IMG/VR virus record: IMGVR_UViG_3300025073_000989
Length of the DNA: 64,000 bases
Direction: 5' to 3' (one strand)
Source: a virus
Lineage: Duplodnaviria; Caudoviricetes
A model generated the notes under the pieces. That model did not search any database. It was not told the DNA's origin and saw only the letters and a list, made by a program, of their open reading frames with translations. The translations under genes were made by a program, and so were the position numbers. How positions within the stretch are numbered: position 1 is the stretch's first letter; each line of letters begins with the position of its first letter. Shown piece after piece: positions 1 to 64,000 of the stretch.

Positions 1-107
1 TGGAAAAATCGCCGCCGACGAAAGATACAACGCGCTACGACCTTCTGGCTAAGAGATACCAACCAGGTCGGCGGGCCGTAGCACATCCCTGTGCTACTTC
101 AATGCTG
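1..107 (-). mobile_element. Left end of an insertion element (IS607/IS605-like, runs off the window); 45-107 is identical to 30294-30356
   Basis: 63-bp exact repeat, GC-rich, with hairpins GTAGCACA-GGGA-TGTGCTAC and CGAC-CTGGTT...AGCCAG-AAG-GTCG; interrupts an AT-rich ORF after ...GATGCCAGC. Confidence 0.7.
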
Positions 108-256
108 GCATCTACACTAAGCCTTGATAAATATTTTTCTTTTAATTTCTTTATTTCTTTGGTTATAGTAAGACTAAAATATCTATTACTAATTTCTTTG
201 TCGCTTAATATTTCTTTATAATTGATATAATCAAAAAATTCCGTGACTCTTCCCAT
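108..256 (-). pseudogene. N-terminal part of a hypothetical gene interrupted by the insertion
   Basis: ORF 35..256 switches from AT-rich phage-like codons (MGRVTEFF...SVDA) to element-derived sequence (SIEVAQGCATARR) that is also seen at 30.3 kb. Confidence 0.6.
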
Positions 257-395
257 AAATTGCCTCTAAGTAATCCTTTATGATATCGTTTACATATTCA
301 TTTATAGTTAAATCTCTTTCTGAAGCCTCAGATATTAAAATGTTAAATAAATCTTCATCTAGTTCCAATTCAATCTCCTCATACTCTTCAGACAT
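231..395 (-). CDS. Small acidic hypothetical protein (54 aa, MSEEYEEIELELDEDLF...)
   Basis: Manually read ORF filling the gap between rnhB and the next gene; RBS-like GGAG upstream. Confidence 0.6.
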   Translation of the reverse strand: MSEEYEEIELELDEDLFNILISEASERDLTINEYVNDIIKDYLEAIYGKSHGIF

Positions 396-397
396 AT

Positions 398-1015
398 CTA
401 TACTCCTTTGTTGTCTACTTTATTAAAACTCAATCTATGATGTTCGCATGGACCGTATAAGTTTAGTGCCTCTAGGTGCTTTTTTGTAAGATAGCCCTTA
501 TTTTCATCCCAACAGTACAACGGAAACTGGTTGTGTAATTTCCTCATTATATTATCTCTAGTAACTTTTGCTACTATACTAGCTGCTGCTATAGAAAGAG
601 ATAAAGAATCGCCTTTAACCACTGCATGGTGTGGTATATCTAACTCCTTTATAGTAAAATTACCATCTATTATAACATAGTCAACTTTATTTATTTCAGA
701 TATAGCTAGTCTCATGGCTAATTTTGTAGCCTCAAGTATATTTATCTCATCTATTATACGATTATCTATACTTCCTATGCCACAATCGCAGGTCTGTATT
801 ATTAGTCTACAAAGCCCTTCTCTTTTTTTTGCTGAAAGTTTCTTAGAATCTTTCACTTTATTCTCTAATAAATTAACAGAAAACTGTGGTATTCTAACAA
901 CAGCAGACACCACTGGACCAGAACCACATCCGCGACCTACCTCATCAGCTCCTGCAATATTAGTATAACCAAGGGCAATTATTTCTTTTTCTATGCTATA
1001 TGTTGGGTATTGCAT
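398..1015 (-). CDS. rnhB: Ribonuclease HII
   Basis: AGADEVGRG..GPVV, DSKKLS, IIDG, KGDS.S.SIAAASIVAKVTRD, KGY.T..H motifs. Confidence 0.95.
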   Translation of the reverse strand: MQYPTYSIEKEIIALGYTNIAGADEVGRGCGSGPVVSAVVRIPQFSVNLLENKVKDSKKLSAKKREGLCRLIIQTCDCGIGSIDNRIIDEINILEATKLAMRLAISEINKVDYVIIDGNFTIKELDIPHHAVVKGDSLSLSIAAASIVAKVTRDNIMRKLHNQFPLYCWDENKGYLTKKHLEALNLYGPCEHHRLSFNKVDNKGV

Positions 1016-1022
1016 CGAAACC

Positions 1023-1355
1023 TCAAATAAAAATCTTATATGATAAATATTGTAGTTTATACCATACCGATAAAAATCTACTTATAAACAAAACTATATA
1101 TCCTCTATACAATAAAGTCAAGTAAATTAATATAGAAGTCACAATAAAACAGGTTAAGTTAGTAATAAACACCGGCATATCACTTTCAATAAAACCATAA
1201 TAAGTAAACCAAAATTGCCCATGAAACAATATTAACCACATAGTCAAACTCACATCCTGACTTGATTTTCTTGACATTAACCTAAGTATTTGAGGTATTC
1301 CCGAAGCAGCCATCGAGATCCCTATCAGGGATATTAATGTTTGCATACTAAACAT
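1023..1355 (-). CDS. PQ-loop / SemiSWEET-family membrane protein
   Basis: IPQILRL..RKSSQDVSL motif plus three hydrophobic helices, about 110 aa. Confidence 0.75.
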   Translation of the reverse strand: MFSMQTLISLIGISMAASGIPQILRLMSRKSSQDVSLTMWLILFHGQFWFTYYGFIESDMPVFITNLTCFIVTSILIYLTLLYRGYIVLFISRFLSVWYKLQYLSYKIFI

Positions 1356-1542
1356 ACCTTTTTTGTATTTGGTCCATTATCATATCTAAAATATCATCTA
1401 CTTTATTAAGTTCCCTATAAAAAACACTCTTATCAGAAAAGCCAGATAACAACTTAGCCTTTAGAGTAACAAGTTGATCTCGCATACTATTGCACATAGA
1501 ATAGCTTTCTCCTAACTCTTTAAGTCTTAATTCTTTATCCAT
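1348..1542 (-). CDS. Hypothetical protein (helical)
   Basis: ORF track; overlaps neighbours operon-style. Confidence 0.55.
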   Translation of the reverse strand: MDKELRLKELGESYSMCNSMRDQLVTLKAKLLSGFSDKSVFYRELNKVDDILDMIMDQIQKRYV

Positions 1543-2362
1543 TTTGTTTCTCCTCTAATCCATAGTAATCCAATATAATTCCCATAACTACATTTTCTAC
1601 TATATCATATTTTGGGTGGTCTGGTAATGGCGAATTTGTATTTGCATCTTCTAGCCCCGCGAAAAGTTTTTCCGCTTCCTTTTTCACCTGCTCTAAGGTC
1701 CAGAGACCATTCTTAACTTCGAGAAACTTCTGAGCATCTGGTCTGTAAACTACAAGCTCGCCAGTCTTTAGAAATTCTATACCTTGTGTTAGGAGCCTAA
1801 GACAATGGGACGCGTTTTTGCAATCGTAGTGAAACTTTTCTACAAGCTCTTTTCTTTTTTTGCCTTGGTAGCCAGCATAAACTTGTCCCTGTGTCATCTT
1901 CTTTACCTGAGAAACTGCGTAGCCACAGTAACTATTGTAGGCCAGTTTAGAAGAAAAAGCATCCCTATTTCTAATTAATCTTTTACTAAAAGGGGTTTGC
2001 ATCAAGTAATATTCTTCATTAAGCCATAACATACTAAGAACATTAGGATTAGATTTAAGAAGAAGATTAACAAACTTACGTAGTTCGTAGGATACAGTAT
2101 CAAACCTTCCTACAAACTTGTCTATTGATTTATCATACCTTCTTCCAGCCCCGAGGCCTACATAATACTTTAGTGGCGCTATATAGATGGACATAATATC
2201 TATATCATCTATAGATTCTGGCCTCAAATCAGCCATACCGTGTGCCACGCTTCCACGGTATCCTGACAGGATAGTATTATCTGGAAATACTTCTTCTGGT
2301 ATATCTTTTAATTCTAACATTTTTAATTCCTCAAGCATTAATTGTAACAACCTCATCTTCAT
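1535..2362 (-). CDS. Pol-beta superfamily nucleotidyltransferase (YcgL/RlaP-like); true start probably 2338 or later
   Basis: GS.AHG....S.DD.D, YELRKFV.LLLKSNPNVL.MLW, K.ASH..RLL..G motifs. Confidence 0.85.
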   Translation of the reverse strand: MKMRLLQLMLEELKMLELKDIPEEVFPDNTILSGYRGSVAHGMADLRPESIDDIDIMSIYIAPLKYYVGLGAGRRYDKSIDKFVGRFDTVSYELRKFVNLLLKSNPNVLSMLWLNEEYYLMQTPFSKRLIRNRDAFSSKLAYNSYCGYAVSQVKKMTQGQVYAGYQGKKRKELVEKFHYDCKNASHCLRLLTQGIEFLKTGELVVYRPDAQKFLEVKNGLWTLEQVKKEAEKLFAGLEDANTNSPLPDHPKYDIVENVVMGIILDYYGLEEKQNG

Positions 2363-2474
2363 CTAAATATTTATTACATTTGGGGCACCAATAACTATTT
2401 GCAAAGTATATATCATTATCACTAATATACATATCAGAATAAACTACTTCTGACCCACATTCCTTGCAGCTCAT
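2331..2474 (-). CDS. Small zinc-ribbon protein (47 aa)
   Basis: Manual ORF MSCKECGS...YWCPKCNK with two CxxC; GGAG RBS upstream. Confidence 0.65.
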   Translation of the reverse strand: MSCKECGSEVVYSDMYISDNDIYFANSYWCPKCNKYLDEDEVVTINA

Positions 2475-2518
2475 ACTTTAATCTCCAAAAAATAATTGTA
2501 TAAGACAGACAGTGCCTT

Positions 2519-2695
2519 TTAGTCTATATAATTACAAATTACTGTTTCGATTGTTTTACCATTATCATTTAATAAGTAAGCCTTGGTATCTAACATCACG
2601 ACAAACTCACTGTCGTCCTCCAACCTACAACTTACTACAGCAGTTCTAATACAGTTAGAGCATCCCATTATCATACCATCTGACGAGATTCCACC
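2519..2695 (-). pseudogene. Probable orphan C-terminal fragment of a phage hypothetical gene (...KAYLLNDNGKTIETV)
   Basis: Open frame that begins exactly where M16 similarity stops; no convincing own start or RBS. Confidence 0.45.
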
Positions 2696-2853
2696 TGCTC
2701 AAACTCATCTAATCTGTGGTCAAGATTTTTACAGAGTAAATGTTCCATTAGGTGGGATAACCCAAACAAGCCTTCTGTTTCATTGTTAGTACTACCCCCA
2801 CAAACCACATAAAAGCCTGAAAATTCTGTATTACTGTTTACGTTTATTAACAA
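2671..2853 (-). pseudogene. Truncated M16 (insulinase) metallopeptidase N-terminus
   Basis: GS.NE..G..GLSHLMEHL (HxxEH) motif, but the ORF ends about 17 codons later; TTG start with AGGAG RBS. Confidence 0.75.
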
Positions 2854-2866
2854 AAACCTTCTCCTT

Positions 2867-3430
2867 TTATAATATTTCACTTAGTTTTTTTATTCGTTTA
2901 ACACCTTTAATATTATAATCACGGTTCCATGGCCTGTCAATTAAAAAATTTTGAGTTTTTGGACTGTGCTTTAACATATCCTCAATATGAGGTGGGTTAT
3001 CATCGACAAAAATATCTAGGTTTAGATTTTTACCTATCAGACCTTTTGTTAAATTATGGTTTGTGTGTGTAATACTACTAATGAATAAATTATTATTATT
3101 TAACCAAACCTTAGTGCAGTCTTCTACCTCAGCCCGTCTAGCAGTTATTATATGTATATCGTGTGCGTAAACTTTTAGCTTATCTAATATAGATTTAATT
3201 CCATCGCACGGCGGAGCAGTCATTAAAAAATACTCATCATCTACTAATTCATACAAGTAATCAGCAATACTAATATTATGCTGAGCGTCTCCTGTATAAT
3301 TGCATTGATAAAAATCATAATTTGAAAAAACATCTAACTCTAACTTCAAATTATAGTCTTCCTCAATACTATTACATGCATGTAGCATTAAGTCACAACA
3401 AACCTCGTCTAAATCCAAACCTATCTGCAT
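2867..3430 (-). CDS. HAD-family 5'(3')-deoxyribonucleotidase
   Basis: IGLDLDEV, ITAR, FVDDNP, IDRPWN motifs. Confidence 0.85.
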   Translation of the reverse strand: MQIGLDLDEVCCDLMLHACNSIEEDYNLKLELDVFSNYDFYQCNYTGDAQHNISIADYLYELVDDEYFLMTAPPCDGIKSILDKLKVYAHDIHIITARRAEVEDCTKVWLNNNNLFISSITHTNHNLTKGLIGKNLNLDIFVDDNPPHIEDMLKHSPKTQNFLIDRPWNRDYNIKGVKRIKKLSEIL

Positions 3431-3713
3431 AGTAATCTATAACTCCATTTATTGTACATTTTTTTTGTTTTACTTTTAGAGACCACTCTCTAACGGCATC
3501 GTCTAAGTCTTCCGACTCTACTACTACCCCAAGTCCTTTTACCCTATAACCACCACCCCATGTCTCATAGTTGTGGTATGGTCTGGTATTAAATAACTAA
3601 AAGCCGGTAAAATATTCAATTGTTACATGAGCCCTGTCATCCATACCAGGAGATTTTATTTGTCTAATAATTTTATCAATTTCGTTAAGCTTATCAAAGG
3701 ACTTGTTACTCAT
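3393..3713 (-). pseudogene. Hypothetical gene with an in-frame TAG at 3597-3599
   Basis: ATG at 3713; the frame continues protein-like after the TAG (EYFTGF*LFNTRPYHNYETWGGGYRV). Confidence 0.55.
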
Positions 3714-3734
3714 ACCTATACCACCAATAATTAG

Positions 3735-4112
3735 TTATTCTTGAGATGCCGTGGACCTAAACCTAGATAATACATCCGGTTTCGTTAATTCCTCTTTCTG
3801 TAAATAAGACGGAGTTTCAGCTACACACTCTAATTCAGCTAATCTTTTTTTAAGTTCTGCTGCTTTAAAGTCTTTTATGGCTTTTTTTCTATTCCAATAC
3901 CAATCTGGCCTTAACGTTACTTCTGGTTTGATTGTAGCACCATGCTTTGTAACATCATCTATAAAGCTATCACAGCAACGAGACTTATTTAGTTTTAATT
4001 TGCATCTTTTTATACTACAAAAAGAGTCCTTCTCATTTAAACAAACAATACATTTAACTTTACGTGTTTCTTTCATCATTTCCTCCAGATAACAATTATC
4101 GTTATTTACCAA
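3735..4112 (-). CDS. Hypothetical Cys-rich protein
   Basis: ORF track; CxxC...C...CC. Confidence 0.6.
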   Translation of the reverse strand: MVNNDNCYLEEMMKETRKVKCIVCLNEKDSFCSIKRCKLKLNKSRCCDSFIDDVTKHGATIKPEVTLRPDWYWNRKKAIKDFKAAELKKRLAELECVAETPSYLQKEELTKPDVLSRFRSTASQE

Positions 4113-4288
4113 ATAATACTAACATTACTTTTATTTTTATTATTAGTATTACTGCTTAAAAAACCCATTACTTGGTCATACCCATCCCAACTATCAATAC
4201 CATAAGCTCTTAGTGTATTCAAAAGTTCCTGGTCTCTTATTAATTCTTCGTACTCTGTCTTTAAAATTGTTATTGTATCAACCCTCAT
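4106..4288 (-). CDS. Hypothetical protein
   Basis: ORF track; AAGGAG RBS; downstream of a promoter. Confidence 0.65.
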   Translation of the reverse strand: MRVDTITILKTEYEELIRDQELLNTLRAYGIDSWDGYDQVMGFLSSNTNNKNKSNVSIIW

Positions 4289-4335
4289 TAGTACTCCTTA
4301 AATTTTTTTATTAATAAATTACCCTGTACATACAT

Positions 4336-4364
4336 AATGTAATACTTGTCTGGTACTTTGTCAA
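4336..4364 (-). promoter_or_regulatory. Sigma70-type promoter
   Basis: TTGACA-N17-TACATT in the intergenic gap after nrdJ. Confidence 0.65.
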
Positions 4365-4374
4365 GCACTAGTGA

Positions 4375-6876
4375 TTAAGCACAACGAGAATAACCACAGT
4401 CTAAACACTTAGCGCAGCCTTCTGATAAAAACAAAATTCCGGTTTTACAATTAGGGCAGGGTTTATCCTTACCGTATTTATACTCTTTAACATAGGAGGA
4501 TAAAACTCTGGCTATAACGGTGCTGAAGGATGTTATATCTCCATTCCCCTTTTTCAATTGCTCTACAATAAACTCATTTGGTGCTCCATGACGAAGTGCG
4601 AGGGATAACAACCTTGTAATACTTCTTTGGTCACTGTCCATAAGTGTATGAGCTAAATCTTTATATTCAATGACTTGATTTCTAATCATTATCTCAAGAG
4701 AATATTTACCGCCCTCTCTCTTAATAATTTTACCAGACTTACAAGTCTTTGGAATATATAGCCCTTCTTCTGCCTCCCCGCAAAAAATTTCGTAGGGAAT
4801 ATCCTCCAAAAGACCTACCAAAACTAACCAAGGTTGTCCTTTAACTGAACAACGATGGATGTTACAAGGTAATTCTATTGGACGTTTTGGTGCGCACACA
4901 GGGGTAATAAATTTTGGACGATTTTCCTTACATAGTTGAGTTTTACCAACGCCCTCAAACTTTGCTTTGTTAGTAATAGGATCTTCAAAAATAAGGATGC
5001 CTTGTCTGGAACCATCTCTGTAAATAGACACCGCCCTTACATCATTTTTGTAAGCCTGTATATAAATATTCTCAACGTCCTCAATTGTAGCTGATGCTGG
5101 TAAATTAAATGTGCAAGAAATGGAGGCGTCCATCCATTTATAAACCGCTGACATAAGTCTAATTTTTTGCATAGGATTAATCTCATGGGCAGGTTTAAAA
5201 AATCCTGCTGGGATGTATCTATTTATTATTTCAATTAAAGCCTTACCAATTTTACCATCCTCATCCTGAATAGACCCTTGAAAACTACTCATAACCTCAT
5301 AGTCATTAGAGGTTTTATCAATTTTAGTTAGAATATACTTTTTAATTCTATCTGGAATTATAAAGTAGTAAGTATAATTACCCTTGTCAATTGCTCTAGT
5401 GCGCCTCCAATGCGTACCCATCGTAGGCTCGATACCAGAAGATATACATGGTATTGGAAATATACTCGATAAAGATCCAGCAGGGGCGATACTCATGTGA
5501 GCCATATTACGCATAGTTTTAATGACAGAAGTATCTCCCTTATAAAACTCGTTAACTATATTTCTAAAATAAGTTGTACCCATAAAAACATTTTTATCTT
5601 CTATTAAATCAAACGCAGGAGCACTGCCCTTCTCTAAACCCAAAGCTACGGAGGTCTTAAACACAATAGAAGCATATGTTTTCATAAAATTTTCTACGGC
5701 CTTCATAGCCTCGTCAGAATCATAGGCCACATCCTGCTTCAATAACCATCCATGGACGTTAGTTATACCCATACCAACCTCACGAAGTTGTTCTATAATC
5801 CAACGCTGTTGTGATAGCGGGCTTAAATTATTAGCTAACTCATACGCTATAACATTATCAGCCATTCTCACTATTGCTGGAACTATCTCGTTAAGTTGTT
5901 CTACATACTCTTTTGGCGCCATCGAAAAATTCTCCATATTTAAAGAAGAAAGGTTGCAAACTGAGTAGGGTGCCATAAATTTTTCACTGCATGCATTCGA
6001 CGAATGAGGCAAAAAACGGTCATCATTAAAATGGTCGGCTATGGCCTTATACATCACACTGTTCTGCAAAAGATTACGATATTGAATACCAGGCTCTGCT
6101 GTTTTCCAAGCCCTATCTGCTATTAATCTAAATAGTTTTTTTGCTTTTATAGTCTTCTTAATAACTTCACCAGAATCTCTAACCGTAAAACTCATTTCCC
6201 AATCGATATCTTTTTCTACTGCTTCCATAAAATCATTGGTAATTTGAACAGAAATATTAGCGTTATTAATCTTATCTAAATCATCTTTGCAGGTGATAAA
6301 CTCTTCGATATCTGGGTGACTAATAATTAAAGACTCAAGTAGTGCTGGCTTTCTACCTTGCTGTCCTACATAATCCCCAATTCGATTGAGTTTATCCATC
6401 CATGGAATTACACCGGTGGATTCTATAGCAGCATTACCTAACCGACTTCCTCTTGGGCGTAATTTTGAGAAATCTATACCTATACCTTGTCTATATGCCG
6501 CACACTTCATTACATCATACTCACATTGTGCGATAGCTTCAAGAGTATCATCACTTAAAGGGATAGTAGTGCAATTCATAGTAGAACTTTTTCTGCCCAA
6601 ACCTATACTGGATAGAATACTACCACCAGGACGAAACCAACCATCCCACATAAGAGTGAACCACACATCTGTGCATTTACTCTGTGAGTCTTGACTCAGT
6701 TCATATACAGATAAGCCCTTTGCTACTCTATAAAACACATCAGCGGGCGTTTCTTTACTACCATCTGCCTTAATCATAGCATATTTAGCATTGAAAATGT
6801 CTACAGCGTATTTATCTCCTGAGAAATATTCAGCCGCTGTTACTGATTTAACATCTTCAAAATTAATTATTTTCAT
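4375..6876 (-). CDS. nrdJ: Class II (B12-dependent) ribonucleotide reductase with C-terminal TSCPD-like domain and Zn ribbon
   Basis: NCT, G.GIDFS.LRP.G, NACSE, CNL.SLN, SIAPAG, SSGIEP, ISCTFN, YRDGSR motifs; no small subunit nearby. Confidence 0.92.
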   Translation of the reverse strand: MKIINFEDVKSVTAAEYFSGDKYAVDIFNAKYAMIKADGSKETPADVFYRVAKGLSVYELSQDSQSKCTDVWFTLMWDGWFRPGGSILSSIGLGRKSSTMNCTTIPLSDDTLEAIAQCEYDVMKCAAYRQGIGIDFSKLRPRGSRLGNAAIESTGVIPWMDKLNRIGDYVGQQGRKPALLESLIISHPDIEEFITCKDDLDKINNANISVQITNDFMEAVEKDIDWEMSFTVRDSGEVIKKTIKAKKLFRLIADRAWKTAEPGIQYRNLLQNSVMYKAIADHFNDDRFLPHSSNACSEKFMAPYSVCNLSSLNMENFSMAPKEYVEQLNEIVPAIVRMADNVIAYELANNLSPLSQQRWIIEQLREVGMGITNVHGWLLKQDVAYDSDEAMKAVENFMKTYASIVFKTSVALGLEKGSAPAFDLIEDKNVFMGTTYFRNIVNEFYKGDTSVIKTMRNMAHMSIAPAGSLSSIFPIPCISSGIEPTMGTHWRRTRAIDKGNYTYYFIIPDRIKKYILTKIDKTSNDYEVMSSFQGSIQDEDGKIGKALIEIINRYIPAGFFKPAHEINPMQKIRLMSAVYKWMDASISCTFNLPASATIEDVENIYIQAYKNDVRAVSIYRDGSRQGILIFEDPITNKAKFEGVGKTQLCKENRPKFITPVCAPKRPIELPCNIHRCSVKGQPWLVLVGLLEDIPYEIFCGEAEEGLYIPKTCKSGKIIKREGGKYSLEIMIRNQVIEYKDLAHTLMDSDQRSITRLLSLALRHGAPNEFIVEQLKKGNGDITSFSTVIARVLSSYVKEYKYGKDKPCPNCKTGILFLSEGCAKCLDCGYSRCA

Positions 6877-6967
6877 CTTTGGCCCCCTTCAAAAATTTCA
6901 TGGCGCGCTGAAAAGCATCCCAATCTTTAATGTTTAATATCGTATATTTAGCGAATGAATGTTCCAT
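6863..6967 (-). CDS. Small ORF (34 aa) translationally coupled upstream of nrdJ
   Basis: TGATG overlap with the upstream gene; fills the gap. Confidence 0.35.
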   Translation of the reverse strand: MEHSFAKYTILNIKDWDAFQRAMKFLKGAKDENN

Positions 6968-7548
6968 CAAACAATCACTTTACCAAAAATAAATTCTCTG
7001 TCGTTTTTGAAAAAATAAGGTTTCATTTTATAGAAAGAGTCGTTCCAATAATAAAACTCTTCCATATCCAATAAATGACTTATAAATTCTTTTTCAGCTT
7101 TTATACACCAAGTAAAAATGCAAGGGGTGGTAGTCAAAGAGTCTCCTAAGGTTATACCCCTTTCACATTCTTCACTATCTTCACGCATAAGTAGTTTGGC
7201 TATAAAAAAGTCATAATAAAGATCTTTAACAAAGCTATTCAATAACTCTCTATAGTGGTGGGCATTTGCATAAGATAGTTTTATATGTGAGTTAGTTATT
7301 TCTACTGCAAATCCAGATATAGCTCCTCTTACATACCACAATTTCTGAGCTAAGGTATTAAATGCTTCCTTTTTTACTACTCCATAACCAGAGGTAATAT
7401 CTGAAAAATCAAAAAAATTATTATAATCTTCAAAATCTTTACTACTCTTATACATATTACCATAAAAATTAGGATAAAGAAAACCTCCTAAATTAAAAGC
7501 TATTTCCTTCGTCATATCATTCATATAATTATCTCCCACTTGAACCAA
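6967..7548 (-). CDS. Hypothetical protein, possibly degenerate LAGLIDADG-fold
   Basis: IAFNLGGFLYPNFYG and WYVRGAISG loosely resemble the two LAGLIDADG helices. Confidence 0.45.
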   Translation of the reverse strand: MVQVGDNYMNDMTKEIAFNLGGFLYPNFYGNMYKSSKDFEDYNNFFDFSDITSGYGVVKKEAFNTLAQKLWYVRGAISGFAVEITNSHIKLSYANAHHYRELLNSFVKDLYYDFFIAKLLMREDSEECERGITLGDSLTTTPCIFTWCIKAEKEFISHLLDMEEFYYWNDSFYKMKPYFFKNDREFIFGKVIV

Positions 7549-7966
7549 ATCCGTTGGTTCCTCTAACTGTTTCTTCTAAATTAGTAGTCTCAATAAAGTG
7601 TGCTGTATAAACTGGACTAAACTTCATTTGTGCTACTCGTTCTCCTTTTTCAATACTAAGCTCTTCTTTCCCGAGGTTAATAAGGGCTACTTTTATATTG
7701 TTTCGATAATGATTGTCCACAGTGCCTGGCTGATTTATTACAATAAGTCCTCGCTTCCAAGCTTGGCCGCTACGTGACCTTATTTGAGCCTCAAAGCCCT
7801 CAGGCATAGCGATCTGTAAACCAGTGTCTGCCAGGTAACGTTCTCCTGGTTTAATCGTGAAGGACTCTACAGTGGCCAGATCACAGCAAGCATCTCCTGG
7901 GTAAGCGTAAGTTGGAACTACTGCGTCTTCATGCACCTTCTTTAAATAAACTCTGATGTCGTTCAT
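7529..7966 (-). CDS. dut: Trimeric dUTPase
   Basis: GDACCDL, RSRSG, PGTVD..YR, AQM, RG..GFGSSG (five motifs). Confidence 0.95.
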   Translation of the reverse strand: MNDIRVYLKKVHEDAVVPTYAYPGDACCDLATVESFTIKPGERYLADTGLQIAMPEGFEAQIRSRSGQAWKRGLIVINQPGTVDNHYRNNIKVALINLGKEELSIEKGERVAQMKFSPVYTAHFIETTNLEETVRGTNGFGSSGR

Positions 7967-9636
7967 GTTTGGATCTCCTTTGGTTCATAAATATATCTTA
8001 TTTTTCCACAATCATAAATCTTTTCTAATCCTAACTCTTTTCTTAAATCTTCCTCTGTTTTACCTTCTATATCTAAACCATATTTATTAGCAAAAACTTT
8101 TTTTCTAAAATTAAATTTATGCTCTCTCCTACCATTAACGAGATAAGAATAATCTGGTGGTAATATTTTATCTACTTTAAATCCTACAGCTTCATAGCTT
8201 TTACCAGTAAACATAGATATATCACAGAAGGTTACTATTTTTACTAAGTAAACTCTGTCTACATATTTTATAACCTTTCCTAGCGCTCCAAAAACTTTCG
8301 TATTTAATAAGCAGGCATGCCGTTCTAATTGAAAATAACCTTTATGTATAGAAAAAACTGAAGCAGAAACTAACTCATTTTCATAAAAAAGACCTAAGTA
8401 AATACTACCTTTAGCTGAACCTTGTATATGATTCTTATTTAAAAACCCCTTGACATCTTCATAGTCTATCTCCATCAACTTAGTTTTTCGGCCGTAAATA
8501 ACTTTGTCTACAAAACCTAACCTTGCTTTTAAAAAAGACTTTAGTATTTCCTTTTTTAAGTTCCAACTATCTTCCCATACATGTATTAATTCATATCCTT
8601 CTTTGGCGCATAGTTGGGTTTTATTTAGATGATAATGTTTACTTCCTAATAATTCCTCTGTATGCCAATAAAGGCCATTAAACTCTATGGCTATTTTCTT
8701 ATCAGGTATAACTATGTCTAACTCTTTTGGTCCTATAAGTTCCTTATTATTATTTACACTGTTTATACAAATTGTATTTACAAATTCCTGTAGCTCTGTC
8801 TCTCCTTTAGAGCCCTTACTATAACATTTTGGACAGTTAGACTCATTACTTATATGAGAAGCAGGAGCTTGTGCAAATATACCGTGAGATTTACATATTA
8901 TATTAACTTTATCATTATATCCAGTGTACTCTACTAAAGAATAATCATATCTATCTCCATGAATTTCTTTAAATTTATTTAAAATAAACTCTTTGGTATG
9001 TGTAGTTTTTTCTTTCACAGACTCAATGCCACATTTAAAACATCCATATGAGAAGTGCTCCGCAGGTCTTTGTAAAAACTCTCCATGTTTTGGACAAACT
9101 ATAATAACTTTATCAGTAGCACTATTATATTTTACTTTTGAGTAATCATATTTATTTCCATGAACTTCAATAGCCTTTTCAATAAATAATAAACTTGAAT
9201 TAAATGCTTTTCGTTTTCCTTTATCTATATCAGAACATTTTAAACAAGCTAATTGTTTTTGACAACGTAGGTGGTTGCTGGGCATCTGATTAAATTCCCC
9301 ATGTATCGGGCATATTATTATTACATTTTTTATATTTTTTTTATAATCTACTTTAGAGTAGTCGTAATAAGCCCCATGAACTTTTTTGGCCTGATCTATA
9401 AAATCTAATAAGGTTTTTCGTTGCTTTTTATGTGTTGCTTCACATGCACATTTAGGACAACAAAAATTACTCTTAATATGTGATAAATAATCCTGATTAA
9501 AATTACCATGATCTTTACAACATATAATAACTTTATCAGCTTTATTCATACTGTTTGGTAACAGATTATAAATAAATTTGTTACCATGTTTTTTTAAAGA
9601 TGCCTCTATAAATTGCTCTTTTGTTAATTTATGCAT
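7963..9636 (-). CDS. Free-standing homing-type endonuclease: repeated Zn-binding DYSKV.Y...C..HG units plus C-terminal PD-(D/E)xK (DUF559/EDxHD-like) nuclease
   Basis: Four HG..YDYS.V.Y....KV.I.C..HG.F repeats; ELDI.IP..KIAIE.NGLYWH, IHVWED. Confidence 0.8.
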   Translation of the reverse strand: MHKLTKEQFIEASLKKHGNKFIYNLLPNSMNKADKVIICCKDHGNFNQDYLSHIKSNFCCPKCACEATHKKQRKTLLDFIDQAKKVHGAYYDYSKVDYKKNIKNVIIICPIHGEFNQMPSNHLRCQKQLACLKCSDIDKGKRKAFNSSLLFIEKAIEVHGNKYDYSKVKYNSATDKVIIVCPKHGEFLQRPAEHFSYGCFKCGIESVKEKTTHTKEFILNKFKEIHGDRYDYSLVEYTGYNDKVNIICKSHGIFAQAPASHISNESNCPKCYSKGSKGETELQEFVNTICINSVNNNKELIGPKELDIVIPDKKIAIEFNGLYWHTEELLGSKHYHLNKTQLCAKEGYELIHVWEDSWNLKKEILKSFLKARLGFVDKVIYGRKTKLMEIDYEDVKGFLNKNHIQGSAKGSIYLGLFYENELVSASVFSIHKGYFQLERHACLLNTKVFGALGKVIKYVDRVYLVKIVTFCDISMFTGKSYEAVGFKVDKILPPDYSYLVNGRREHKFNFRKKVFANKYGLDIEGKTEEDLRKELGLEKIYDCGKIRYIYEPKEIQT

Positions 9637-11542
9637 TTATTTTATCACATTTTATGCAAGTTAAATCTTTGTCTCTAAACTCAAACTCTATACCACCACA
9701 CTTTTTACCATCTACTGGATTTTCACATTTTTCTTTTGTCCAACAATGACTTATAAGTCCAGTAGTTTCCATTCCTATATGTGTAAAATAAAAACCAAAA
9801 CCTCTAATAATGCAATCTTCAACTATTTTAGTTACTTCATATCTCTTATCAAACAAAGTTTCTATGATTACCTCGTCATGCACAGTAAGAATTAGGCATG
9901 CATAATAATCTAGTTTTTCAAGTTCTTCTACAATGTAAATCATTGATTTCTTTATAGTATCACTATTTGACCCCTGAATAGGGGCATTCTTTGCCTGCCT
10001 TTCTATACTACGTGTAACTGTTTTGTAATCAGATGATGATACTGATGGTACATCATAAAAACGCTTTCTTCCAGATATTGATCTACTAAACCCAAACCTT
10101 ACAGCATCCTTACCAGACTTAGTTAAGTATGAATAAACTTTAGGATAAGCCTTAAAATATTCATTTATTGTCTTTTCTGCCTCTGCTTCTGATATTTTTA
10201 GTCTATTAGATAACCCATACTTAGACATACCATAAATAATGCCAAATCCAATAGCCTTTGCAGGCTTTCTATACTTTGAAGCTGCTGCCTCCACCATGGA
10301 TACTTTAAATATCTCAGAAGCTGTTTTAGTATGAATGTCTATTCCATGGTCATAGCAATATTTAAAAGCAGGTTCTTCTGATAGATTTCCAAGGATACGG
10401 ACTTCGGCACCTGACATATCTGCTGTTATTAACACACAACCTTCCTTAGCTATAAAGCCACTCCTATATTTCTGTTTACCAGGAATGTTTTGTAGGTTCG
10501 GATCAGAACTACTCATTCTTCCAGTTGAAACCATCTGTTTAAATCTAGTATGCAGTCTACCAGTTACTGGGCTTATCTTATCTAATAATGCTTCTCCGTA
10601 CGTAGATATAAACTTCTGGGTTTTTCTATATCCCAACAAAGCATCTATCACTGGATGCCCTTCGTGTTTTTCAAGTTCACCAACATCCGTTCTCTCTAAA
10701 TTAAACCCAAACTTCTGTAATTCTTTTTTAAGCTGTTGGTTGCTGTTTATATTTATTGTAGACACCCCAAATAAAGTTGTCTGTTCTGATTTAGTTGAAA
10801 AAATGTCATGTAAAGTATTTTCATACTCTTGTCGTTCTTCTTCAGCATCAACCATTAACTCTCTCCACCTAGTAACGTCAATAGTAATCCCGTTTAACTC
10901 CATCTCACACATTGCCCTTACAAAATCAAACTCCAATTTAGCAACGTGCTCAAGCCCATGTTTTTTCAACTCCATTATCTGCATATCACGAATTATATTT
11001 AAAATAACAACATCGTTAGCTGCATAAACAAGCTGATAGTCTTTATACTCCTGGTTATACTCTTCAAATGATTTAACTGGCTGCTTATCCATTTGGATAC
11101 CAAGGTATTTTCTAACAAGAGCCTCTAAACTAGCCCCCCTTTGCGTTATACCCAACTTCAACAACTGTTCAGCAATCATAGTATCATATATATTTTCAAT
11201 ATAAAATCCCCAGTGATATTTAATCATCTTCATATCAAATGAAGCGTTTTGTAGAATCTTTAAAATGGATTTATTTGTTAGTATAGACTTAAATACCTGA
11301 GGATTTATATTGTTATATGTAGTATAACTGCGCACATCAAAAACGTAAGCCCTACCAGCAACCCCCATCTGCAATAAAACTATCTTTGAAGTAAACACAT
11401 CCAAACCAGTAGTTTCAGTATCTATCTCTATTGTATCATAAGAACTTAATGCCTCCAACACCTCTAGTGCCCTAACTTCAGTGGTTATGTATTCAAACTT
11501 TGGCCTTGGTAAAAAAACATCCTCTTTAGCAAAAACACTCAT
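9629..11542 (-). CDS. polA: Family A DNA polymerase (3'-5' exonuclease + polymerase, no 5' nuclease) with C-terminal Cys cluster
   Basis: DTETTG, NASFD, YAAND; TGRMSSSDPNLQNIP, DMSGAEVR, K...FGIIYG, NAPIQG, VHDE. Confidence 0.95.
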   Translation of the reverse strand: MSVFAKEDVFLPRPKFEYITTEVRALEVLEALSSYDTIEIDTETTGLDVFTSKIVLLQMGVAGRAYVFDVRSYTTYNNINPQVFKSILTNKSILKILQNASFDMKMIKYHWGFYIENIYDTMIAEQLLKLGITQRGASLEALVRKYLGIQMDKQPVKSFEEYNQEYKDYQLVYAANDVVILNIIRDMQIMELKKHGLEHVAKLEFDFVRAMCEMELNGITIDVTRWRELMVDAEEERQEYENTLHDIFSTKSEQTTLFGVSTININSNQQLKKELQKFGFNLERTDVGELEKHEGHPVIDALLGYRKTQKFISTYGEALLDKISPVTGRLHTRFKQMVSTGRMSSSDPNLQNIPGKQKYRSGFIAKEGCVLITADMSGAEVRILGNLSEEPAFKYCYDHGIDIHTKTASEIFKVSMVEAAASKYRKPAKAIGFGIIYGMSKYGLSNRLKISEAEAEKTINEYFKAYPKVYSYLTKSGKDAVRFGFSRSISGRKRFYDVPSVSSSDYKTVTRSIERQAKNAPIQGSNSDTIKKSMIYIVEELEKLDYYACLILTVHDEVIIETLFDKRYEVTKIVEDCIIRGFGFYFTHIGMETTGLISHCWTKEKCENPVDGKKCGGIEFEFRDKDLTCIKCDKINA

Positions 11543-11544
11543 AA

Positions 11545-12621
11545 TTATCCCCTATCAGCCATTATCTGCGTAACTTTAAACATATTATTATAAAAAACAT
11601 ATTCTGCCGGTTTACCTGTCATGTATATTGGAACACTTAAAATATCTAAAGCTTTGGATAATTTCACACCTTCTCCAATTTTACCTGCCTTTTTTAAACA
11701 TGCTACAAAGTAACCACAAACAGCTATCCTTACTGCCTCAACGGGTAAAGTTGTATTTAGTTTATCAAACATACCTATTGAATCCTTAAATCTACCAAAC
11801 GATAAAGCTCTGCATAATTCTAATAACTGCGGACTGTCCTCGGCGAGAAGAATACCCAAAAACTGATTAACAGCCTCCAAAGACCACGAGCCCTCATTCA
11901 TAATATCATTTAATATAACTAAAGCATCTCTTGGTACGCCTTTGGTTTCTTCAGCTATAAGGTTTATCACATCCTCTTTATATTCTTCGCCTTCATATTG
12001 AACCACATTTATTAGCATTGCTTTTATGTCACCAATGGGCAAAGTATCAAACTGCATTCTAGAGCACCTTGATAAAAAAGCATCACCTCCAACCTTTTTA
12101 CTTTTCATTGAATCTGGTTGATTGGTACAAAAAATAAAATAAACATGAGAATATCCATCTTCTATCTCTTTTAAAAGAAGATCTTTAGCGGCGTCTGTTA
12201 GCTTATGAGCTTCGTCAAGAATTAAAACTTTATTTCTAGCATTAAAAGGGGCAGAAGGTAAATCTTTTACTAACTTTTCAATAGCATCTTTGCCTCCATC
12301 CCTACCAACATTAACCTCATGAATATCTATGTTATTACCATTAAGAATCGACTTACAGGATTGACAAGACAAACATGGAGCAGACGTAGATAAAGCAGTA
12401 GCCTCACAATTTACACTCAAAGCTATTATCCTAGCTACGCTGGTTTTGCCACAGCCGGCCTGACCGCTAAAAAGAAGAGTACGTGGTAATTTATTATTAT
12501 CTAAGTAATTTTTCAAAAGTTGTTTATTTTTACCGTTACCAATTAGTTCATCCACAGTACAAGGCCTGTATACAGTACTTAAACTATTACCCCTCATATT
12601 GTTTTCTCTTTTTACAAGCAT
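11545..12621 (-). CDS. dnaX: Clamp-loader AAA+ subunit (DnaX gamma/tau-like, short form)
   Basis: YRP....LIG, GQAGCGKTS Walker A, C...PC..C..C zinc module, LDEAH, SRC. Confidence 0.88.
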   Translation of the reverse strand: MLVKRENNMRGNSLSTVYRPCTVDELIGNGKNKQLLKNYLDNNKLPRTLLFSGQAGCGKTSVARIIALSVNCEATALSTSAPCLSCQSCKSILNGNNIDIHEVNVGRDGGKDAIEKLVKDLPSAPFNARNKVLILDEAHKLTDAAKDLLLKEIEDGYSHVYFIFCTNQPDSMKSKKVGGDAFLSRCSRMQFDTLPIGDIKAMLINVVQYEGEEYKEDVINLIAEETKGVPRDALVILNDIMNEGSWSLEAVNQFLGILLAEDSPQLLELCRALSFGRFKDSIGMFDKLNTTLPVEAVRIAVCGYFVACLKKAGKIGEGVKLSKALDILSVPIYMTGKPAEYVFYNNMFKVTQIMADRG

Positions 12622-13130
12622 TGCTTTCTCCTCAAAATTTCTGGTTTGAGTATTTCATATAATTCAGACAAAACACCAGTACCACTAATAGAATAAAACA
12701 TTCTATAAGCTATGTTCTTTATACTACTTACAGCATCTTCAGGACAAATAGACAGCGGTATCATTTGCATACATTCTATATCGGAGTAAGAATATCCTAT
12801 ATACAACACTTCTTCTGGTGATACCTCATATCGTTGAAGAATTTTTAATAATTCTCTTTTCTTATCTTTAGGAGCCCAGTAAAATGGTATATTCTTCCTC
12901 CTGCATAAATGATAAGATATGGAATTATCTGTTGATAGAAATACAAAAATAAACTCTTTTTTTATTTCATTAATTGCTTCAAAGTCCTTTATACAAAAGT
13001 ACTTAAACGGAGTGTTACCAAGTTCATCATAAGAAATTAATCCCTCTGTTATAGTACCCTCAACCTCACTAACTATTACTTTTATCTTTTTTAGCATTTC
13101 TAAAAACTGTTCCATTTTTCTTACCCCCAC
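12612..13130 (-). CDS. KdsC/YrbI-like HAD protein with degenerate catalytic motifs
   Basis: KIKVIVSEVEGTITEG (canonical DxDG reads EVEG), F..KD..AI, PEEVLYIG, CP.DA. Confidence 0.8.
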   Translation of the reverse strand: MGVRKMEQFLEMLKKIKVIVSEVEGTITEGLISYDELGNTPFKYFCIKDFEAINEIKKEFIFVFLSTDNSISYHLCRRKNIPFYWAPKDKKRELLKILQRYEVSPEEVLYIGYSYSDIECMQMIPLSICPEDAVSSIKNIAYRMFYSISGTGVLSELYEILKPEILRRKQCL

Positions 13131-13348
13131 CAGTCACTTAGATAAGGACTCTCTATAAAATCGGCGTCTACGGTAAAGCCTGTTAACCGCTTTATAACTC
13201 TTACATCTGCTGTAGTAAGTTGCTTATCTATTTTAATTATAGATCCTGATATATTACTACAATCCGCTGTAGAAAATTCACATATACCTTTTTTCTTCAA
13301 AATACACTCATGTTTTTCTTTCACTATAATATCAAAATCTATAGGCAA
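13121..13348 (-). CDS. Hypothetical protein
   Basis: ORF track; start uncertain. Confidence 0.45.
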   Translation of the reverse strand: MPIDFDIIVKEKHECILKKKGICEFSTADCSNISGSIIKIDKQLTTADVRVIKRLTGFTVDADFIESPYLSDWWG

Positions 13349-13428
13349 TATATCTTTTAATAGTTCCTTAAAGCTTTTAGTAGCATTCAGATACCATTAT
13401 AAGTAAACTCCTTTATTAGTACTAACTT

Positions 13429-13572
13429 TTATTTACCCTGTCCTCTATACGATTTGGTTTGTCTTTTTTGGTTCTTTGACTTACGCCTACTTCTATCAGA
13501 GTCTCCAATACTTGTAATCTTCTTTTTACTAATTATTATATCAGGCACAGTTGTCGTTGTTTTTTTCTTCAT
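13429..13572 (-). CDS. Small highly basic protein (47 aa) ending YRGQGK
   Basis: Manual ORF with AGGAGG RBS directly behind a consensus promoter. Confidence 0.7.
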   Translation of the reverse strand: MKKKTTTTVPDIIISKKKITSIGDSDRSRRKSKNQKRQTKSYRGQGK

Positions 13573-13592
13573 AGATTTTATTCCTCCTATTA

Positions 13593-13621
13593 ATTATAAT
13601 TACTTTCTTATACTTTGTCAA
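13593..13621 (-). promoter_or_regulatory. Consensus sigma70 promoter
   Basis: TTGACA-N17-TATAAT; the -35 overlaps the rmlD-like stop. Confidence 0.8.
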
Positions 13622-14421
13622 GACAGTATAGTTTCTGATAAACTTCTTAACTCAATTAACTGATCCTCCAGTGGAGGAATAACGATATTATTTTTACTAA
13701 CAGATAAAAGTGTCCTGTCGCACATTATACTAGTTGCTTTAGGATTTACCTTAACATTTAAATTATATACTTCAGAAATAAGTTTAACCAAAGCAAACTT
13801 ACTAAAAACTACCGGAGAATATATATGTTGTACACCATTCCAATATAAATTACCATTTATAATAGTAGCACAAACCTTGGCAAATTGCAAACAAGTTATA
13901 CCGTTCCAAAAATGATTTGTATAACCATCAACCTCTTTGTCTTTATTACTTTTTACCCACTCCAATAAAGATTTCTTGTTGTACTTTTCTTCTCCTATAA
14001 TAGAAGTTCTTATAACACAGCAATTATCTGGCTCACCCAAAGATTTAGATCTACCATAAATATCAACTGCATCGTGAAAATCTTTTTCATTATACAAGCC
14101 TTTTACGCCTAAAAAAACGCAATCACTACTTGGATGGATCAGTTTTGCGCCAACAGACTCACAGTGATTTGCAACTACCCATGGCAAGGCAGAATTAACA
14201 AGTATAAAGTCCAAAGGACTTACTTTCTTACGTTGTTTTATAACTCCTATGCAATTTATAACCACATCTCCTTTAATTATAGAATTAAAATTAGTTGTAG
14301 TAGCTTTAGTTGCATCTAGCATTTTCCTTGTTACATCTACAACGTCATAATTTAATGATTTAAAGTAAACAGATACATATCTACCAAGCATCCCATTACT
14401 ACCTAAAACAAAAAGCCTCAT
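13618..14421 (-). CDS. RmlD-like NDP-4-keto-6-deoxyhexose reductase (QnlB/WbvR-like)
   Basis: GSNGMLG, VINCIG, SSDCVF.G, YGRSKSLGE. Confidence 0.88.
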   Translation of the reverse strand: MRLFVLGSNGMLGRYVSVYFKSLNYDVVDVTRKMLDATKATTTNFNSIIKGDVVINCIGVIKQRKKVSPLDFILVNSALPWVVANHCESVGAKLIHPSSDCVFLGVKGLYNEKDFHDAVDIYGRSKSLGEPDNCCVIRTSIIGEEKYNKKSLLEWVKSNKDKEVDGYTNHFWNGITCLQFAKVCATIINGNLYWNGVQHIYSPVVFSKFALVKLISEVYNLNVKVNPKATSIMCDRTLLSVSKNNIVIPPLEDQLIELRSLSETILS

Positions 14422-15407
14422 AACAAAAAACCTCCCCGGTATAATAAACTTTTAAGGGTTTCATAATTACCAATCTCGTATGAAGATGAGTAACTTTCAA
14501 ATGGTACATTTTGCTTATTATCTAAATGTGTGTAGTCTCTATTAATTTTTAAATCCGATTTAATAACGTAGTAATCATCGTCATACACTACGGATCTTGG
14601 TGCCTCATATTCAGAAATAAGTAGCTCATGTACCTTCTCGCCCTCCCTTGCCCCAATTTCTTTTATTTTTGTGTCTTTATTTCCGTAATGATCTATAAGA
14701 ACTTGTGCTAAAGTTTTAATATAAAATGCTGGCATATGCATAACAAAAATCTCTCCACCAACAGAGCATTCAGAGGCTTTAAAAAGCAGAGCAATGGCAT
14801 CTGGCAATGTCATAAAATAACGAGTCATGTCGCCATTAGTTAATGTTATCTCATTATATTTTTTAATTTGATCTATAAATAATGGAACAACACTTCCGTT
14901 AGACCCTAGCACATTACCTGCCCTTATACAAACAAAATCCGTATTATCAGTTAGATTATTAGCTTGTATAGTTATCTTTTCTCCAATGGCTTTAGTAAAT
15001 CCGTACGTATTACAAGGACTTACGGATTTATCTGTAGAAATATCCAAAACCTTCTTTACCTTGTATTTAATTGCTGCATTAACTATATTTGTTGTACCAT
15101 TTACATTTGTTTTTATTGCTTCTTGTGGATGATTTTCGCATACAGGCACATGTTTTAATGCTGCGAGGCAAAAAACATAGTCAACCCCTCTGTCAAAAAC
15201 CCTCTCAACTGCTGAGTAGTCTCTAATATCACCTATTACAAATTCTATACGTGGGTCTTTAAATTTACGTTCCATATTAACTTGAGCAAGCTCTCCCCTT
15301 GAAAATACTATAATTTTTTTTGGATCTTTTTCAAGTAATTGCTTTACAAGTTCATTTCCCCATGATCCTGACGCCCCTGGACAAAAAATATTTTTATCTT
15401 TAAACAT
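14418..15407 (-). CDS. UDP-GlcNAc 4,6-dehydratase(/epimerase), FnlA/CapE/PseB family
   Basis: GASGSWG, AALKHVP, STDK...P.N.YG.TK, R.GNVLGS.GSVVP.F, MTRYFM, GEK.HE. Confidence 0.92.
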   Translation of the reverse strand: MFKDKNIFCPGASGSWGNELVKQLLEKDPKKIIVFSRGELAQVNMERKFKDPRIEFVIGDIRDYSAVERVFDRGVDYVFCLAALKHVPVCENHPQEAIKTNVNGTTNIVNAAIKYKVKKVLDISTDKSVSPCNTYGFTKAIGEKITIQANNLTDNTDFVCIRAGNVLGSNGSVVPLFIDQIKKYNEITLTNGDMTRYFMTLPDAIALLFKASECSVGGEIFVMHMPAFYIKTLAQVLIDHYGNKDTKIKEIGAREGEKVHELLISEYEAPRSVVYDDDYYVIKSDLKINRDYTHLDNKQNVPFESYSSSYEIGNYETLKSLLYRGGFLL

Positions 15408-15419
15408 TATTATTTCTCC

Positions 15420-15896
15420 TTATAATTTAGTAGCCAATAAGACTATTTCATTTAATGACCAGGTAGTATCTCTATGCTCTATAGAGTCTACCGCGAAATT
15501 ATACTTAGTACACATACGCCTTAGTTTCTCCTCGTAGATACCGTGTCTATGATAGTCATATTCGTGCAGATGCTCAGCGTATAGAAACTCTTCTAACTGA
15601 GCTATAGGCCAATCACCTTTGTTATAACTATTAATAGCCGAAACAATACTCGGAGCATACAAAGCTAACTTTCCACCTGACTTTAACATACGACTACACT
15701 CAGAAAAGAAGTGGTCAAACTCATTTTTAGTAAGGTGCTCAATCATATGCTCAGAGAATATTTCATCAATGGAAGCGTCTTCGTAGGTTAACTCTAAGAT
15801 GTTACCAACTACTGTCTCTTCTGTACGTTTAACAGCGTCGATATTAGTGTAGCCTTCTTGGTTTCTTTTTCCACTACCTAAATTTAACTTAATCAT
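15420..15896 (-). CDS. Class I SAM-dependent methyltransferase (type 11-like)
   Basis: KLNLGSG, SEHMIEH, LK.GG.L. Confidence 0.85.
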   Translation of the reverse strand: MIKLNLGSGKRNQEGYTNIDAVKRTEETVVGNILELTYEDASIDEIFSEHMIEHLTKNEFDHFFSECSRMLKSGGKLALYAPSIVSAINSYNKGDWPIAQLEEFLYAEHLHEYDYHRHGIYEEKLRRMCTKYNFAVDSIEHRDTTWSLNEIVLLATKL

Positions 15897-16678
15897 TCCT
15901 CTACCATCTCCTTGGCGTCTGTTGGTTTATTACCACTTTTTCTTTCTACTGAATAATGATGATAGGCTATAGAAGACTTACTCATAGTAAAATGAGCACC
16001 CGCCATACTACATCTATCAAAAAATAGTACGTCTGGGGCGTTAGGACCAGTCACTGTTAAATCCCAGGGGCCGGCTGCTTCCCAAAATCTTCTAGGAATC
16101 AAGTAGGGCATAGTACAACAAGTACCCCATGGGCCTCCGCGCTCCTCTTGTGTCTCTAACTTATCTTCATAAATCTGATTATATATAATATTGAACTTAC
16201 TAATATCAAACTTACCATACTCTGGCATACCACAGTCTGCTTGTACTAGAGCGTCTCCTGGGTAGTAACTTATTAGACTACAATTTACTATGTCATTTAT
16301 ATTAGCGTACTTTGCTAAATTAGTCAACCAATTTTTACCGAAGTACTGGTCGGTGTTTACTAGCCCACAATAATCATTAAGTGTAAATCCGTAGTTAAAC
16401 CCGGCGTTCATCATACCACGTAAATTAGGGACGTAACCTACATTGTAGTTAGTTTCGTAAGGTAAAACTCTTACAAAATTATATTTTGATTGCAGTTCAA
16501 TAAGATACTCTGAGACCTCTTTGGTAGGTCCCCATGTAACTACTATGTAGTCAAAGTTATTAGTGCCAGCATTTTCTATAAGAGACTCAGAAGAAAAGCG
16601 TAGCATCTCTAAAGCTGACGAAACGCAATTAAAAATAGACACTCTAGGCATTAAGAACCCCCTTAAAATAATAACCAA
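15893..16678 (-). CDS. GT-A fold glycosyltransferase (GT2-like)
   Basis: RVSIF..., N.GFNY, LVNTDQYF..NWL, WE..GPW, D..F. Confidence 0.7.
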   Translation of the reverse strand: MVIILRGFLMPRVSIFNCVSSALEMLRFSSESLIENAGTNNFDYIVVTWGPTKEVSEYLIELQSKYNFVRVLPYETNYNVGYVPNLRGMMNAGFNYGFTLNDYCGLVNTDQYFGKNWLTNLAKYANINDIVNCSLISYYPGDALVQADCGMPEYGKFDISKFNIIYNQIYEDKLETQEERGGPWGTCCTMPYLIPRRFWEAAGPWDLTVTGPNAPDVLFFDRCSMAGAHFTMSKSSIAYHHYSVERKSGNKPTDAKEMVEE

Positions 16679-17297
16679 TAATTACTGCGTCTGAAGCATC
16701 CTTGGTACCTAGAGAAAAGAAGATAACATCTGTTATATGCTTGAAAGATTCTAAAGTCATATCTGCCTGCTCATGTTCTTCATACTTATTATCTGCTGTA
16801 GATACCATCCCTGGCCCATCATAATAATTACCAAATGGACAAATGCTTACTAATCCCTTAGTAGCTAGTTGTTGTATCTTAGTAAATGTAGGAAGCATAT
16901 CTTCGTGCTTAACGTGCTCTGGGCCATGAATCCAACATACTAAATCAAAGTCGTTTGTGATTATTACTTTATCTACCTCACGCACATCACCTTTTAATAT
17001 AGGATAGTCTCTACCAGAAAACTTCTGTATGTATGGTTCGTATATTTCAATATATGTAATTTTACTAGCACCATAATTTTTTAAAATTCTAGGCCATTCA
17101 GTGAACATAAGGTCAGTACTACCAGTACCTACTAATAAAATAGAGCTCCCTTTTATGTGTACACAGAAAGATTCAAGAAACTGTACAAAATCTAGCGGTA
17201 CATCATGCGTTAAATCCTTAGCTAACCCATTCAATCTTAAATAAGAAAACCAATCAAACATTATGCCTCCATCAATCGTGGTAGTGGCACTATCCAT
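16644..17297 (-). CDS. Class I SAM-dependent methyltransferase
   Basis: ILLVGTG, IEIYEPY, GDVR, HGPEHV. Confidence 0.7.
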   Translation of the reverse strand: MDSATTTIDGGIMFDWFSYLRLNGLAKDLTHDVPLDFVQFLESFCVHIKGSSILLVGTGSTDLMFTEWPRILKNYGASKITYIEIYEPYIQKFSGRDYPILKGDVREVDKVIITNDFDLVCWIHGPEHVKHEDMLPTFTKIQQLATKGLVSICPFGNYYDGPGMVSTADNKYEEHEQADMTLESFKHITDVIFFSLGTKDASDAVIIGYYFKGVLNA

Positions 17298-18460
17298 GTG
17301 CCTTTGTAATTAGGATTTCTACTTTTTATTTCTTCTATAAAATTATAAGCTGTAACTAAAATATAGTCAGGCTGGTATCCTTCAATGAACGACGAATGTT
17401 TGATTTCAATATGGGAATATGGAGTGAACTTACCTAATTTTAATGGTGAGTCGTCTATAATATAAGGAATATCTTTACTTGTAATTCCAAAATTAGCAAA
17501 TAAAATATTAGCCTGCCCACTGGCACCATAAGCTACTATACGTTTTCTTTGAGAACGGACTTCTTCTAAGAAGTGCCCAACCTCCAAAGTAGACCTCTCA
17601 ACTCCAACTTTAAACTCTGAGACTAGGTCTAATATCTTATCTACTTTTGGATTTACATAAGATAACACATTACTTCTTTCAAAGGCGCAGTTAATACTCC
17701 CGCCATGTATTGTGTTCTTTGAGCACGATACTAGTTTATACCCGTAGTTAGACATTAAATGAGCCAGAGTATCCGCGGTATAATAAAATAGATGCTCATG
17801 ATAGAAAAATGGAAAACATAATTCTTTTAATAAATACTCGAAATCTTGTACTTGAATAATTAGTTTACCCTTATCTGCTAAGAGAACATCGATGCCGACT
17901 ATAACGCTTCTTAAGTCTTCCATATGCGCAAAATTATTAGCAGAGTATATAATATCCATCTCGCCCCAAGAGTTCTTAATATCATAAGCATTTTCTGTAT
18001 CAAAAAAGTCGTTAATTAAAACTACATCTTTGGGAGTGTTTAACTGCGCAGTGTCTGAAGGGTCTACATTTATAAACGTGTGGCCATACTCGGATAGGCG
18101 CTCACCTAGTGGGCAGGAATTGCCGCCAATTTCTAAAATCTGTAAGGGACCACCGCTTTCCTTATGAATAAGTTCTGCTTGAGAATAGAAAAAATCTCTA
18201 AGAGTACTTATGGTATGTGTTTTATAAAAATATTTTCTAAATAGAAACTCTTTAGGAATAAAACACCGCTGATCTAGCTGTGCTATGCCGCAACTCTTAC
18301 ATAGAATAATGTTTAAAGGCAGAAGTTCATCATCCTTAGGGCTAGTTAAAAAATTACCAGCTATAGGACTATTTGCTATGTAGAATATAGACTCTACATT
18401 TTTAGAATTACAGAAATAACAAGTCATCATATTTTCCATTAGTATAAGTTTTGCCTTCAA
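17261..18460 (-). CDS. NDP-sugar C-methyltransferase (TcaB9/NovU family)
   Basis: N-terminal CxxC...CxxC zinc site, LEIGGN, NNFAH, YHEH..Y, HGGS, YGASG, DDSP.K.G. Confidence 0.88.
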   Translation of the reverse strand: MKAKLILMENMMTCYFCNSKNVESIFYIANSPIAGNFLTSPKDDELLPLNIILCKSCGIAQLDQRCFIPKEFLFRKYFYKTHTISTLRDFFYSQAELIHKESGGPLQILEIGGNSCPLGERLSEYGHTFINVDPSDTAQLNTPKDVVLINDFFDTENAYDIKNSWGEMDIIYSANNFAHMEDLRSVIVGIDVLLADKGKLIIQVQDFEYLLKELCFPFFYHEHLFYYTADTLAHLMSNYGYKLVSCSKNTIHGGSINCAFERSNVLSYVNPKVDKILDLVSEFKVGVERSTLEVGHFLEEVRSQRKRIVAYGASGQANILFANFGITSKDIPYIIDDSPLKLGKFTPYSHIEIKHSSFIEGYQPDYILVTAYNFIEEIKSRNPNYKGTWIVPLPRLMEA

Positions 18461-19355
18461 ACACTTCAGCGTCTTCGCTAGCAGTAATTAACAGCAATCC
18501 ATCATAACATTTTACTACGTATTTGTCATTAAAAATCTCTACCACTTCGCCGTATTCTTTATCTTTATAAAAATCTAACATGGTGTCCCATACTTGAGCT
18601 GCCCATATCATTATCTTCTTACCCTTGTAAAAAGTAAAAGCCCCAGGATAAGGAAAAGTCACGGCACGTATTAGATTGTAAATATCAAACACCGAAGTGG
18701 TCCAATCTATCTCCCCGTCCTCTGGAACACGTTTAGAAAAGTAGGAAGGCATACCAACTTGTTTAGTAGGTACTAAATCTCCGTTTAGTAACTTAGGTAT
18801 AGTACGAGATAGCATGTACTTAACTACTACGCTTACTTTATAGTATAGAGTTTCACAAGTATCGGTCTCTCGTATCTCAAATATCTGGTAATCTAATATG
18901 TCGCCTTCGTCTATTCCAGGCACTATGGTAAATAGATTCCATATTAAGCGCTTCTTGCCTTTAATAATAGACCAGTTTAATGGGGAACGGCCTCTTCCTT
19001 TTGGAAGAAACTCAGAGCTACCATGCTGCCCTATAGGATACTCTATAGTACTTAGTATCTCTTGTGAAATTAATCTCTGCCAGCCGCCAAGTAAAAGAAT
19101 ATCAAACTTATTATCTTTAAAATAATCAATATCTTGAGTATCTTTAAAACTATAGGAGTTGGCATAGTATATTTCTATACCTAGCGCATTAGCCAAGTCC
19201 TCGTAGGATACCCAAGTGCTTTCACTTTTATTTTTTATTGCTGTCTCTTTTGAAATGGTTACAATATGTGTAACTTTGATATCTTTACTAAATAAAAACT
19301 TAATTATATCCTTACCTTGTTCTTGTATACCACATAACACTATTTTATTAAGCAT
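18408..19355 (-). CDS. N10-formyl-THF-dependent formyltransferase (ArnA-N/Fmt-like, probably sugar N-formyltransferase)
   Basis: GWQRLI, H.S..LP.GRGRSP.NW, DEGDIL, DG.IDW, IRA...PYPGAF. Confidence 0.88.
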   Translation of the reverse strand: MLNKIVLCGIQEQGKDIIKFLFSKDIKVTHIVTISKETAIKNKSESTWVSYEDLANALGIEIYYANSYSFKDTQDIDYFKDNKFDILLLGGWQRLISQEILSTIEYPIGQHGSSEFLPKGRGRSPLNWSIIKGKKRLIWNLFTIVPGIDEGDILDYQIFEIRETDTCETLYYKVSVVVKYMLSRTIPKLLNGDLVPTKQVGMPSYFSKRVPEDGEIDWTTSVFDIYNLIRAVTFPYPGAFTFYKGKKIMIWAAQVWDTMLDFYKDKEYGEVVEIFNDKYVVKCYDGLLLITASEDAEVFEGKTYTNGKYDDLLFL

Positions 19356-19357
19356 AG

Positions 19358-20284
19358 TTATAACCTCGATAAGGTATTAAACCTCGGGACTTCTAAATAG
19401 TTTACAGTGTTATACTGCTCAATACGGGTATTCTCTGTAGTAAATGCCACAGAACACCCATTAATATCTAAAGTCCTAGTTATATCATAGTTGTAAGCCC
19501 CATTAGGGTAAGAGAATGGAATAAAATTAGTATTTGACATATACTTGATAAACAATATGGATTGTTGGATATCCCTATTTCTATCATCAGGTGCCATTAA
19601 TAATAAATTCTCTGAAGAATATCCGTGACCACCAATTTCCATCCCTGCTTTAGTAAGTTCGAGCACTTCTTCAAGATTTAAATAAAATCCTTCACTAAAT
19701 TTTTTAGTGTCTTTTGTTACAAACTCTTCAAATAGCTCATCTACAATTGTATATTTATCGTTAGTGTATTCTCTAAGAAAATTGGTTATAAAAACCATTT
19801 CTTTAGACCACCAATTAGTTCTAAATTTAGAAACTGAAAAAGTGTCCCATAGTGTATCTTTTTCTTCTTTAGAAAAAAATAACTTGTTCATAATTTTATT
19901 TACAAGCAGTGCCTCACTCTCAACGCGTGAAAGAATAAACTGTATCTTATGAGAATGGATCATAGTCCTATCCAATACCGGACCTCCAGGAATTAAAAAA
20001 GTTCCAGGAACTTTATAAGCAACTAATAGTGGAAGTACATTAGTATAATGTCCTGCTAATCCATCATCAAAAGTCAGTACTGCGTAGTCATGTTCTAAGT
20101 TGTCTATGTTTAAATTGTAGAGCTGTTCACTAGATATAACTTTGTAATTTGTAGTTATATGCATTAATTGTGTTTCAAACTGCTTTACGCTTAGGAAAGA
20201 CTTTAGATCGTATCTTCTTTTATACTTTGGATTTATGTTATCATAGATATCATGATACATAAATATGGTAATTGAGCCATTCAC
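19358..20284 (-). CDS. NodB/polysaccharide deacetylase family (CE4) protein
   Basis: MYH, LTFDDG, EIGGHG, FSYPNG, PRF. Confidence 0.88.
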   Translation of the reverse strand: MNGSITIFMYHDIYDNINPKYKRRYDLKSFLSVKQFETQLMHITTNYKVISSEQLYNLNIDNLEHDYAVLTFDDGLAGHYTNVLPLLVAYKVPGTFLIPGGPVLDRTMIHSHKIQFILSRVESEALLVNKIMNKLFFSKEEKDTLWDTFSVSKFRTNWWSKEMVFITNFLREYTNDKYTIVDELFEEFVTKDTKKFSEGFYLNLEEVLELTKAGMEIGGHGYSSENLLLMAPDDRNRDIQQSILFIKYMSNTNFIPFSYPNGAYNYDITRTLDINGCSVAFTTENTRIEQYNTVNYLEVPRFNTLSRL

Positions 20285-21090
20285 GAGTCGCGCTCCCCCT
20301 CAATGAAATGTGATATTGGGGCATCAAATACGGTGATATGTTGCATACCAAATTGAACGCCTAATATATCATTGAAGTAGTAATCGTCAGCTGATTTATA
20401 TACAGGTCTATCATTAGGATGCCCAAACTCAACACCTTGGCGACCAAAAAAAGCATTACCAATAGGGTACATACCACTCTCAATAAAACGTTCTTTACTA
20501 ATTACACACGGGCCAAATAGGCCTCCTGGTTTAGTGATATCATCTTTAATTGATTCAGAAAAAGCCATCCAATCTTTCCATTGAAATGTTGTGGGGTCTA
20601 CCCCAAAATTGTTACCTAAATAAGTTAGTAGGTTTATCCCGTACATACCACTATCCATCTTACCAGACTCTATTAGTCGGCCACAAGGAATATTTATACC
20701 ATCGTGGTGCTTCAATAAGTTGGCTAACCACCATCTACAAAACCCAAAGTCTGAATTTACAAAACATAAGTTGTCGTAAGTACTTGTTTGGCCTCCATAA
20801 TTATAAGCTCGGTAGACTCTATTTAAATAAAACTCGTTTGGGTCTGGCGCGTTGTACACTGTGTAAGGAATATCTAAAGTAGAAAGTACATCTAGTACCT
20901 CTTCTGTAGCATCGTTAGCAATTATCCTAACACCGACATCCCATCCTGGTACGTTACACAAGTCGCTTTTAAGCTGGTCAGCAATAAAATGTAGATAGTC
21001 TAAAGACTTATATATCAGAGATATTACTTCTATATTATTTTTAATCATATTAGGTCTCTTTATTAAAATAAAAGTTAGGGTACTTAGCAA
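20281..21090 (-). CDS. GT-A fold glycosyltransferase (GT2-like), paralog of 15893..16678
   Basis: RAYNYG, FVNSDF.F..WWL..L, G..P, DD..F. Confidence 0.65.
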   Translation of the reverse strand: MLSTLTFILIKRPNMIKNNIEVISLIYKSLDYLHFIADQLKSDLCNVPGWDVGVRIIANDATEEVLDVLSTLDIPYTVYNAPDPNEFYLNRVYRAYNYGGQTSTYDNLCFVNSDFGFCRWWLANLLKHHDGINIPCGRLIESGKMDSGMYGINLLTYLGNNFGVDPTTFQWKDWMAFSESIKDDITKPGGLFGPCVISKERFIESGMYPIGNAFFGRQGVEFGHPNDRPVYKSADDYYFNDILGVQFGMQHITVFDAPISHFIEGERDS

Positions 21091-21844
21091 TAAACTTCAT
21101 AATACATTTAGGTGCTAAATCATTTTCAAATATATTGACGATACTCTTCTGGGCCAAAGGTTCGGTTCTGTTCCATAAGTCTGTTTGGGAAAGCATCTTC
21201 TTCTCTATATCCTCTATGCCGCCGACACTATTAATTATAACGTGAGACTCTGCTATGTTCTCGACCTTAAGACGTATCTTTTCAGCGCCGCCCATATAGC
21301 TGTAATGCCAGCCCCCATTAGGTACTGAATTACTACAATTAAATGCCCCTATTCTACTTGTCTGGACAGACTCGTAGTGGCCTCTAGTTAGTATGACTGG
21401 AGCTGACCATAGTTGGTTTTGTTTACAATTTACATAGTAATAAAATAGGTGTTGTTGTAATGCTACAGGATTATTAGTATTTAGATTAGCTAGTACAGTA
21501 GTAGGGTTAGGTATCTCATCTATATCTGATATGACGATTTTATCCCCCTCTACTGCCATGCTCTCAAGGCCTCTTTCAATACAGAGTCTTTGAAAGTTTT
21601 CAGGTACCCACATAGTTCCTAGAGTGTAGTCAGGTAAGTCCTCTACTTTAATGTAAATAATCTTATTTAAGTAAGGAGTAAATAGATGTTTATTTTGTGC
21701 AAAAATAAACTCTTTAGGTTTTCCTGTATGGGTCTTGTTTGCCTCAACTAAAACAAAGTGGTCAACAGTATCATATAAGGTCATTAGTCTTAAATCTAAT
21801 AACTCTAGCTCATTGAAGAATGTAAAGCAATCAAATATTTGCAT
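21050..21844 (-). CDS. Glycosyltransferase family 17 (GnT-III-like)
   Basis: DCFTFFNELELL.LRL, FVLVEA..TH.G..K, E..QR, SDIDEIP, GWHYSY. Confidence 0.88.
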   Translation of the reverse strand: MQIFDCFTFFNELELLDLRLMTLYDTVDHFVLVEANKTHTGKPKEFIFAQNKHLFTPYLNKIIYIKVEDLPDYTLGTMWVPENFQRLCIERGLESMAVEGDKIVISDIDEIPNPTTVLANLNTNNPVALQQHLFYYYVNCKQNQLWSAPVILTRGHYESVQTSRIGAFNCSNSVPNGGWHYSYMGGAEKIRLKVENIAESHVIINSVGGIEDIEKKMLSQTDLWNRTEPLAQKSIVNIFENDLAPKCIMKFIAKYPNFYFNKET

Positions 21845-21845
21845 G

Positions 21846-22460
21846 CTACACCTTCACTACATGGAAGACATGGTGCCCCTGTACTATGCCGATATCGACC
21901 TCTCTGCTGAAAGGAGCTGCACACATACAATGCATATCATTAAATATCTTTTCTAAGAAGCCTGGAGACCTACATAATCCACCATTTTTAATATCGTCTA
22001 AAGAAGGCTGCTCACCATTATCCTCAAAAGACTTATTAGACACAAACTCTATAGCTAACACTCCGTGGGTATTTAACACTCGAACTATTTCTTCTAGCTC
22101 TTCAATTAATAGTTTAGTGGGCACATGCTGCACTACATTATTACAAATAATAACATCGTAGTAATCTGATGAGATACTCTTTATGTCCTTAATACTATAG
22201 GTGTGTTCGCAGTATGGAGTTACTCTAGCCAAAGCTACATCTGATATATCTAACGCAGATACCTTGGCGCCAGCTTCATAAAGCCCTTGAGTAACGTAGC
22301 CTAAACCTACTCCTATCTCTAGTACTTTTGTATCTTTTTGGATATAAGAGTTTAAGTGTAAAAAAGCTATTGTTTCTTTGTAGTCACAACCAGACAATGC
22401 GTCTGTATTGTTTGCGGTATGTTGCGTATCCCAAAATTTTTCTACTAAATCTTCTGTCAT
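21846..22460 (-). CDS. Class I SAM-dependent methyltransferase
   Basis: VLEIGVGLG, LDIS, VVQHV, RVL...G. Confidence 0.85.
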   Translation of the reverse strand: MTEDLVEKFWDTQHTANNTDALSGCDYKETIAFLHLNSYIQKDTKVLEIGVGLGYVTQGLYEAGAKVSALDISDVALARVTPYCEHTYSIKDIKSISSDYYDVIICNNVVQHVPTKLLIEELEEIVRVLNTHGVLAIEFVSNKSFEDNGEQPSLDDIKNGGLCRSPGFLEKIFNDMHCMCAAPFSREVDIGIVQGHHVFHVVKV

Positions 22461-22490
22461 AATTTATTTACCAAATAAAAAAACTCTGCA

Positions 22491-23318
22491 TTAAATTGTA
22501 TCTCCCACGTAGAAACTATTTTTCACGTAATAGTCTGTTAATTTTAAAGACTGCTCATACAGTGCTTTATTTTTTGCCAATCGACTAGAAAAGTTAGGTA
22601 TGTCGCTTAATACAGATGGGTGGTATTGATGCAAACAAAACGGGCTTTCTACCATAACTGTATTCATTTTCTTCTTAATAACTCTTTCAGCAAACTCTGT
22701 ATCATCATAGGAGTGCCCATCAAAAAACCTTTCATCGAAGCCGCCCAAACTTCTCATATCTTCCATGGCCATGGATGTTAAAAAATTAAACATGCACGGT
22801 CTATATATTGGATGAGCAAACCAAGAGCTATAACGTCCTGCTGAAGACTCGCAGCTGTTTTTAGTAAAACCTCCTATAATTTCACTAACACTGTCGTACG
22901 ATGTAGTGAGTGTAAAATCTATATTAATTAAATTCTTAGTAGACTGCTTGCTTAATGAATAGCATGAAAATACTAGGTACTGATTATCTTTATTATTATC
23001 AGCAACAAACTGTAAAACATCACCGACGTACATACACTCTGGGCTTTGTAAAATTATTATATCACCAACAGCCATGGCTATTCCCATATTGTACGGAATA
23101 CAGGGATTAACATGTGTCTTATTTTCCTTGTCTATCCTTACCAACTTAATAAAAGGAAAGTAACAAACAAGGTCTTCTAGTCTGTGATCAGTATCACTAG
23201 CATCGTCTACTATAATATACTCAAAATCTTTAAATGTAGATTGCTCCATAGTTCTTAATGTATTTAGTAATTCAAATTTACGATTGTAGTAAGGAGAAAC
23301 TATTGATATCTTAGGCAT
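22491..23318 (-). CDS. Glycosyltransferase family 2
   Basis: ISIVSPYYNR, IIVDDAS, YNMG, GGFDE, YDD.EF, HQYH. Confidence 0.88.
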   Translation of the reverse strand: MPKISIVSPYYNRKFELLNTLRTMEQSTFKDFEYIIVDDASDTDHRLEDLVCYFPFIKLVRIDKENKTHVNPCIPYNMGIAMAVGDIIILQSPECMYVGDVLQFVADNNKDNQYLVFSCYSLSKQSTKNLINIDFTLTTSYDSVSEIIGGFTKNSCESSAGRYSSWFAHPIYRPCMFNFLTSMAMEDMRSLGGFDERFFDGHSYDDTEFAERVIKKKMNTVMVESPFCLHQYHPSVLSDIPNFSSRLAKNKALYEQSLKLTDYYVKNSFYVGDTI

Positions 23319-24164
23319 TTAAATATACCCTTCTAGCTTAAGTATAGTTGTCATACTACAGTTCCTATTAAGCCCATCGTTATTTAGATAATGCTTGCTT
23401 AACCTATGCCCATTATACCAATGTATGCACATAACATTATCATTAATACAACTCAAATCATTTTTCATATACAGGTTGTTAATACTAATGGTGTTATCAA
23501 TTTGAATAGGGTGGATGTTATATGGGTAGTATGTAGAAAATTTAGCCCCAACAATACCATCAAATTCAGATAGTGAATCCAATGTAGGATAAAGCTTACT
23601 AAGCATACAGCTACCGAATACTTCATGACTAAAAGGAGGAGTAACTTTCTTTGTTTGCTCTACCAAAGACCCAACATAAGGATCTTGTTTACTATGAATC
23701 ATAATACCAATACTATGGCCACCACCAAAATCATTTATAAAAGATACTACAGCAGTTATATCATCTACAACAACGTCACCAACATAATGATTTTTATTGA
23801 AATGGGACATTGGTTTTAGCCACAGTACATCAAAGTCTGACCAAACCCCTCCTTGCTCATATAACAAATGGTATCTTAATATATCTGATCTTAAAATATT
23901 ATGATGATTTAAATCTATAGAATATTTATTTAAATCTATTTTTTTAACATCAACATACTCTTTGTTTACAACAGAATCAAAATAATCTTTTCCTGTATAG
24001 TCTGGTATATATTTATTACCCCCAAGATATGGCTGCTCTGGTATATACAAGTTTATATTCCAATCAGGATTTAATCTATGGAAGGATTCTACGGTAAATG
24101 TCTGTAATTTAGACATACTACTGCCATTCCAATACAGATGCAATTCTTTAGGTATTTTAAACAT
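23319..24164 (-). CDS. Glycosyltransferase family 32 (OCH1-like DxD)
   Basis: IPK.LH.YW, SD.LRY.LLY..GGVW.DFD, HWY. Confidence 0.85.
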   Translation of the reverse strand: MFKIPKELHLYWNGSSMSKLQTFTVESFHRLNPDWNINLYIPEQPYLGGNKYIPDYTGKDYFDSVVNKEYVDVKKIDLNKYSIDLNHHNILRSDILRYHLLYEQGGVWSDFDVLWLKPMSHFNKNHYVGDVVVDDITAVVSFINDFGGGHSIGIMIHSKQDPYVGSLVEQTKKVTPPFSHEVFGSCMLSKLYPTLDSLSEFDGIVGAKFSTYYPYNIHPIQIDNTISINNLYMKNDLSCINDNVMCIHWYNGHRLSKHYLNNDGLNRNCSMTTILKLEGYI

Positions 24165-24166
24165 AA

Positions 24167-24739
24167 TTATAAAACTAATTCCTCTACAATTTTCTCCAAA
24201 TCATAGGTTCTCTGTTCATGCACACACTCATAAAACCCTTTTTCATCAATTTCTTTTAGTTTGGCAATTAGATACTTCTCTACTCTATCACTTAGCGTTT
24301 GTGAAGCCTGACTCATATGTGCTGGCCGATTATTAACTCTGAAATCTTCACGTTTAATGGTTTCAATAGACAAACGATCCATCATTTCTCCTAGGCTATA
24401 CACAATGTCGTCACTAGCCCAACTATCAGAAGGCACTACTTCTACAGTACTTTTAATCTTTGATATAAATTTATTAATCCTGGCTTTAGAAGAAACCCTG
24501 TACTCACCAACACTCCTAGCTACCCACTCCATATCAGCTATTAACTTATTATTAACCTCGGTCTTTTTTCTTTCAGCAATTACAAGCATGTTGGATTTGT
24601 AGCACCTAAAATTAGCATCAGATAATATATAAACATACTCCATCAACTCATCTATATCATACATTGAAATATGGTTTGGACAAAAAATCTCAGAAACATG
24701 TTTGTAAAAATCACTAAAATCAATTTTCTCAAGAATCAT
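24167..24739 (-). CDS. DUF4254-like helical protein
   Basis: SLGEMMDRLSI..IK motif with upstream helical segment. Confidence 0.5.
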   Translation of the reverse strand: MILEKIDFSDFYKHVSEIFCPNHISMYDIDELMEYVYILSDANFRCYKSNMLVIAERKKTEVNNKLIADMEWVARSVGEYRVSSKARINKFISKIKSTVEVVPSDSWASDDIVYSLGEMMDRLSIETIKREDFRVNNRPAHMSQASQTLSDRVEKYLIAKLKEIDEKGFYECVHEQRTYDLEKIVEELVL

Positions 24740-24752
24740 AACTATCTCCTTT

Positions 24753-25820
24753 TTACTTTCCTAAAATTATATTTATTACTATATCAGAAACATTCTCCAC
24801 CAAATAATCAGACGGAGGAAACCATCTTATGCTCCTTTTATTTAATATATTAAAAGCATCTAACATGTTTTCATACTTTGTTCCAGTTAAAATAGAAGAG
24901 CCACACTCAATCAGCTCTTGTCTCTCTGTGGACTCTCTTATTATAATAGAATGAATACCAAACAAACAGGTTTCTTCCGTTACTGTGCCCGAGTCAGATA
25001 TTACCATCTTTGAATTTTTCTCTAAATTAACAAAATCAAAAAAACCAAGAGGCTCTGATAATATAACTCTTTCAGAAGTAAAAGTCAACCCAGATCCTAT
25101 TATTTTATCTTTTGTTCTTGGATGTACTGAAAAAAGCACCTTGTATGTTTTTGATATGGTATTTATTGCATTCACAATATTAGATAATACTTCCAGATTA
25201 TCTACATTCTCTGCTCTATGGGCAGTTACTAATACATAGGTTTGTTTATTTAGAGCCAACCTATCCAGTATATCACTACTGTCTATATCTTTTTTATAAT
25301 AGTTTAGGACTTCTAATATAGGATTACCAATCTTAAATACTTTATTTTTATGATAACCCTCATTTAAAAGATTTTGTTTGCTATTATCAGTGTAAGGTAG
25401 ATTATATGTAGATAAACTATCAATTATCTTTCTATTGCCTTCCTCTGGAACTAGATCATTAAAACATCTATTCCCTGCCTCCATATGTATTATTGGTATA
25501 CCGTTCCTATTGGCTAATATAGAAAGTAATCCTGAATTAGTATCACCTAAAATTAATATTTTATCAGGCTTTTCTTTTTTTAGTATCTCTTCAAATTCTA
25601 TCAGCGCGTTTCCTAAAAATTTACTAAACCCACTTTGTGGTTTAAATATATAATCTGGATTCCTTATTCTTAACTCATCAAAGAAAACAGTAGATAAACT
25701 AGCGGTGTAATTCTGGTTGGTAAAAACTAGAACGTGGTCTACTAACTTATCTAATTTGTTTATTATAACAGACAACCTTATTAGTTCTGGACGAGTTCCA
25801 GCTATAGTAAGAACTCTCAT
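24753..25820 (-). CDS. Non-hydrolysing UDP-HexNAc 2-epimerase (FnlC/WbjD/WbvD-like)
   Basis: GTRPELIRLS, GDTNS, HMEAG.R, PEE.NR, HR.EN, HPRT, SDSG...EE, TERQE. Confidence 0.92.
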   Translation of the reverse strand: MRVLTIAGTRPELIRLSVIINKLDKLVDHVLVFTNQNYTASLSTVFFDELRIRNPDYIFKPQSGFSKFLGNALIEFEEILKKEKPDKILILGDTNSGLLSILANRNGIPIIHMEAGNRCFNDLVPEEGNRKIIDSLSTYNLPYTDNSKQNLLNEGYHKNKVFKIGNPILEVLNYYKKDIDSSDILDRLALNKQTYVLVTAHRAENVDNLEVLSNIVNAINTISKTYKVLFSVHPRTKDKIIGSGLTFTSERVILSEPLGFFDFVNLEKNSKMVISDSGTVTEETCLFGIHSIIIRESTERQELIECGSSILTGTKYENMLDAFNILNKRSIRWFPPSDYLVENVSDIVINIILGK

Positions 25821-26557
25821 ACAACACTATCTCTTATAACAAAATCTTTTATTGTCTCTGTTTGATTCCAAATTAGTCCTGTGTATGTCTTGTCATAGAA
25901 AGCAACAGTACAGCAAGTCCCATTTATCCTACCATCATGGAAAGTCCTGGATATACAAGGAACTAGCCCCTCCCAATTAAATTCTTTAAATGCTGCCTGC
26001 ATCGCCCAGTCCCAACCATAAGCATTGGCATACTTTCTAGCCAATACATCATCATACCAATACTTACCATAACACCCTTTCCAGTTTTCTTTAAAAGCAC
26101 ACCAACCAAGCCCATGAAAAGCTTTTACTTTTGTTATACCCTCGTAATCTTCCCCACCACTTGCCCAGTTAAAAAGACCATAAGACATATAAGCCAATGG
26201 GCTATCTTTAAAATTATTATAATACCAATCAGATAAATAGAACACGTCTGGAGAAAGAATAAAATCATCTTCTAAGTGCACATTAAAATCTGTCCCTAGC
26301 TCATTAAAAACATAACTCAGAACGTTATACATATTATCCCTAGCTCCGCTATGAGAACGATGTCCACTTGAATTCTTCTTGCGCAGAATTGTAATAGGTA
26401 GACTGCTTTCCTCCAAAAGCTTAATACATTCTGGACTAGCTTCAGCGCTGCATACTATTTTATAGTCTGTTAAATCATACTTTGATAAATAACCTAAAAA
26501 ATTCGCTAGATAATTTGGTCTGTACCCAACAGGAAATGTAATTGTCTTCATACGCAT
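25817..26557 (-). CDS. GT-A glycosyltransferase, GT13 (GnT-I)-like
   Basis: LEDD..LSPD.F, GLGW, WDW, P.ISRT..G pattern. Confidence 0.65.
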   Translation of the reverse strand: MRMKTITFPVGYRPNYLANFLGYLSKYDLTDYKIVCSAEASPECIKLLEESSLPITILRKKNSSGHRSHSGARDNMYNVLSYVFNELGTDFNVHLEDDFILSPDVFYLSDWYYNNFKDSPLAYMSYGLFNWASGGEDYEGITKVKAFHGLGWCAFKENWKGCYGKYWYDDVLARKYANAYGWDWAMQAAFKEFNWEGLVPCISRTFHDGRINGTCCTVAFYDKTYTGLIWNQTETIKDFVIRDSVV

Positions 26558-26564
26558 TAACTCC

Positions 26565-27053
26565 TTATTTCTTTCTTAGCTTCATTATAAAATTAGAACC
26601 TTCTTCTGTATATGATTCCTCCTCAAAACCAAAAGGTTTTAATATTCGCAGTAACCACGCCCTATCAAACATAACATAGTGAAAATTGGTTGAATAATCC
26701 TGTCCACCAAACATATGAAATGACACAAACTCAGCATTTCCATTAGTAAGATAATAGGCTGCAGCCCATTTTATATTAGGAGTTCTTATTTCCAATGTTC
26801 CGAATCTAGTTAGTACCCGCGCCCATTCCTTTAAAAAACCCTTTATGTCTTCAATTGTAAAGTGTTCTATTATATCGCTTGCTAGAATATAATCAAATTC
26901 ACCATCTTTAAACATCTGTAAATCCCTAACATCTCCTATTAGATCTACAACGTCCAAATTTGTCCTAGAATCAAAATTTATACATTCGCTACCTAGAGGA
27001 TACTCTTTGTATACACGTTCGCCACAGCCCAAATTAAGCGTCTTCTTTGGCAT
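26565..27053 (-). CDS. Class I SAM-dependent methyltransferase (paralog of 15420..15896)
   Basis: LNLGCG, SDIIEH, EW.RVL...G.L.I.TP. Confidence 0.85.
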   Translation of the reverse strand: MPKKTLNLGCGERVYKEYPLGSECINFDSRTNLDVVDLIGDVRDLQMFKDGEFDYILASDIIEHFTIEDIKGFLKEWARVLTRFGTLEIRTPNIKWAAAYYLTNGNAEFVSFHMFGGQDYSTNFHYVMFDRAWLLRILKPFGFEEESYTEEGSNFIMKLRKK

Positions 27054-27067
27054 TATACTTCTCCAAA

Positions 27068-28666
27068 TTATAAAAGATTATTGTGTTTAATATACTTTAA
27101 ATTCCCACAATCCCAAATACGATCCCAGCCTTGTAATTGCCTATTTTCCCATTCAGTTAATTCCTTAATATCTTTTTTGTTTTTTCTTAAAGCAAATCTA
27201 TGAGTGCGTTTTTTGTTTTTGATATACCAATAATTAGGCTTAGTATTACCAACAAGACTAAACCCGATTTTTTCGTAAAGACTTCCATCAGACCACCTTC
27301 TATCAGCATAAGAAAAAAGCTCCTTCCACTCGTAGCTTCGTTCGAAATACTTGAGTAATTTAGAAGCTATTCCAATAACCCTAGTATTTAGTTTTGAACA
27401 AAAACGATGTAGTTCCCAAGTACCTTCTTTATTTTTAGACCCCTTAGCTATAGAGGATTTAGAAAAAGTCATAACGGAAACTAGTTCTTCATTATAAAAA
27501 GCTCCTAGTTTTATAGAAGAACCTGAACCGTACCCCTGAAGATGATTTTGTTCGCAGAAAAACTTAGCTTGGTTGGCTGAAATTTCATTAATAGTGCATT
27601 TACGAGCATATACTTTATTTAATAAAGTAGAATTTAATAAATTTTGCAGTCTTGATAATAGTATATCTTTTCTATAAACCCACTCATCCTCGAAAATAGT
27701 TATTAACCTGTATCCTTTTTCTAGGCACATATTTAATTTATTTAGATGGTAGTTTTTATCTTTTCCATTTAATTCGGAATGCCAATAAAGTCCGCAATAT
27801 TCGATAGCTATCTTTTTTTCTGGAATTACTATATCTAGTTCGTATGGTTTTATACTATTTTTATCGTTTTTATTAAATATTATATTTTTATTAAATAAAA
27901 ACTCCCTCAATAATAACTCCACATTAGATACTCCAGACCCACTACACTCAGTACACCTTGAATTCTTATGTTTCCAATTATTGTATCTAACAAAGTAGTC
28001 ATGATTATTTGGGCACATAAGATGCAATAAAGAATTAGAATTTAAGTATTCCCCAACTAATCTATAACCATAACCTTCAATATCCAATTTAACTACAGAG
28101 CCACCAAAGCTTATACCACCATTACAATAAGGGCAACGCTTTCCTTGCATCCAATTATGATAAGATGAGCAATACACATGCCCAGCATCACATTGTATTT
28201 TCAAATCTTCAAAAGTATTTCTATAGTCATCTGATAACAATTGATAATTTTCTAATGATAATGCTTTTTTTATATCATCCAAAGTTTTTTTCACTTTACC
28301 AGAACAATAAGGGCATCTTATACCGTCATTAAAGTGATCAATCCTTATGCTATGCCTATGTCCATTATTACAAATATAGTTAATTTTATTCTTACTGTTA
28401 ATATAATTAGTATCTATTACATTGTAACCAGCCTCATTAAAAATAAGCCTAACTTCCTCTATAGTATATTTTGCATTTCCTGCACATTTAGAACATCTAT
28501 GTTTTCTTTTAGTATTCCAGTATTCCCATTTAGTTTTAAATATATGACCAAAAGGACAAACTGTAACTAATTCAGATTTAGAATTAATATACTCTTTAGT
28601 TAAAAGTATATAATTTTCTTTTAATAATGCAGCTCTAACCTTATCATATGTTATTTTTATAGACAT
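27068..28666 (-). CDS. Free-standing homing-type endonuclease: zinc-ribbon repeats plus the same C-terminal nuclease as 7963..9636
   Basis: Repeated Y.LL...Y......C..GH...W......RC..C; YELDIVIPEKKIAIEYCGLYWH, ITIFEDEW, RIWDCG. Confidence 0.8.
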   Translation of the reverse strand: MSIKITYDKVRAALLKENYILLTKEYINSKSELVTVCPFGHIFKTKWEYWNTKRKHRCSKCAGNAKYTIEEVRLIFNEAGYNVIDTNYINSKNKINYICNNGHRHSIRIDHFNDGIRCPYCSGKVKKTLDDIKKALSLENYQLLSDDYRNTFEDLKIQCDAGHVYCSSYHNWMQGKRCPYCNGGISFGGSVVKLDIEGYGYRLVGEYLNSNSLLHLMCPNNHDYFVRYNNWKHKNSRCTECSGSGVSNVELLLREFLFNKNIIFNKNDKNSIKPYELDIVIPEKKIAIEYCGLYWHSELNGKDKNYHLNKLNMCLEKGYRLITIFEDEWVYRKDILLSRLQNLLNSTLLNKVYARKCTINEISANQAKFFCEQNHLQGYGSGSSIKLGAFYNEELVSVMTFSKSSIAKGSKNKEGTWELHRFCSKLNTRVIGIASKLLKYFERSYEWKELFSYADRRWSDGSLYEKIGFSLVGNTKPNYWYIKNKKRTHRFALRKNKKDIKELTEWENRQLQGWDRIWDCGNLKYIKHNNLL

Positions 28667-29791
28667 TTATATTATTTCTATCTCATATATTATTCTACTT
28701 GCTATATGTTCCAATGTAAAATTATTTTTTATGTACTCTTTTAATAGCTTACCTTTATATTTAGCTTCTTCATTATTATAATATACATGTTTCATTAAAT
28801 CAGAAGAATGCTTCAAATTTGGTTCTGCCCATAGCATTTTGCCAGTATACCACGGAGACCAACTCATACCAAAAACAGGGGTAAGACTGTAATCAACAAG
28901 GTAACTATTTTCTGGTTTAGCATAGTCTGTGACACCCCCATACCCTGTTACAATTATGGGATTTCCACAAGCCCCAGAAGTAAAAGGAGACAATCCCCAA
29001 CCTTCCCCTCGATCCAAAGAAACATAACAATCCCCCCTTGCATGTAATCCATGTATCTCGTCCTCAGTTAGCATGTCTGATATAAATAACACCTTAGCAT
29101 GTGGATTTTTCATAGGCATTCCATCTTTTACTCTTTTTATTGTATCTCTTATAGCCTGTTTTTCTGGTTCTGAGTAGTTACTTCTATACGTTTTCATAAC
29201 TAAAGCTACATTTTCGTTATTTTGAAAAGCATGCCAATAAGCCTTTAATAGTGCTACCGGATGTTTCCTCTCAACAAATTGAAATATATCATAAAAAACA
29301 AAAGTATCTTTACCTACACCTTTAATATTATACGGTTCAATTTTATCAAAAACACTCATATTTATACCATGTGGCACAACCCCTATGGGAATAGTAACAC
29401 CACTATCTTTAAACACATCTTTATTCCAAGAACAACCAACTAATACTTTATCAGCGGTTTTGTTTATATACTTAGGCCAATCAGGATGTAATTCTGATGT
29501 TTCCCATATAGTATAGCCAATGTTGATTTTTTCTTCTTCCATAAATTTAGACCAAAACTCAGGAGTAGTATGAACAATAACTATGTTGTAATCAATATCT
29601 TTACCAATTAACGTATTTAAAACTTCTCCCTCTTCTCCAAAATCTGGTCTAATGTCTTCAAATGAAATTGGGCTTACTGTTATAGGGATCCCAGCATTGT
29701 GTAACGCTAGAATATTGCCCCTATTGGCTTTTGCATAACCACTAGAATCGAGACATGGACCTATATATTTTATACCAACAATCTCAGCCAT
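28667..29791 (-). CDS. Glycosyltransferase family 4 (GT-B)
   Basis: SGYA.A.R, YTIWET, VVPHG, ERK...L..AY, GEGWGL.P, W.EP. Confidence 0.88.
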   Translation of the reverse strand: MAEIVGIKYIGPCLDSSGYAKANRGNILALHNAGIPITVSPISFEDIRPDFGEEGEVLNTLIGKDIDYNIVIVHTTPEFWSKFMEEEKINIGYTIWETSELHPDWPKYINKTADKVLVGCSWNKDVFKDSGVTIPIGVVPHGINMSVFDKIEPYNIKGVGKDTFVFYDIFQFVERKHPVALLKAYWHAFQNNENVALVMKTYRSNYSEPEKQAIRDTIKRVKDGMPMKNPHAKVLFISDMLTEDEIHGLHARGDCYVSLDRGEGWGLSPFTSGACGNPIIVTGYGGVTDYAKPENSYLVDYSLTPVFGMSWSPWYTGKMLWAEPNLKHSSDLMKHVYYNNEEAKYKGKLLKEYIKNNFTLEHIASRIIYEIEII

Positions 29792-29882
29792 AAATAAATT
29801 TATCCTTTATTTTATACATTTGTTATAAATAACTCTTTGATATCCTCATTATCTTTTATTGCTAATCGTATACTAAACCTGA

Positions 29883-30113
29883 TTAACCCTGTGTCAAAAG
29901 CAGCTCTATCATGCACTCACGTAACATATAGACCACCTCGTCATCGTCCATATCACGATTAATCGTCGTCCCTCGCCCGAGGTACTTGTACCAACTTACG
30001 CGAATATCACGCCACGCGAAATTGAACTCCTGCTCTTCATCATCGTTCCAAGAATACGCATGTGCTTTGAATTTTTCACCATTGAATTGTACTCCTGTGT
30101 TGCTATCGGAGTC
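29883..30113 (-). pseudogene. C-terminal part of a conserved-looking phage hypothetical gene (NTG...AYSW...FNFAWRDIRVSWYKYLGRG)
   Basis: 77 open codons directly after the mini-element, no own start; more GC-rich than flanks. Confidence 0.6.
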
Positions 30114-30117
30114 GTCG

Positions 30118-30293
30118 GCTTAAACTAAGGCATCGCTTTTCAGCGGCCGGCTAAAACGTCGTGTTTTAGGCCTTAGTAGCGATTTTCCTGTTTCAACCCG
30201 ACCCCTATTTTCGGGAATCGCTTCCCTATCGTCAAGTGGTTTTGCCGGTCCACAGGCTTTAGTTTCTCTCTTATTAAGAGATAAACTTCCCGC
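30118..30293 (-). ncRNA. Putative TnpB omegaRNA (reRNA) scaffold
   Basis: GCGGGAA..AAAGCCTGTGGA..GTTGAAACAGGAA pattern typical of tnpB 3' ends; helices CCTGT/ACAGG, GCGATT/AATCGC, ACTAAGGC/GCCTTAGT, CTAAAAC/GTTTTAG, CGCT-GAAA-AGCG. Confidence 0.55.
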
Positions 30294-30355
30294 CTGGCTA
30301 AGAGATACCAACCAGGTCGGCGGGCCGTAGCACATCCCTGTGCTACTTCAATGCT
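30121..30355 (-). mobile_element. 235-bp non-autonomous element (left end + TnpB omegaRNA-like right end, no ORF), flanked by AGC at both junctions
   Basis: Left 63 bp identical to 45-107; removal restores GGA CAG CCG ACG (G-Q-P-T) in the interrupted gene. Confidence 0.65.
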
Positions 30356-30395
30356 GTCCAAAACACATTTGACCAAGTTCAGGTTTATATTTCAC
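30354..30395 (-). pseudogene. 5' fragment (VKYKPELGQMCFGQ) of the gene interrupted by the mini-element
   Basis: GTG start with GGAGG RBS; the frame stops immediately inside the insert. Confidence 0.6.
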
Positions 30396-30567
30396 CAAAA
30401 TCCTCCAACAATTGACGGACAAGAAGAATCTCACCGTCATCCGATCCTCCGCCATATGCATCATCAATATTACCAGCAGCATAATCGTTAACTATGAATT
30501 CATCATCATCGCACCAGCATCTTTTTGCGGCCAAAACTTCAAGTTTTTCTTTTAATCCTTGAATCAT
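30385..30567 (-). CDS. Hypothetical acidic protein (60 aa, MIQGLKE...); the track start at 30642 is probably too long
   Basis: AAGGAG RBS before the ATG at 30567; the promoter lies within the longer ORF. Confidence 0.7.
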   Translation of the reverse strand: MIQGLKEKLEVLAAKRCWCDDDEFIVNDYAAGNIDDAYGGGSDDGEILLVRQLLEDFGEI

Positions 30568-30609
30568 AAAATCACTCCTTATATAATATTTTACGCCCAT
30601 TATACCTAT

Positions 30610-30638
30610 AATATAAGCACTAAAATTTAATTCGTCAA
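30610..30638 (-). promoter_or_regulatory. Sigma70-type promoter
   Basis: TTGACG-N17-TATATT. Confidence 0.6.
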
Positions 30639-30663
30639 CCAAATAACTTTTATTAGGTTTGTT

Positions 30664-31416
30664 TTATTCCAATTTTAAAGCTTCTGCTTTTACCTTCTTT
30701 CGGCCACAGCAACGATTCTTTGCTTCTGGACAATACCCCAACATCTCACATCTACTATCAACCTTATTAAAGACGCATGGAAGTCTTTCTCTACAAATCT
30801 TTAGAATTTCTTTTGCCAGATTCCTTATTTCCCATTGTGCTGCTGTACAAAGGCGCAAACTAAGAAAATGAGCTAGACTAACGCAATTCATAGTCATAAC
30901 AATACGGGTAGTTACCCCGTTCGGCATAACATAACGAGCATCCTCGCTTGGAATATTTAAAGATTTTAGTTTATTATAAGATTTTTGAATCTCAGCTAAA
31001 GTAGTAAGATATTCACCATAAGCCTCATTATTTTTTTCAATTGATGGCGGAACAACATAATCCTCAATATTAAAATCTCCAGCATTACTTACATAACGTT
31101 GTGATTGTTGAGAGTAGCTTGCTAAACGATGTCTGACTAGTTGATGGCTCAAAGCGCGAGAGACTCCGTCAACAGCAAATGTAAACTTTACGTGTTCAAA
31201 TACTGATGTATGACCTGAAGTATGTAGATGTCTTAGTAGATTATCAATCTCTTTTTCAGTAGATGGCTCCTTTTTTTCAAGATCAATAACCGACACTGAT
31301 CCGTCTACATTTTCTTGCCACATATCTCCAGTCCAACCATCTGCATAACACTGCCTAGCTGATGCAAATATTAATTCTTTAGCGTTCGGGGTCATTGATA
31401 GTAGTTTTACTCTCAT
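30664..31416 (-). CDS. thyX: Flavin-dependent thymidylate synthase
   Basis: GH.SVFEH, SHQLVRHRLASYSQQSQRY, EDARYVMP, R.C..AQWEIR. Confidence 0.95.
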   Translation of the reverse strand: MRVKLLSMTPNAKELIFASARQCYADGWTGDMWQENVDGSVSVIDLEKKEPSTEKEIDNLLRHLHTSGHTSVFEHVKFTFAVDGVSRALSHQLVRHRLASYSQQSQRYVSNAGDFNIEDYVVPPSIEKNNEAYGEYLTTLAEIQKSYNKLKSLNIPSEDARYVMPNGVTTRIVMTMNCVSLAHFLSLRLCTAAQWEIRNLAKEILKICRERLPCVFNKVDSRCEMLGYCPEAKNRCCGRKKVKAEALKLE

Positions 31417-31440
31417 AGGTAATTCTCCTTAATATGGGCC

Positions 31441-32727
31441 CTAAAAAGACTCAGTAATTATTGTTTTATCGGCTACTGGTTTTTCCAAATCAAAGGTAGA
31501 AACCCCATTTAGTTTATTTACCTCTTCATCAAATAAATTAACCCACCGCTTCCCTATAGCCCCCTGCCAATCCATTTCTTTTCTAATCCAAGTATGGGCA
31601 TTCTCTGCTCTGCGGGTGGCCTCTTCTCTATTATTATATACTTGTAGCAGCTTATCAACCAAATCATCTACATCCACTAAAGGGCGTATTACCTCATTAT
31701 CATGCGGTAGGATTGTGAATAGACTTGAACTAGTACCACTTTTTGCAAGATAGCCCCTAGCCTCAGTAATGTTTTCTACCATTGCGGTATTGGCTGGCAT
31801 AATAACAGGAGTCTTTGTGGCCATAGACTCTATAAATGAAAGGCCAAAACCTTCGCCTAAACAAGTACTTACAACACAGTCACTTGCATTATACAACATA
31901 TTAACTACATCTCTTGGATAACCCTGGTTAGGTCCAAAATTTTCTGGAAATATAACATCATCCATTATATTAAAACCATAGGCTTTACATACCTCTGGCA
32001 AGTTCCACCCCTGATCAACTTTTGCCATGTGAAGGTACAAAACTGACTCCGGTACATGTTTTCTAAACTCACTAAAAGCCTGTATAGTTCTTGGAATATC
32101 TTTTCTTTGTTGATTCCTATTAACGTTTGTAATAATAAACTTGTCTGCATGTTTTCCAAAATATTGTGACCTAAAAGATTTAGTCTTTTCTTCATCTAAA
32201 ACAAAAAACTCATTTATATTAACACCGTGTGGTATAACTTCTACATTACCAACACTAGGAAATGCTTTTTTTGCCTCAGTTTTTCCAAATTCTGAATAAG
32301 CCACTAATCTATCAACTGGAGAAACATTTTTAATCCATTGTTCTTTAGGAGTACCGTCTACTGGAAAATAACAAATACTTCTATAAGGACGACCTTTACT
32401 TTTAAGGTGTCCAACTAATTCTGGGATAAAATCCATAATAAATGTATCTTGAAGTAAAAATAAAATATCAAAATCATCTCTGTGCGCCATTATATTTACA
32501 CATTTTTTTTTGCCATAAGGATCCTTTTCTGGATTAGTTCCAGTCGGCCATACACGATATGGAAATACATGTGGATCCCCCCAGTAATTTATTCCAAGAA
32601 TATCAATATCATACCTTCCTGTTTTATATAACGCCTCAAAAATGTTTCTACTTACAGTACCAAAGCCTGTCGCACAAGTAGGGCTATCACAATACGCCAA
32701 CACTTTAATCTTTTTTCCCATAAACAT
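31441..32727 (-). CDS. Glycosyltransferase family 4 (GT-B)
   Basis: DSP...TGFG.V, IPHGV, NVNRNQ.RKD.P, YNASD, GEGFGL..IE.MA..TPVI. Confidence 0.88.
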   Translation of the reverse strand: MFMGKKIKVLAYCDSPTCATGFGTVSRNIFEALYKTGRYDIDILGINYWGDPHVFPYRVWPTGTNPEKDPYGKKKCVNIMAHRDDFDILFLLQDTFIMDFIPELVGHLKSKGRPYRSICYFPVDGTPKEQWIKNVSPVDRLVAYSEFGKTEAKKAFPSVGNVEVIPHGVNINEFFVLDEEKTKSFRSQYFGKHADKFIITNVNRNQQRKDIPRTIQAFSEFRKHVPESVLYLHMAKVDQGWNLPEVCKAYGFNIMDDVIFPENFGPNQGYPRDVVNMLYNASDCVVSTCLGEGFGLSFIESMATKTPVIMPANTAMVENITEARGYLAKSGTSSSLFTILPHDNEVIRPLVDVDDLVDKLLQVYNNREEATRRAENAHTWIRKEMDWQGAIGKRWVNLFDEEVNKLNGVSTFDLEKPVADKTIITESF

Positions 32728-32756
32728 CTCCTTTAATTAATTTTTAATTATTTAGA

Positions 32757-33923
32757 TTATTGTCTATCCTTTTTAACCTTCCTAGTAGCCAGAAAAGGCG
32801 CTGTATAATTAACAACCATAGCACTTGTGATTTTATCTTTAACTGCTGAATTTTCTTCTAAATATCTATCTACAGCCTTTTTATTTACAGTCACCAGCTT
32901 TGGAAAATGCTCAGAAGGGACATACTTATAAACAGTATCTAAATCGTAGGCCTTCCTAGAACTCTGTCTAACATATACCTCATCCTCTAACCCAACAAGG
33001 TTTGCTGACTTAGCTTGTATTCTTTCCATCATAATCATACTCAATTCCCGTTCCCTCATTTCTAATAGTTTTTCCGTATTTTTTACTTCTTTCCACTCAG
33101 ATATAAGAGATATATCATCCATATCAAAAATGGAGTTAAATTTATAATCTGTCTTTTTACAAGCAATCTGATATTCTTCACAATATTCTTTGTAGTCGCA
33201 CCAAGGACAAAAAATATTCATATGAGGTTTAGCGTCTTTCTTTTCCATATTTACCATCTGCTTGTAAACCTCTAAAAGATACTTACTGAACTCTACCTTT
33301 TCTTCATCAGTTCTATATGTATAGACAATATCCTCCCTAAGTAAGTCCAGACTTAATATAATTCTTTTATACTCCGGCCAAAGCGTATGTGCTACCAGAT
33401 TATAAATAGAGAGTTGTATATCGTTCCTTAAATGCTCAGCGTCAGGGGTAGTTTTAGATGTTTTATAGTCAACAATTAGTAATGTATCTTCATCTATTTC
33501 CTCTGCTTTATCTATAGCCCCGATTAAAGGCACACCATCTTCAGTATAAAAAACATCATCACCAAAACCAAATTTTTGCTCTAAGGCTATTAGTTTTCTG
33601 CCTACAATAAAAGACTTTAACCTTGATTTAATTAAATCTTTACCCTCGTTATGGGTACAAGGATCCTCTATACCTTCTTTGATAGAAACTTCATTATATT
33701 TATCTAAAATCTTCTCAATTTCTTTTTTACTAAAACTATCTCTGTCAATTTTATCAAGCCAAATTTTTCCGGCAAACTCTAATGTTTCATGCACAGCTGT
33801 ACCTAATCTAAAAACTGCGTTAGGTACTTTAGGTAACTGCTCGACATAGTTATACCAGTACTTAAGTTTACATTGCAAAAATGTACTAATTCTAGTAGCA
33901 CTAAGTTTTACGTCTTTACTCAT
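32757..33923 (-). CDS. PD-(D/E)xK exonuclease, Cas4/AddB-like with Fe-S cysteines
   Basis: SAT....F..C, G.ID, VDYKT, QL.IY, C..CDY...C. Confidence 0.85.
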   Translation of the reverse strand: MSKDVKLSATRISTFLQCKLKYWYNYVEQLPKVPNAVFRLGTAVHETLEFAGKIWLDKIDRDSFSKKEIEKILDKYNEVSIKEGIEDPCTHNEGKDLIKSRLKSFIVGRKLIALEQKFGFGDDVFYTEDGVPLIGAIDKAEEIDEDTLLIVDYKTSKTTPDAEHLRNDIQLSIYNLVAHTLWPEYKRIILSLDLLREDIVYTYRTDEEKVEFSKYLLEVYKQMVNMEKKDAKPHMNIFCPWCDYKEYCEEYQIACKKTDYKFNSIFDMDDISLISEWKEVKNTEKLLEMRERELSMIMMERIQAKSANLVGLEDEVYVRQSSRKAYDLDTVYKYVPSEHFPKLVTVNKKAVDRYLEENSAVKDKITSAMVVNYTAPFLATRKVKKDRQ

Positions 33924-34451
33924 TTAACTCTCCTTATATATATTTTTATAAATAAAACCATAATCAGTTGTATCCTTAAATCCAGAAATTCCTAAAATTA
34001 TATCTAAGTAATATATACACATAGCTATAGCATCCACTATATCATTATCTTTTTTAAAAGACCAGGTATCATTATCAAATATATCTGTTACAAAATAAAA
34101 CAATTCCTCTTTTGTTCTGACTTTAAAATAAGACTTAACTGTGTTATTGCTTATTACATATGGAGTTATTTCAGTGAACTCTTTGCAGGTTTCTTTGGCT
34201 ACACCGGCAAATTCTGATAATAATTTTAAAGTTCTAACGTTTAACCCAGAATAAACATCTTCAATTATGATATGTGTCGGCTTATACTCATTAAGAATGC
34301 TTATCAATTGCTGTCTAAAGCTCAACAGCCTTGTAGCACTATCTTCCTTTGAATTAGTTTTTATGGTACCATATTTAATAAAACTATTACTATGTATTAT
34401 ACACCACCCAGTACAGGCGGCAGAAACATCTAAACTAAGAACACTCCACAT
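33924..34451 (-). CDS. ruvC: RuvC-like Holliday junction resolvase
   Basis: LSLDVS...TGW, IIIED, D..DA. Confidence 0.8.
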   Translation of the reverse strand: MWSVLSLDVSAACTGWCIIHSNSFIKYGTIKTNSKEDSATRLLSFRQQLISILNEYKPTHIIIEDVYSGLNVRTLKLLSEFAGVAKETCKEFTEITPYVISNNTVKSYFKVRTKEELFYFVTDIFDNDTWSFKKDNDIVDAIAMCIYYLDIILGISGFKDTTDYGFIYKNIYKES

Positions 34452-35237
34452 TTATAAATTCTCCAATACTTCTATTTGTTCTTTTGTTAAATTATCAACT
34501 GAAGGTAAATTCATTTTTAGCTTTATATATAAATCTCCATCAGGCCCACCGTTTACACCTTTACCACCTCTGTAAGCAAAAGGTAGTATTTTACCATCAT
34601 CTACCCCTTTACTTATTTTAATATCTATATTACGATTTTCTATTAAAGTAGTACCTGAGCCATTGCATTTATCACATTTTGTTTTAACAACCCTACCCAA
34701 ACCGTTACAAGCAGCACACGTTGTCATAGAACGCATCACCATACCACCATCACGACGAATTTGTGAAAAAACGCCCACACCATTACAGTTGGTACAATTA
34801 TCTGACTCAGAAGCACCAGAACCCTTACAATCTATACATATATCATTATAACTAACATTAAAATCATAGTCACCACCAAAAATAAAGTATTTCAAAGGAA
34901 TATCTATAACAAACTTTAAATCTTGGCCTTTCCTTGGAGCATTGGGATCAGGTCTTTGTCTGGTAAAAGGACCATTAGCAAATGGGTTGCCGAAACCAAA
35001 GCCCTTAAAAAGATCTTCCATGTTAGAGACTGGATTATCATACTCCCTACGCTTGGCTTCATTAGATAAAACAGAATAAGCCTCATTTATATCCTTAAAA
35101 ACGGCCTCAGATTCTTTGTCGCCTTGGTTTTTATCTGGATGGTATTTAAGTGCTAGCTTTCGGTAAGCTTTTTTTACTTCGTCACTAGATGTTTCTTTAT
35201 TAATACCTAAAATACTATAATAATCCTTAGTACTCAT
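34452..35237 (-). CDS. dnaJ: DnaJ co-chaperone (J-domain, four CxxCxGxG repeats, CTD-I only)
   Basis: DYY.ILG, YHPDKN, CxxCxGxG x4, GDLY. Confidence 0.9.
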   Translation of the reverse strand: MSTKDYYSILGINKETSSDEVKKAYRKLALKYHPDKNQGDKESEAVFKDINEAYSVLSNEAKRREYDNPVSNMEDLFKGFGFGNPFANGPFTRQRPDPNAPRKGQDLKFVIDIPLKYFIFGGDYDFNVSYNDICIDCKGSGASESDNCTNCNGVGVFSQIRRDGGMVMRSMTTCAACNGLGRVVKTKCDKCNGSGTTLIENRNIDIKISKGVDDGKILPFAYRGGKGVNGGPDGDLYIKLKMNLPSVDNLTKEQIEVLENL

Positions 35238-35636
35238 TTAGTCTAAAACCTCCCACTCGAAATCACAATCAGGACATTTATATACATTTTTTGATTGTTC
35301 ATAACATATTTTATTACATTTTATACACCTGTCAACATAATCCATCATAGATACAGAATTGACATCTTCTACTACAAGACTGTTCATTAGGTCAGTAAAA
35401 GCATCTTCATTAGAAATCAAATCACTTAGTAAACTGTTACTATCAAAAAGCTTCTCTAGGGCATCTAAATTAACCGGCTCACCAACCAAAACATTATCGT
35501 TAGCAGTCTTCCACATATAACTACAATATCTACAAGTATGGTAAGCTATGCTTATCTTACTACCACAATCTCCACATAAAAAAGACTCCGTAAAAAATAC
35601 AGTATCACTTTCTTTGTTACAATTAGTACAACACAT
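35238..35636 (-). CDS. Multi zinc-ribbon hypothetical protein
   Basis: Five CxxC pairs. Confidence 0.65.
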   Translation of the reverse strand: MCCTNCNKESDTVFFTESFLCGDCGSKISIAYHTCRYCSYMWKTANDNVLVGEPVNLDALEKLFDSNSLLSDLISNEDAFTDLMNSLVVEDVNSVSMMDYVDRCIKCNKICYEQSKNVYKCPDCDFEWEVLD

Positions 35637-35649
35637 AAATATTCACCCC

Positions 35650-36000
35650 TTAGATCATTTCTAATAATTGTCCAAAAATATCAACAGAGTTATCATTGAA
35701 CTTTATACTTATTGGTGCAAACAGTTGATTGGTCTTTAGATCTGGATACTTTTTAGTAGCAAATAGGACTTTTGATATAGATGGTAAGTATAGTATGTCA
35801 TTATTTAATAAATCAAAAATTCCTGATTTTTTATCAAAGAACTCTGGGTCTATATTATTATAATCCCCTCTTTTTGGTATACTAATTTTATATTGATCTT
35901 TAAGCACCTTGAATTTATAATTTCTAGCTGGTAATAAAACCATACTAGGGGTACCAACTACTTCCTGAGCATCAATCCAAACAACATCATCCATTTCCAT
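35650..36000 (-). CDS. Hypothetical protein
   Basis: ORF track; GAGG RBS. Confidence 0.6.
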   Translation of the reverse strand: MEMDDVVWIDAQEVVGTPSMVLLPARNYKFKVLKDQYKISIPKRGDYNNIDPEFFDKKSGIFDLLNNDILYLPSISKVLFATKKYPDLKTNQLFAPISIKFNDNSVDIFGQLLEMI

Positions 36001-36014
36001 AATAGTATCCTCGT

Positions 36015-36329
36015 CTAAATTAAAATAAAATTATCTACTATAATCTCTGTCCAATATTTTTTGTCAGATCCTTTACAGTACCTACACTGACCGTCATAAG
36101 AGCTTTCTTCTATATGTCCATGTATCCTAACATAACTATCCTTGGGTAATACGCTTAAAGCTTCCGCCAAATTACCCCAAGCACCAATTTTAATATACTG
36201 AAACAAACCACAATCATCTGGGGACGGTATAGCTAATTTAGCTTTAAACATATAGTTATCATTGTCTAACTCTTTAAAACTAGGATATGTAATCTTGCCC
36301 ATTAAAATAACAAAGTTTTCTCCCCGCAT
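36015..36329 (-). CDS. ssb: Single-stranded DNA-binding protein (OB fold)
   Basis: N.V.L.G.I, I.AWG.LAE, V.I.G.I, TEIIVD. Confidence 0.75.
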   Translation of the reverse strand: MRGENFVILMGKITYPSFKELDNDNYMFKAKLAIPSPDDCGLFQYIKIGAWGNLAEALSVLPKDSYVRIHGHIEESSYDGQCRYCKGSDKKYWTEIIVDNFILI

Positions 36330-37375
36330 TAAAAATATCCCTCTAAATATGACATTATTTTATCTTTGGATAGGTCTGAAGGATCCATACCACTTTCAGT
36401 TATAAATACTGGAATCAACGGTTTAATATTACCATTTAGTTCATTAAAAGACGCAATAGTCCCTTCTACTCCGGCCTTGTCACCATCAAAAAACAAAACT
36501 ACGCCTTTAGGGGCATTTGCATATAGAAGAATCCTCTGGTACTCTGTTACAAAAGATCCCATAATAGCCACTACGTTTCTTATACCATACTCATACAAGC
36601 GCCATACACTCTTAAAACCTTCAACAACAATAATAGGTTTGTTTGTACAAAACTCCCTAGCCTTGTCTAAGTTATACAAAGTTCTATCTTTATCAAAACC
36701 CGGCGTTAGTTTATATTTAAAACTTGAGTCTTTTATGTCGTTATTATCTCTAGTATCCCTTAAACTATAAGCGCGCAGTTTACCATGTTCGTCTCTTATA
36801 GGTATAATGTCTCTAATTATATTATTATAATCTTTATAGCCACCGGCAACTTCAAAGTAATCCAAAGTAGCTTCTTTAAACCCATCCTTTATAAACATTA
36901 AAGACCTAAAGGGCTTAAATTGGTTAAGCGAATCCTCATTTACTATAGGGGGCTTATTGTCTACTTTTTTAACAATTCTGAGAATGCGATCTGTCTCTCT
37001 ATTCATTTTAAATTTAGAAAACTCTTTACTAAAATCACCTATAGCACCAACTAAACCCTCTAGATAGTGAACAGCCGACATAAAATTAGTTTTATGAACA
37101 GCCATTATTAGGCCTATAACATCATAACTAAAAGATTCATGACATTTATTAGTAAAACAAATCCAGGTACCTGTTTCTTTATTAAACCTAAAAGCTGATT
37201 TATTATCACCACCGTGTATTATACAAGCACATCTAATTTCTTTATTAGAATCCCTTTCTATATCAAAACCAAGAGATACTAGAAGATAGTTATAGTCTAC
37301 TGCCAATTTTAAGCATTCTAGTTTATGCTTAAGTTCTAATCTAGCTTCACTATCAATAGAGTTGTTGATGCTCAT
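36329..37375 (-). CDS. dnaG: DNA primase (CHC2 zinc finger + TOPRIM); annotated ATG lies inside the IS right end
   Basis: C..H..D....F....W.CF..C, IIPI.D, LYN, VVEG..S, FFDGD.AG, DP.D. Confidence 0.9.
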   Translation of the reverse strand: MSINNSIDSEARLELKHKLECLKLAVDYNYLLVSLGFDIERDSNKEIRCACIIHGGDNKSAFRFNKETGTWICFTNKCHESFSYDVIGLIMAVHKTNFMSAVHYLEGLVGAIGDFSKEFSKFKMNRETDRILRIVKKVDNKPPIVNEDSLNQFKPFRSLMFIKDGFKEATLDYFEVAGGYKDYNNIIRDIIPIRDEHGKLRAYSLRDTRDNNDIKDSSFKYKLTPGFDKDRTLYNLDKAREFCTNKPIIVVEGFKSVWRLYEYGIRNVVAIMGSFVTEYQRILLYANAPKGVVLFFDGDKAGVEGTIASFNELNGNIKPLIPVFITESGMDPSDLSKDKIMSYLEGYF

Positions 37376-37872
37376 CGGGCACCGCCCGACGATTTCAGTT
37401 TACCTTCCTTCAAAGGTATCTGATTTAGGGGAACGTCAATATGCCCCACGGTCGAAACTCTGTCTTCGGCCGTTTGCTCATAAAGAAACCAAGCATTCGC
37501 GGATATATTAAAAGCCACGTTGGCATCTCTATGATCAAAGTGTCCACAAGAGCACTTGTAGTGCTTACCATTTGGTTTGTTGATGCTTCCACAGCGCGAG
37601 CAAACCTGTCTTGTATAAGCTGGATTTACAAACACTACTGGCACTCCAAGCAAAGTCGCCTTGTATTTGATGAAGGTTTCCAACTGATAAAAAGACCATT
37701 GAGATTTCTGAACATAGCTCTTGGCTTTACCTTTCTTGGAAATCTTTCCCAAATCCTCTAATACTATGGCGGAACGATGTAGTTTGGCGTAATCAACTAT
37801 GGTTTTGGAAACTTTATGGTTAATTGTAGTTTTCACTGGTGGTGCTCCTTTAGATGTTGTTAAAAAATACAT
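37372..37872 (-). pseudogene. tnpB: TnpB C-terminal remnant (RuvC-II, Zn finger, RuvC-III), N-terminus deleted
   Basis: NHKVSK.IV, IVLEDL, WSFYQL..FI.YKA, VNPAYT...CS.CG, C.CG..DHRD.N.A.NI. Confidence 0.9.
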
Positions 37873-37891
37873 ACAGGGTCAAACTGGTTGA
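37826..37891 (+). pseudogene. tnpA: TnpA (Y1 HUH transposase) C-terminal remnant
   Basis: TGGAPLDVVKKYIQGQ* with the catalytic Tyr, divergent from tnpB. Confidence 0.8.
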
Positions 37892-37924
37892 GACTTACCC
37901 CGAGCACCGCTCTGGGATTGTGTC

Positions 37925-39319
37925 TCAAAAAAATTGTTCATCATAACTTGAGCTGCCTTCATTGTGAGCCACGCCATCTTTGAAATTAAATAATTGCCTA
38001 TCGGCCGGTACTTCCTTAATAAATAACATCTCCTTAAAAAAATTATAACCAATACCTGTATCTCCAGTACCTCCTCCCCTACGGCTATCTTTTATTACTA
38101 GCTTATACGGACCACACTTTCCGCCGTATGTCTCCAATACAGAAGTTTCCTGAGCCATCCAAAAAGACACTATATCGCCGTATCTAGCTATTCTATCGCT
38201 ATCTGCAATATCACCCTGCCTATTTAATTGGACGGCTGTAACAAATGGTATATTTAAATCACCAGACAGATCTTTAAGTCTAGTAGCAACATCCCCTAAA
38301 ATTTGATATTCTTTTCTTTGTGTATTAATACTTGTAGACTCTGGCTCTTTTATATAATCAAAAAAAGCTGCCTGAATATCTTCCTTAATTTTATATTTCT
38401 TATACAGGGCCGTAATCTTATCAAGCGAATATCCAGGCATGTATTCATGAAAAAACTTTTTACCCTCAAATATTTTTATTGCTTTAGTTATTTTAGTATA
38501 TGTAGCATCATCATAACCACCGTGCTTTATTATACGCTCTGGTATACCGGTTACCATAGAAATAAGACGGTCTCTCCACTCACTAAAAGTCATCTCAGTA
38601 TCAACATATAATAACGGTTTCTCTGAAACCAGCGCTATGTGTGCCGCCATATTGGTAATAAACGCACTTTTACCCATTTTCTTTCTTGCAGCTACTATAA
38701 AAAGAGTACCAGGAATTAAACCATCTATCTGTGTATCTAATATCGGGTAACCTGTAGAAATACCAGACATATCCTTATATTCTTTTCGTCTTTCTTCTAA
38801 ATAGTCAAGTAGTCCGTCACAGACATTTACTGGCTCTTTAATTGATTTAGCTTGTGTAGATAGGCTCATTATATCTGATTGAATCTGGCCTATAAATTGA
38901 CCACTGTCTTTAGACCCCCTACTTAGGTCTTCCAGTATCTCAATACTAGTATTGTTAATTTTTTTAAATAATTGATACTTAGTACTGGCCTCTAATATAT
39001 CATTAACATATCTATCAAAATTCCCTGGGTCTGAATCCATAAAGTTATATAGCAAATCAAGATACTTTGCATCTATCAGTTCTGTAGCTCCTAATGACTC
39101 TAACTGACGCTCAACCTCAAAAAACTCAAAAGATTTAATATCATACTTCTCATTAAGCATTTTAAGAACACCAAATAGTGTCGAATGACGTACATCCAGA
39201 AAATCCTGCTTATTAACCTTAGACACTAAAGTATAATAAAAATCTATATTATTTACTGCTTTGGATAAAACATACCTTTCAGCATATTCCTTACAAAAAT
39301 CTGAAACATTATACTGCAT
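37925..39319 (-). CDS. dnaB: Replicative helicase DnaB
   Basis: GISTGY..LD..I.GL.PG, AAR..MGKS, E.T, DYI, QLNR, D..D.I. Confidence 0.93.
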   Translation of the reverse strand: MQYNVSDFCKEYAERYVLSKAVNNIDFYYTLVSKVNKQDFLDVRHSTLFGVLKMLNEKYDIKSFEFFEVERQLESLGATELIDAKYLDLLYNFMDSDPGNFDRYVNDILEASTKYQLFKKINNTSIEILEDLSRGSKDSGQFIGQIQSDIMSLSTQAKSIKEPVNVCDGLLDYLEERRKEYKDMSGISTGYPILDTQIDGLIPGTLFIVAARKKMGKSAFITNMAAHIALVSEKPLLYVDTEMTFSEWRDRLISMVTGIPERIIKHGGYDDATYTKITKAIKIFEGKKFFHEYMPGYSLDKITALYKKYKIKEDIQAAFFDYIKEPESTSINTQRKEYQILGDVATRLKDLSGDLNIPFVTAVQLNRQGDIADSDRIARYGDIVSFWMAQETSVLETYGGKCGPYKLVIKDSRRGGGTGDTGIGYNFFKEMLFIKEVPADRQLFNFKDGVAHNEGSSSYDEQFF

Positions 39320-39780
39320 TATCCCCTCCTCTCCATCCTAGTTTCCCATAATTCATTTTCTCTACGGGTAAGTTCTCTCTTAAAAGTAGCTATGTACTCC
39401 TGTATAGTTTTATCTATACCGTCTAACAGCATAAGTTCCATTTTTAATTCTTCTATTTTTTGCTCCTTTTCGTACAACTCTTTAGTATTTGATGTAATGT
39501 AAGCTACAGCATTACCTTTGGTTTTATATGTTTTCATTATATCTGAAGTAAGTAACTGAGACGTAGCTAGCTCCAATTCACGCTCTAGTTTAAATAGACC
39601 GGCTTTTGATTGGTTTTGCTGATATTTAAAGTAAATTAGGTACTGAGAAAGTGCCAGAGCGTATTGACTCAATTCGGAACCGTCAATAACATCTAATGTT
39701 CTAACATCCATTTCAAATACCTGCCTAATAAAATCGTAGTCTGGCTTAACTTCACTAAAAGATAATACACCTTTATCCAT
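39319..39780 (-). CDS. Coiled-coil hypothetical protein, possibly UvsY-like recombination mediator
   Basis: Helical heptads; position among recA/dnaB (function inferred only). Confidence 0.5.
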   Translation of the reverse strand: MDKGVLSFSEVKPDYDFIRQVFEMDVRTLDVIDGSELSQYALALSQYLIYFKYQQNQSKAGLFKLERELELATSQLLTSDIMKTYKTKGNAVAYITSNTKELYEKEQKIEELKMELMLLDGIDKTIQEYIATFKRELTRRENELWETRMERRG

Positions 39781-39790
39781 TTGTCAACCC

Positions 39791-40054
39791 CTATCTAGCT
39801 TTTTCGTCTATTTCCATCTCATTTTTTTGAAATAAAATTCCACAACAAAGATAATCATAGTTGATTACTTTACCTGTTTTTGGATCCTCTAATTGCACAT
39901 AATCACTTTTGTAGCCGATCTGACGACAATCAAACGACTTTGAGCAATATTTCCACTCTTTTGTAATGGTTCCGTCATCATAGGGCTCGAAATCTGCACA
40001 GTCTTTTTTTAGTTTTAATCCATACACACTATCGGGTGTTATTATTAGGGACAT
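39791..40054 (-). CDS. Hypothetical Cys-containing protein
   Basis: ORF track. Confidence 0.55.
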   Translation of the reverse strand: MSLIITPDSVYGLKLKKDCADFEPYDDGTITKEWKYCSKSFDCRQIGYKSDYVQLEDPKTGKVINYDYLCCGILFQKNEMEIDEKAR

Positions 40055-40407
40055 ATAGGCTCCTTATTTTGTGCTTCTAATATTCTTTGTAAAACTAATT
40101 CTTCGGTAATTATATCATCATAATTAAAAAACACCAAGGTTAATTTTGGATTATCTTCTAAATACATTAACTTTAAATTGTCTCGTTTTTTCTGGGCGTT
40201 GAAATTTGCTGGGTCATTGCCGTGCATATGTCTATTGAACACAAAATGTTGCATACCCTGTATTTCAAATAGTAGAGCTAACTGCTTGATATAAAAGTCA
40301 AAAAACAAACGAGTGTTCTTATATTTTACATAGTATTCCTTTTCTATATGAGAGTATGGAAAAATGATTTTTAGTATGTCATATACTTGATCAGATTGTT
40401 TAGACAT
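40045..40407 (-). CDS. DUF559/Vsr-like PD-(D/E)xK endonuclease
   Basis: EY.V.Y....L.FDFY....LFE.QG.QHF...QK.RD..K. Confidence 0.7.
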   Translation of the reverse strand: MSKQSDQVYDILKIIFPYSHIEKEYYVKYKNTRLFFDFYIKQLALLFEIQGMQHFVFNRHMHGNDPANFNAQKKRDNLKLMYLEDNPKLTLVFFNYDDIITEELVLQRILEAQNKEPICP

Positions 40408-40482
40408 TTATGTGCACCTCAATTCATTAAAACCACATCCAGGTATTTGGTGCACTTGTATGTGGCACTCTTTAAAGGTTAG

Positions 40483-41550
40483 TTAAATATCCAACAGGCC
40501 TTGTTGTCTATAACCTTCCTCTAGACCCAATGCCTGGATAACTGCTTTACGAACTATTAAATAAATATCATAATTGTCTCTTAAAAATTGAACAGCTTTT
40601 ACTTCCCCTTGTGCTATATTTTTTCCTTCATAAGAATACCAAGCTCCTGATTTTTCAATTATACCAAGGTCTGTAGCCAAAGTTAAACATTCCCATACAA
40701 CATCATACCCTACACCATATACTAATGGAACGGTGCAAGTTCTAAATGGCTTACTCAGTTTATTCTTTTTTATAGTAAATTTTGTTAAATGGCCTACAAT
40801 TTCTTCGGTATCAGGATTAATTATATGAGTGCTTTTTGCCTCCCCGCCCTCCACTTTGATCCTTCCAGTCGCGCTAAAATCAAGCGCAACCCCACCTGTA
40901 GTCACTTCCCCTCCCGAGTAAGATCCTATCTTACTTCTAACTTGATTGATAAATATTAAGAGGGTATTTGTTTCTCCCGCCAAAGGAATAAATTTACGCA
41001 TCGCTTTAGACATTAAGCGGGCCAAAAGACCCATAAATTGGTCTTCCATATCAGAATCTGCCTCAGATTTTGGGATCAAACTAGATACGCTATCTATAAT
41101 TGCTACATTTATCTCTCCAGTAGCCATTATTTTCTCTAAAACATCCAAATTTTCTTCTCCTGAAAAAGCTCGGACCAAAAGCAATTCGTCTATATTAACA
41201 CCCATTGCCGTAAATAATTTTGGATCGGCGGCCCTCTCCGCATCTACAAAACAACAACGTAGTCCTTGTTTCTGGGCCTGTGCGATAAGGCTCATAGTGA
41301 GTGTAGTTTTACCCCCAGATGGGGGCCCAAAAATCTCGTAACAACGCCCAAGGGCTAGTCCAGAAATCCCTAAAGCCGAATCTAATCCTAAAGACCCTGT
41401 AGATACTGTAGGAATAATAACGTCCTTCTGGTCGCCCATTGAGGTTAATACCTTTCCATACTTCTTCTCAATAGCCTTCCTAACTATGTCTAATGAATCT
41501 ACCTTCCTGTCCTTACCTTCATCTTCCTTTACTTCCTTTTTCTTCGCCAT
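40483..41550 (-). CDS. recA: RecA recombinase
   Basis: STGSLGLD.ALG, EIFGP.SGGKTT, FVDAE, IDSV, FINQ.R.KIG, GG.AL.F, KNK...PF, GAWYSY. Confidence 0.97.
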   Translation of the reverse strand: MAKKKEVKEDEGKDRKVDSLDIVRKAIEKKYGKVLTSMGDQKDVIIPTVSTGSLGLDSALGISGLALGRCYEIFGPPSGGKTTLTMSLIAQAQKQGLRCCFVDAERAADPKLFTAMGVNIDELLLVRAFSGEENLDVLEKIMATGEINVAIIDSVSSLIPKSEADSDMEDQFMGLLARLMSKAMRKFIPLAGETNTLLIFINQVRSKIGSYSGGEVTTGGVALDFSATGRIKVEGGEAKSTHIINPDTEEIVGHLTKFTIKKNKLSKPFRTCTVPLVYGVGYDVVWECLTLATDLGIIEKSGAWYSYEGKNIAQGEVKAVQFLRDNYDIYLIVRKAVIQALGLEEGYRQQGLLDI

Positions 41551-42156
41551 TTAACCTTCTCCCATATTTTTTAATATATTATCAATATCAAATCCCTTTT
41601 GCCCTTCGTACTCTGCGTTTGATTTTCTTACCAAATAATCAAAATAATCGGAATTACTAAAATCACGTTCAGTATTAAGCATACCGATTGCTTTTTCTAC
41701 TACCCATGCCATATCTCCTTGAGTTAGTACTTTAAATCCAATATAAAAAACTAAATTAAAATCATTAGCATTATCTATAATAAAGTTTATAATTTCTGCA
41801 CATTGAATTAATGCTGCCTTTTTTGATATATCACCAGTACTAGATATAGCATCAATAAAATCTTTGGCTATTTTTCTATCACGACTATCGTCTCTAATGG
41901 GCACCAGTTTATCTGGGTAACGCTGTTTAAACTTTTCATAAAAAAAATCTACTAGGTCTATTTGGCTTTTTATATAATTATAATTAAATGTCATTGGAGG
42001 AATAACTTTCCACCCATATGCTTCTAATAAAAGCTTACAGTAAGGAAGTATGTATTCGAATTGATCTGATTTATTAGCATAACGTTTAGACTCTTTTATT
42101 TTATCTGTTAATAGATCTCCAACAGCAATACCATTATTTAGCTCTGCACTAGTCAT
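41551..42156 (-). CDS. Hypothetical protein
   Basis: ORF track; coupled between dnaN and recA. Confidence 0.65.
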   Translation of the reverse strand: MTSAELNNGIAVGDLLTDKIKESKRYANKSDQFEYILPYCKLLLEAYGWKVIPPMTFNYNYIKSQIDLVDFFYEKFKQRYPDKLVPIRDDSRDRKIAKDFIDAISSTGDISKKAALIQCAEIINFIIDNANDFNLVFYIGFKVLTQGDMAWVVEKAIGMLNTERDFSNSDYFDYLVRKSNAEYEGQKGFDIDNILKNMGEG

Positions 42157-43306
42157 CGTTATTACTATCTACCTCTCTTCGTTTAATATAGGTAATAAGG
42201 GATTTTTGATCCTGGTTAGTAGCAGAATCAAAAATTAACCAATTTTTATCATCAGTAAATTTAAACATTATTCTATCATCTGTTATTGCATCTAAAGTTT
42301 GTTTTAAAAAAATACCATTTATATCTACTACAAAATCACCATCAAAATTTACCACGTCTTCGTAAACATATTCCACATAATCGTTAAAAAATTTAAATTG
42401 TTTGTTGTTTATAGTTATAGTTATTCGATTATTATCATCTGACACTAAATTACCTAAAACAGACACCAAACCGGATAGCATTATTTCTTTATTTAATTCA
42501 ACTACATATTCAAATTTTTCAAACAAAGGCTTATATTCCGGATAATCTTGACCTATCACCAAAGCGCCGTAGATACAAATATTATCAAATTTAACACAAA
42601 CCGACCTTTCTTTTATTTCAAAAAACACTTGAACGTCATTCGCAATAGCACGTCTAAGTGCCATTATAAAATCATACTTAAAAACAAACTTACCCTTTTT
42701 AATAGTACTTGTATTATTAATTCTATAATCTGATAATAAAAGTCCGTCAGTACCAGCAAAATGAATACTGTCCTCATCAAAACTTAAACATAAGCCCTGT
42801 AGGTGAGTTCTTAACTCCGTATTATTTATAGCATAAACTACTTTATTTATAGCCGATTTAACTGTATCTGAGTTTAATATAAATGTAGTATCTTTAAAAG
42901 GTTTTGGTAAAACCATCATAACTGCTGGATAAGTCTCTAATGTTAAACTGCCCTTAGACTTCCTTTTGTCCTTAAAAACATTGTCTACTTTTATATTTAA
43001 TTTATTATTAACTGTTCTAAATTTAAATTCTTTTGCGCCAAACTCCTCGTTCCAAGCTACAAAAGAGCCAATAAAGTTTTTAATCTTACTAAACAAAACA
43101 GACACTTCACCACGATCTACTATCTGAACATTATCTATAACAACAGTTATAGCATTTATATCGTTATTGGCCAAAAATATTACTGAATTATCTTCGTTTG
43201 TTTTAATTAAAATCCTACCAGCAGTGTCAGTTGTATTGATTTTTGCAATAATACCTATATTTTTAACTGCCTCTTGAACTCTAGCTACATCCACAATAAA
43301 CTCCAT
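42149..43306 (-). CDS. dnaN: DNA polymerase sliding clamp (beta); true start ATG at 43306
   Basis: GGAG RBS; three-domain length; L.G....F......AGTDG..L, G.DYP.Y. Confidence 0.88.
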   Translation of the reverse strand: MEFIVDVARVQEAVKNIGIIAKINTTDTAGRILIKTNEDNSVIFLANNDINAITVVIDNVQIVDRGEVSVLFSKIKNFIGSFVAWNEEFGAKEFKFRTVNNKLNIKVDNVFKDKRKSKGSLTLETYPAVMMVLPKPFKDTTFILNSDTVKSAINKVVYAINNTELRTHLQGLCLSFDEDSIHFAGTDGLLLSDYRINNTSTIKKGKFVFKYDFIMALRRAIANDVQVFFEIKERSVCVKFDNICIYGALVIGQDYPEYKPLFEKFEYVVELNKEIMLSGLVSVLGNLVSDDNNRITITINNKQFKFFNDYVEYVYEDVVNFDGDFVVDINGIFLKQTLDAITDDRIMFKFTDDKNWLIFDSATNQDQKSLITYIKRREVDSNNDD

Positions 43307-43356
43307 ATAACTCTCCTTTTCCTTTTTAAATAGTTTTTTATTGGCGGCTTTATTAT

Positions 43357-43385
43357 AATATAAAACATAGTAATGCCTATGGCAA
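43357..43385 (-). promoter_or_regulatory. Sigma70-type promoter upstream of the replication operon
   Basis: TTGCCA-N17-TATATT. Confidence 0.5.
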
Positions 43386-43443
43386 GACACAATAAAAAAT
43401 TTAATTAATTGTTATTATAAAATATGATATTCTATATTTTTGT

Positions 43444-43472
43444 AATATAACCATTAACAGTATATAAATCAA
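43444..43472 (-). promoter_or_regulatory. Second sigma70-type promoter upstream of dnaN
   Basis: TTGATT-N17-TATATT in an AT-rich gap. Confidence 0.45.
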
Positions 43473-43484
43473 GTGTATTTTTTA

Positions 43485-45761
43485 TTATAAAGCAGTTATT
43501 GAACCAGAAAGGTTTTTTATTTGGCTGTATATACCTAAACCCCTAACAACCGAATTTAAATTAAACATTGTTTCTGATATACCCAATACGTTAGAATATA
43601 TACTTCTTGATGTTTTATATTTGTGATTTCTAACTTTTACTACTCCACCAAGATCCTTATAACCCCCTGAAGAATTTATATAAGAACTAATATCACATCT
43701 CTGAAACATACTTACTCTATTTATCATATCTCTGATAGCTGAGTCTAAAGAGGTATATTTACTTAGATTAAATACATACTTAGTCCTAACCTTCGCCCTG
43801 TCTATGCCTAGCACTCCATCATTAATACTTTCATATCCTTGTATTCTTATAATCCAATTTTTAGACCTATCTTCCCTGTATACTTTTTTTGCCTCACCAA
43901 AATATAAATACTTATCTGCAATTTCTTGAAACCTTAGTTCTATCTGGCGCTGCCACCTTGGCTCCCCTTTAGTTAGATTAATAGCGACCTCATTTCCTAG
44001 ATAGTCTCCTATAGTACCAGAAACAAAATCGGCATTCTCTATAGCATTTATATATATTGACAGATCTACTGCTCTCATTATACCAGTTATATTTGATCCT
44101 AACAATTTAGAAGAATAGCTAAGTCCCTGACTAATTAGTAGTTTGTCGTAGGTAATTGGTAATTGTTTAAAACTATGCCCTATTTTAAGCATTCCAATAG
44201 CTTCAGTTTTACTAATTAGTAATCTTATTTTGTTTTCAACTATAAAAGAATCATTATTAATACTAGCGCCTAGATTAACTATGTTATCAAAACTACTACC
44301 AAATATGGTACTTCTTATATCCATCTTGCACTGTGCTACCAAACTTGAAATTAAATCTCTATAGCCTGTGCCAAAACAAGAGAAATTTATCATTGATACT
44401 AAATCTATATGTTCTAGTAATGAAACACTAAAAACCCTTGTTATGTAAACAATTTTAGGTATAATTATACTATTTAGATTAAACGATTGCCCCCTGGATG
44501 AAATTATGGAATTAAGGTTTACTGAAGGTATGATATACAAACTGGAAGACAAGTCAAAGTAATCAAAGGCGCCAATATAACTACTTAGGTTCTTAGTTAT
44601 TTTAATTCCTTTAAACCCACCAATTGTTGATTTTAATTCTTTTGGGAGATTAGGGAAAATGCTTGATTGAAAATCATACGGGCCATATACCCCGTCCAAA
44701 GTAGAAGAAAGATTTTTTAAATCAAACCCCTGTATAGATGTATACAAATTTACAGGAACTACTGCATTAAGTGACGCCGGAAAGTTTATTATGTATGTAC
44801 TTCTTATTATAGAACTTAGGTCTTTTGTATATTTAGGTAATATATATGCACCTAGAACAACCTCTTGCCAACCATGAATACTTATAGGAAAATCAGAATT
44901 AGTATGAATCCATCCTTTTATTTTAAAGTTTATATCTAATAATTCTATGAAATTTGTTTTTAAGTACGCTGTGATATTTGACGATAATCCTAAAAAAGTT
45001 GGTCTCAAAAACCCAGGAAAGTTTTTTTCTACACCGCACTCCCAACCTTTGATTGTTGTACCTATTAAACTATACGAACCGTTTATTTGTTTTATATATG
45101 AACTTATATTATATGTTTGTTGTATATTTTGTTTTAAATAGCTTATAAGATTTAAATAATTGTTAGTTGATAGTCCTTTAATTGTTTCATTTAAAGTAAC
45201 TTCGGCTTTGTGTATAGACGTAACAATCGAATACAAATTATAATTAGCTGAATCATACGCTTTTATTATAGACCTAAAAGAGGATGTGTTTCCTACTGAC
45301 CGGCCTTTAATTACATTTTTTAGGTTAATTGCCCCTACATCTTTTCCGCGCAAAATACTTATTAAATTTTGTTCTTCCGATATAGAAGGTTCGATATATT
45401 GACTTAGATCTAAAAAATTCGAAATAGCAAAAATATAGGCACCTAGATCTACATTTGTAGGATTACCATATACATAGATACCGATATCTCTTATACCTCC
45501 GTACTTACATGGTAATTGGATGGTCTGTATACCTAGATTATTATACCCTACAGTAATTGTTGGACAACTTTTTAAGTAAGTATAGGTGCTACTTTGGTAT
45601 AGCTGCATTACATTTATAGCAGACTGCAATGTTGAGGTTTGAGTATAAACTGGACGCAGTCCAAACAAAAAACCAACATTACTAAAATCTGGAGACGAGT
45701 ACCCAGATGATGAGAATGAAAAAGGAATATTATCTATAGGAGGAGTATCATAGGCTGACAA
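43485..45761 (-). CDS. Putative virion/tail protein with short periodic beta-repeats (L..Y/I.I.G, about 15-aa period)
   Basis: N-terminal YDTPP...FSF motif; long low-period repeat tract. Confidence 0.6.
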   Translation of the reverse strand: MSAYDTPPIDNIPFSFSSSGYSSPDFSNVGFLFGLRPVYTQTSTLQSAINVMQLYQSSTYTYLKSCPTITVGYNNLGIQTIQLPCKYGGIRDIGIYVYGNPTNVDLGAYIFAISNFLDLSQYIEPSISEEQNLISILRGKDVGAINLKNVIKGRSVGNTSSFRSIIKAYDSANYNLYSIVTSIHKAEVTLNETIKGLSTNNYLNLISYLKQNIQQTYNISSYIKQINGSYSLIGTTIKGWECGVEKNFPGFLRPTFLGLSSNITAYLKTNFIELLDINFKIKGWIHTNSDFPISIHGWQEVVLGAYILPKYTKDLSSIIRSTYIINFPASLNAVVPVNLYTSIQGFDLKNLSSTLDGVYGPYDFQSSIFPNLPKELKSTIGGFKGIKITKNLSSYIGAFDYFDLSSSLYIIPSVNLNSIISSRGQSFNLNSIIIPKIVYITRVFSVSLLEHIDLVSMINFSCFGTGYRDLISSLVAQCKMDIRSTIFGSSFDNIVNLGASINNDSFIVENKIRLLISKTEAIGMLKIGHSFKQLPITYDKLLISQGLSYSSKLLGSNITGIMRAVDLSIYINAIENADFVSGTIGDYLGNEVAINLTKGEPRWQRQIELRFQEIADKYLYFGEAKKVYREDRSKNWIIRIQGYESINDGVLGIDRAKVRTKYVFNLSKYTSLDSAIRDMINRVSMFQRCDISSYINSSGGYKDLGGVVKVRNHKYKTSRSIYSNVLGISETMFNLNSVVRGLGIYSQIKNLSGSITAL

Positions 45762-45773
45762 TTTATAAACCTC

Positions 45774-48700
45774 TTATGGGGTTATTCTATCAAAAATCAA
45801 TGCGTTATAGTTAGAATCTGGATGTAATGCTACTATATAGTGCTCTTCATTATAATCTGTTTCTATTGAAAATATACCACTAGCTGTAGATGATATATCA
45901 GACCCAATTACCTCCCCATTACTTCTTCTATGCAGTCTTATTGGTATTCCTGAAGCTCTTACCCCCTGCTCTTCTACATAGCCCTGACATAAGAATTTAT
46001 TTACAAATTGGTAAGTAGCACTTGTATCAGAATAACCAGAACTAGTTGCTAATACATACCAACCATACGTAGTACCACTTATAGTATCCATATACACTGA
46101 CACAGGTTGCCCGCTTTCTGTTCCTGACACGGTAGACCCTATTTGAGCATTAAAGCTGTCATAAAAATAGGCATCATATACATACTCTGTGTCTGACCCT
46201 GATAATGTAACTGTTAACAACAACTGATGATTTTTACCATATACTGTAGATAAATCATCAGGTACTTGATTAGAAAAATAAAAGAATATATAATAACTAG
46301 TAAAAGTAATCAAATCATCATATACATTGTAATAGTTAGCTTTTATAAAAGCCTCTGTTCTACCTGAAGAAGATATTCTAACCTCTGCCATACTACCTTG
46401 TAATATATCAGATCCTCCATTTTCTTTTCCTATGTACACACTACCTGTTCCTGTAATATTAGTAGTACAAGCAACATTCTCTTGCACAGTGTTATCCCAA
46501 TATATCTTTAAAACCCCTGAACTTCTTACATAGGTAATATGATGCCAAATGTTATTATAATCATCAATGTCAATACCATCATTCGTATCAAAACCAGATG
46601 CCTGAAATCTAAGCTTATGCACACTGGAAAAATCTCCCGCTGAGCAGTGCCAAAAACTATCACCGGCCCCTATAAAAGAAGCCTGTGCAATTCCTGGCCA
46701 TCCAGTTATATTGGCCCAAAAATCTATAGTAAAATCACCTGTACCAAAGTCCCAAGCAGAATTATCTGCAGTAGAAATATAATCATCTGCACCATCAAAG
46801 TTTAAAGCCTTATGTACTGGTCCAGTTACTAAATCACTGCTGTCCATAGAACCGTTTGGAGTACCATGTAGTACTTTAGAAGTAGAGTCCAAGATACAAC
46901 CTGCACCATTTATCGGAGATTGGCTCATGTGATAAACTAATTTAAAATTACTGTCCCACACTCCTTTGGATGCGTTACTTCCAGTATGCCCAACCATACT
47001 ATTTTCATCTTTGTTTGCGCTATACCATAACGTTACCACAGTATCAGTTCCAGAAGAAACAGTTGGAACTCTAGTCCATAGTTGAGCTTTCTGGTTTATA
47101 TAATCCCAGTAATCTATTTCTACTGGTAAACTTGTAGTAGTACCATCTATATCAGTTGATATAGCTATTCTTCTACTATTTACAATGCTGTCATTGGAAT
47201 GGTATTTTGCGCGCGGAGGATCAAAATTACTAGTCCATCTAACAATCCCTTTTGAAATTCTAAATTCAGATAAGTAACCAGCAAGGTAATTTCCAGTATC
47301 ATAAGACGTTCCCAATTTAAATGTATATGAAGCATTATATGGTATGCTATCAGAGTCGTCTCCAGTGCCTATACTTACACCATTTATGTATATAGTAAAG
47401 GTATTAGTACTTCTAGTTATTGCCACATAATACCACACATTAGCTACTGGTGCCCAAGCAGGGCTTATAGTAATACCTGTACCGCCACTCTGGGCAGCAA
47501 ACTTTATAGTATTACTATACCAATAAATTGACCATCCGTCTACATTGGAACTACTACCAGGACCACCAGCAGATGCTATATATTGATATTTAACAGTAGT
47601 AAACCTTATCCAAAAATCTATAGTAAAATTTCCTGTATCAAAAGCATAATCAGCATTAGCTGGCATACTTATATAATCGTTTGAGCCATCAAAATAATAA
47701 CTTTGATCAAATTTTCCAACTGCACTACTTATTGCATTTCCATTTATTGTTATATCTTTATGATTAGCTAAAGTGTCTCCTTCTGGCTGTATTAATAATT
47801 TTGTAGAATAATCATTATTGTAGGCTTTAAACCCATCTGGAATAGAATAAACAAAAGAAGAATCTCCAAGAGTTATCGTTACATTTGACCCACCGTTATA
47901 TAAGGCCGCCATAGGCATAAAATCCCCAGTAATCCCAGTAAACGCTGGATTTACTGCAGTTACTGGATTACCAGAAGCTTGCCATACTCCATTCTTAGCC
48001 CACCAAATTTTTCCATTATCAAGATCCAAAGCACAACCGATTATATCTCCAGTAGTATAAGAAGCGCCATAAGCTGGATAGGTGTTATTGTTTGTTTTTT
48101 GTCCTCCAGAGGCATTATAACCATAACCATAAGCGTCTTTTCCCAACCAATCGCCTAAAGTAGCAGAAATAGTACCAATACCATTAGCACATTCAGTTAT
48201 AATAGAATTTATAGTAGTTTCCCAGTACCACTTACCTCTGTTCCTACTATTTGTGGCCCTTACACAGTGCCAAGCTGTTCCAGCAGCCCTAGTAGCCGTT
48301 AAGTACTCATTTGATAGCGATATTCCACTAGATTTATCTACTTCTGACCAAGTAAGTGCTGGGGTATAAGCTTCTTTAGCATTATAAACAATCGGCGGAG
48401 TAAAACCAGAAGTCCACCTTGCTAATCCTTTTGTAAATCTATAATCTGCCAAGTAGCCATTTATACCACCAGTCCCAGAAGGACTTTGGAACTGCCCGCC
48501 CAAGTAAAAAAGCATAGAAGCATTATAAATATTGCCAGCAGCATTTGTAGTATTTATAAGAACACCGTCTATAAAATAATACCAATCATTTAGTTTTCTA
48601 ACAAAAGCCACGTGATGCCAAACACCAGTAGTCATGTTTGACGAACCGCCAAAATTATATTGATTAAAAATACCCCATGTACTACCATTTGTAGAAGCCC

Positions 48701-49673
48701 AAACATTAAGATTACCAGAAGTGTTAAGAACCAAGCACAAGGGAGACGCGACAGCAGCCCCACCATCTTGGGCATACAAAGAGGCACCAAAACCAGCAGC
48801 GGGCAGACTTGTTAATTTGATCCAAAAATCTATAGTAAAATCATTTGATCCAAAAGTCCAAACATCGTTATCTGGGGCAGTTATATAATCGCCAGTTCCA
48901 TCAAAAGATATAACATATTTAGTACCAGAGGCTGTTGCATCATACACTATTTTTGGATTACCATTAAACGTCAATGGATGTTTATATGTTGAAATATCCC
49001 CGATTGGATGCAATAAGAGTTTGGTATACGAATCAGGAGTAGAAATATCAGCCAGCTCTGTAAAAATATCAGTAGCATCAAAACCAGTTATACCAGTACC
49101 AGAACTTAAAGTTACTGACAATGGAAAATCTGTAATATCCGCATCTATTTTTGTATGATCTATTGTTAAATTAAAATAATTATCCCAGCCAGAAGAATCA
49201 AAATTAGAATAAATTATATTTTCAAAAGCAGCATCAGCCCCCCAATTTGCCTTATTGGACTGAGAATCTAAAATTATCTCTTCGCCGGAAAAACTACCAG
49301 TACTAGATCCCTCCAAAGTCCAGGCTTTAGGACAAACGTTGTGGTTTGTAGAATATATCTTATAATAATTTACCGATTTAGCAACACCAAGATCTATTTT
49401 TATCCAAGCAGCAGCGCTTGGGTTGGTATTCCACCCCATACCGCTTACCGGAGACGATCCTATATAGCTGTCAAAAGCAAAGTATTTTCTCCAATTACTA
49501 TCACCTTCATTTGAAACACTGGCGGAAACCACATACGGAGATGGAGAACTATCACCGGTCATATTGCTAGGAGATACAAGAGTATCTCCGTCATATAGTT
49601 GAATTTGACCTATATAACTCCAACCAGTAGCATTTGCTTCTGTTATGTTTAGCCTATAATATCTAAAAGACAT
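45774..49673 (-). CDS. Modular tail-fibre/adhesin: discoidin (F5/8C) - DUF2341-like - LamG - SPRY - LamG - LamG - terminal module
   Basis: FDG..DY...D...FG..DFTIDFW repeats; GKWYWE..I...GIG..GD.IG.ALDLD.GKIW..KNG.W (SPRY). Confidence 0.75.
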   Translation of the reverse strand: MSFRYYRLNITEANATGWSYIGQIQLYDGDTLVSPSNMTGDSSPSPYVVSASVSNEGDSNWRKYFAFDSYIGSSPVSGMGWNTNPSAAAWIKIDLGVAKSVNYYKIYSTNHNVCPKAWTLEGSSTGSFSGEEIILDSQSNKANWGADAAFENIIYSNFDSSGWDNYFNLTIDHTKIDADITDFPLSVTLSSGTGITGFDATDIFTELADISTPDSYTKLLLHPIGDISTYKHPLTFNGNPKIVYDATASGTKYVISFDGTGDYITAPDNDVWTFGSNDFTIDFWIKLTSLPAAGFGASLYAQDGGAAVASPLCLVLNTSGNLNVWASTNGSTWGIFNQYNFGGSSNMTTGVWHHVAFVRKLNDWYYFIDGVLINTTNAAGNIYNASMLFYLGGQFQSPSGTGGINGYLADYRFTKGLARWTSGFTPPIVYNAKEAYTPALTWSEVDKSSGISLSNEYLTATRAAGTAWHCVRATNSRNRGKWYWETTINSIITECANGIGTISATLGDWLGKDAYGYGYNASGGQKTNNNTYPAYGASYTTGDIIGCALDLDNGKIWWAKNGVWQASGNPVTAVNPAFTGITGDFMPMAALYNGGSNVTITLGDSSFVYSIPDGFKAYNNDYSTKLLIQPEGDTLANHKDITINGNAISSAVGKFDQSYYFDGSNDYISMPANADYAFDTGNFTIDFWIRFTTVKYQYIASAGGPGSSSNVDGWSIYWYSNTIKFAAQSGGTGITISPAWAPVANVWYYVAITRSTNTFTIYINGVSIGTGDDSDSIPYNASYTFKLGTSYDTGNYLAGYLSEFRISKGIVRWTSNFDPPRAKYHSNDSIVNSRRIAISTDIDGTTTSLPVEIDYWDYINQKAQLWTRVPTVSSGTDTVVTLWYSANKDENSMVGHTGSNASKGVWDSNFKLVYHMSQSPINGAGCILDSTSKVLHGTPNGSMDSSDLVTGPVHKALNFDGADDYISTADNSAWDFGTGDFTIDFWANITGWPGIAQASFIGAGDSFWHCSAGDFSSVHKLRFQASGFDTNDGIDIDDYNNIWHHITYVRSSGVLKIYWDNTVQENVACTTNITGTGSVYIGKENGGSDILQGSMAEVRISSSGRTEAFIKANYYNVYDDLITFTSYYIFFYFSNQVPDDLSTVYGKNHQLLLTVTLSGSDTEYVYDAYFYDSFNAQIGSTVSGTESGQPVSVYMDTISGTTYGWYVLATSSGYSDTSATYQFVNKFLCQGYVEEQGVRASGIPIRLHRRSNGEVIGSDISSTASGIFSIETDYNEEHYIVALHPDSNYNALIFDRITP

Positions 49674-49683
49674 AACTTATCTC

Positions 49684-49974
49684 CTATACCACATTAATAT
49701 CTACAACAGCATTATTCATAAGCTTATCTCCTGAGCGGCCTGACTTGTCTTTTGAATACCAATCGTATACAGAATAGTTAGCCAAATTTATTACATTCAT
49801 TGTGTTATCATCTGCTACTACATATAAATAATAGTCATCGGACCAAATAGAATTAAAAACATCAGAATTACCGTTGAGAATATATAAATAAGTACCTAAT
49901 AACTCTTCACCAAAATTAAAATTGAATGGTGATGCTGAAATATAACCAGTATGTTCAAAGTTAAAATTATACAT
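49684..49974 (-). CDS. Small structural-module protein
   Basis: N-terminal FNF..GY....FNFNF similar to the start of 43485..45761. Confidence 0.55.
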   Translation of the reverse strand: MYNFNFEHTGYISASPFNFNFGEELLGTYLYILNGNSDVFNSIWSDDYYLYVVADDNTMNVINLANYSVYDWYSKDKSGRSGDKLMNNAVVDINVV

Positions 49975-49993
49975 TTTTATAATTTCTCATTGA

Positions 49994-51076
49994 TTACTGT
50001 AAACCCCCATGACTAGAAGACGTTGCAAAATAACCGTAACCAGCTACAAGTAAGTCACCAAAGTCAGTTGCATTACCAGTAACTACTATAGTAACATAAT
50101 CTATTACATTAGATGCACTACCAGCATAACCACCGCCAAAAACTGCTCTAGTAGAATTACATGTAGAACCTAAAGCATATCTATTAACAGTTTGATCACC
50201 AAAATCAGTCGCATTACCGGTAGATGCTATAGTAACATAGTCTAAAACATTACTAGCACAAAAAATACCCCTTGTTGAATTACTTGCTGCAGATATTTCA
50301 CTTCTAGAAACAGTCAAGTCACCAAAATCTGTGGCATTTCCTGTACTAGCAATAGTAATATAATCAATTACATTAGAGCCATTTCCCCCACCAACCAAAC
50401 CTCTGGTTGGAGAACTACATGCAGAATTATAAGATCTAGCAACAGTCATGTCACCAAAATCTGTGGCATTTCCTACAGACGCTATAGTAACATAATCAAT
50501 TACATTACCACTACCACAAAAAAGACCTCTAGTAGAAGAACCACAACCAGCCAACCCATGTCTAGCTACTGTTAAATCGCCAAAGTCTGTGGCATTGCCT
50601 ATCGTGTCTATAGTAACATAGTCTATAATATTTGTAGAGCTTCCTCCATTTCCTCCGCCAAAAACTGCTCTAGTGCTTGATGATGTGGCAGAACCATAAT
50701 ATCTAGCTGCTGTTAAATCCCCAAAATCTATAGAATTACCTAAAATTTCTACCTCTAAATAACTTATGACATTACTACTCCATAAATTGCCGGCAAACAA
50801 AGCCCTAGTATTATTTACCTCGTACCAAGACATCTCAGGAAAAACGTTTCCTAAAATTAAATCATTATAACTATCCCCACCAGAAGGATCTAAACAGGCT
50901 ATATAATGAGATCCGGTATAGGTGGTTTCCATATAATAATAACCACCGGCACCAGAAGAAGTGGCAGTGTTGAGCAGCTCACCATTAGATCTATTATGCA
51001 GATACAGTGTTGCAGTCGTAGGAACATCTTTTGTTTTAACATACCCATCAAAATAATATGTATAAAAAATAGTCAT
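49994..51076 (-). CDS. Beta-propeller-like repeat protein (six repeats of about 43 aa) with N-terminal shared module
   Basis: VIDYVTIAS.GNATDFGDLTVAR repeats. Confidence 0.75.
   Translation of the reverse strand: MTIFYTYYFDGYVKTKDVPTTATLYLHNRSNGELLNTATSSGAGGYYYMETTYTGSHYIACLDPSGGDSYNDLILGNVFPEMSWYEVNNTRALFAGNLWSSNVISYLEVEILGNSIDFGDLTAARYYGSATSSSTRAVFGGGNGGSSTNIIDYVTIDTIGNATDFGDLTVARHGLAGCGSSTRGLFCGSGNVIDYVTIASVGNATDFGDMTVARSYNSACSSPTRGLVGGGNGSNVIDYITIASTGNATDFGDLTVSRSEISAASNSTRGIFCASNVLDYVTIASTGNATDFGDQTVNRYALGSTCNSTRAVFGGGYAGSASNVIDYVTIVVTGNATDFGDLLVAGYGYFATSSSHGGLQ
50061..50780 (-). repeat. Intragenic tandem repeats, about 126-135 bp period, 6 copies
   Basis: Recurring gtcaccaaaatctgtggcatt...atagtaacataatc on the + strand. 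Confidence 0.8.
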
Positions 51077-51084
51077 AATACGCC

Positions 51085-51771
51085 TTATGTTTTTAATTTT
51101 AACACTATAAAACTGTTATCTTCTTCGTTTATTATATAAACACCGCTAGTAGTAGCAAGAAATAAACTATTACCAGAAGTATTTTCAATTACATATATGT
51201 CATTAATTTTAATTCCGGACTGTAAAATTCCAGACCCAGTTATATATTTTTTATCAGGAATGCTCCAGTCGTGTGTATTTTTAACTTTATCTAATTCCCA
51301 CCCGCCGGCGCCGGAGAATGTATAATATAAACTACCGTTGGTTATAAAGCATTTTTCTATATATTCGGTTCCAGAAACAACAAAAGACGACCTATAAGAT
51401 TGAGGATCAAACTTAATTATATCCATACCAGTACCAGAAGTTGACACTGAACTTAAAAATGTATCATTGGCGTGTAAATAATTTATACTATTCCCTACTA
51501 TATATGGGTAAGTTAAATAATCATTCAAACAACTAACTAAATCATATGGATTATCTGTACTACCGCTTACACAGGCTTTACTTAAGCTCTTAATACCACT
51601 AGAAGTAGTACCTAAATATACATAAGTTCCATTTCCTGCTACAGTAGTAAAACCACCCACATAATTAATATAAGCATATAACGCTTCCGATGTAATGTCA
51701 TAAACATATAGCCCTTTATCGTGTGCGGCATAAGCAAACACACCATCTGAATACAGTTGATAAAACGACAT
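51085..51771 (-). CDS. Putative beta-propeller structural protein
   Basis: VYLGTT.SG / LFLATTSGVY blade motifs. Confidence 0.55.
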   Translation of the reverse strand: MSFYQLYSDGVFAYAAHDKGLYVYDITSEALYAYINYVGGFTTVAGNGTYVYLGTTSSGIKSLSKACVSGSTDNPYDLVSCLNDYLTYPYIVGNSINYLHANDTFLSSVSTSGTGMDIIKFDPQSYRSSFVVSGTEYIEKCFITNGSLYYTFSGAGGWELDKVKNTHDWSIPDKKYITGSGILQSGIKINDIYVIENTSGNSLFLATTSGVYIINEEDNSFIVLKLKT

Positions 51772-51774
51772 TGG

Positions 51775-53631
51775 TTACACCGGTTTTATTTGGTCATAAC
51801 TTAGTATATTATACCCATCACCTATTTCAGGCATAATATTTATAAAATAATATACATCGGAGCTTGAAGTAAATTCAAAGTGGCCAGTTCCTGAGTTAGA
51901 TATTAAAGTATCATAAAGTTCCCCGGTATCTCTTTTATACACATAAACAGTTCTTGCTACAGACTGGCCAGCCAACTTTACCTCACCACCAAAAACAAAA
52001 GCAGGTTTTACCTCAGTGGTAGAAAAATTAACTAAAGTACTCAGAGATAGCTCGGTTACTATTTTACTATAGCTGCTATACATTCCTTTTGCGATTCTAA
52101 TACCTGATATACTTCCTGGCAGGTAACCGCCGCTTTCCATATCTCTTGCTATATATAAATTAGCAGAATTTAAAATATCAACAGAACCAGAATGTGTACC
52201 ATTATATACGCCATTAATGTATATTTTAGTTACTCCACCATTCCTGTATGCAGTAAAGTAATACCAAGTATTTGTTAAAATAGTAGGAAAAGTTGTAGTT
52301 ATAATAATTGCTGCCCCATTTCCAGCAATAAAACGAATGGTGCCGTTAGAGAATAGCTCTATATCAAAAGCCACAGCACCTGTCCAAGCAGAATATTTGG
52401 CTAATAGAGTTCTAGTAGCAAGTGTTGTCACTTTAAACCAAAAATTTATAGTAAAATCACTAGTTCCAAAATCAAAAACAGTATTATGAGGAATAATTAT
52501 ATGATCATTACTGCCATCAAAATCTATGGCTTTTCCTATGTTTCCTTCAACCAGATCACTGGCGGTCATTGAACCATAGGTAGTACCATTTAAAGTATTA
52601 GAAGTTGAATCTAATATGCAATTTGTTCCGCCAGAGGGATCTTGGGCCATATGATAAACCGCAGAATAACCTGACCATACATTTTGAGCCGCGGAAGAAC
52701 CTGTTTCTCCTATATAAGTTGTATTGTCTGCTGCTGTATTATCGTAGTATAAATACAAGTTAGAATTTATACCTGAAGAAAGTGCTGGGATTTTAGCCCA
52801 AAGATATGCTACCTCATTAATAGAATCCCAACTTTCTATCTCTGTATAGCACTGATTACTGTTTGAATCATATATAGCTATCTTTTGTTTATTATGTGTA
52901 ATGGTAATTTCATACAACCCGGCATTGAACCCACTGGGTACTGAATAAGAAAACTCTGATGCTCCAAAATTTGCAGTAAATGTTGAATCATAATATGCAG
53001 CTACATGTGCAAAAACACCCCCACTAATATCTGTATCAGTAAATAACGGATTAGTTCCATTTGCTGGATCGCCTGAAGCAAGCCAAGTACCATTCTTCGC
53101 AATCCAAAACTTGCCGGCATCTGCATCAAAAGCTATGGAGATTGTATCAGTAGTTGCAAAATAAGTCCCTATTTCAGTAAAAGAATTAGCATGAACTTTT
53201 CTACCATTACTTCCGCCACCAACATAGTAGCCCCAACCATTTGTGTCATATCCAACATACCAAGTAAATGGGGCAGCAGCTTTGGAAATACCCCAACCAG
53301 CCTCAATAGTACCAGTGCGAACAAATTCAAAATACCACTTTCCTGTAGTTTTACTAATTGTAGATCTTACACCCCCATAACCGGTTGTAGAAAAAGTAGC
53401 TATTAAATCTCCACCAGATAATGCAACATCCGCTGTTTTATCAGATATATTCCATGTGGCATAAGAAATACTACCACTGATTAATAACTCCTCAAATAAA
53501 TCATCATAATTAGTACCAGATAAAGTAACTAATGCTGGAAAATTAGTTAAATCCTCTCCAACTAAATCTCCGTTAATAGTATTAATTATTCTTTTATTAT
53601 AATCATCATTATGCCAAATGTAATTCACCAT
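51775..53631 (-). CDS. Modular tail/adhesin: DUF2341-like with inserted SPRY - LamG - terminal module
   Basis: GKWYFE, SPRY core, AVYHM.Q, FDGSND, FG..DFTINFW. Confidence 0.72.
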   Translation of the reverse strand: MVNYIWHNDDYNKRIINTINGDLVGEDLTNFPALVTLSGTNYDDLFEELLISGSISYATWNISDKTADVALSGGDLIATFSTTGYGGVRSTISKTTGKWYFEFVRTGTIEAGWGISKAAAPFTWYVGYDTNGWGYYVGGGSNGRKVHANSFTEIGTYFATTDTISIAFDADAGKFWIAKNGTWLASGDPANGTNPLFTDTDISGGVFAHVAAYYDSTFTANFGASEFSYSVPSGFNAGLYEITITHNKQKIAIYDSNSNQCYTEIESWDSINEVAYLWAKIPALSSGINSNLYLYYDNTAADNTTYIGETGSSAAQNVWSGYSAVYHMAQDPSGGTNCILDSTSNTLNGTTYGSMTASDLVEGNIGKAIDFDGSNDHIIIPHNTVFDFGTSDFTINFWFKVTTLATRTLLAKYSAWTGAVAFDIELFSNGTIRFIAGNGAAIIITTTFPTILTNTWYYFTAYRNGGVTKIYINGVYNGTHSGSVDILNSANLYIARDMESGGYLPGSISGIRIAKGMYSSYSKIVTELSLSTLVNFSTTEVKPAFVFGGEVKLAGQSVARTVYVYKRDTGELYDTLISNSGTGHFEFTSSSDVYYFINIMPEIGDGYNILSYDQIKPV

Positions 53632-53633
53632 AA

Positions 53634-56600
53634 TTATTCTTCAAGCCCCCACCAACACTTAATATTAGTTTCAAAAATAGCTGAGTTTTCCTCAACAGGA
53701 CCAAAAAGCCCACCAAAACCCGTTGGTGGTTCGTAAGCATACTCCGTAGCTCCAAAATTCAATGTAACACTGTCATTAGTATAGAAAGAACCCCAAACAA
53801 TATAGTAAGGTCCTACTTTTATATCATTAAAATAATTAGTAGTATTTACTCCAGTACTCGGATCACCACCATCAAACCAAACACCGTTTCTACCAAACCA
53901 AAGCTTTTTATTACCAACATCTACAGCTAGCATAATCACATCACTGTTGATTAGTGTTTTATCTCCATATAAAAACGTATAACCACCATAAAATCCACCA
54001 GGTGGATTACTGTATCCAAAATTACCTGAAAAATAACTATAACTTAAACCTGCAGCATCCCTACCCAAAGTAGTATTAAAATTAAAAGCGTCTTTTGCTA
54101 TTCCAAAATACTGCTCATTGTAATTATAAGAACCACGACTGCTTGTATTATTTATGATAAATTCCACATAGTATTTACCGGTATTATTAGTCATTATTGT
54201 ACTTCTTATATAACCATATGTATAATAATCGGGAATAGTAAATGTAGTAGTTAATTTATCTGTCCCCAAGACCATATATGTGTTTTTATTCACATCACTT
54301 AAAACTGAGTAACCAGATAAATCTGATATATCACTTGGTAGATTAGATTGTATGTAAACATTACTACTTGTTTGTGGTACTATATCTTGTATTTTTATTA
54401 TTGGTGGAATTAGTATTTTATTAAGTACAGGCACATTGTTATTGTCTGATCTTAGGGTAACTCTTGTTTGGTGGTATCGTTTATACGGTAAAAAATATTC
54501 ACTTCTTTTAACTACATCCCAACCCAACGAGCCAGATATTCCCCACACCGAATCAGTAGATAGTGGTAATTTTATCCCAGTATTTTGATTTTCTAGGTGG
54601 TTTGTTGTATTAAAAAAGAATATATCAGGAGGAGCATGATTACCAGTAACAGTTAAATCTAACACAGTATTGCCAGAAAACTTATTTATAACTTTAATGT
54701 AGTTATATGCTTTACTATATACCACCACATTATCAGTTGAAGATGTTATTCTATATGCCCCAACAATGGGTTTCGATAACACAACAGTTCCTAAACTGTC
54801 CACTCTATACAAAGTAGTTGAATTTATTCCCCAAAATCCATCATAATTATCACTACATAATCTATTTATAGCTACTCCTAAATTAGTAGATAAAATTAAA
54901 TTACCATCCGAAGCATACTTGTTTGCTAGCATGGTATAGTTATCAACAACCCAACATCCATTGTCTATTGTTCCGCACAGCGCTCTAGGAGTGTTTAGAC
55001 TAATAGAGCTTAATGTAGCCCCAGTACTACTAAGATGCATCAGCCTGTTAGTTATTTTGTCTGTATACCAAACACCAGTACCATTTAATTCACTTGCCAA
55101 ATCATAAATCGTGTCAGCAGAAAAAACTAATTTATATTTTTCTGACATAACACTACTAAAATGTAAAAGGGTTATACAGTTATTTGCAGTACCAACCCCA
55201 TATGCCCAAAGACCCCCGTAACTATCAAAATCCATCTTAACATCAAAACTATAATATGTTTTAGTAGTAATGGTATATGCTACTTGTGTACCGCTTCTGT
55301 TGTAAACATAGATATACCCATTATACGGAGAGGCTCCGTGGTAATTAATAGCAATTCTTCCTCTTTTATTATCTATTGCAGTATAATTTCTATATGTACT
55401 ATTTGGAACACTTGTTTTCCAAGAAGTAGTAACTACACCGCTAGAAATATCAGCTTTTAGTATTTTATCATCATAATACATATAAAGCTCTTCTACTCCA
55501 ACGGGGGAAATATCGCTACTTCTAACTTCTATATCCTCCGACTCTCCTGAATAACTAATTGAAGTACCACTTGCGGTTATACCGTCAACTACTAGATACC
55601 CTAAAGATGAATTACTAGAAGAAAGTACTGGAGATGTGTAAGTTCCAGAAATTACTGGTATATTAATTGGACTGAATCCACTTGGCGGTGAATAACTAAA
55701 ACTACTTGTAGTGCCTTTAAGTCTTAACAAACTATACCCGTGCAAGGCCGTGCACAATACATAATATTCAGTGAATGCTATAGAACTATACGCCGGGTTT
55801 GTACCAGCAGAAGGATCGCCAGAAGCTTGCCAAACACCGTTCTTAGAAAACCAAAGCTTACCACTATCTGTATCAATTGCGCATCCTATTATATTACCAG
55901 TTGTATATGAATTGCCATAACTTGTAGCTGCCGCATTATAATATTTATTACCATTAGTATAATACCCATAACTATTTGTAGTTTTACCAGCATAATTATC
56001 GTATACTATTCTAGATGAAGCGTTTCCTATTCCTATAAATATACCATTATCATAATTAAGTATAACCTCAATCTCAAAATAATATTTTCCTGACCCTGAT
56101 AATTTTTTTCCACGCGTATATGAACTACAATAAACGTTATTAGCTCTAGTAACAGACACAAAAGTAACACCGTCACTTGCTATATCTATATACCCCGCAT
56201 TTATCTCCTCAAAAGTAAAATCATAATCTATAGCGCCCAAAATTACACCATTGTTTGTTATCGAATAATTAGTTTTATCATATGCTCCAAGATCCCATGT
56301 ATATTTCATATCACCATAATTACTATCTATAATAACACCATCGTCTAAACCGTAAAAAGGCCCACCAAAAGAAGAAGACAATTTTACATATCCTTCTAAG
56401 CCTATATCATTATAATCAATTGACACATAAGCATTAACTGCACTAGTTCCTATAATATTATTATTAAATATTTTTATTGAATCTACTACTCCTTGTTCTA
56501 TCATCTTATAAGCATCAGTTCCATCTATACCAAAATTTACTATACTGTCATCATTATTAATTACAACCTCATAAATAGTACAACTTATATTCTCTACAGT

Positions 56601-56969
56601 AATTAATATATACCTTGGGGAAAAATTATCTGGAATTATATCTACATAATAATAATCAGTAACTGAGTTTTTATGGCACGTAATATATGTTCCTGATGTT
56701 GTATTTTTATAGTAGAAATTAACACTGCTTAACACCTGTTCCTCAGTCCCACTACTGCTTATATGAATACCAACACTATCTAAAAGTATCCTATTTGACA
56801 TATCTAATTGTAGGTATAAAACATCAGTATTTATTATATTTACACCAGAAATACCAGTATCGACATCATACAAAAGGCTTAATTCACCAAAAGTAAGTTG
56901 TTTATTTCCAGTACCTGACGAGGTAATAGATGAAAAAATACCTTGGTTTATTAAATTATAATTAACCAC
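53634..56969 (-). CDS. Large putative baseplate/tail protein with two SPRY domains and a beta-propeller (G.W...) region
   Basis: GKYYFE/GKYYVE SPRY motifs; DG.GVW, NGCW, DGFW blades. Confidence 0.68.
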   Translation of the reverse strand: MVNYNLINQGIFSSITSSGTGNKQLTFGELSLLYDVDTGISGVNIINTDVLYLQLDMSNRILLDSVGIHISSSGTEEQVLSSVNFYYKNTTSGTYITCHKNSVTDYYYVDIIPDNFSPRYILITVENISCTIYEVVINNDDSIVNFGIDGTDAYKMIEQGVVDSIKIFNNNIIGTSAVNAYVSIDYNDIGLEGYVKLSSSFGGPFYGLDDGVIIDSNYGDMKYTWDLGAYDKTNYSITNNGVILGAIDYDFTFEEINAGYIDIASDGVTFVSVTRANNVYCSSYTRGKKLSGSGKYYFEIEVILNYDNGIFIGIGNASSRIVYDNYAGKTTNSYGYYTNGNKYYNAAATSYGNSYTTGNIIGCAIDTDSGKLWFSKNGVWQASGDPSAGTNPAYSSIAFTEYYVLCTALHGYSLLRLKGTTSSFSYSPPSGFSPINIPVISGTYTSPVLSSSNSSLGYLVVDGITASGTSISYSGESEDIEVRSSDISPVGVEELYMYYDDKILKADISSGVVTTSWKTSVPNSTYRNYTAIDNKRGRIAINYHGASPYNGYIYVYNRSGTQVAYTITTKTYYSFDVKMDFDSYGGLWAYGVGTANNCITLLHFSSVMSEKYKLVFSADTIYDLASELNGTGVWYTDKITNRLMHLSSTGATLSSISLNTPRALCGTIDNGCWVVDNYTMLANKYASDGNLILSTNLGVAINRLCSDNYDGFWGINSTTLYRVDSLGTVVLSKPIVGAYRITSSTDNVVVYSKAYNYIKVINKFSGNTVLDLTVTGNHAPPDIFFFNTTNHLENQNTGIKLPLSTDSVWGISGSLGWDVVKRSEYFLPYKRYHQTRVTLRSDNNNVPVLNKILIPPIIKIQDIVPQTSSNVYIQSNLPSDISDLSGYSVLSDVNKNTYMVLGTDKLTTTFTIPDYYTYGYIRSTIMTNNTGKYYVEFIINNTSSRGSYNYNEQYFGIAKDAFNFNTTLGRDAAGLSYSYFSGNFGYSNPPGGFYGGYTFLYGDKTLINSDVIMLAVDVGNKKLWFGRNGVWFDGGDPSTGVNTTNYFNDIKVGPYYIVWGSFYTNDSVTLNFGATEYAYEPPTGFGGLFGPVEENSAIFETNIKCWWGLEE

Positions 56970-59272
56970 TATGCAATCTCCCTCTGACTAACCAATATAT
57001 TACTGATATATGAGTCCTCATCTCCTGTAGAATAAAAAGCAGACTTAACAAAAATATCTTTATGTGCATTTGGTTGTATATTGTCCAACTCAACCACCGA
57101 TCCTATTTTTATATTTTCAACAAAAGGTGAGAATATATTTTTTATTATTTTTAAATCGTCAAAATACGTATAAGTAGCGCCATAGTGATATACTTCAAAA
57201 TAACCAGAAGTCTGTATTTTATCCCCAAAATTACATGTCCAATCAAAAGATTTTGGCTCTACCTCCAGTTCACTCCATGTTTTTATCCCAACAACTGGAC
57301 CACTTCTAAATATTTTAATATTTTGCCATATAGTAGCAAAGTTAAATATATGAAAAGTAGAACTAAATATAGCTTTATATAAAGAAGTAGTAACTCCGTT
57401 ATATATAACATAAAAGTCTATATAACTACTTATACCAGAATCATATATTGTACAATACAACATATTACTGTCGCTAATATATACAGGCCTGATATAGGTA
57501 GTAACCCCTAACCGTTTAAATTTAAAGCTCATTTCCCAGCAATCTCCTAATTGAAACTGTTGTATAGTCCTAGTCTTTACAACATTACCGGCTCCCTGCT
57601 GTTTCAAATATCCTAAAGAATAATCCTCAGCATCCCCTGAAATATGCTGCCAATTAGACCCATCTACAAAAGTATCGTGAAGTAAAATAGTTGAGTTTGG
57701 TTCTAAACTTATTTTTGCCCTATAGTACCTATTTCTAGGTAATAGTTCACCATTTATATTTACTTCTTTCCAAACCAAACTTCCATTTTCTCCCCACACT
57801 TGATCTTGCCTTGTAGGAAACTCTATTGTAGTATCCTCAGTGTAGTCCAATGTAAAAAAAGTTGGTATTCCTACATTGGTATATTCATCTAAATAAATAG
57901 TTTTTTTTAAGTTTCCAGTAACAGTATCTAATATTATAATTGGAGTTCTATCAAAATTATTTGTATACCCATCATAATTACTAGGCAGAGATTGCAGTAC
58001 TATACTTCTTCTGCCAGCCCACATACGATTATATCCTTGTAAAGCGGTATTAGATACAACCATTCCTCCTGAACCATTAAACCTAAAAACACCTTCAGCC
58101 CCAGAACACCAAAAACCACCATAAAAATCACTTTTCATTACATCTATATTTATGTTTAACGTATTAGATGATAATAAGTCACCAGAATTATTATACTTTA
58201 AAACTTTTTTCTCTGAGGTTTCAAACACCCAACAACCACCATCTATGTCAGAACAAACAGCCTTTGCATTTTTTAATACAAACCCTACAGTTTCGGTTCC
58301 TACACCGTTTAGGTGTATTAGTCTATTAGTTGTTTTGTTTATAAACCACAAACCATCTCCGTACAAATCAGCAGACATGTCCTGTACAAAATCAGTGTAT
58401 CCCATGTTTAATTCATAAATGGATGTGTTAAAGTCAGCACTAATGTGTATAAGCGACCTTATACTACTGCCATCGACATACAAAGCAGAACTATCTACAG
58501 CTGAATGCTTTCCGTACCCCCAATAACCATACCTACCAACAGATTCTAAAAAATAAGAAAGTCCATATTTTAGATAGTAACTGATTATATAACCATCAGT
58601 ACTACTTAATAATATACCATTTCTGTTGTATCTATATGCTCTAGATTGCCAGTGTGAATAATAATTTACATAACAAACGGTAATAATATCACCATTATTT
58701 TTATTAACACTTACAATAGCACTACTAGTAGAACCAGTAAGAGACTCATTAGTTAATGTGTTTATTGAGTTATCTTTAGTATTATATAAAACTATCCCTA
58801 AATTAGTAGGAATGTACAATTCTTCAATGGATTCTGGAGATATATCACTTCCCATAACTTCAAGAGTACAACTAGTACCGCTAGCTATTGTTGCATCTAA
58901 ATAGAAATAAGAAGCTTTAAAATTATCTATAAAATCATAGACAGGTGATACATAATTTCCGCCACTTCCTGTTTGATAGATAAAATTATCCCTTACACAG
59001 GTATTTTCAAAATGACCTAAACTCCAACTATATGCCTTGTTAAAACTCTTACCTACTAGCGTAGTGTCTTCTACATCATAGTAGTTACTTCCTGATGAAG
59101 TAGTAATTTTAAGTCTATTTTTGGTTTCCGTAGGATAAACCATAGCATAGGCATTTATTGAAAAAGTATTATTATTGTATATTGGAATGGCAACAAAACT
59201 ACCTTCTTGATCAAAGTATTCAGTTGGTAACTCCTGTTCTTTTATTGTTCCATCTTCTCCGAAACTTACCAT
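56969..59272 (-). CDS. Paralogous putative baseplate/tail protein with beta-propeller
   Basis: Shares FG.DG N-module, DGLW/GGCW/GGFW blades and C-module with 53634..56969. Confidence 0.65.
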   Translation of the reverse strand: MVSFGEDGTIKEQELPTEYFDQEGSFVAIPIYNNNTFSINAYAMVYPTETKNRLKITTSSGSNYYDVEDTTLVGKSFNKAYSWSLGHFENTCVRDNFIYQTGSGGNYVSPVYDFIDNFKASYFYLDATIASGTSCTLEVMGSDISPESIEELYIPTNLGIVLYNTKDNSINTLTNESLTGSTSSAIVSVNKNNGDIITVCYVNYYSHWQSRAYRYNRNGILLSSTDGYIISYYLKYGLSYFLESVGRYGYWGYGKHSAVDSSALYVDGSSIRSLIHISADFNTSIYELNMGYTDFVQDMSADLYGDGLWFINKTTNRLIHLNGVGTETVGFVLKNAKAVCSDIDGGCWVFETSEKKVLKYNNSGDLLSSNTLNINIDVMKSDFYGGFWCSGAEGVFRFNGSGGMVVSNTALQGYNRMWAGRRSIVLQSLPSNYDGYTNNFDRTPIIILDTVTGNLKKTIYLDEYTNVGIPTFFTLDYTEDTTIEFPTRQDQVWGENGSLVWKEVNINGELLPRNRYYRAKISLEPNSTILLHDTFVDGSNWQHISGDAEDYSLGYLKQQGAGNVVKTRTIQQFQLGDCWEMSFKFKRLGVTTYIRPVYISDSNMLYCTIYDSGISSYIDFYVIYNGVTTSLYKAIFSSTFHIFNFATIWQNIKIFRSGPVVGIKTWSELEVEPKSFDWTCNFGDKIQTSGYFEVYHYGATYTYFDDLKIIKNIFSPFVENIKIGSVVELDNIQPNAHKDIFVKSAFYSTGDEDSYISNILVSQREIA

Positions 59273-59301
59273 CTATACCCCTCTACTATTGTATGGTTAC
59301 T

Positions 59302-62300
59302 TTAAACAGTTACCAACCAGGACACCATCAAATCTGCAGTATTTTTACTTTGTTTAAATCTGCTGTCTTTATTAGTACGTATGTATAAAACTGCCTTTTC
59401 TCCTACTGGAACTCCTTCATAAACTAAAGGAAGTTGTCCGTCATAAACACCATAAAAATTATTACCATCTTTAGATATTTTTAAAAACTCATTAACTGAT
59501 ATTTTAATATCTTTATCTATATCTTCCTTGTTTATATTAAATGAGGTTTTACAATAATTATACAGTTTTAAATTATCAAAAATACCACTTCCTTCAGAAT
59601 CAGAGTTATAAGCTAAAACAGTGTTTCCTCCACCAAGCCTTAAACATGCGCTTTTACAGTTTTCTATCTCCCACGTAGTTTTGCTGAAAATAACTAACTC
59701 GCCATTCATATATAAACAAACAGTGGCGCCACTATCACTATGACTACCATCATTAGACCAAACCATAGCTAAATGAACTGGCTCCTTACGCTCTACAAAA
59801 AATTTGTCAGGTATTTCCTCAACATCCAATGCATTTAAAAAATTATAATTTGTCTTGGCGCCACCGACCCCAATCTCAAACCACTCAGACCCTTTTATTC
59901 CCAAAGATATTACTTCATTATTATTAGATATTAATGTAAATAGCGTCCTTGACATAGTAGCACCAAAAACATCTTGCCCTTGGTAATCACAATAAAGTTT
60001 TACCCAAAACTCTATAGACCCTTGGGTAAGAGTTAAATCTGATATAGGTATATCCAAACACTCATTCCAAGTAAGACATAGCCCTTTACCAAACTTAACA
60101 TCTGTTTCAAAACGGTTTCGTTCTATTTTTATAGTATCTAGTTTTAAACTAAAGGCCTCTCCAACCCCCCTATACATAATACCGAAAGACGGTATTTCTT
60201 TATTTCTAAAATTCAAAGAACTGTCTAAAAAATTATTAGGTATAGGAACAACTGCAGTATAGTTATCAAAATATAGTTTAACTTTATTCCATCCTGACTC
60301 TAGTACAATATCTTTTAATTGCCATAAATAGTATGCTCCTTTTTTATTACCAAACCCTATGGTACCAAAAGACATATCCAATCTATTTACATCTTCTATA
60401 TATAACCAAAAACTAAGCATATCCATCTCTGACCAACTTACGTCATTGATTAACGGGTAAGCCTCTATAATTTCAACAAAATCTATACCAGAAGAAGTAG
60501 GATAGTCTATATTTAGAGCCCTTCTACCTTCAACAACTTCCATGTAATCGTTACTTAATTCACTAATGTTTGAACGCCACCACCAACTATACTCTGTTGG
60601 GTTGTATATAACATCACCGTAAATAAGAAGCTTATCGATATAATCAGGGCCATAATTTTCTGAAACCCTATCATAAGAATAACCAGTAGCCGTGTCTTTT
60701 TTAATAGAAACCCACTTTATTCCTTCACTAAAAGAAGCAGAAATAGACGGAAGTTTTACTCCCCAATTACCATCTATTTCTTTATGAAGTACTCCTAAAA
60801 CTGAATAGTTGCAACTTCTATTTATAGTTAACGTACTTAGCTGTGAAGCCCAAACATCGTCAGAAAAAGTATCAGCAAATAAATCTATAACATCACTTCC
60901 ATTATATAACCTTAAACTTATTAAATTATAATCAGTAACATTATACGCCTGCCAAGAAACATTATAAAAACCTTCCTCCAAGTACTCACTTGAACTAAAT
61001 GTGTAAGTAGTTGTATCTGACGTATAAGTAAAAGAGTCTACCGAAGAATAATAAACAAAAGCATCCAAAGTTTTACTAACAAATGTAATTTTTTTTGGGT
61101 CATCTGTAACATTATTTGAATACTTAAAATACTGCTCGTTGTTATCCCACAAAGCATCCATATATGGAGCAGACATCCAAGATTTAACCCATCTGGTATT
61201 AATTACAGAATGGGATACAACATTAAACTGCTCTCTTAGGTCTACACAAATTATAGGATAATCCTCACTAGATACCTCACCACCTCCGGCCACAGATAAA
61301 ACCTGAACTTCCCTTAAGAACCCACCGTCAATAAGAACTGTTGTACCTAAAGAATCTATAGTTATATAATCACTACCGGAAATATAATCAGATATGGTAA
61401 CTCTTACACGCCTTGCTTCCGCTGGAGAAAACCTATGATAAGCAACAAAAGCATCATTATCAGATACACTAACGACCTCAGTAAAACTTCCAGATATAGT
61501 TGTACTAATTTCTATGATATAATCAGTAACTAGATAAGATACATCATTACCTATACCATGATAAATAACAACAGTATCAATTGTGTATGTGTCCCCTAAA
61601 TCTATGTCTAATGTGGGGGTGGTGTCACTAGACATAAATCCCCAACAATTACTATACCCGTACTCTGTGTGTATACCATTAACTACATTACTTGGTGACC
61701 AGGAAATAGTATATTCGCCATTGTCTATGACTACACTGGAAGATCCACTTACTGAAGCATTTAATGCTACGTTTATTTGTTCAGTATCATAGTTTGATAC
61801 TTTATTTCCCAAATATTCCCAATCGGAATTGTATGTACCTCCAAGACTATATGGTACAGATATATCAGGGTATATTCCTATTTTATTAATTATTTTATTG
61901 GAACCCCCTACTGCAACATTTATAAAATTAACCCACCTAGTATCATTTGGGCCTGGAAGAGGATCAGCGTAAGTAAGTCCACCAATATCAAAATCAGTTG
62001 TCCACAAAGCCTGACCATTAACAAATCGTATTCTGGCCAAGCTTCCTGTAAAATAAGACCAATAATCTGGCCAAAAAAAGTACCAACCGTGGTTATACCC
62101 ACCAAGCATAAAGTAATAAGGACTATCTTCTCCAACATCAAGATTTGCAACTTCATACCATGAGTTTTTTAAAACCCCGTCCCTAAAACCATAAAAATAA
62201 TTACCGTGCCTAGTAATAGCATAATGTACCCATATATTATAGCTAATTGGGCCAGTATTTATTGAACCACTTCCAGCCTGGCCTAGGTACATGTATATGT

Positions 62301-64000
62301 TTCCGCCGTTGTAATACCCAAGTCTCATATTAGTAAAGCCATTAGGCCGTAGGTTTTCGGTACTAAATGTTATTGCAGAAACATTTTCTTGTGGTGTTGT
62401 TGCATGATACTGCCACCAGTCTATTGTAAAATCACCTCTTATTCTAAAAAGATCACCATAGTCACTATGTGGAATAGTTAATCTAGAACTATCAGGCGAA
62501 CTGAAAAATACACTATAATTATCAATAGCAGGAGAAGATACTAGATGTAAACCACCATTATTAAGCGTGGTTACCTCAATCTCATTCTTAGAATAATCTC
62601 TGTAGTCCCCGTCATTAAAAGTTAAGTATAGTGTCTTATACATTCCTCCCCAAACCACATTGTTTACATCAATATCACTTGTAGTAGAATACTGCATGGA
62701 ACTATTTAGTCTTAAGTCTAACTTGTCAGATAAAGTGCCATAATTTCTTATAAAATCTAAATTATGTCGTTTTTCTAAATCTATTGCTACACAAACATCA
62801 TGTGGGCCATTCAACTTCCTTATATCAGCATCTGACCACTTGATATAGTTATCGCCATTGTCAGAACTAGTATATATCTCAAAAGTATTTATAATATAAT
62901 TAGCATCACTTAAATTACTAGGATCATTGTAGTGCTTAAATGTTATAGTGTTAATTGAAGACCCCGCACCCAATTCTATACCTAAAGCTTTTGAATCATT
63001 TAAAATCGGACAATTTATAATATGATAATCGTAGTGATACGTACTAGAACTTGATGTACTAACTTCAATTAGTACTTTACTTATATAATTAGATGGAGCA
63101 AAGTAACCACTATACTCAGTCCCGCCATTCAAAGAATACACCAAAGTATTACCTGATCTTGTTACATGTATCGTATTACGATCTGCTTTATTTATAGTTA
63201 CAGGGTCTGCATTTAATAAAAAAGTGCCAAACTTATCAGTTACATATTGAACTATATTTGAATTTACTGCACTAGCGTCTTTATAGTTTATTGTTAAAAT
63301 ATTAATATTATTGCTGTCTTTAAAATAAACAATAAAATCAGCAGTAGCATAGCTGGAATTTGTACTATCAGCGCACATAAAAAAATCTAAAGAAAATTCA
63401 AAATTCAAAATAGGAACAAAAACTGTAGAAACTTTTGCTAAAAAAGGAAACACCTGAGGATTAGTAATAATTATATTATTATTCACAACAACAAACTCAT
63501 CGTATTCTGAACTATCAGCTACCCAATCTAAATCTATATAAGCAGAAGTATCAGTATTATATAATAAAGGCTTTGATATGTCTCCTCCTTTTGTATGAAA
63601 TGCCCTATTGGACTGACTTGTATAATCAGGGTCGCTATCATAAAAAACATTTTTTATATCTACCCTATTTCCTGTAATACTTGTACAATATAAACTACTT
63701 ACATATGTTTCTCCGCCAGTTACTTTTACTTTTATAAAGTCATCAGATGTTGGAGAAAAAGTAATAATAGTTTCCCTAAACCCATCTGCTGGAGTATAGT
63801 TTAATGACCCATCAGTTCCTATAACACTGTAGTAACTCCAATTTTCGTAGTCTTCTTTTACATAAACTTTTTTACCTGCTGCCAAATTAATAAGACCGTA
63901 AGTAGGACAATTTATAGATACTAAAAAATCTCTATTTAAAATATCACAATCTTTATTCTTGCGTATAATTCCTCCAGGACCTATTTCTGGGTATAATACT
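59302..64000 (-). CDS. Very large structural protein (LamG, discoidin, CBM-like, LamG); 5' end lies beyond the window
   Basis: The frame stays open from the TTG at 63885 to the window edge; DFTIDWW, LD.DLG..Y.I..V.I.H, QGSIEFWVK. Confidence 0.72.
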   Translation of the reverse strand, partial: VLYPEIGPGGIIRKNKDCDILNRDFLVSINCPTYGLINLAAGKKVYVKEDYENWSYYSVIGTDGSLNYTPADGFRETIITFSPTSDDFIKVKVTGGETYVSSLYCTSITGNRVDIKNVFYDSDPDYTSQSNRAFHTKGGDISKPLLYNTDTSAYIDLDWVADSSEYDEFVVVNNNIIITNPQVFPFLAKVSTVFVPILNFEFSLDFFMCADSTNSSYATADFIVYFKDSNNINILTINYKDASAVNSNIVQYVTDKFGTFLLNADPVTINKADRNTIHVTRSGNTLVYSLNGGTEYSGYFAPSNYISKVLIEVSTSSSSTYHYDYHIINCPILNDSKALGIELGAGSSINTITFKHYNDPSNLSDANYIINTFEIYTSSDNGDNYIKWSDADIRKLNGPHDVCVAIDLEKRHNLDFIRNYGTLSDKLDLRLNSSMQYSTTSDIDVNNVVWGGMYKTLYLTFNDGDYRDYSKNEIEVTTLNNGGLHLVSSPAIDNYSVFFSSPDSSRLTIPHSDYGDLFRIRGDFTIDWWQYHATTPQENVSAITFSTENLRPNGFTNMRLGYYNGGNIYMYLGQAGSGSINTGPISYNIWVHYAITRHGNYFYGFRDGVLKNSWYEVANLDVGEDSPYYFMLGGYNHGWYFFWPDYWSYFTGSLARIRFVNGQALWTTDFDIGGLTYADPLPGPNDTRWVNFINVAVGGSNKIINKIGIYPDISVPYSLGGTYNSDWEYLGNKVSNYDTEQINVALNASVSGSSSVVIDNGEYTISWSPSNVVNGIHTEYGYSNCWGFMSSDTTPTLDIDLGDTYTIDTVVIYHGIGNDVSYLVTDYIIEISTTISGSFTEVVSVSDNDAFVAYHRFSPAEARRVRVTISDYISGSDYITIDSLGTTVLIDGGFLREVQVLSVAGGGEVSSEDYPIICVDLREQFNVVSHSVINTRWVKSWMSAPYMDALWDNNEQYFKYSNNVTDDPKKITFVSKTLDAFVYYSSVDSFTYTSDTTTYTFSSSEYLEEGFYNVSWQAYNVTDYNLISLRLYNGSDVIDLFADTFSDDVWASQLSTLTINRSCNYSVLGVLHKEIDGNWGVKLPSISASFSEGIKWVSIKKDTATGYSYDRVSENYGPDYIDKLLIYGDVIYNPTEYSWWWRSNISELSNDYMEVVEGRRALNIDYPTSSGIDFVEIIEAYPLINDVSWSEMDMLSFWLYIEDVNRLDMSFGTIGFGNKKGAYYLWQLKDIVLESGWNKVKLYFDNYTAVVPIPNNFLDSSLNFRNKEIPSFGIMYRGVGEAFSLKLDTIKIERNRFETDVKFGKGLCLTWNECLDIPISDLTLTQGSIEFWVKLYCDYQGQDVFGATMSRTLFTLISNNNEVISLGIKGSEWFEIGVGGAKTNYNFLNALDVEEIPDKFFVERKEPVHLAMVWSNDGSHSDSGATVCLYMNGELVIFSKTTWEIENCKSACLRLGGGNTVLAYNSDSEGSGIFDNLKLYNYCKTSFNINKEDIDKDIKISVNEFLKISKDGNNFYGVYDGQLPLVYEGVPVGEKAVLYIRTNKDSRFKQSKNTADLMVSWLVTV

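Follow-up and report, generated by a model that had tools for sequence, protein, structure and literature searches.

A protein-less segment of 247 bp in a phage genome, located on the minus strand at positions 30352–30106 of the window, was identified as a left-end fragment fused to the right-end/omegaRNA part of a tnpB-only element. The window is the whole 64,000-nt stretch of DNA that was analyzed, corresponding to the minus strand of positions 203342–267341 of a 268,764-bp virus record (269-kb phage, here termed G000). The assignment is based on identity to full copies of the element and on a covariance model (R1) built from relatives. A parent of 1.8 kb, which carries tnpB but no transposase gene, is found as a full copy at the end of the same record. 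Comparison of the two shows the mini-element to be a non-autonomous deletion derivative of this parent. It is probably a crippled remnant, selfish DNA that has decayed recently, and not a functional gene for a guide RNA.

Results and Discussion

The segment stands out from its surroundings with a GC content of 50% compared to 34% for the window. Its predicted RNA fold is exceptionally stable (z = −4.25) and none of 200 shuffled sequences folded equally well, so that the strongly structured, protein-less character described in an earlier note on this DNA is borne out. When the insert was compared with the whole record, two further matches were obtained: 63 nt with 100% identity (G000 267235–267297, i.e. 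window 107–45) and 122 nt with 99% identity where the record ends. The first one covers window positions 30356–30294 (E 4e-27) and comprises the motif CAGC and a left-end fragment of 59 nt (30294–30352, minus strand), in agreement with the 63-bp left end that had been proposed. The second match, window 30263–30142 (E 8e-58), belongs to the 3' end of tnpB, as the hallmarks noticed previously had indicated. A tnpB ORF lies between both matches and runs off the record end. Using two complete right ends from other contigs (L006 and L130), the identity extends over window positions 30263–30106 with 98.7% in 158 nt. Only two positions in these 158 nt differ between mini-element and parent, one of which lies in a GNRA loop (G/A). 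Such low divergence is compatible with a recent origin, and equally with selection on the RNA.

The right end of the element was determined from the three copies. All share the sequence ...GTTTAAGCCGACGACTCCGA, and divergence sets in only beyond it, after CTCCGA, where the mini-element continues with TAGCAAC, the L006 copy with AGGAATT and the L130 copy with GATTCAC. The same tail is kept in relatives at about 50% TnpB identity (GCCGCCGATTCCGA, GCCGCCAACTCCAA), and two related copies, L008 and L127, likewise diverge directly past it. The divergence of the three copies and the conservation of the tail therefore place the right end at 30106 and set the length to 247 bp, 12 bp more than the 235 bp first reported. 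AGC had been described at both junctions. The triplet is indeed present at 30355–30353 and at 30120–30118, but the right one is internal and does not represent a junction. The right flank that had been read as the guide, CGACGACTCCGA (CGACGACTCC, 12 nt), turned out to be conserved scaffold tail.

The alignment with the parent reveals the composition of the mini-element: the 59 nt of the left end are joined at a deletion junction (30294/30293, minus strand) to the last ~170 nt (172) of the parent, and an 18-nt palindrome replaces the parental ATT. The deletion took out a tandem repeat, the tnpB promoter and 368 codons, leaving 51 codons at the end of tnpB. Also lost is ACCGCGAGGAGC, the part that forms 5' strand and loop of the first hairpin conserved in the scaffold. 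The derivative arose by loss of everything from left-end nucleotide 59 to the middle of this hairpin and by gain of the palindrome. Within the left-end fragment a hairpin GTAGCACA-GGGA-TGTGCTAC (30346–30327, minus strand) can be drawn; inspection by eye showed a GGA-containing loop with differing stems at the same place in relatives. Directly beyond the junction follows GCGGGAAGTTTA (30282–30293, minus strand), which has ACCGCGAGGAGC ahead of it in the parent and comprises a linker and the 3' strand of the first scaffold hairpin. The palindrome TCTCTTAATAAGAGAGAA (30264–30281, minus strand) comes next and, according to alignment, R1 model and fold, forms a hairpin with an AAUAA loop 8 nt ahead of the omegaRNA core (30185–30256, minus strand). 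The core is succeeded by the scaffold 3' domain (30120–30184, minus strand), which includes the tnpB stop codon TAA (30123–30121), and by the scaffold tail GCCGACGACTCCGA (30106–30119, minus strand) as the true right end.

The record holds a single copy of the mini-element. A search for an exact scaffold 26-mer gave no match in viral contigs other than this one and a single match among metagenome contigs, to one that carries a full copy; further mini copies at different sites, as a sign of mobilization, were not returned by this search, which may not have covered records very near this genome. The exact left-end pattern gave no match in viral contigs, and close DNA relatives were not found in the phage collection searched.

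The parent is composed of the left end, a tandem repeat of 45 bp, a promoter and a tnpB gene for 419 aa, with the omegaRNA scaffold overlapping the ~55 final codons of the latter; the element ends 14 nt past the stop. Its CAGC (107–104) and first 103 nt lie at the start of the window (1–107, minus strand), and the copy extends beyond it (G000 267239–268764). The domains HTH_OrfB_IS605, OrfB_IS605 and Cas12f1-like TNB were detected in the TnpB protein (Pfam), the complete 419-aa form of which is encoded on the ENA contig L006. The catalytic residues D180/E264/D344 are invariant among 20 relatives. The parent that the earlier note had called for was found, and it encodes a TnpB. The rest of contig L006 is 100% identical to G000:269–5812. 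The copy on L130 (metagenome contig Ga0208863_1000334) and the G000 copy share 1527 nt at 100% identity, and the other 6 kb of this locus show no similarity to the G000 phage. Judged by these comparisons, the element is real and recently mobile, with occurrence in at least two genetic backgrounds. The record stops within the parent's right end, probably because the assembly broke at the sequence repeated in the mini-element. A single-protein search for TnpB loci in viral contigs found none, and a scan of genome contigs with the TnpB alignment revealed only relatives of 33–40% identity, four of which are weak matches to the scaffold model (20–24 bits).

Several further features of these loci were recorded. 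The tandem repeat between left end and tnpB promoter (L003 1624–1725; G000 ~267358–267459) occurs with two units in G000 and L130 and with one unit in L006. In G000, the full copy interrupts a 51-codon ORF (MGRVTEFF...SVDAS). The first letters of the record itself are the ATG of an LRR-like ORF of 101 aa (G000:1–306, L131), which would be in frame with the interrupted ORF if the record were circular and the right end abutted the LRR-like ORF; neither relatives of this ORF at the record start nor contigs encoding it were found. The L130 copy (368–1930) adjoins a truncated Ogg-HhH glycosylase gene, and about 6 kb away (L130 7592–8056) an RAYT-like Y1_Tnp ORF and a TIR-metallophosphatase-PNP fusion protein are encoded. 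A motif TCGNCGGC is conserved upstream of tnpB (L006 85–95; ~48 nt before tnpB in L008 and L127) and is complementary to the right-end tail GCCGNCGA. Motif and tail show matching changes between clade members, and the complementarity lies only weakly above shuffles (reached by 7–13 of 500 in four of five elements and by 56 of 500 in L007). The mini-element lacks TCGNCGGC. A second, unrelated TnpB remnant of 166 aa is situated at window 37372–37872 on the minus strand, between dnaB-like and primase-like genes (TNB domain, E 3e-20). No sequence match exists between it and the element, consistent with the previous statement that the ends of the mini-element are unlike this IS605 remnant at 37.4 kb.

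The consensus fold of the scaffold was derived from six relatives. Overall, 96% of the cells are paired and 17 of 32 pairs exhibit compensatory changes. These values were reached by 0 of 500 shuffles, and sliding the partner by 1–3 columns left only 33–41% paired; the covariation support that had been proposed as a check is therefore given. Model R1 recognizes the mini-element with 129 bits (E 6e-29) over 30281–30106 and matches the parent and L010 as well. A structured omegaRNA is thus found at the tnpB 3' end, running to the right end. The only notable match in Rfam is RAGATH-18 (RF03064), described as the core of the reRNA of IS607 TnpBs (PMC11061315). It scores 32.7–35 bits in mini-element, parent and two relatives, below the cut-off of 44.9, with 32.7 bits (E 3e-4) for the core of the mini-element, which can accordingly be called RAGATH-18-like; helices 3–7 are supported by covariation. 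The 3' domain alone folds as the three-way junction with GAAA loop that had been described, with a CGCU-GAAA-AGCG hairpin (ensemble frequency 0.62, z = −3.35), and all five pairs of helix 9 show a compensatory change. In helix 2, a pseudoknot, the GGAG loop of the first hairpin pairs with CUCC of the tail, covarying as GGAG/CUCC vs GGAA/UUCC.

It is the first hairpin (ACCGCGAGGAGC..., GGAG loop) that is missing from the mini-element, and GGAG occurs nowhere in its 247 nt. The AAUAA loop of the new palindrome cannot pair with the CUCC tail. Model R1 aligns the palindrome at the position of the lost hairpin, for which it may partly stand in structurally. In CboTnpB, DNA cleavage is disrupted when either half of the pseudoknot carries substitutions (10.64898/2026.03.11.711047). 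In ISFba1, mutation of PK2, the equivalent long-range pairing, impaired RNP formation, and disruption of PK1 abolished cleavage (PMC11061315). Since the GGAG-loop hairpin is gone and the pseudoknot was required in both systems tested, which are other TnpB orthologues, the RNA of the mini-element most likely serves the parent's TnpB poorly, or not at all, as a guide. Its description as essentially a guide-RNA scaffold was overstated.

The mini-element interrupts a small, conserved phage gene of unknown function (phrog_26933). The 5' fragment (30353–30395, minus strand) has a GTG start, encodes MKYKPELGQMCFGQ plus 1 nt and is 64–79% identical to the N-termini of homologues in viral contigs; it is preceded by the ribosome binding site GGAGGA (30406–30401, minus strand). 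The 3' fragment (29883–30104, minus strand; SNTGVQF...SWYKYLGRG...TQG, then stop) has no start codon of its own. Relatives of this frame are encoded at 31 viral loci, and its assignment to the gene is supported by alignment. Full homologues are ~119–150 aa long, begin with M..YEPELGQMxFGQP and carry ~35 residues before ..PFxNTG... In the window only the first 14 codons and the part from SNTG onward are retained, the insertion being located after CAGC in codon 15, and the missing middle is absent from the whole record. Neither removal of 235 bp nor of 247 bp joins the N-terminal frame to the conserved C-terminal frame. Since ~35 codons are also gone, the host gene is broken and could not be repaired by excision. 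The earlier note had seen an in-frame G-Q-P-T restored by excision. Its upstream frame was right, MKYKPELGQMCFGQ being the true N-terminus of the host gene family, but the two frames are not joined, and the GQPT readout stems from the bases CG ACG that happen to occur in the scaffold tail. An alternative start of the downstream gene at GTG 30366 (MFWTA...) was also considered and rejected, since the homologues place the true N-terminus at GTG 30395 in another frame.

Upstream of the gene, a 60-aa ORF (phrog_24346; 30567–30385, minus strand) and a promoter-like site (30638–30610, minus strand) complete a small operon that reads through the element. The site (TTGACG, 17-nt spacer, TATATT) is sigma70-like in 10 of 12 positions by consensus match only, and coincides with the promoter assigned previously. 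The 60-aa ORF reaches with its last codons over the GTG of the interrupted gene (30385–30395), which suggests that translation of the two was coupled in the original operon. A transcript of the operon from the promoter-like site would include the mini-element, with most of the scaffold followed by the guide.

With respect to the target, the left flanks of the three independent insertions read GGACAGC/, GCCAGC/ and TGACAGC/(C), so that CAGC is found in three of three. All copies have it ahead of ATTGAAG, with one extra C in between in L130. Flank position −5 differs between otherwise identical copies, placing the CAGC motif at or outside the element boundary. At the mini-element it abuts the left end at 30353–30356 (minus strand). 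CAGC is therefore retained as a candidate TAM, as suggested in the earlier note, and insertion sites elsewhere agree with it. The guide of TnpB corresponds to the flank directly 3' of the scaffold (PMC11061315; 10.1101/2023.11.20.567912). On this basis of TnpB biology, the predicted 20-nt guide of the mini-element is TAGCAACACAGGAGTACAAT (30086–30105, minus strand), beginning TAGCAACACAGG..., in place of the one proposed before.

Target DNA of 0.1–0.3 kb is missing beside the element in all three insertions (right-end junctions: window 30106, L006 1518, L130 368). At the mini-element site these are the ~35 host-gene codons. In L006, G000:1–268 is absent, and the 7-nt filler AGGAATT joins the right end to G000:269. 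In L130, the first ~100 codons of the Ogg-HhH glycosylase are absent; a homologue of this gene, a potential empty site, does not occur in this phage. Secondary right-end deletions, recombination between nearby copies or a DNA-replacing mode of insertion may account for the loss.

How far the mini-element might nevertheless be functional has to be weighed against decay. A working guide-RNA gene, with a transcript that is loaded in trans on the parent TnpB and cleaves insertion-free phage genomes, either for its own inheritance or to the harm of competitors, would be in line with the sense orientation behind the promoter-like site, the largely intact and nearly parental scaffold, the hairpin present where the first scaffold hairpin belongs and the intact TnpB encoded in the same genome; PATE-type elements with trans-used omegaRNAs have been described (PMC10055086). 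With the corrected coordinates we regard this as doubtful. The 5' pseudoknot half is lost and cannot be supplied by the new loop, while the pairing is critical in CboTnpB and ISFba1, and one copy only is known. Moreover, the present right flank is not the sequence following CAGC in the intact gene. Due to the loss of ~35 codons, an uninterrupted allele would not present TAM and target together, unless a second CAGC preceded the target, which renders the previously suggested supply of an omegaRNA in trans for homing questionable. Less probable still is a route in which the tnpB-only element spreads among phages without a transposase of its own, replacing target DNA next to a CAGC site, with the mini-element as a by-product whose RNA, equipped with the replacement hairpin, might still arm TnpB against rival phages. 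It is brought up because adjacent target is lacking at all three insertions and because the copy identical over 1527 nt lies in DNA unrelated to the phage; repair of TnpB-made breaks by copying the element in would be one possibility within it. For the preferred reading as a decay product, any transposase that moved the mini-element would have come from outside the phage.

The two remaining explanations concern the type of element. An IS607-family mini-element, moved by a serine recombinase via a shared AGC core and carrying the guide CGACGACTCC, would explain the two AGC triplets and the best Rfam match, RAGATH-18 being a reRNA core reported only next to IS607 TnpBs. However, the 12 nt past the right AGC are common to all copies and conserved in relatives, and with the corrected right end the junctions read ...CAGC/ATTG and ...TCCGA/flank without a shared core dinucleotide. 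No Resolvase (PF00239) match was found in the 268,764-bp record or beside eight relatives, and in all eight examined contexts of the ~50%-identity clade (Nitrosococcus chromosomes, plasmid-like and phage-like contigs) tnpB occurs without any tnpA. The RAGATH-18 score stays below the Rfam gathering score here and in the relatives, and the nearest solved structure to the parent TnpB is ISDra2 TnpB (E 4e-49, residues 2–374) vs ISFba1 of IS607 (PDB 8IAZ) with E 2e-23. With recombinase, core, RAGATH-18 score and TnpB proximity all failing, IS607 membership is not supported, and we consider this origin highly improbable. An IStron-like, self-splicing insert, whose RNA removes itself so that the interrupted gene is still expressed, is hardly credible. 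It would profit from the sense orientation within an ORF and from the fact that removal of 234 nt (30352–30119), a piece ending in G, would join MKYKPELGQMCFGQ to P-DDSDSNTG... in frame. This junction was chosen post hoc, though, any junction having a one in three chance of frame, and ~35 conserved codons would still be absent after splicing. Group I introns gave no match even with E up to 10 for the region and E up to 1 for the full copy, and the relatives of the element lie between genes. A specific model, a group I intron of 268 nt with P1 AAAUAU/GUGUUU and an in-frame junction, was dropped, as the second copy showed that the repeat does not include the 30 nt preceding CAGC, and as no intron was matched in Rfam.

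For classification, the parent displays HTH, OrfB_IS605 (RuvC) and zinc-ribbon TNB domains with the D-E-D triad, a conserved motif (CAGC) directly 5' of the left end is present at each insertion, and the mini-element has kept both ends without a protein gene, similar to PATEs or MITEs. Y1_Tnp gave no match in the phage record. The RAYT-like Y1_Tnp lies 6 kb from the identical L130 copy, and the GGA-containing-loop hairpins at both ends in relatives are suggestive only. The best classification of the element is within the IS200/IS605 superfamily, as a tnpB-only member with an IS1341-like gene content, an ISDra2-like TnpB and a RAGATH-18-like scaffold core.

ISDra2 TnpB/omegaRNA (IS200/IS605; PDB 8EXA, 8BF8, 8H1J) is the best structural match for the parent TnpB and shares a scaffold overlapping the tnpB 3' end, a guide from the right flank and a TAM abutting the left end. 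It differs in its TAM, TTGAT compared to the candidate CAGC, in that TnpA_Y is lacking here from both element and genome, and in that the RAGATH-18 model responds to the present scaffold but not to the Deinococcus control genome. The IS607 TnpB/RAGATH-18 reRNA of ISFba1 (PMC11061315) resembles the present RNA in a core of ~72 nt with matching outer stem, internal stem and UGAA-type junction, in comparably sized 5' and 3' flanks (37 and 64–79 nt) and in a pseudoknot linking the far 5' region to the guide-proximal one. In contrast, the score here is below the Rfam cut-off, the protein match is much weaker (E 2e-23) and a serine recombinase is lacking, whereas the reported TAMs are AGGAG or GAGGG and the reRNA of ISFba1 starts only after the end of tnpB. 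PATE-like, protein-less IS200/IS605 derivatives with omegaRNAs used in trans are known from Geobacillus stearothermophilus (Meers et al., PMC10055086). They share with the mini-element both ends, the absence of a protein gene and an omegaRNA region dependent on the TnpB of another element; here, however, a single copy is known, it resides in a phage genome, and the 5' scaffold hairpin and adjacent target DNA are gone. For CboIStron mini-IS constructs, 40 bp of left end and 60 bp of right end suffice for mobilization (10.1101/2023.11.20.567912). The present unit of 59 + 188 bp could thus retain all cis sites, and the CboIStron scaffold also has a first stem-loop pairing with the 3' end. Unlike CboIStron, the mini-element contains no group I intron and is accompanied by no TnpA_S.

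Conclusion

The mini-element is one more PATE-like remnant, a kind already known, found here in a phage, as a single copy and damaged. The earlier observation is partly confirmed and largely right. Its interpretation is partly supported, and the core idea withstands the refuting conditions set in the note itself: it was right in kind, a TnpB-derived protein-less scaffold element next to a CAGC motif, wrong on right end, guide, core and family, and probably too generous on function. The locus is a clean natural example of the decay of a TnpB element to a protein-less unit, with parent, deletion junction and target gene side by side. It also shows a TnpB clade, with ~50% identical relatives on Nitrosococcus, plasmid-like and phage contigs, travelling without any tnpA, and supplies for this clade a candidate CAGC TAM and a covariation-supported scaffold model. 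In addition, it holds a practical lesson for such scans: a single copy does not suffice to define where a TnpB element ends, as here 14 nt of scaffold at the right end had been mistaken for flank and guide. Of all observations, only the repeated absence of target DNA next to the element could open up something new.
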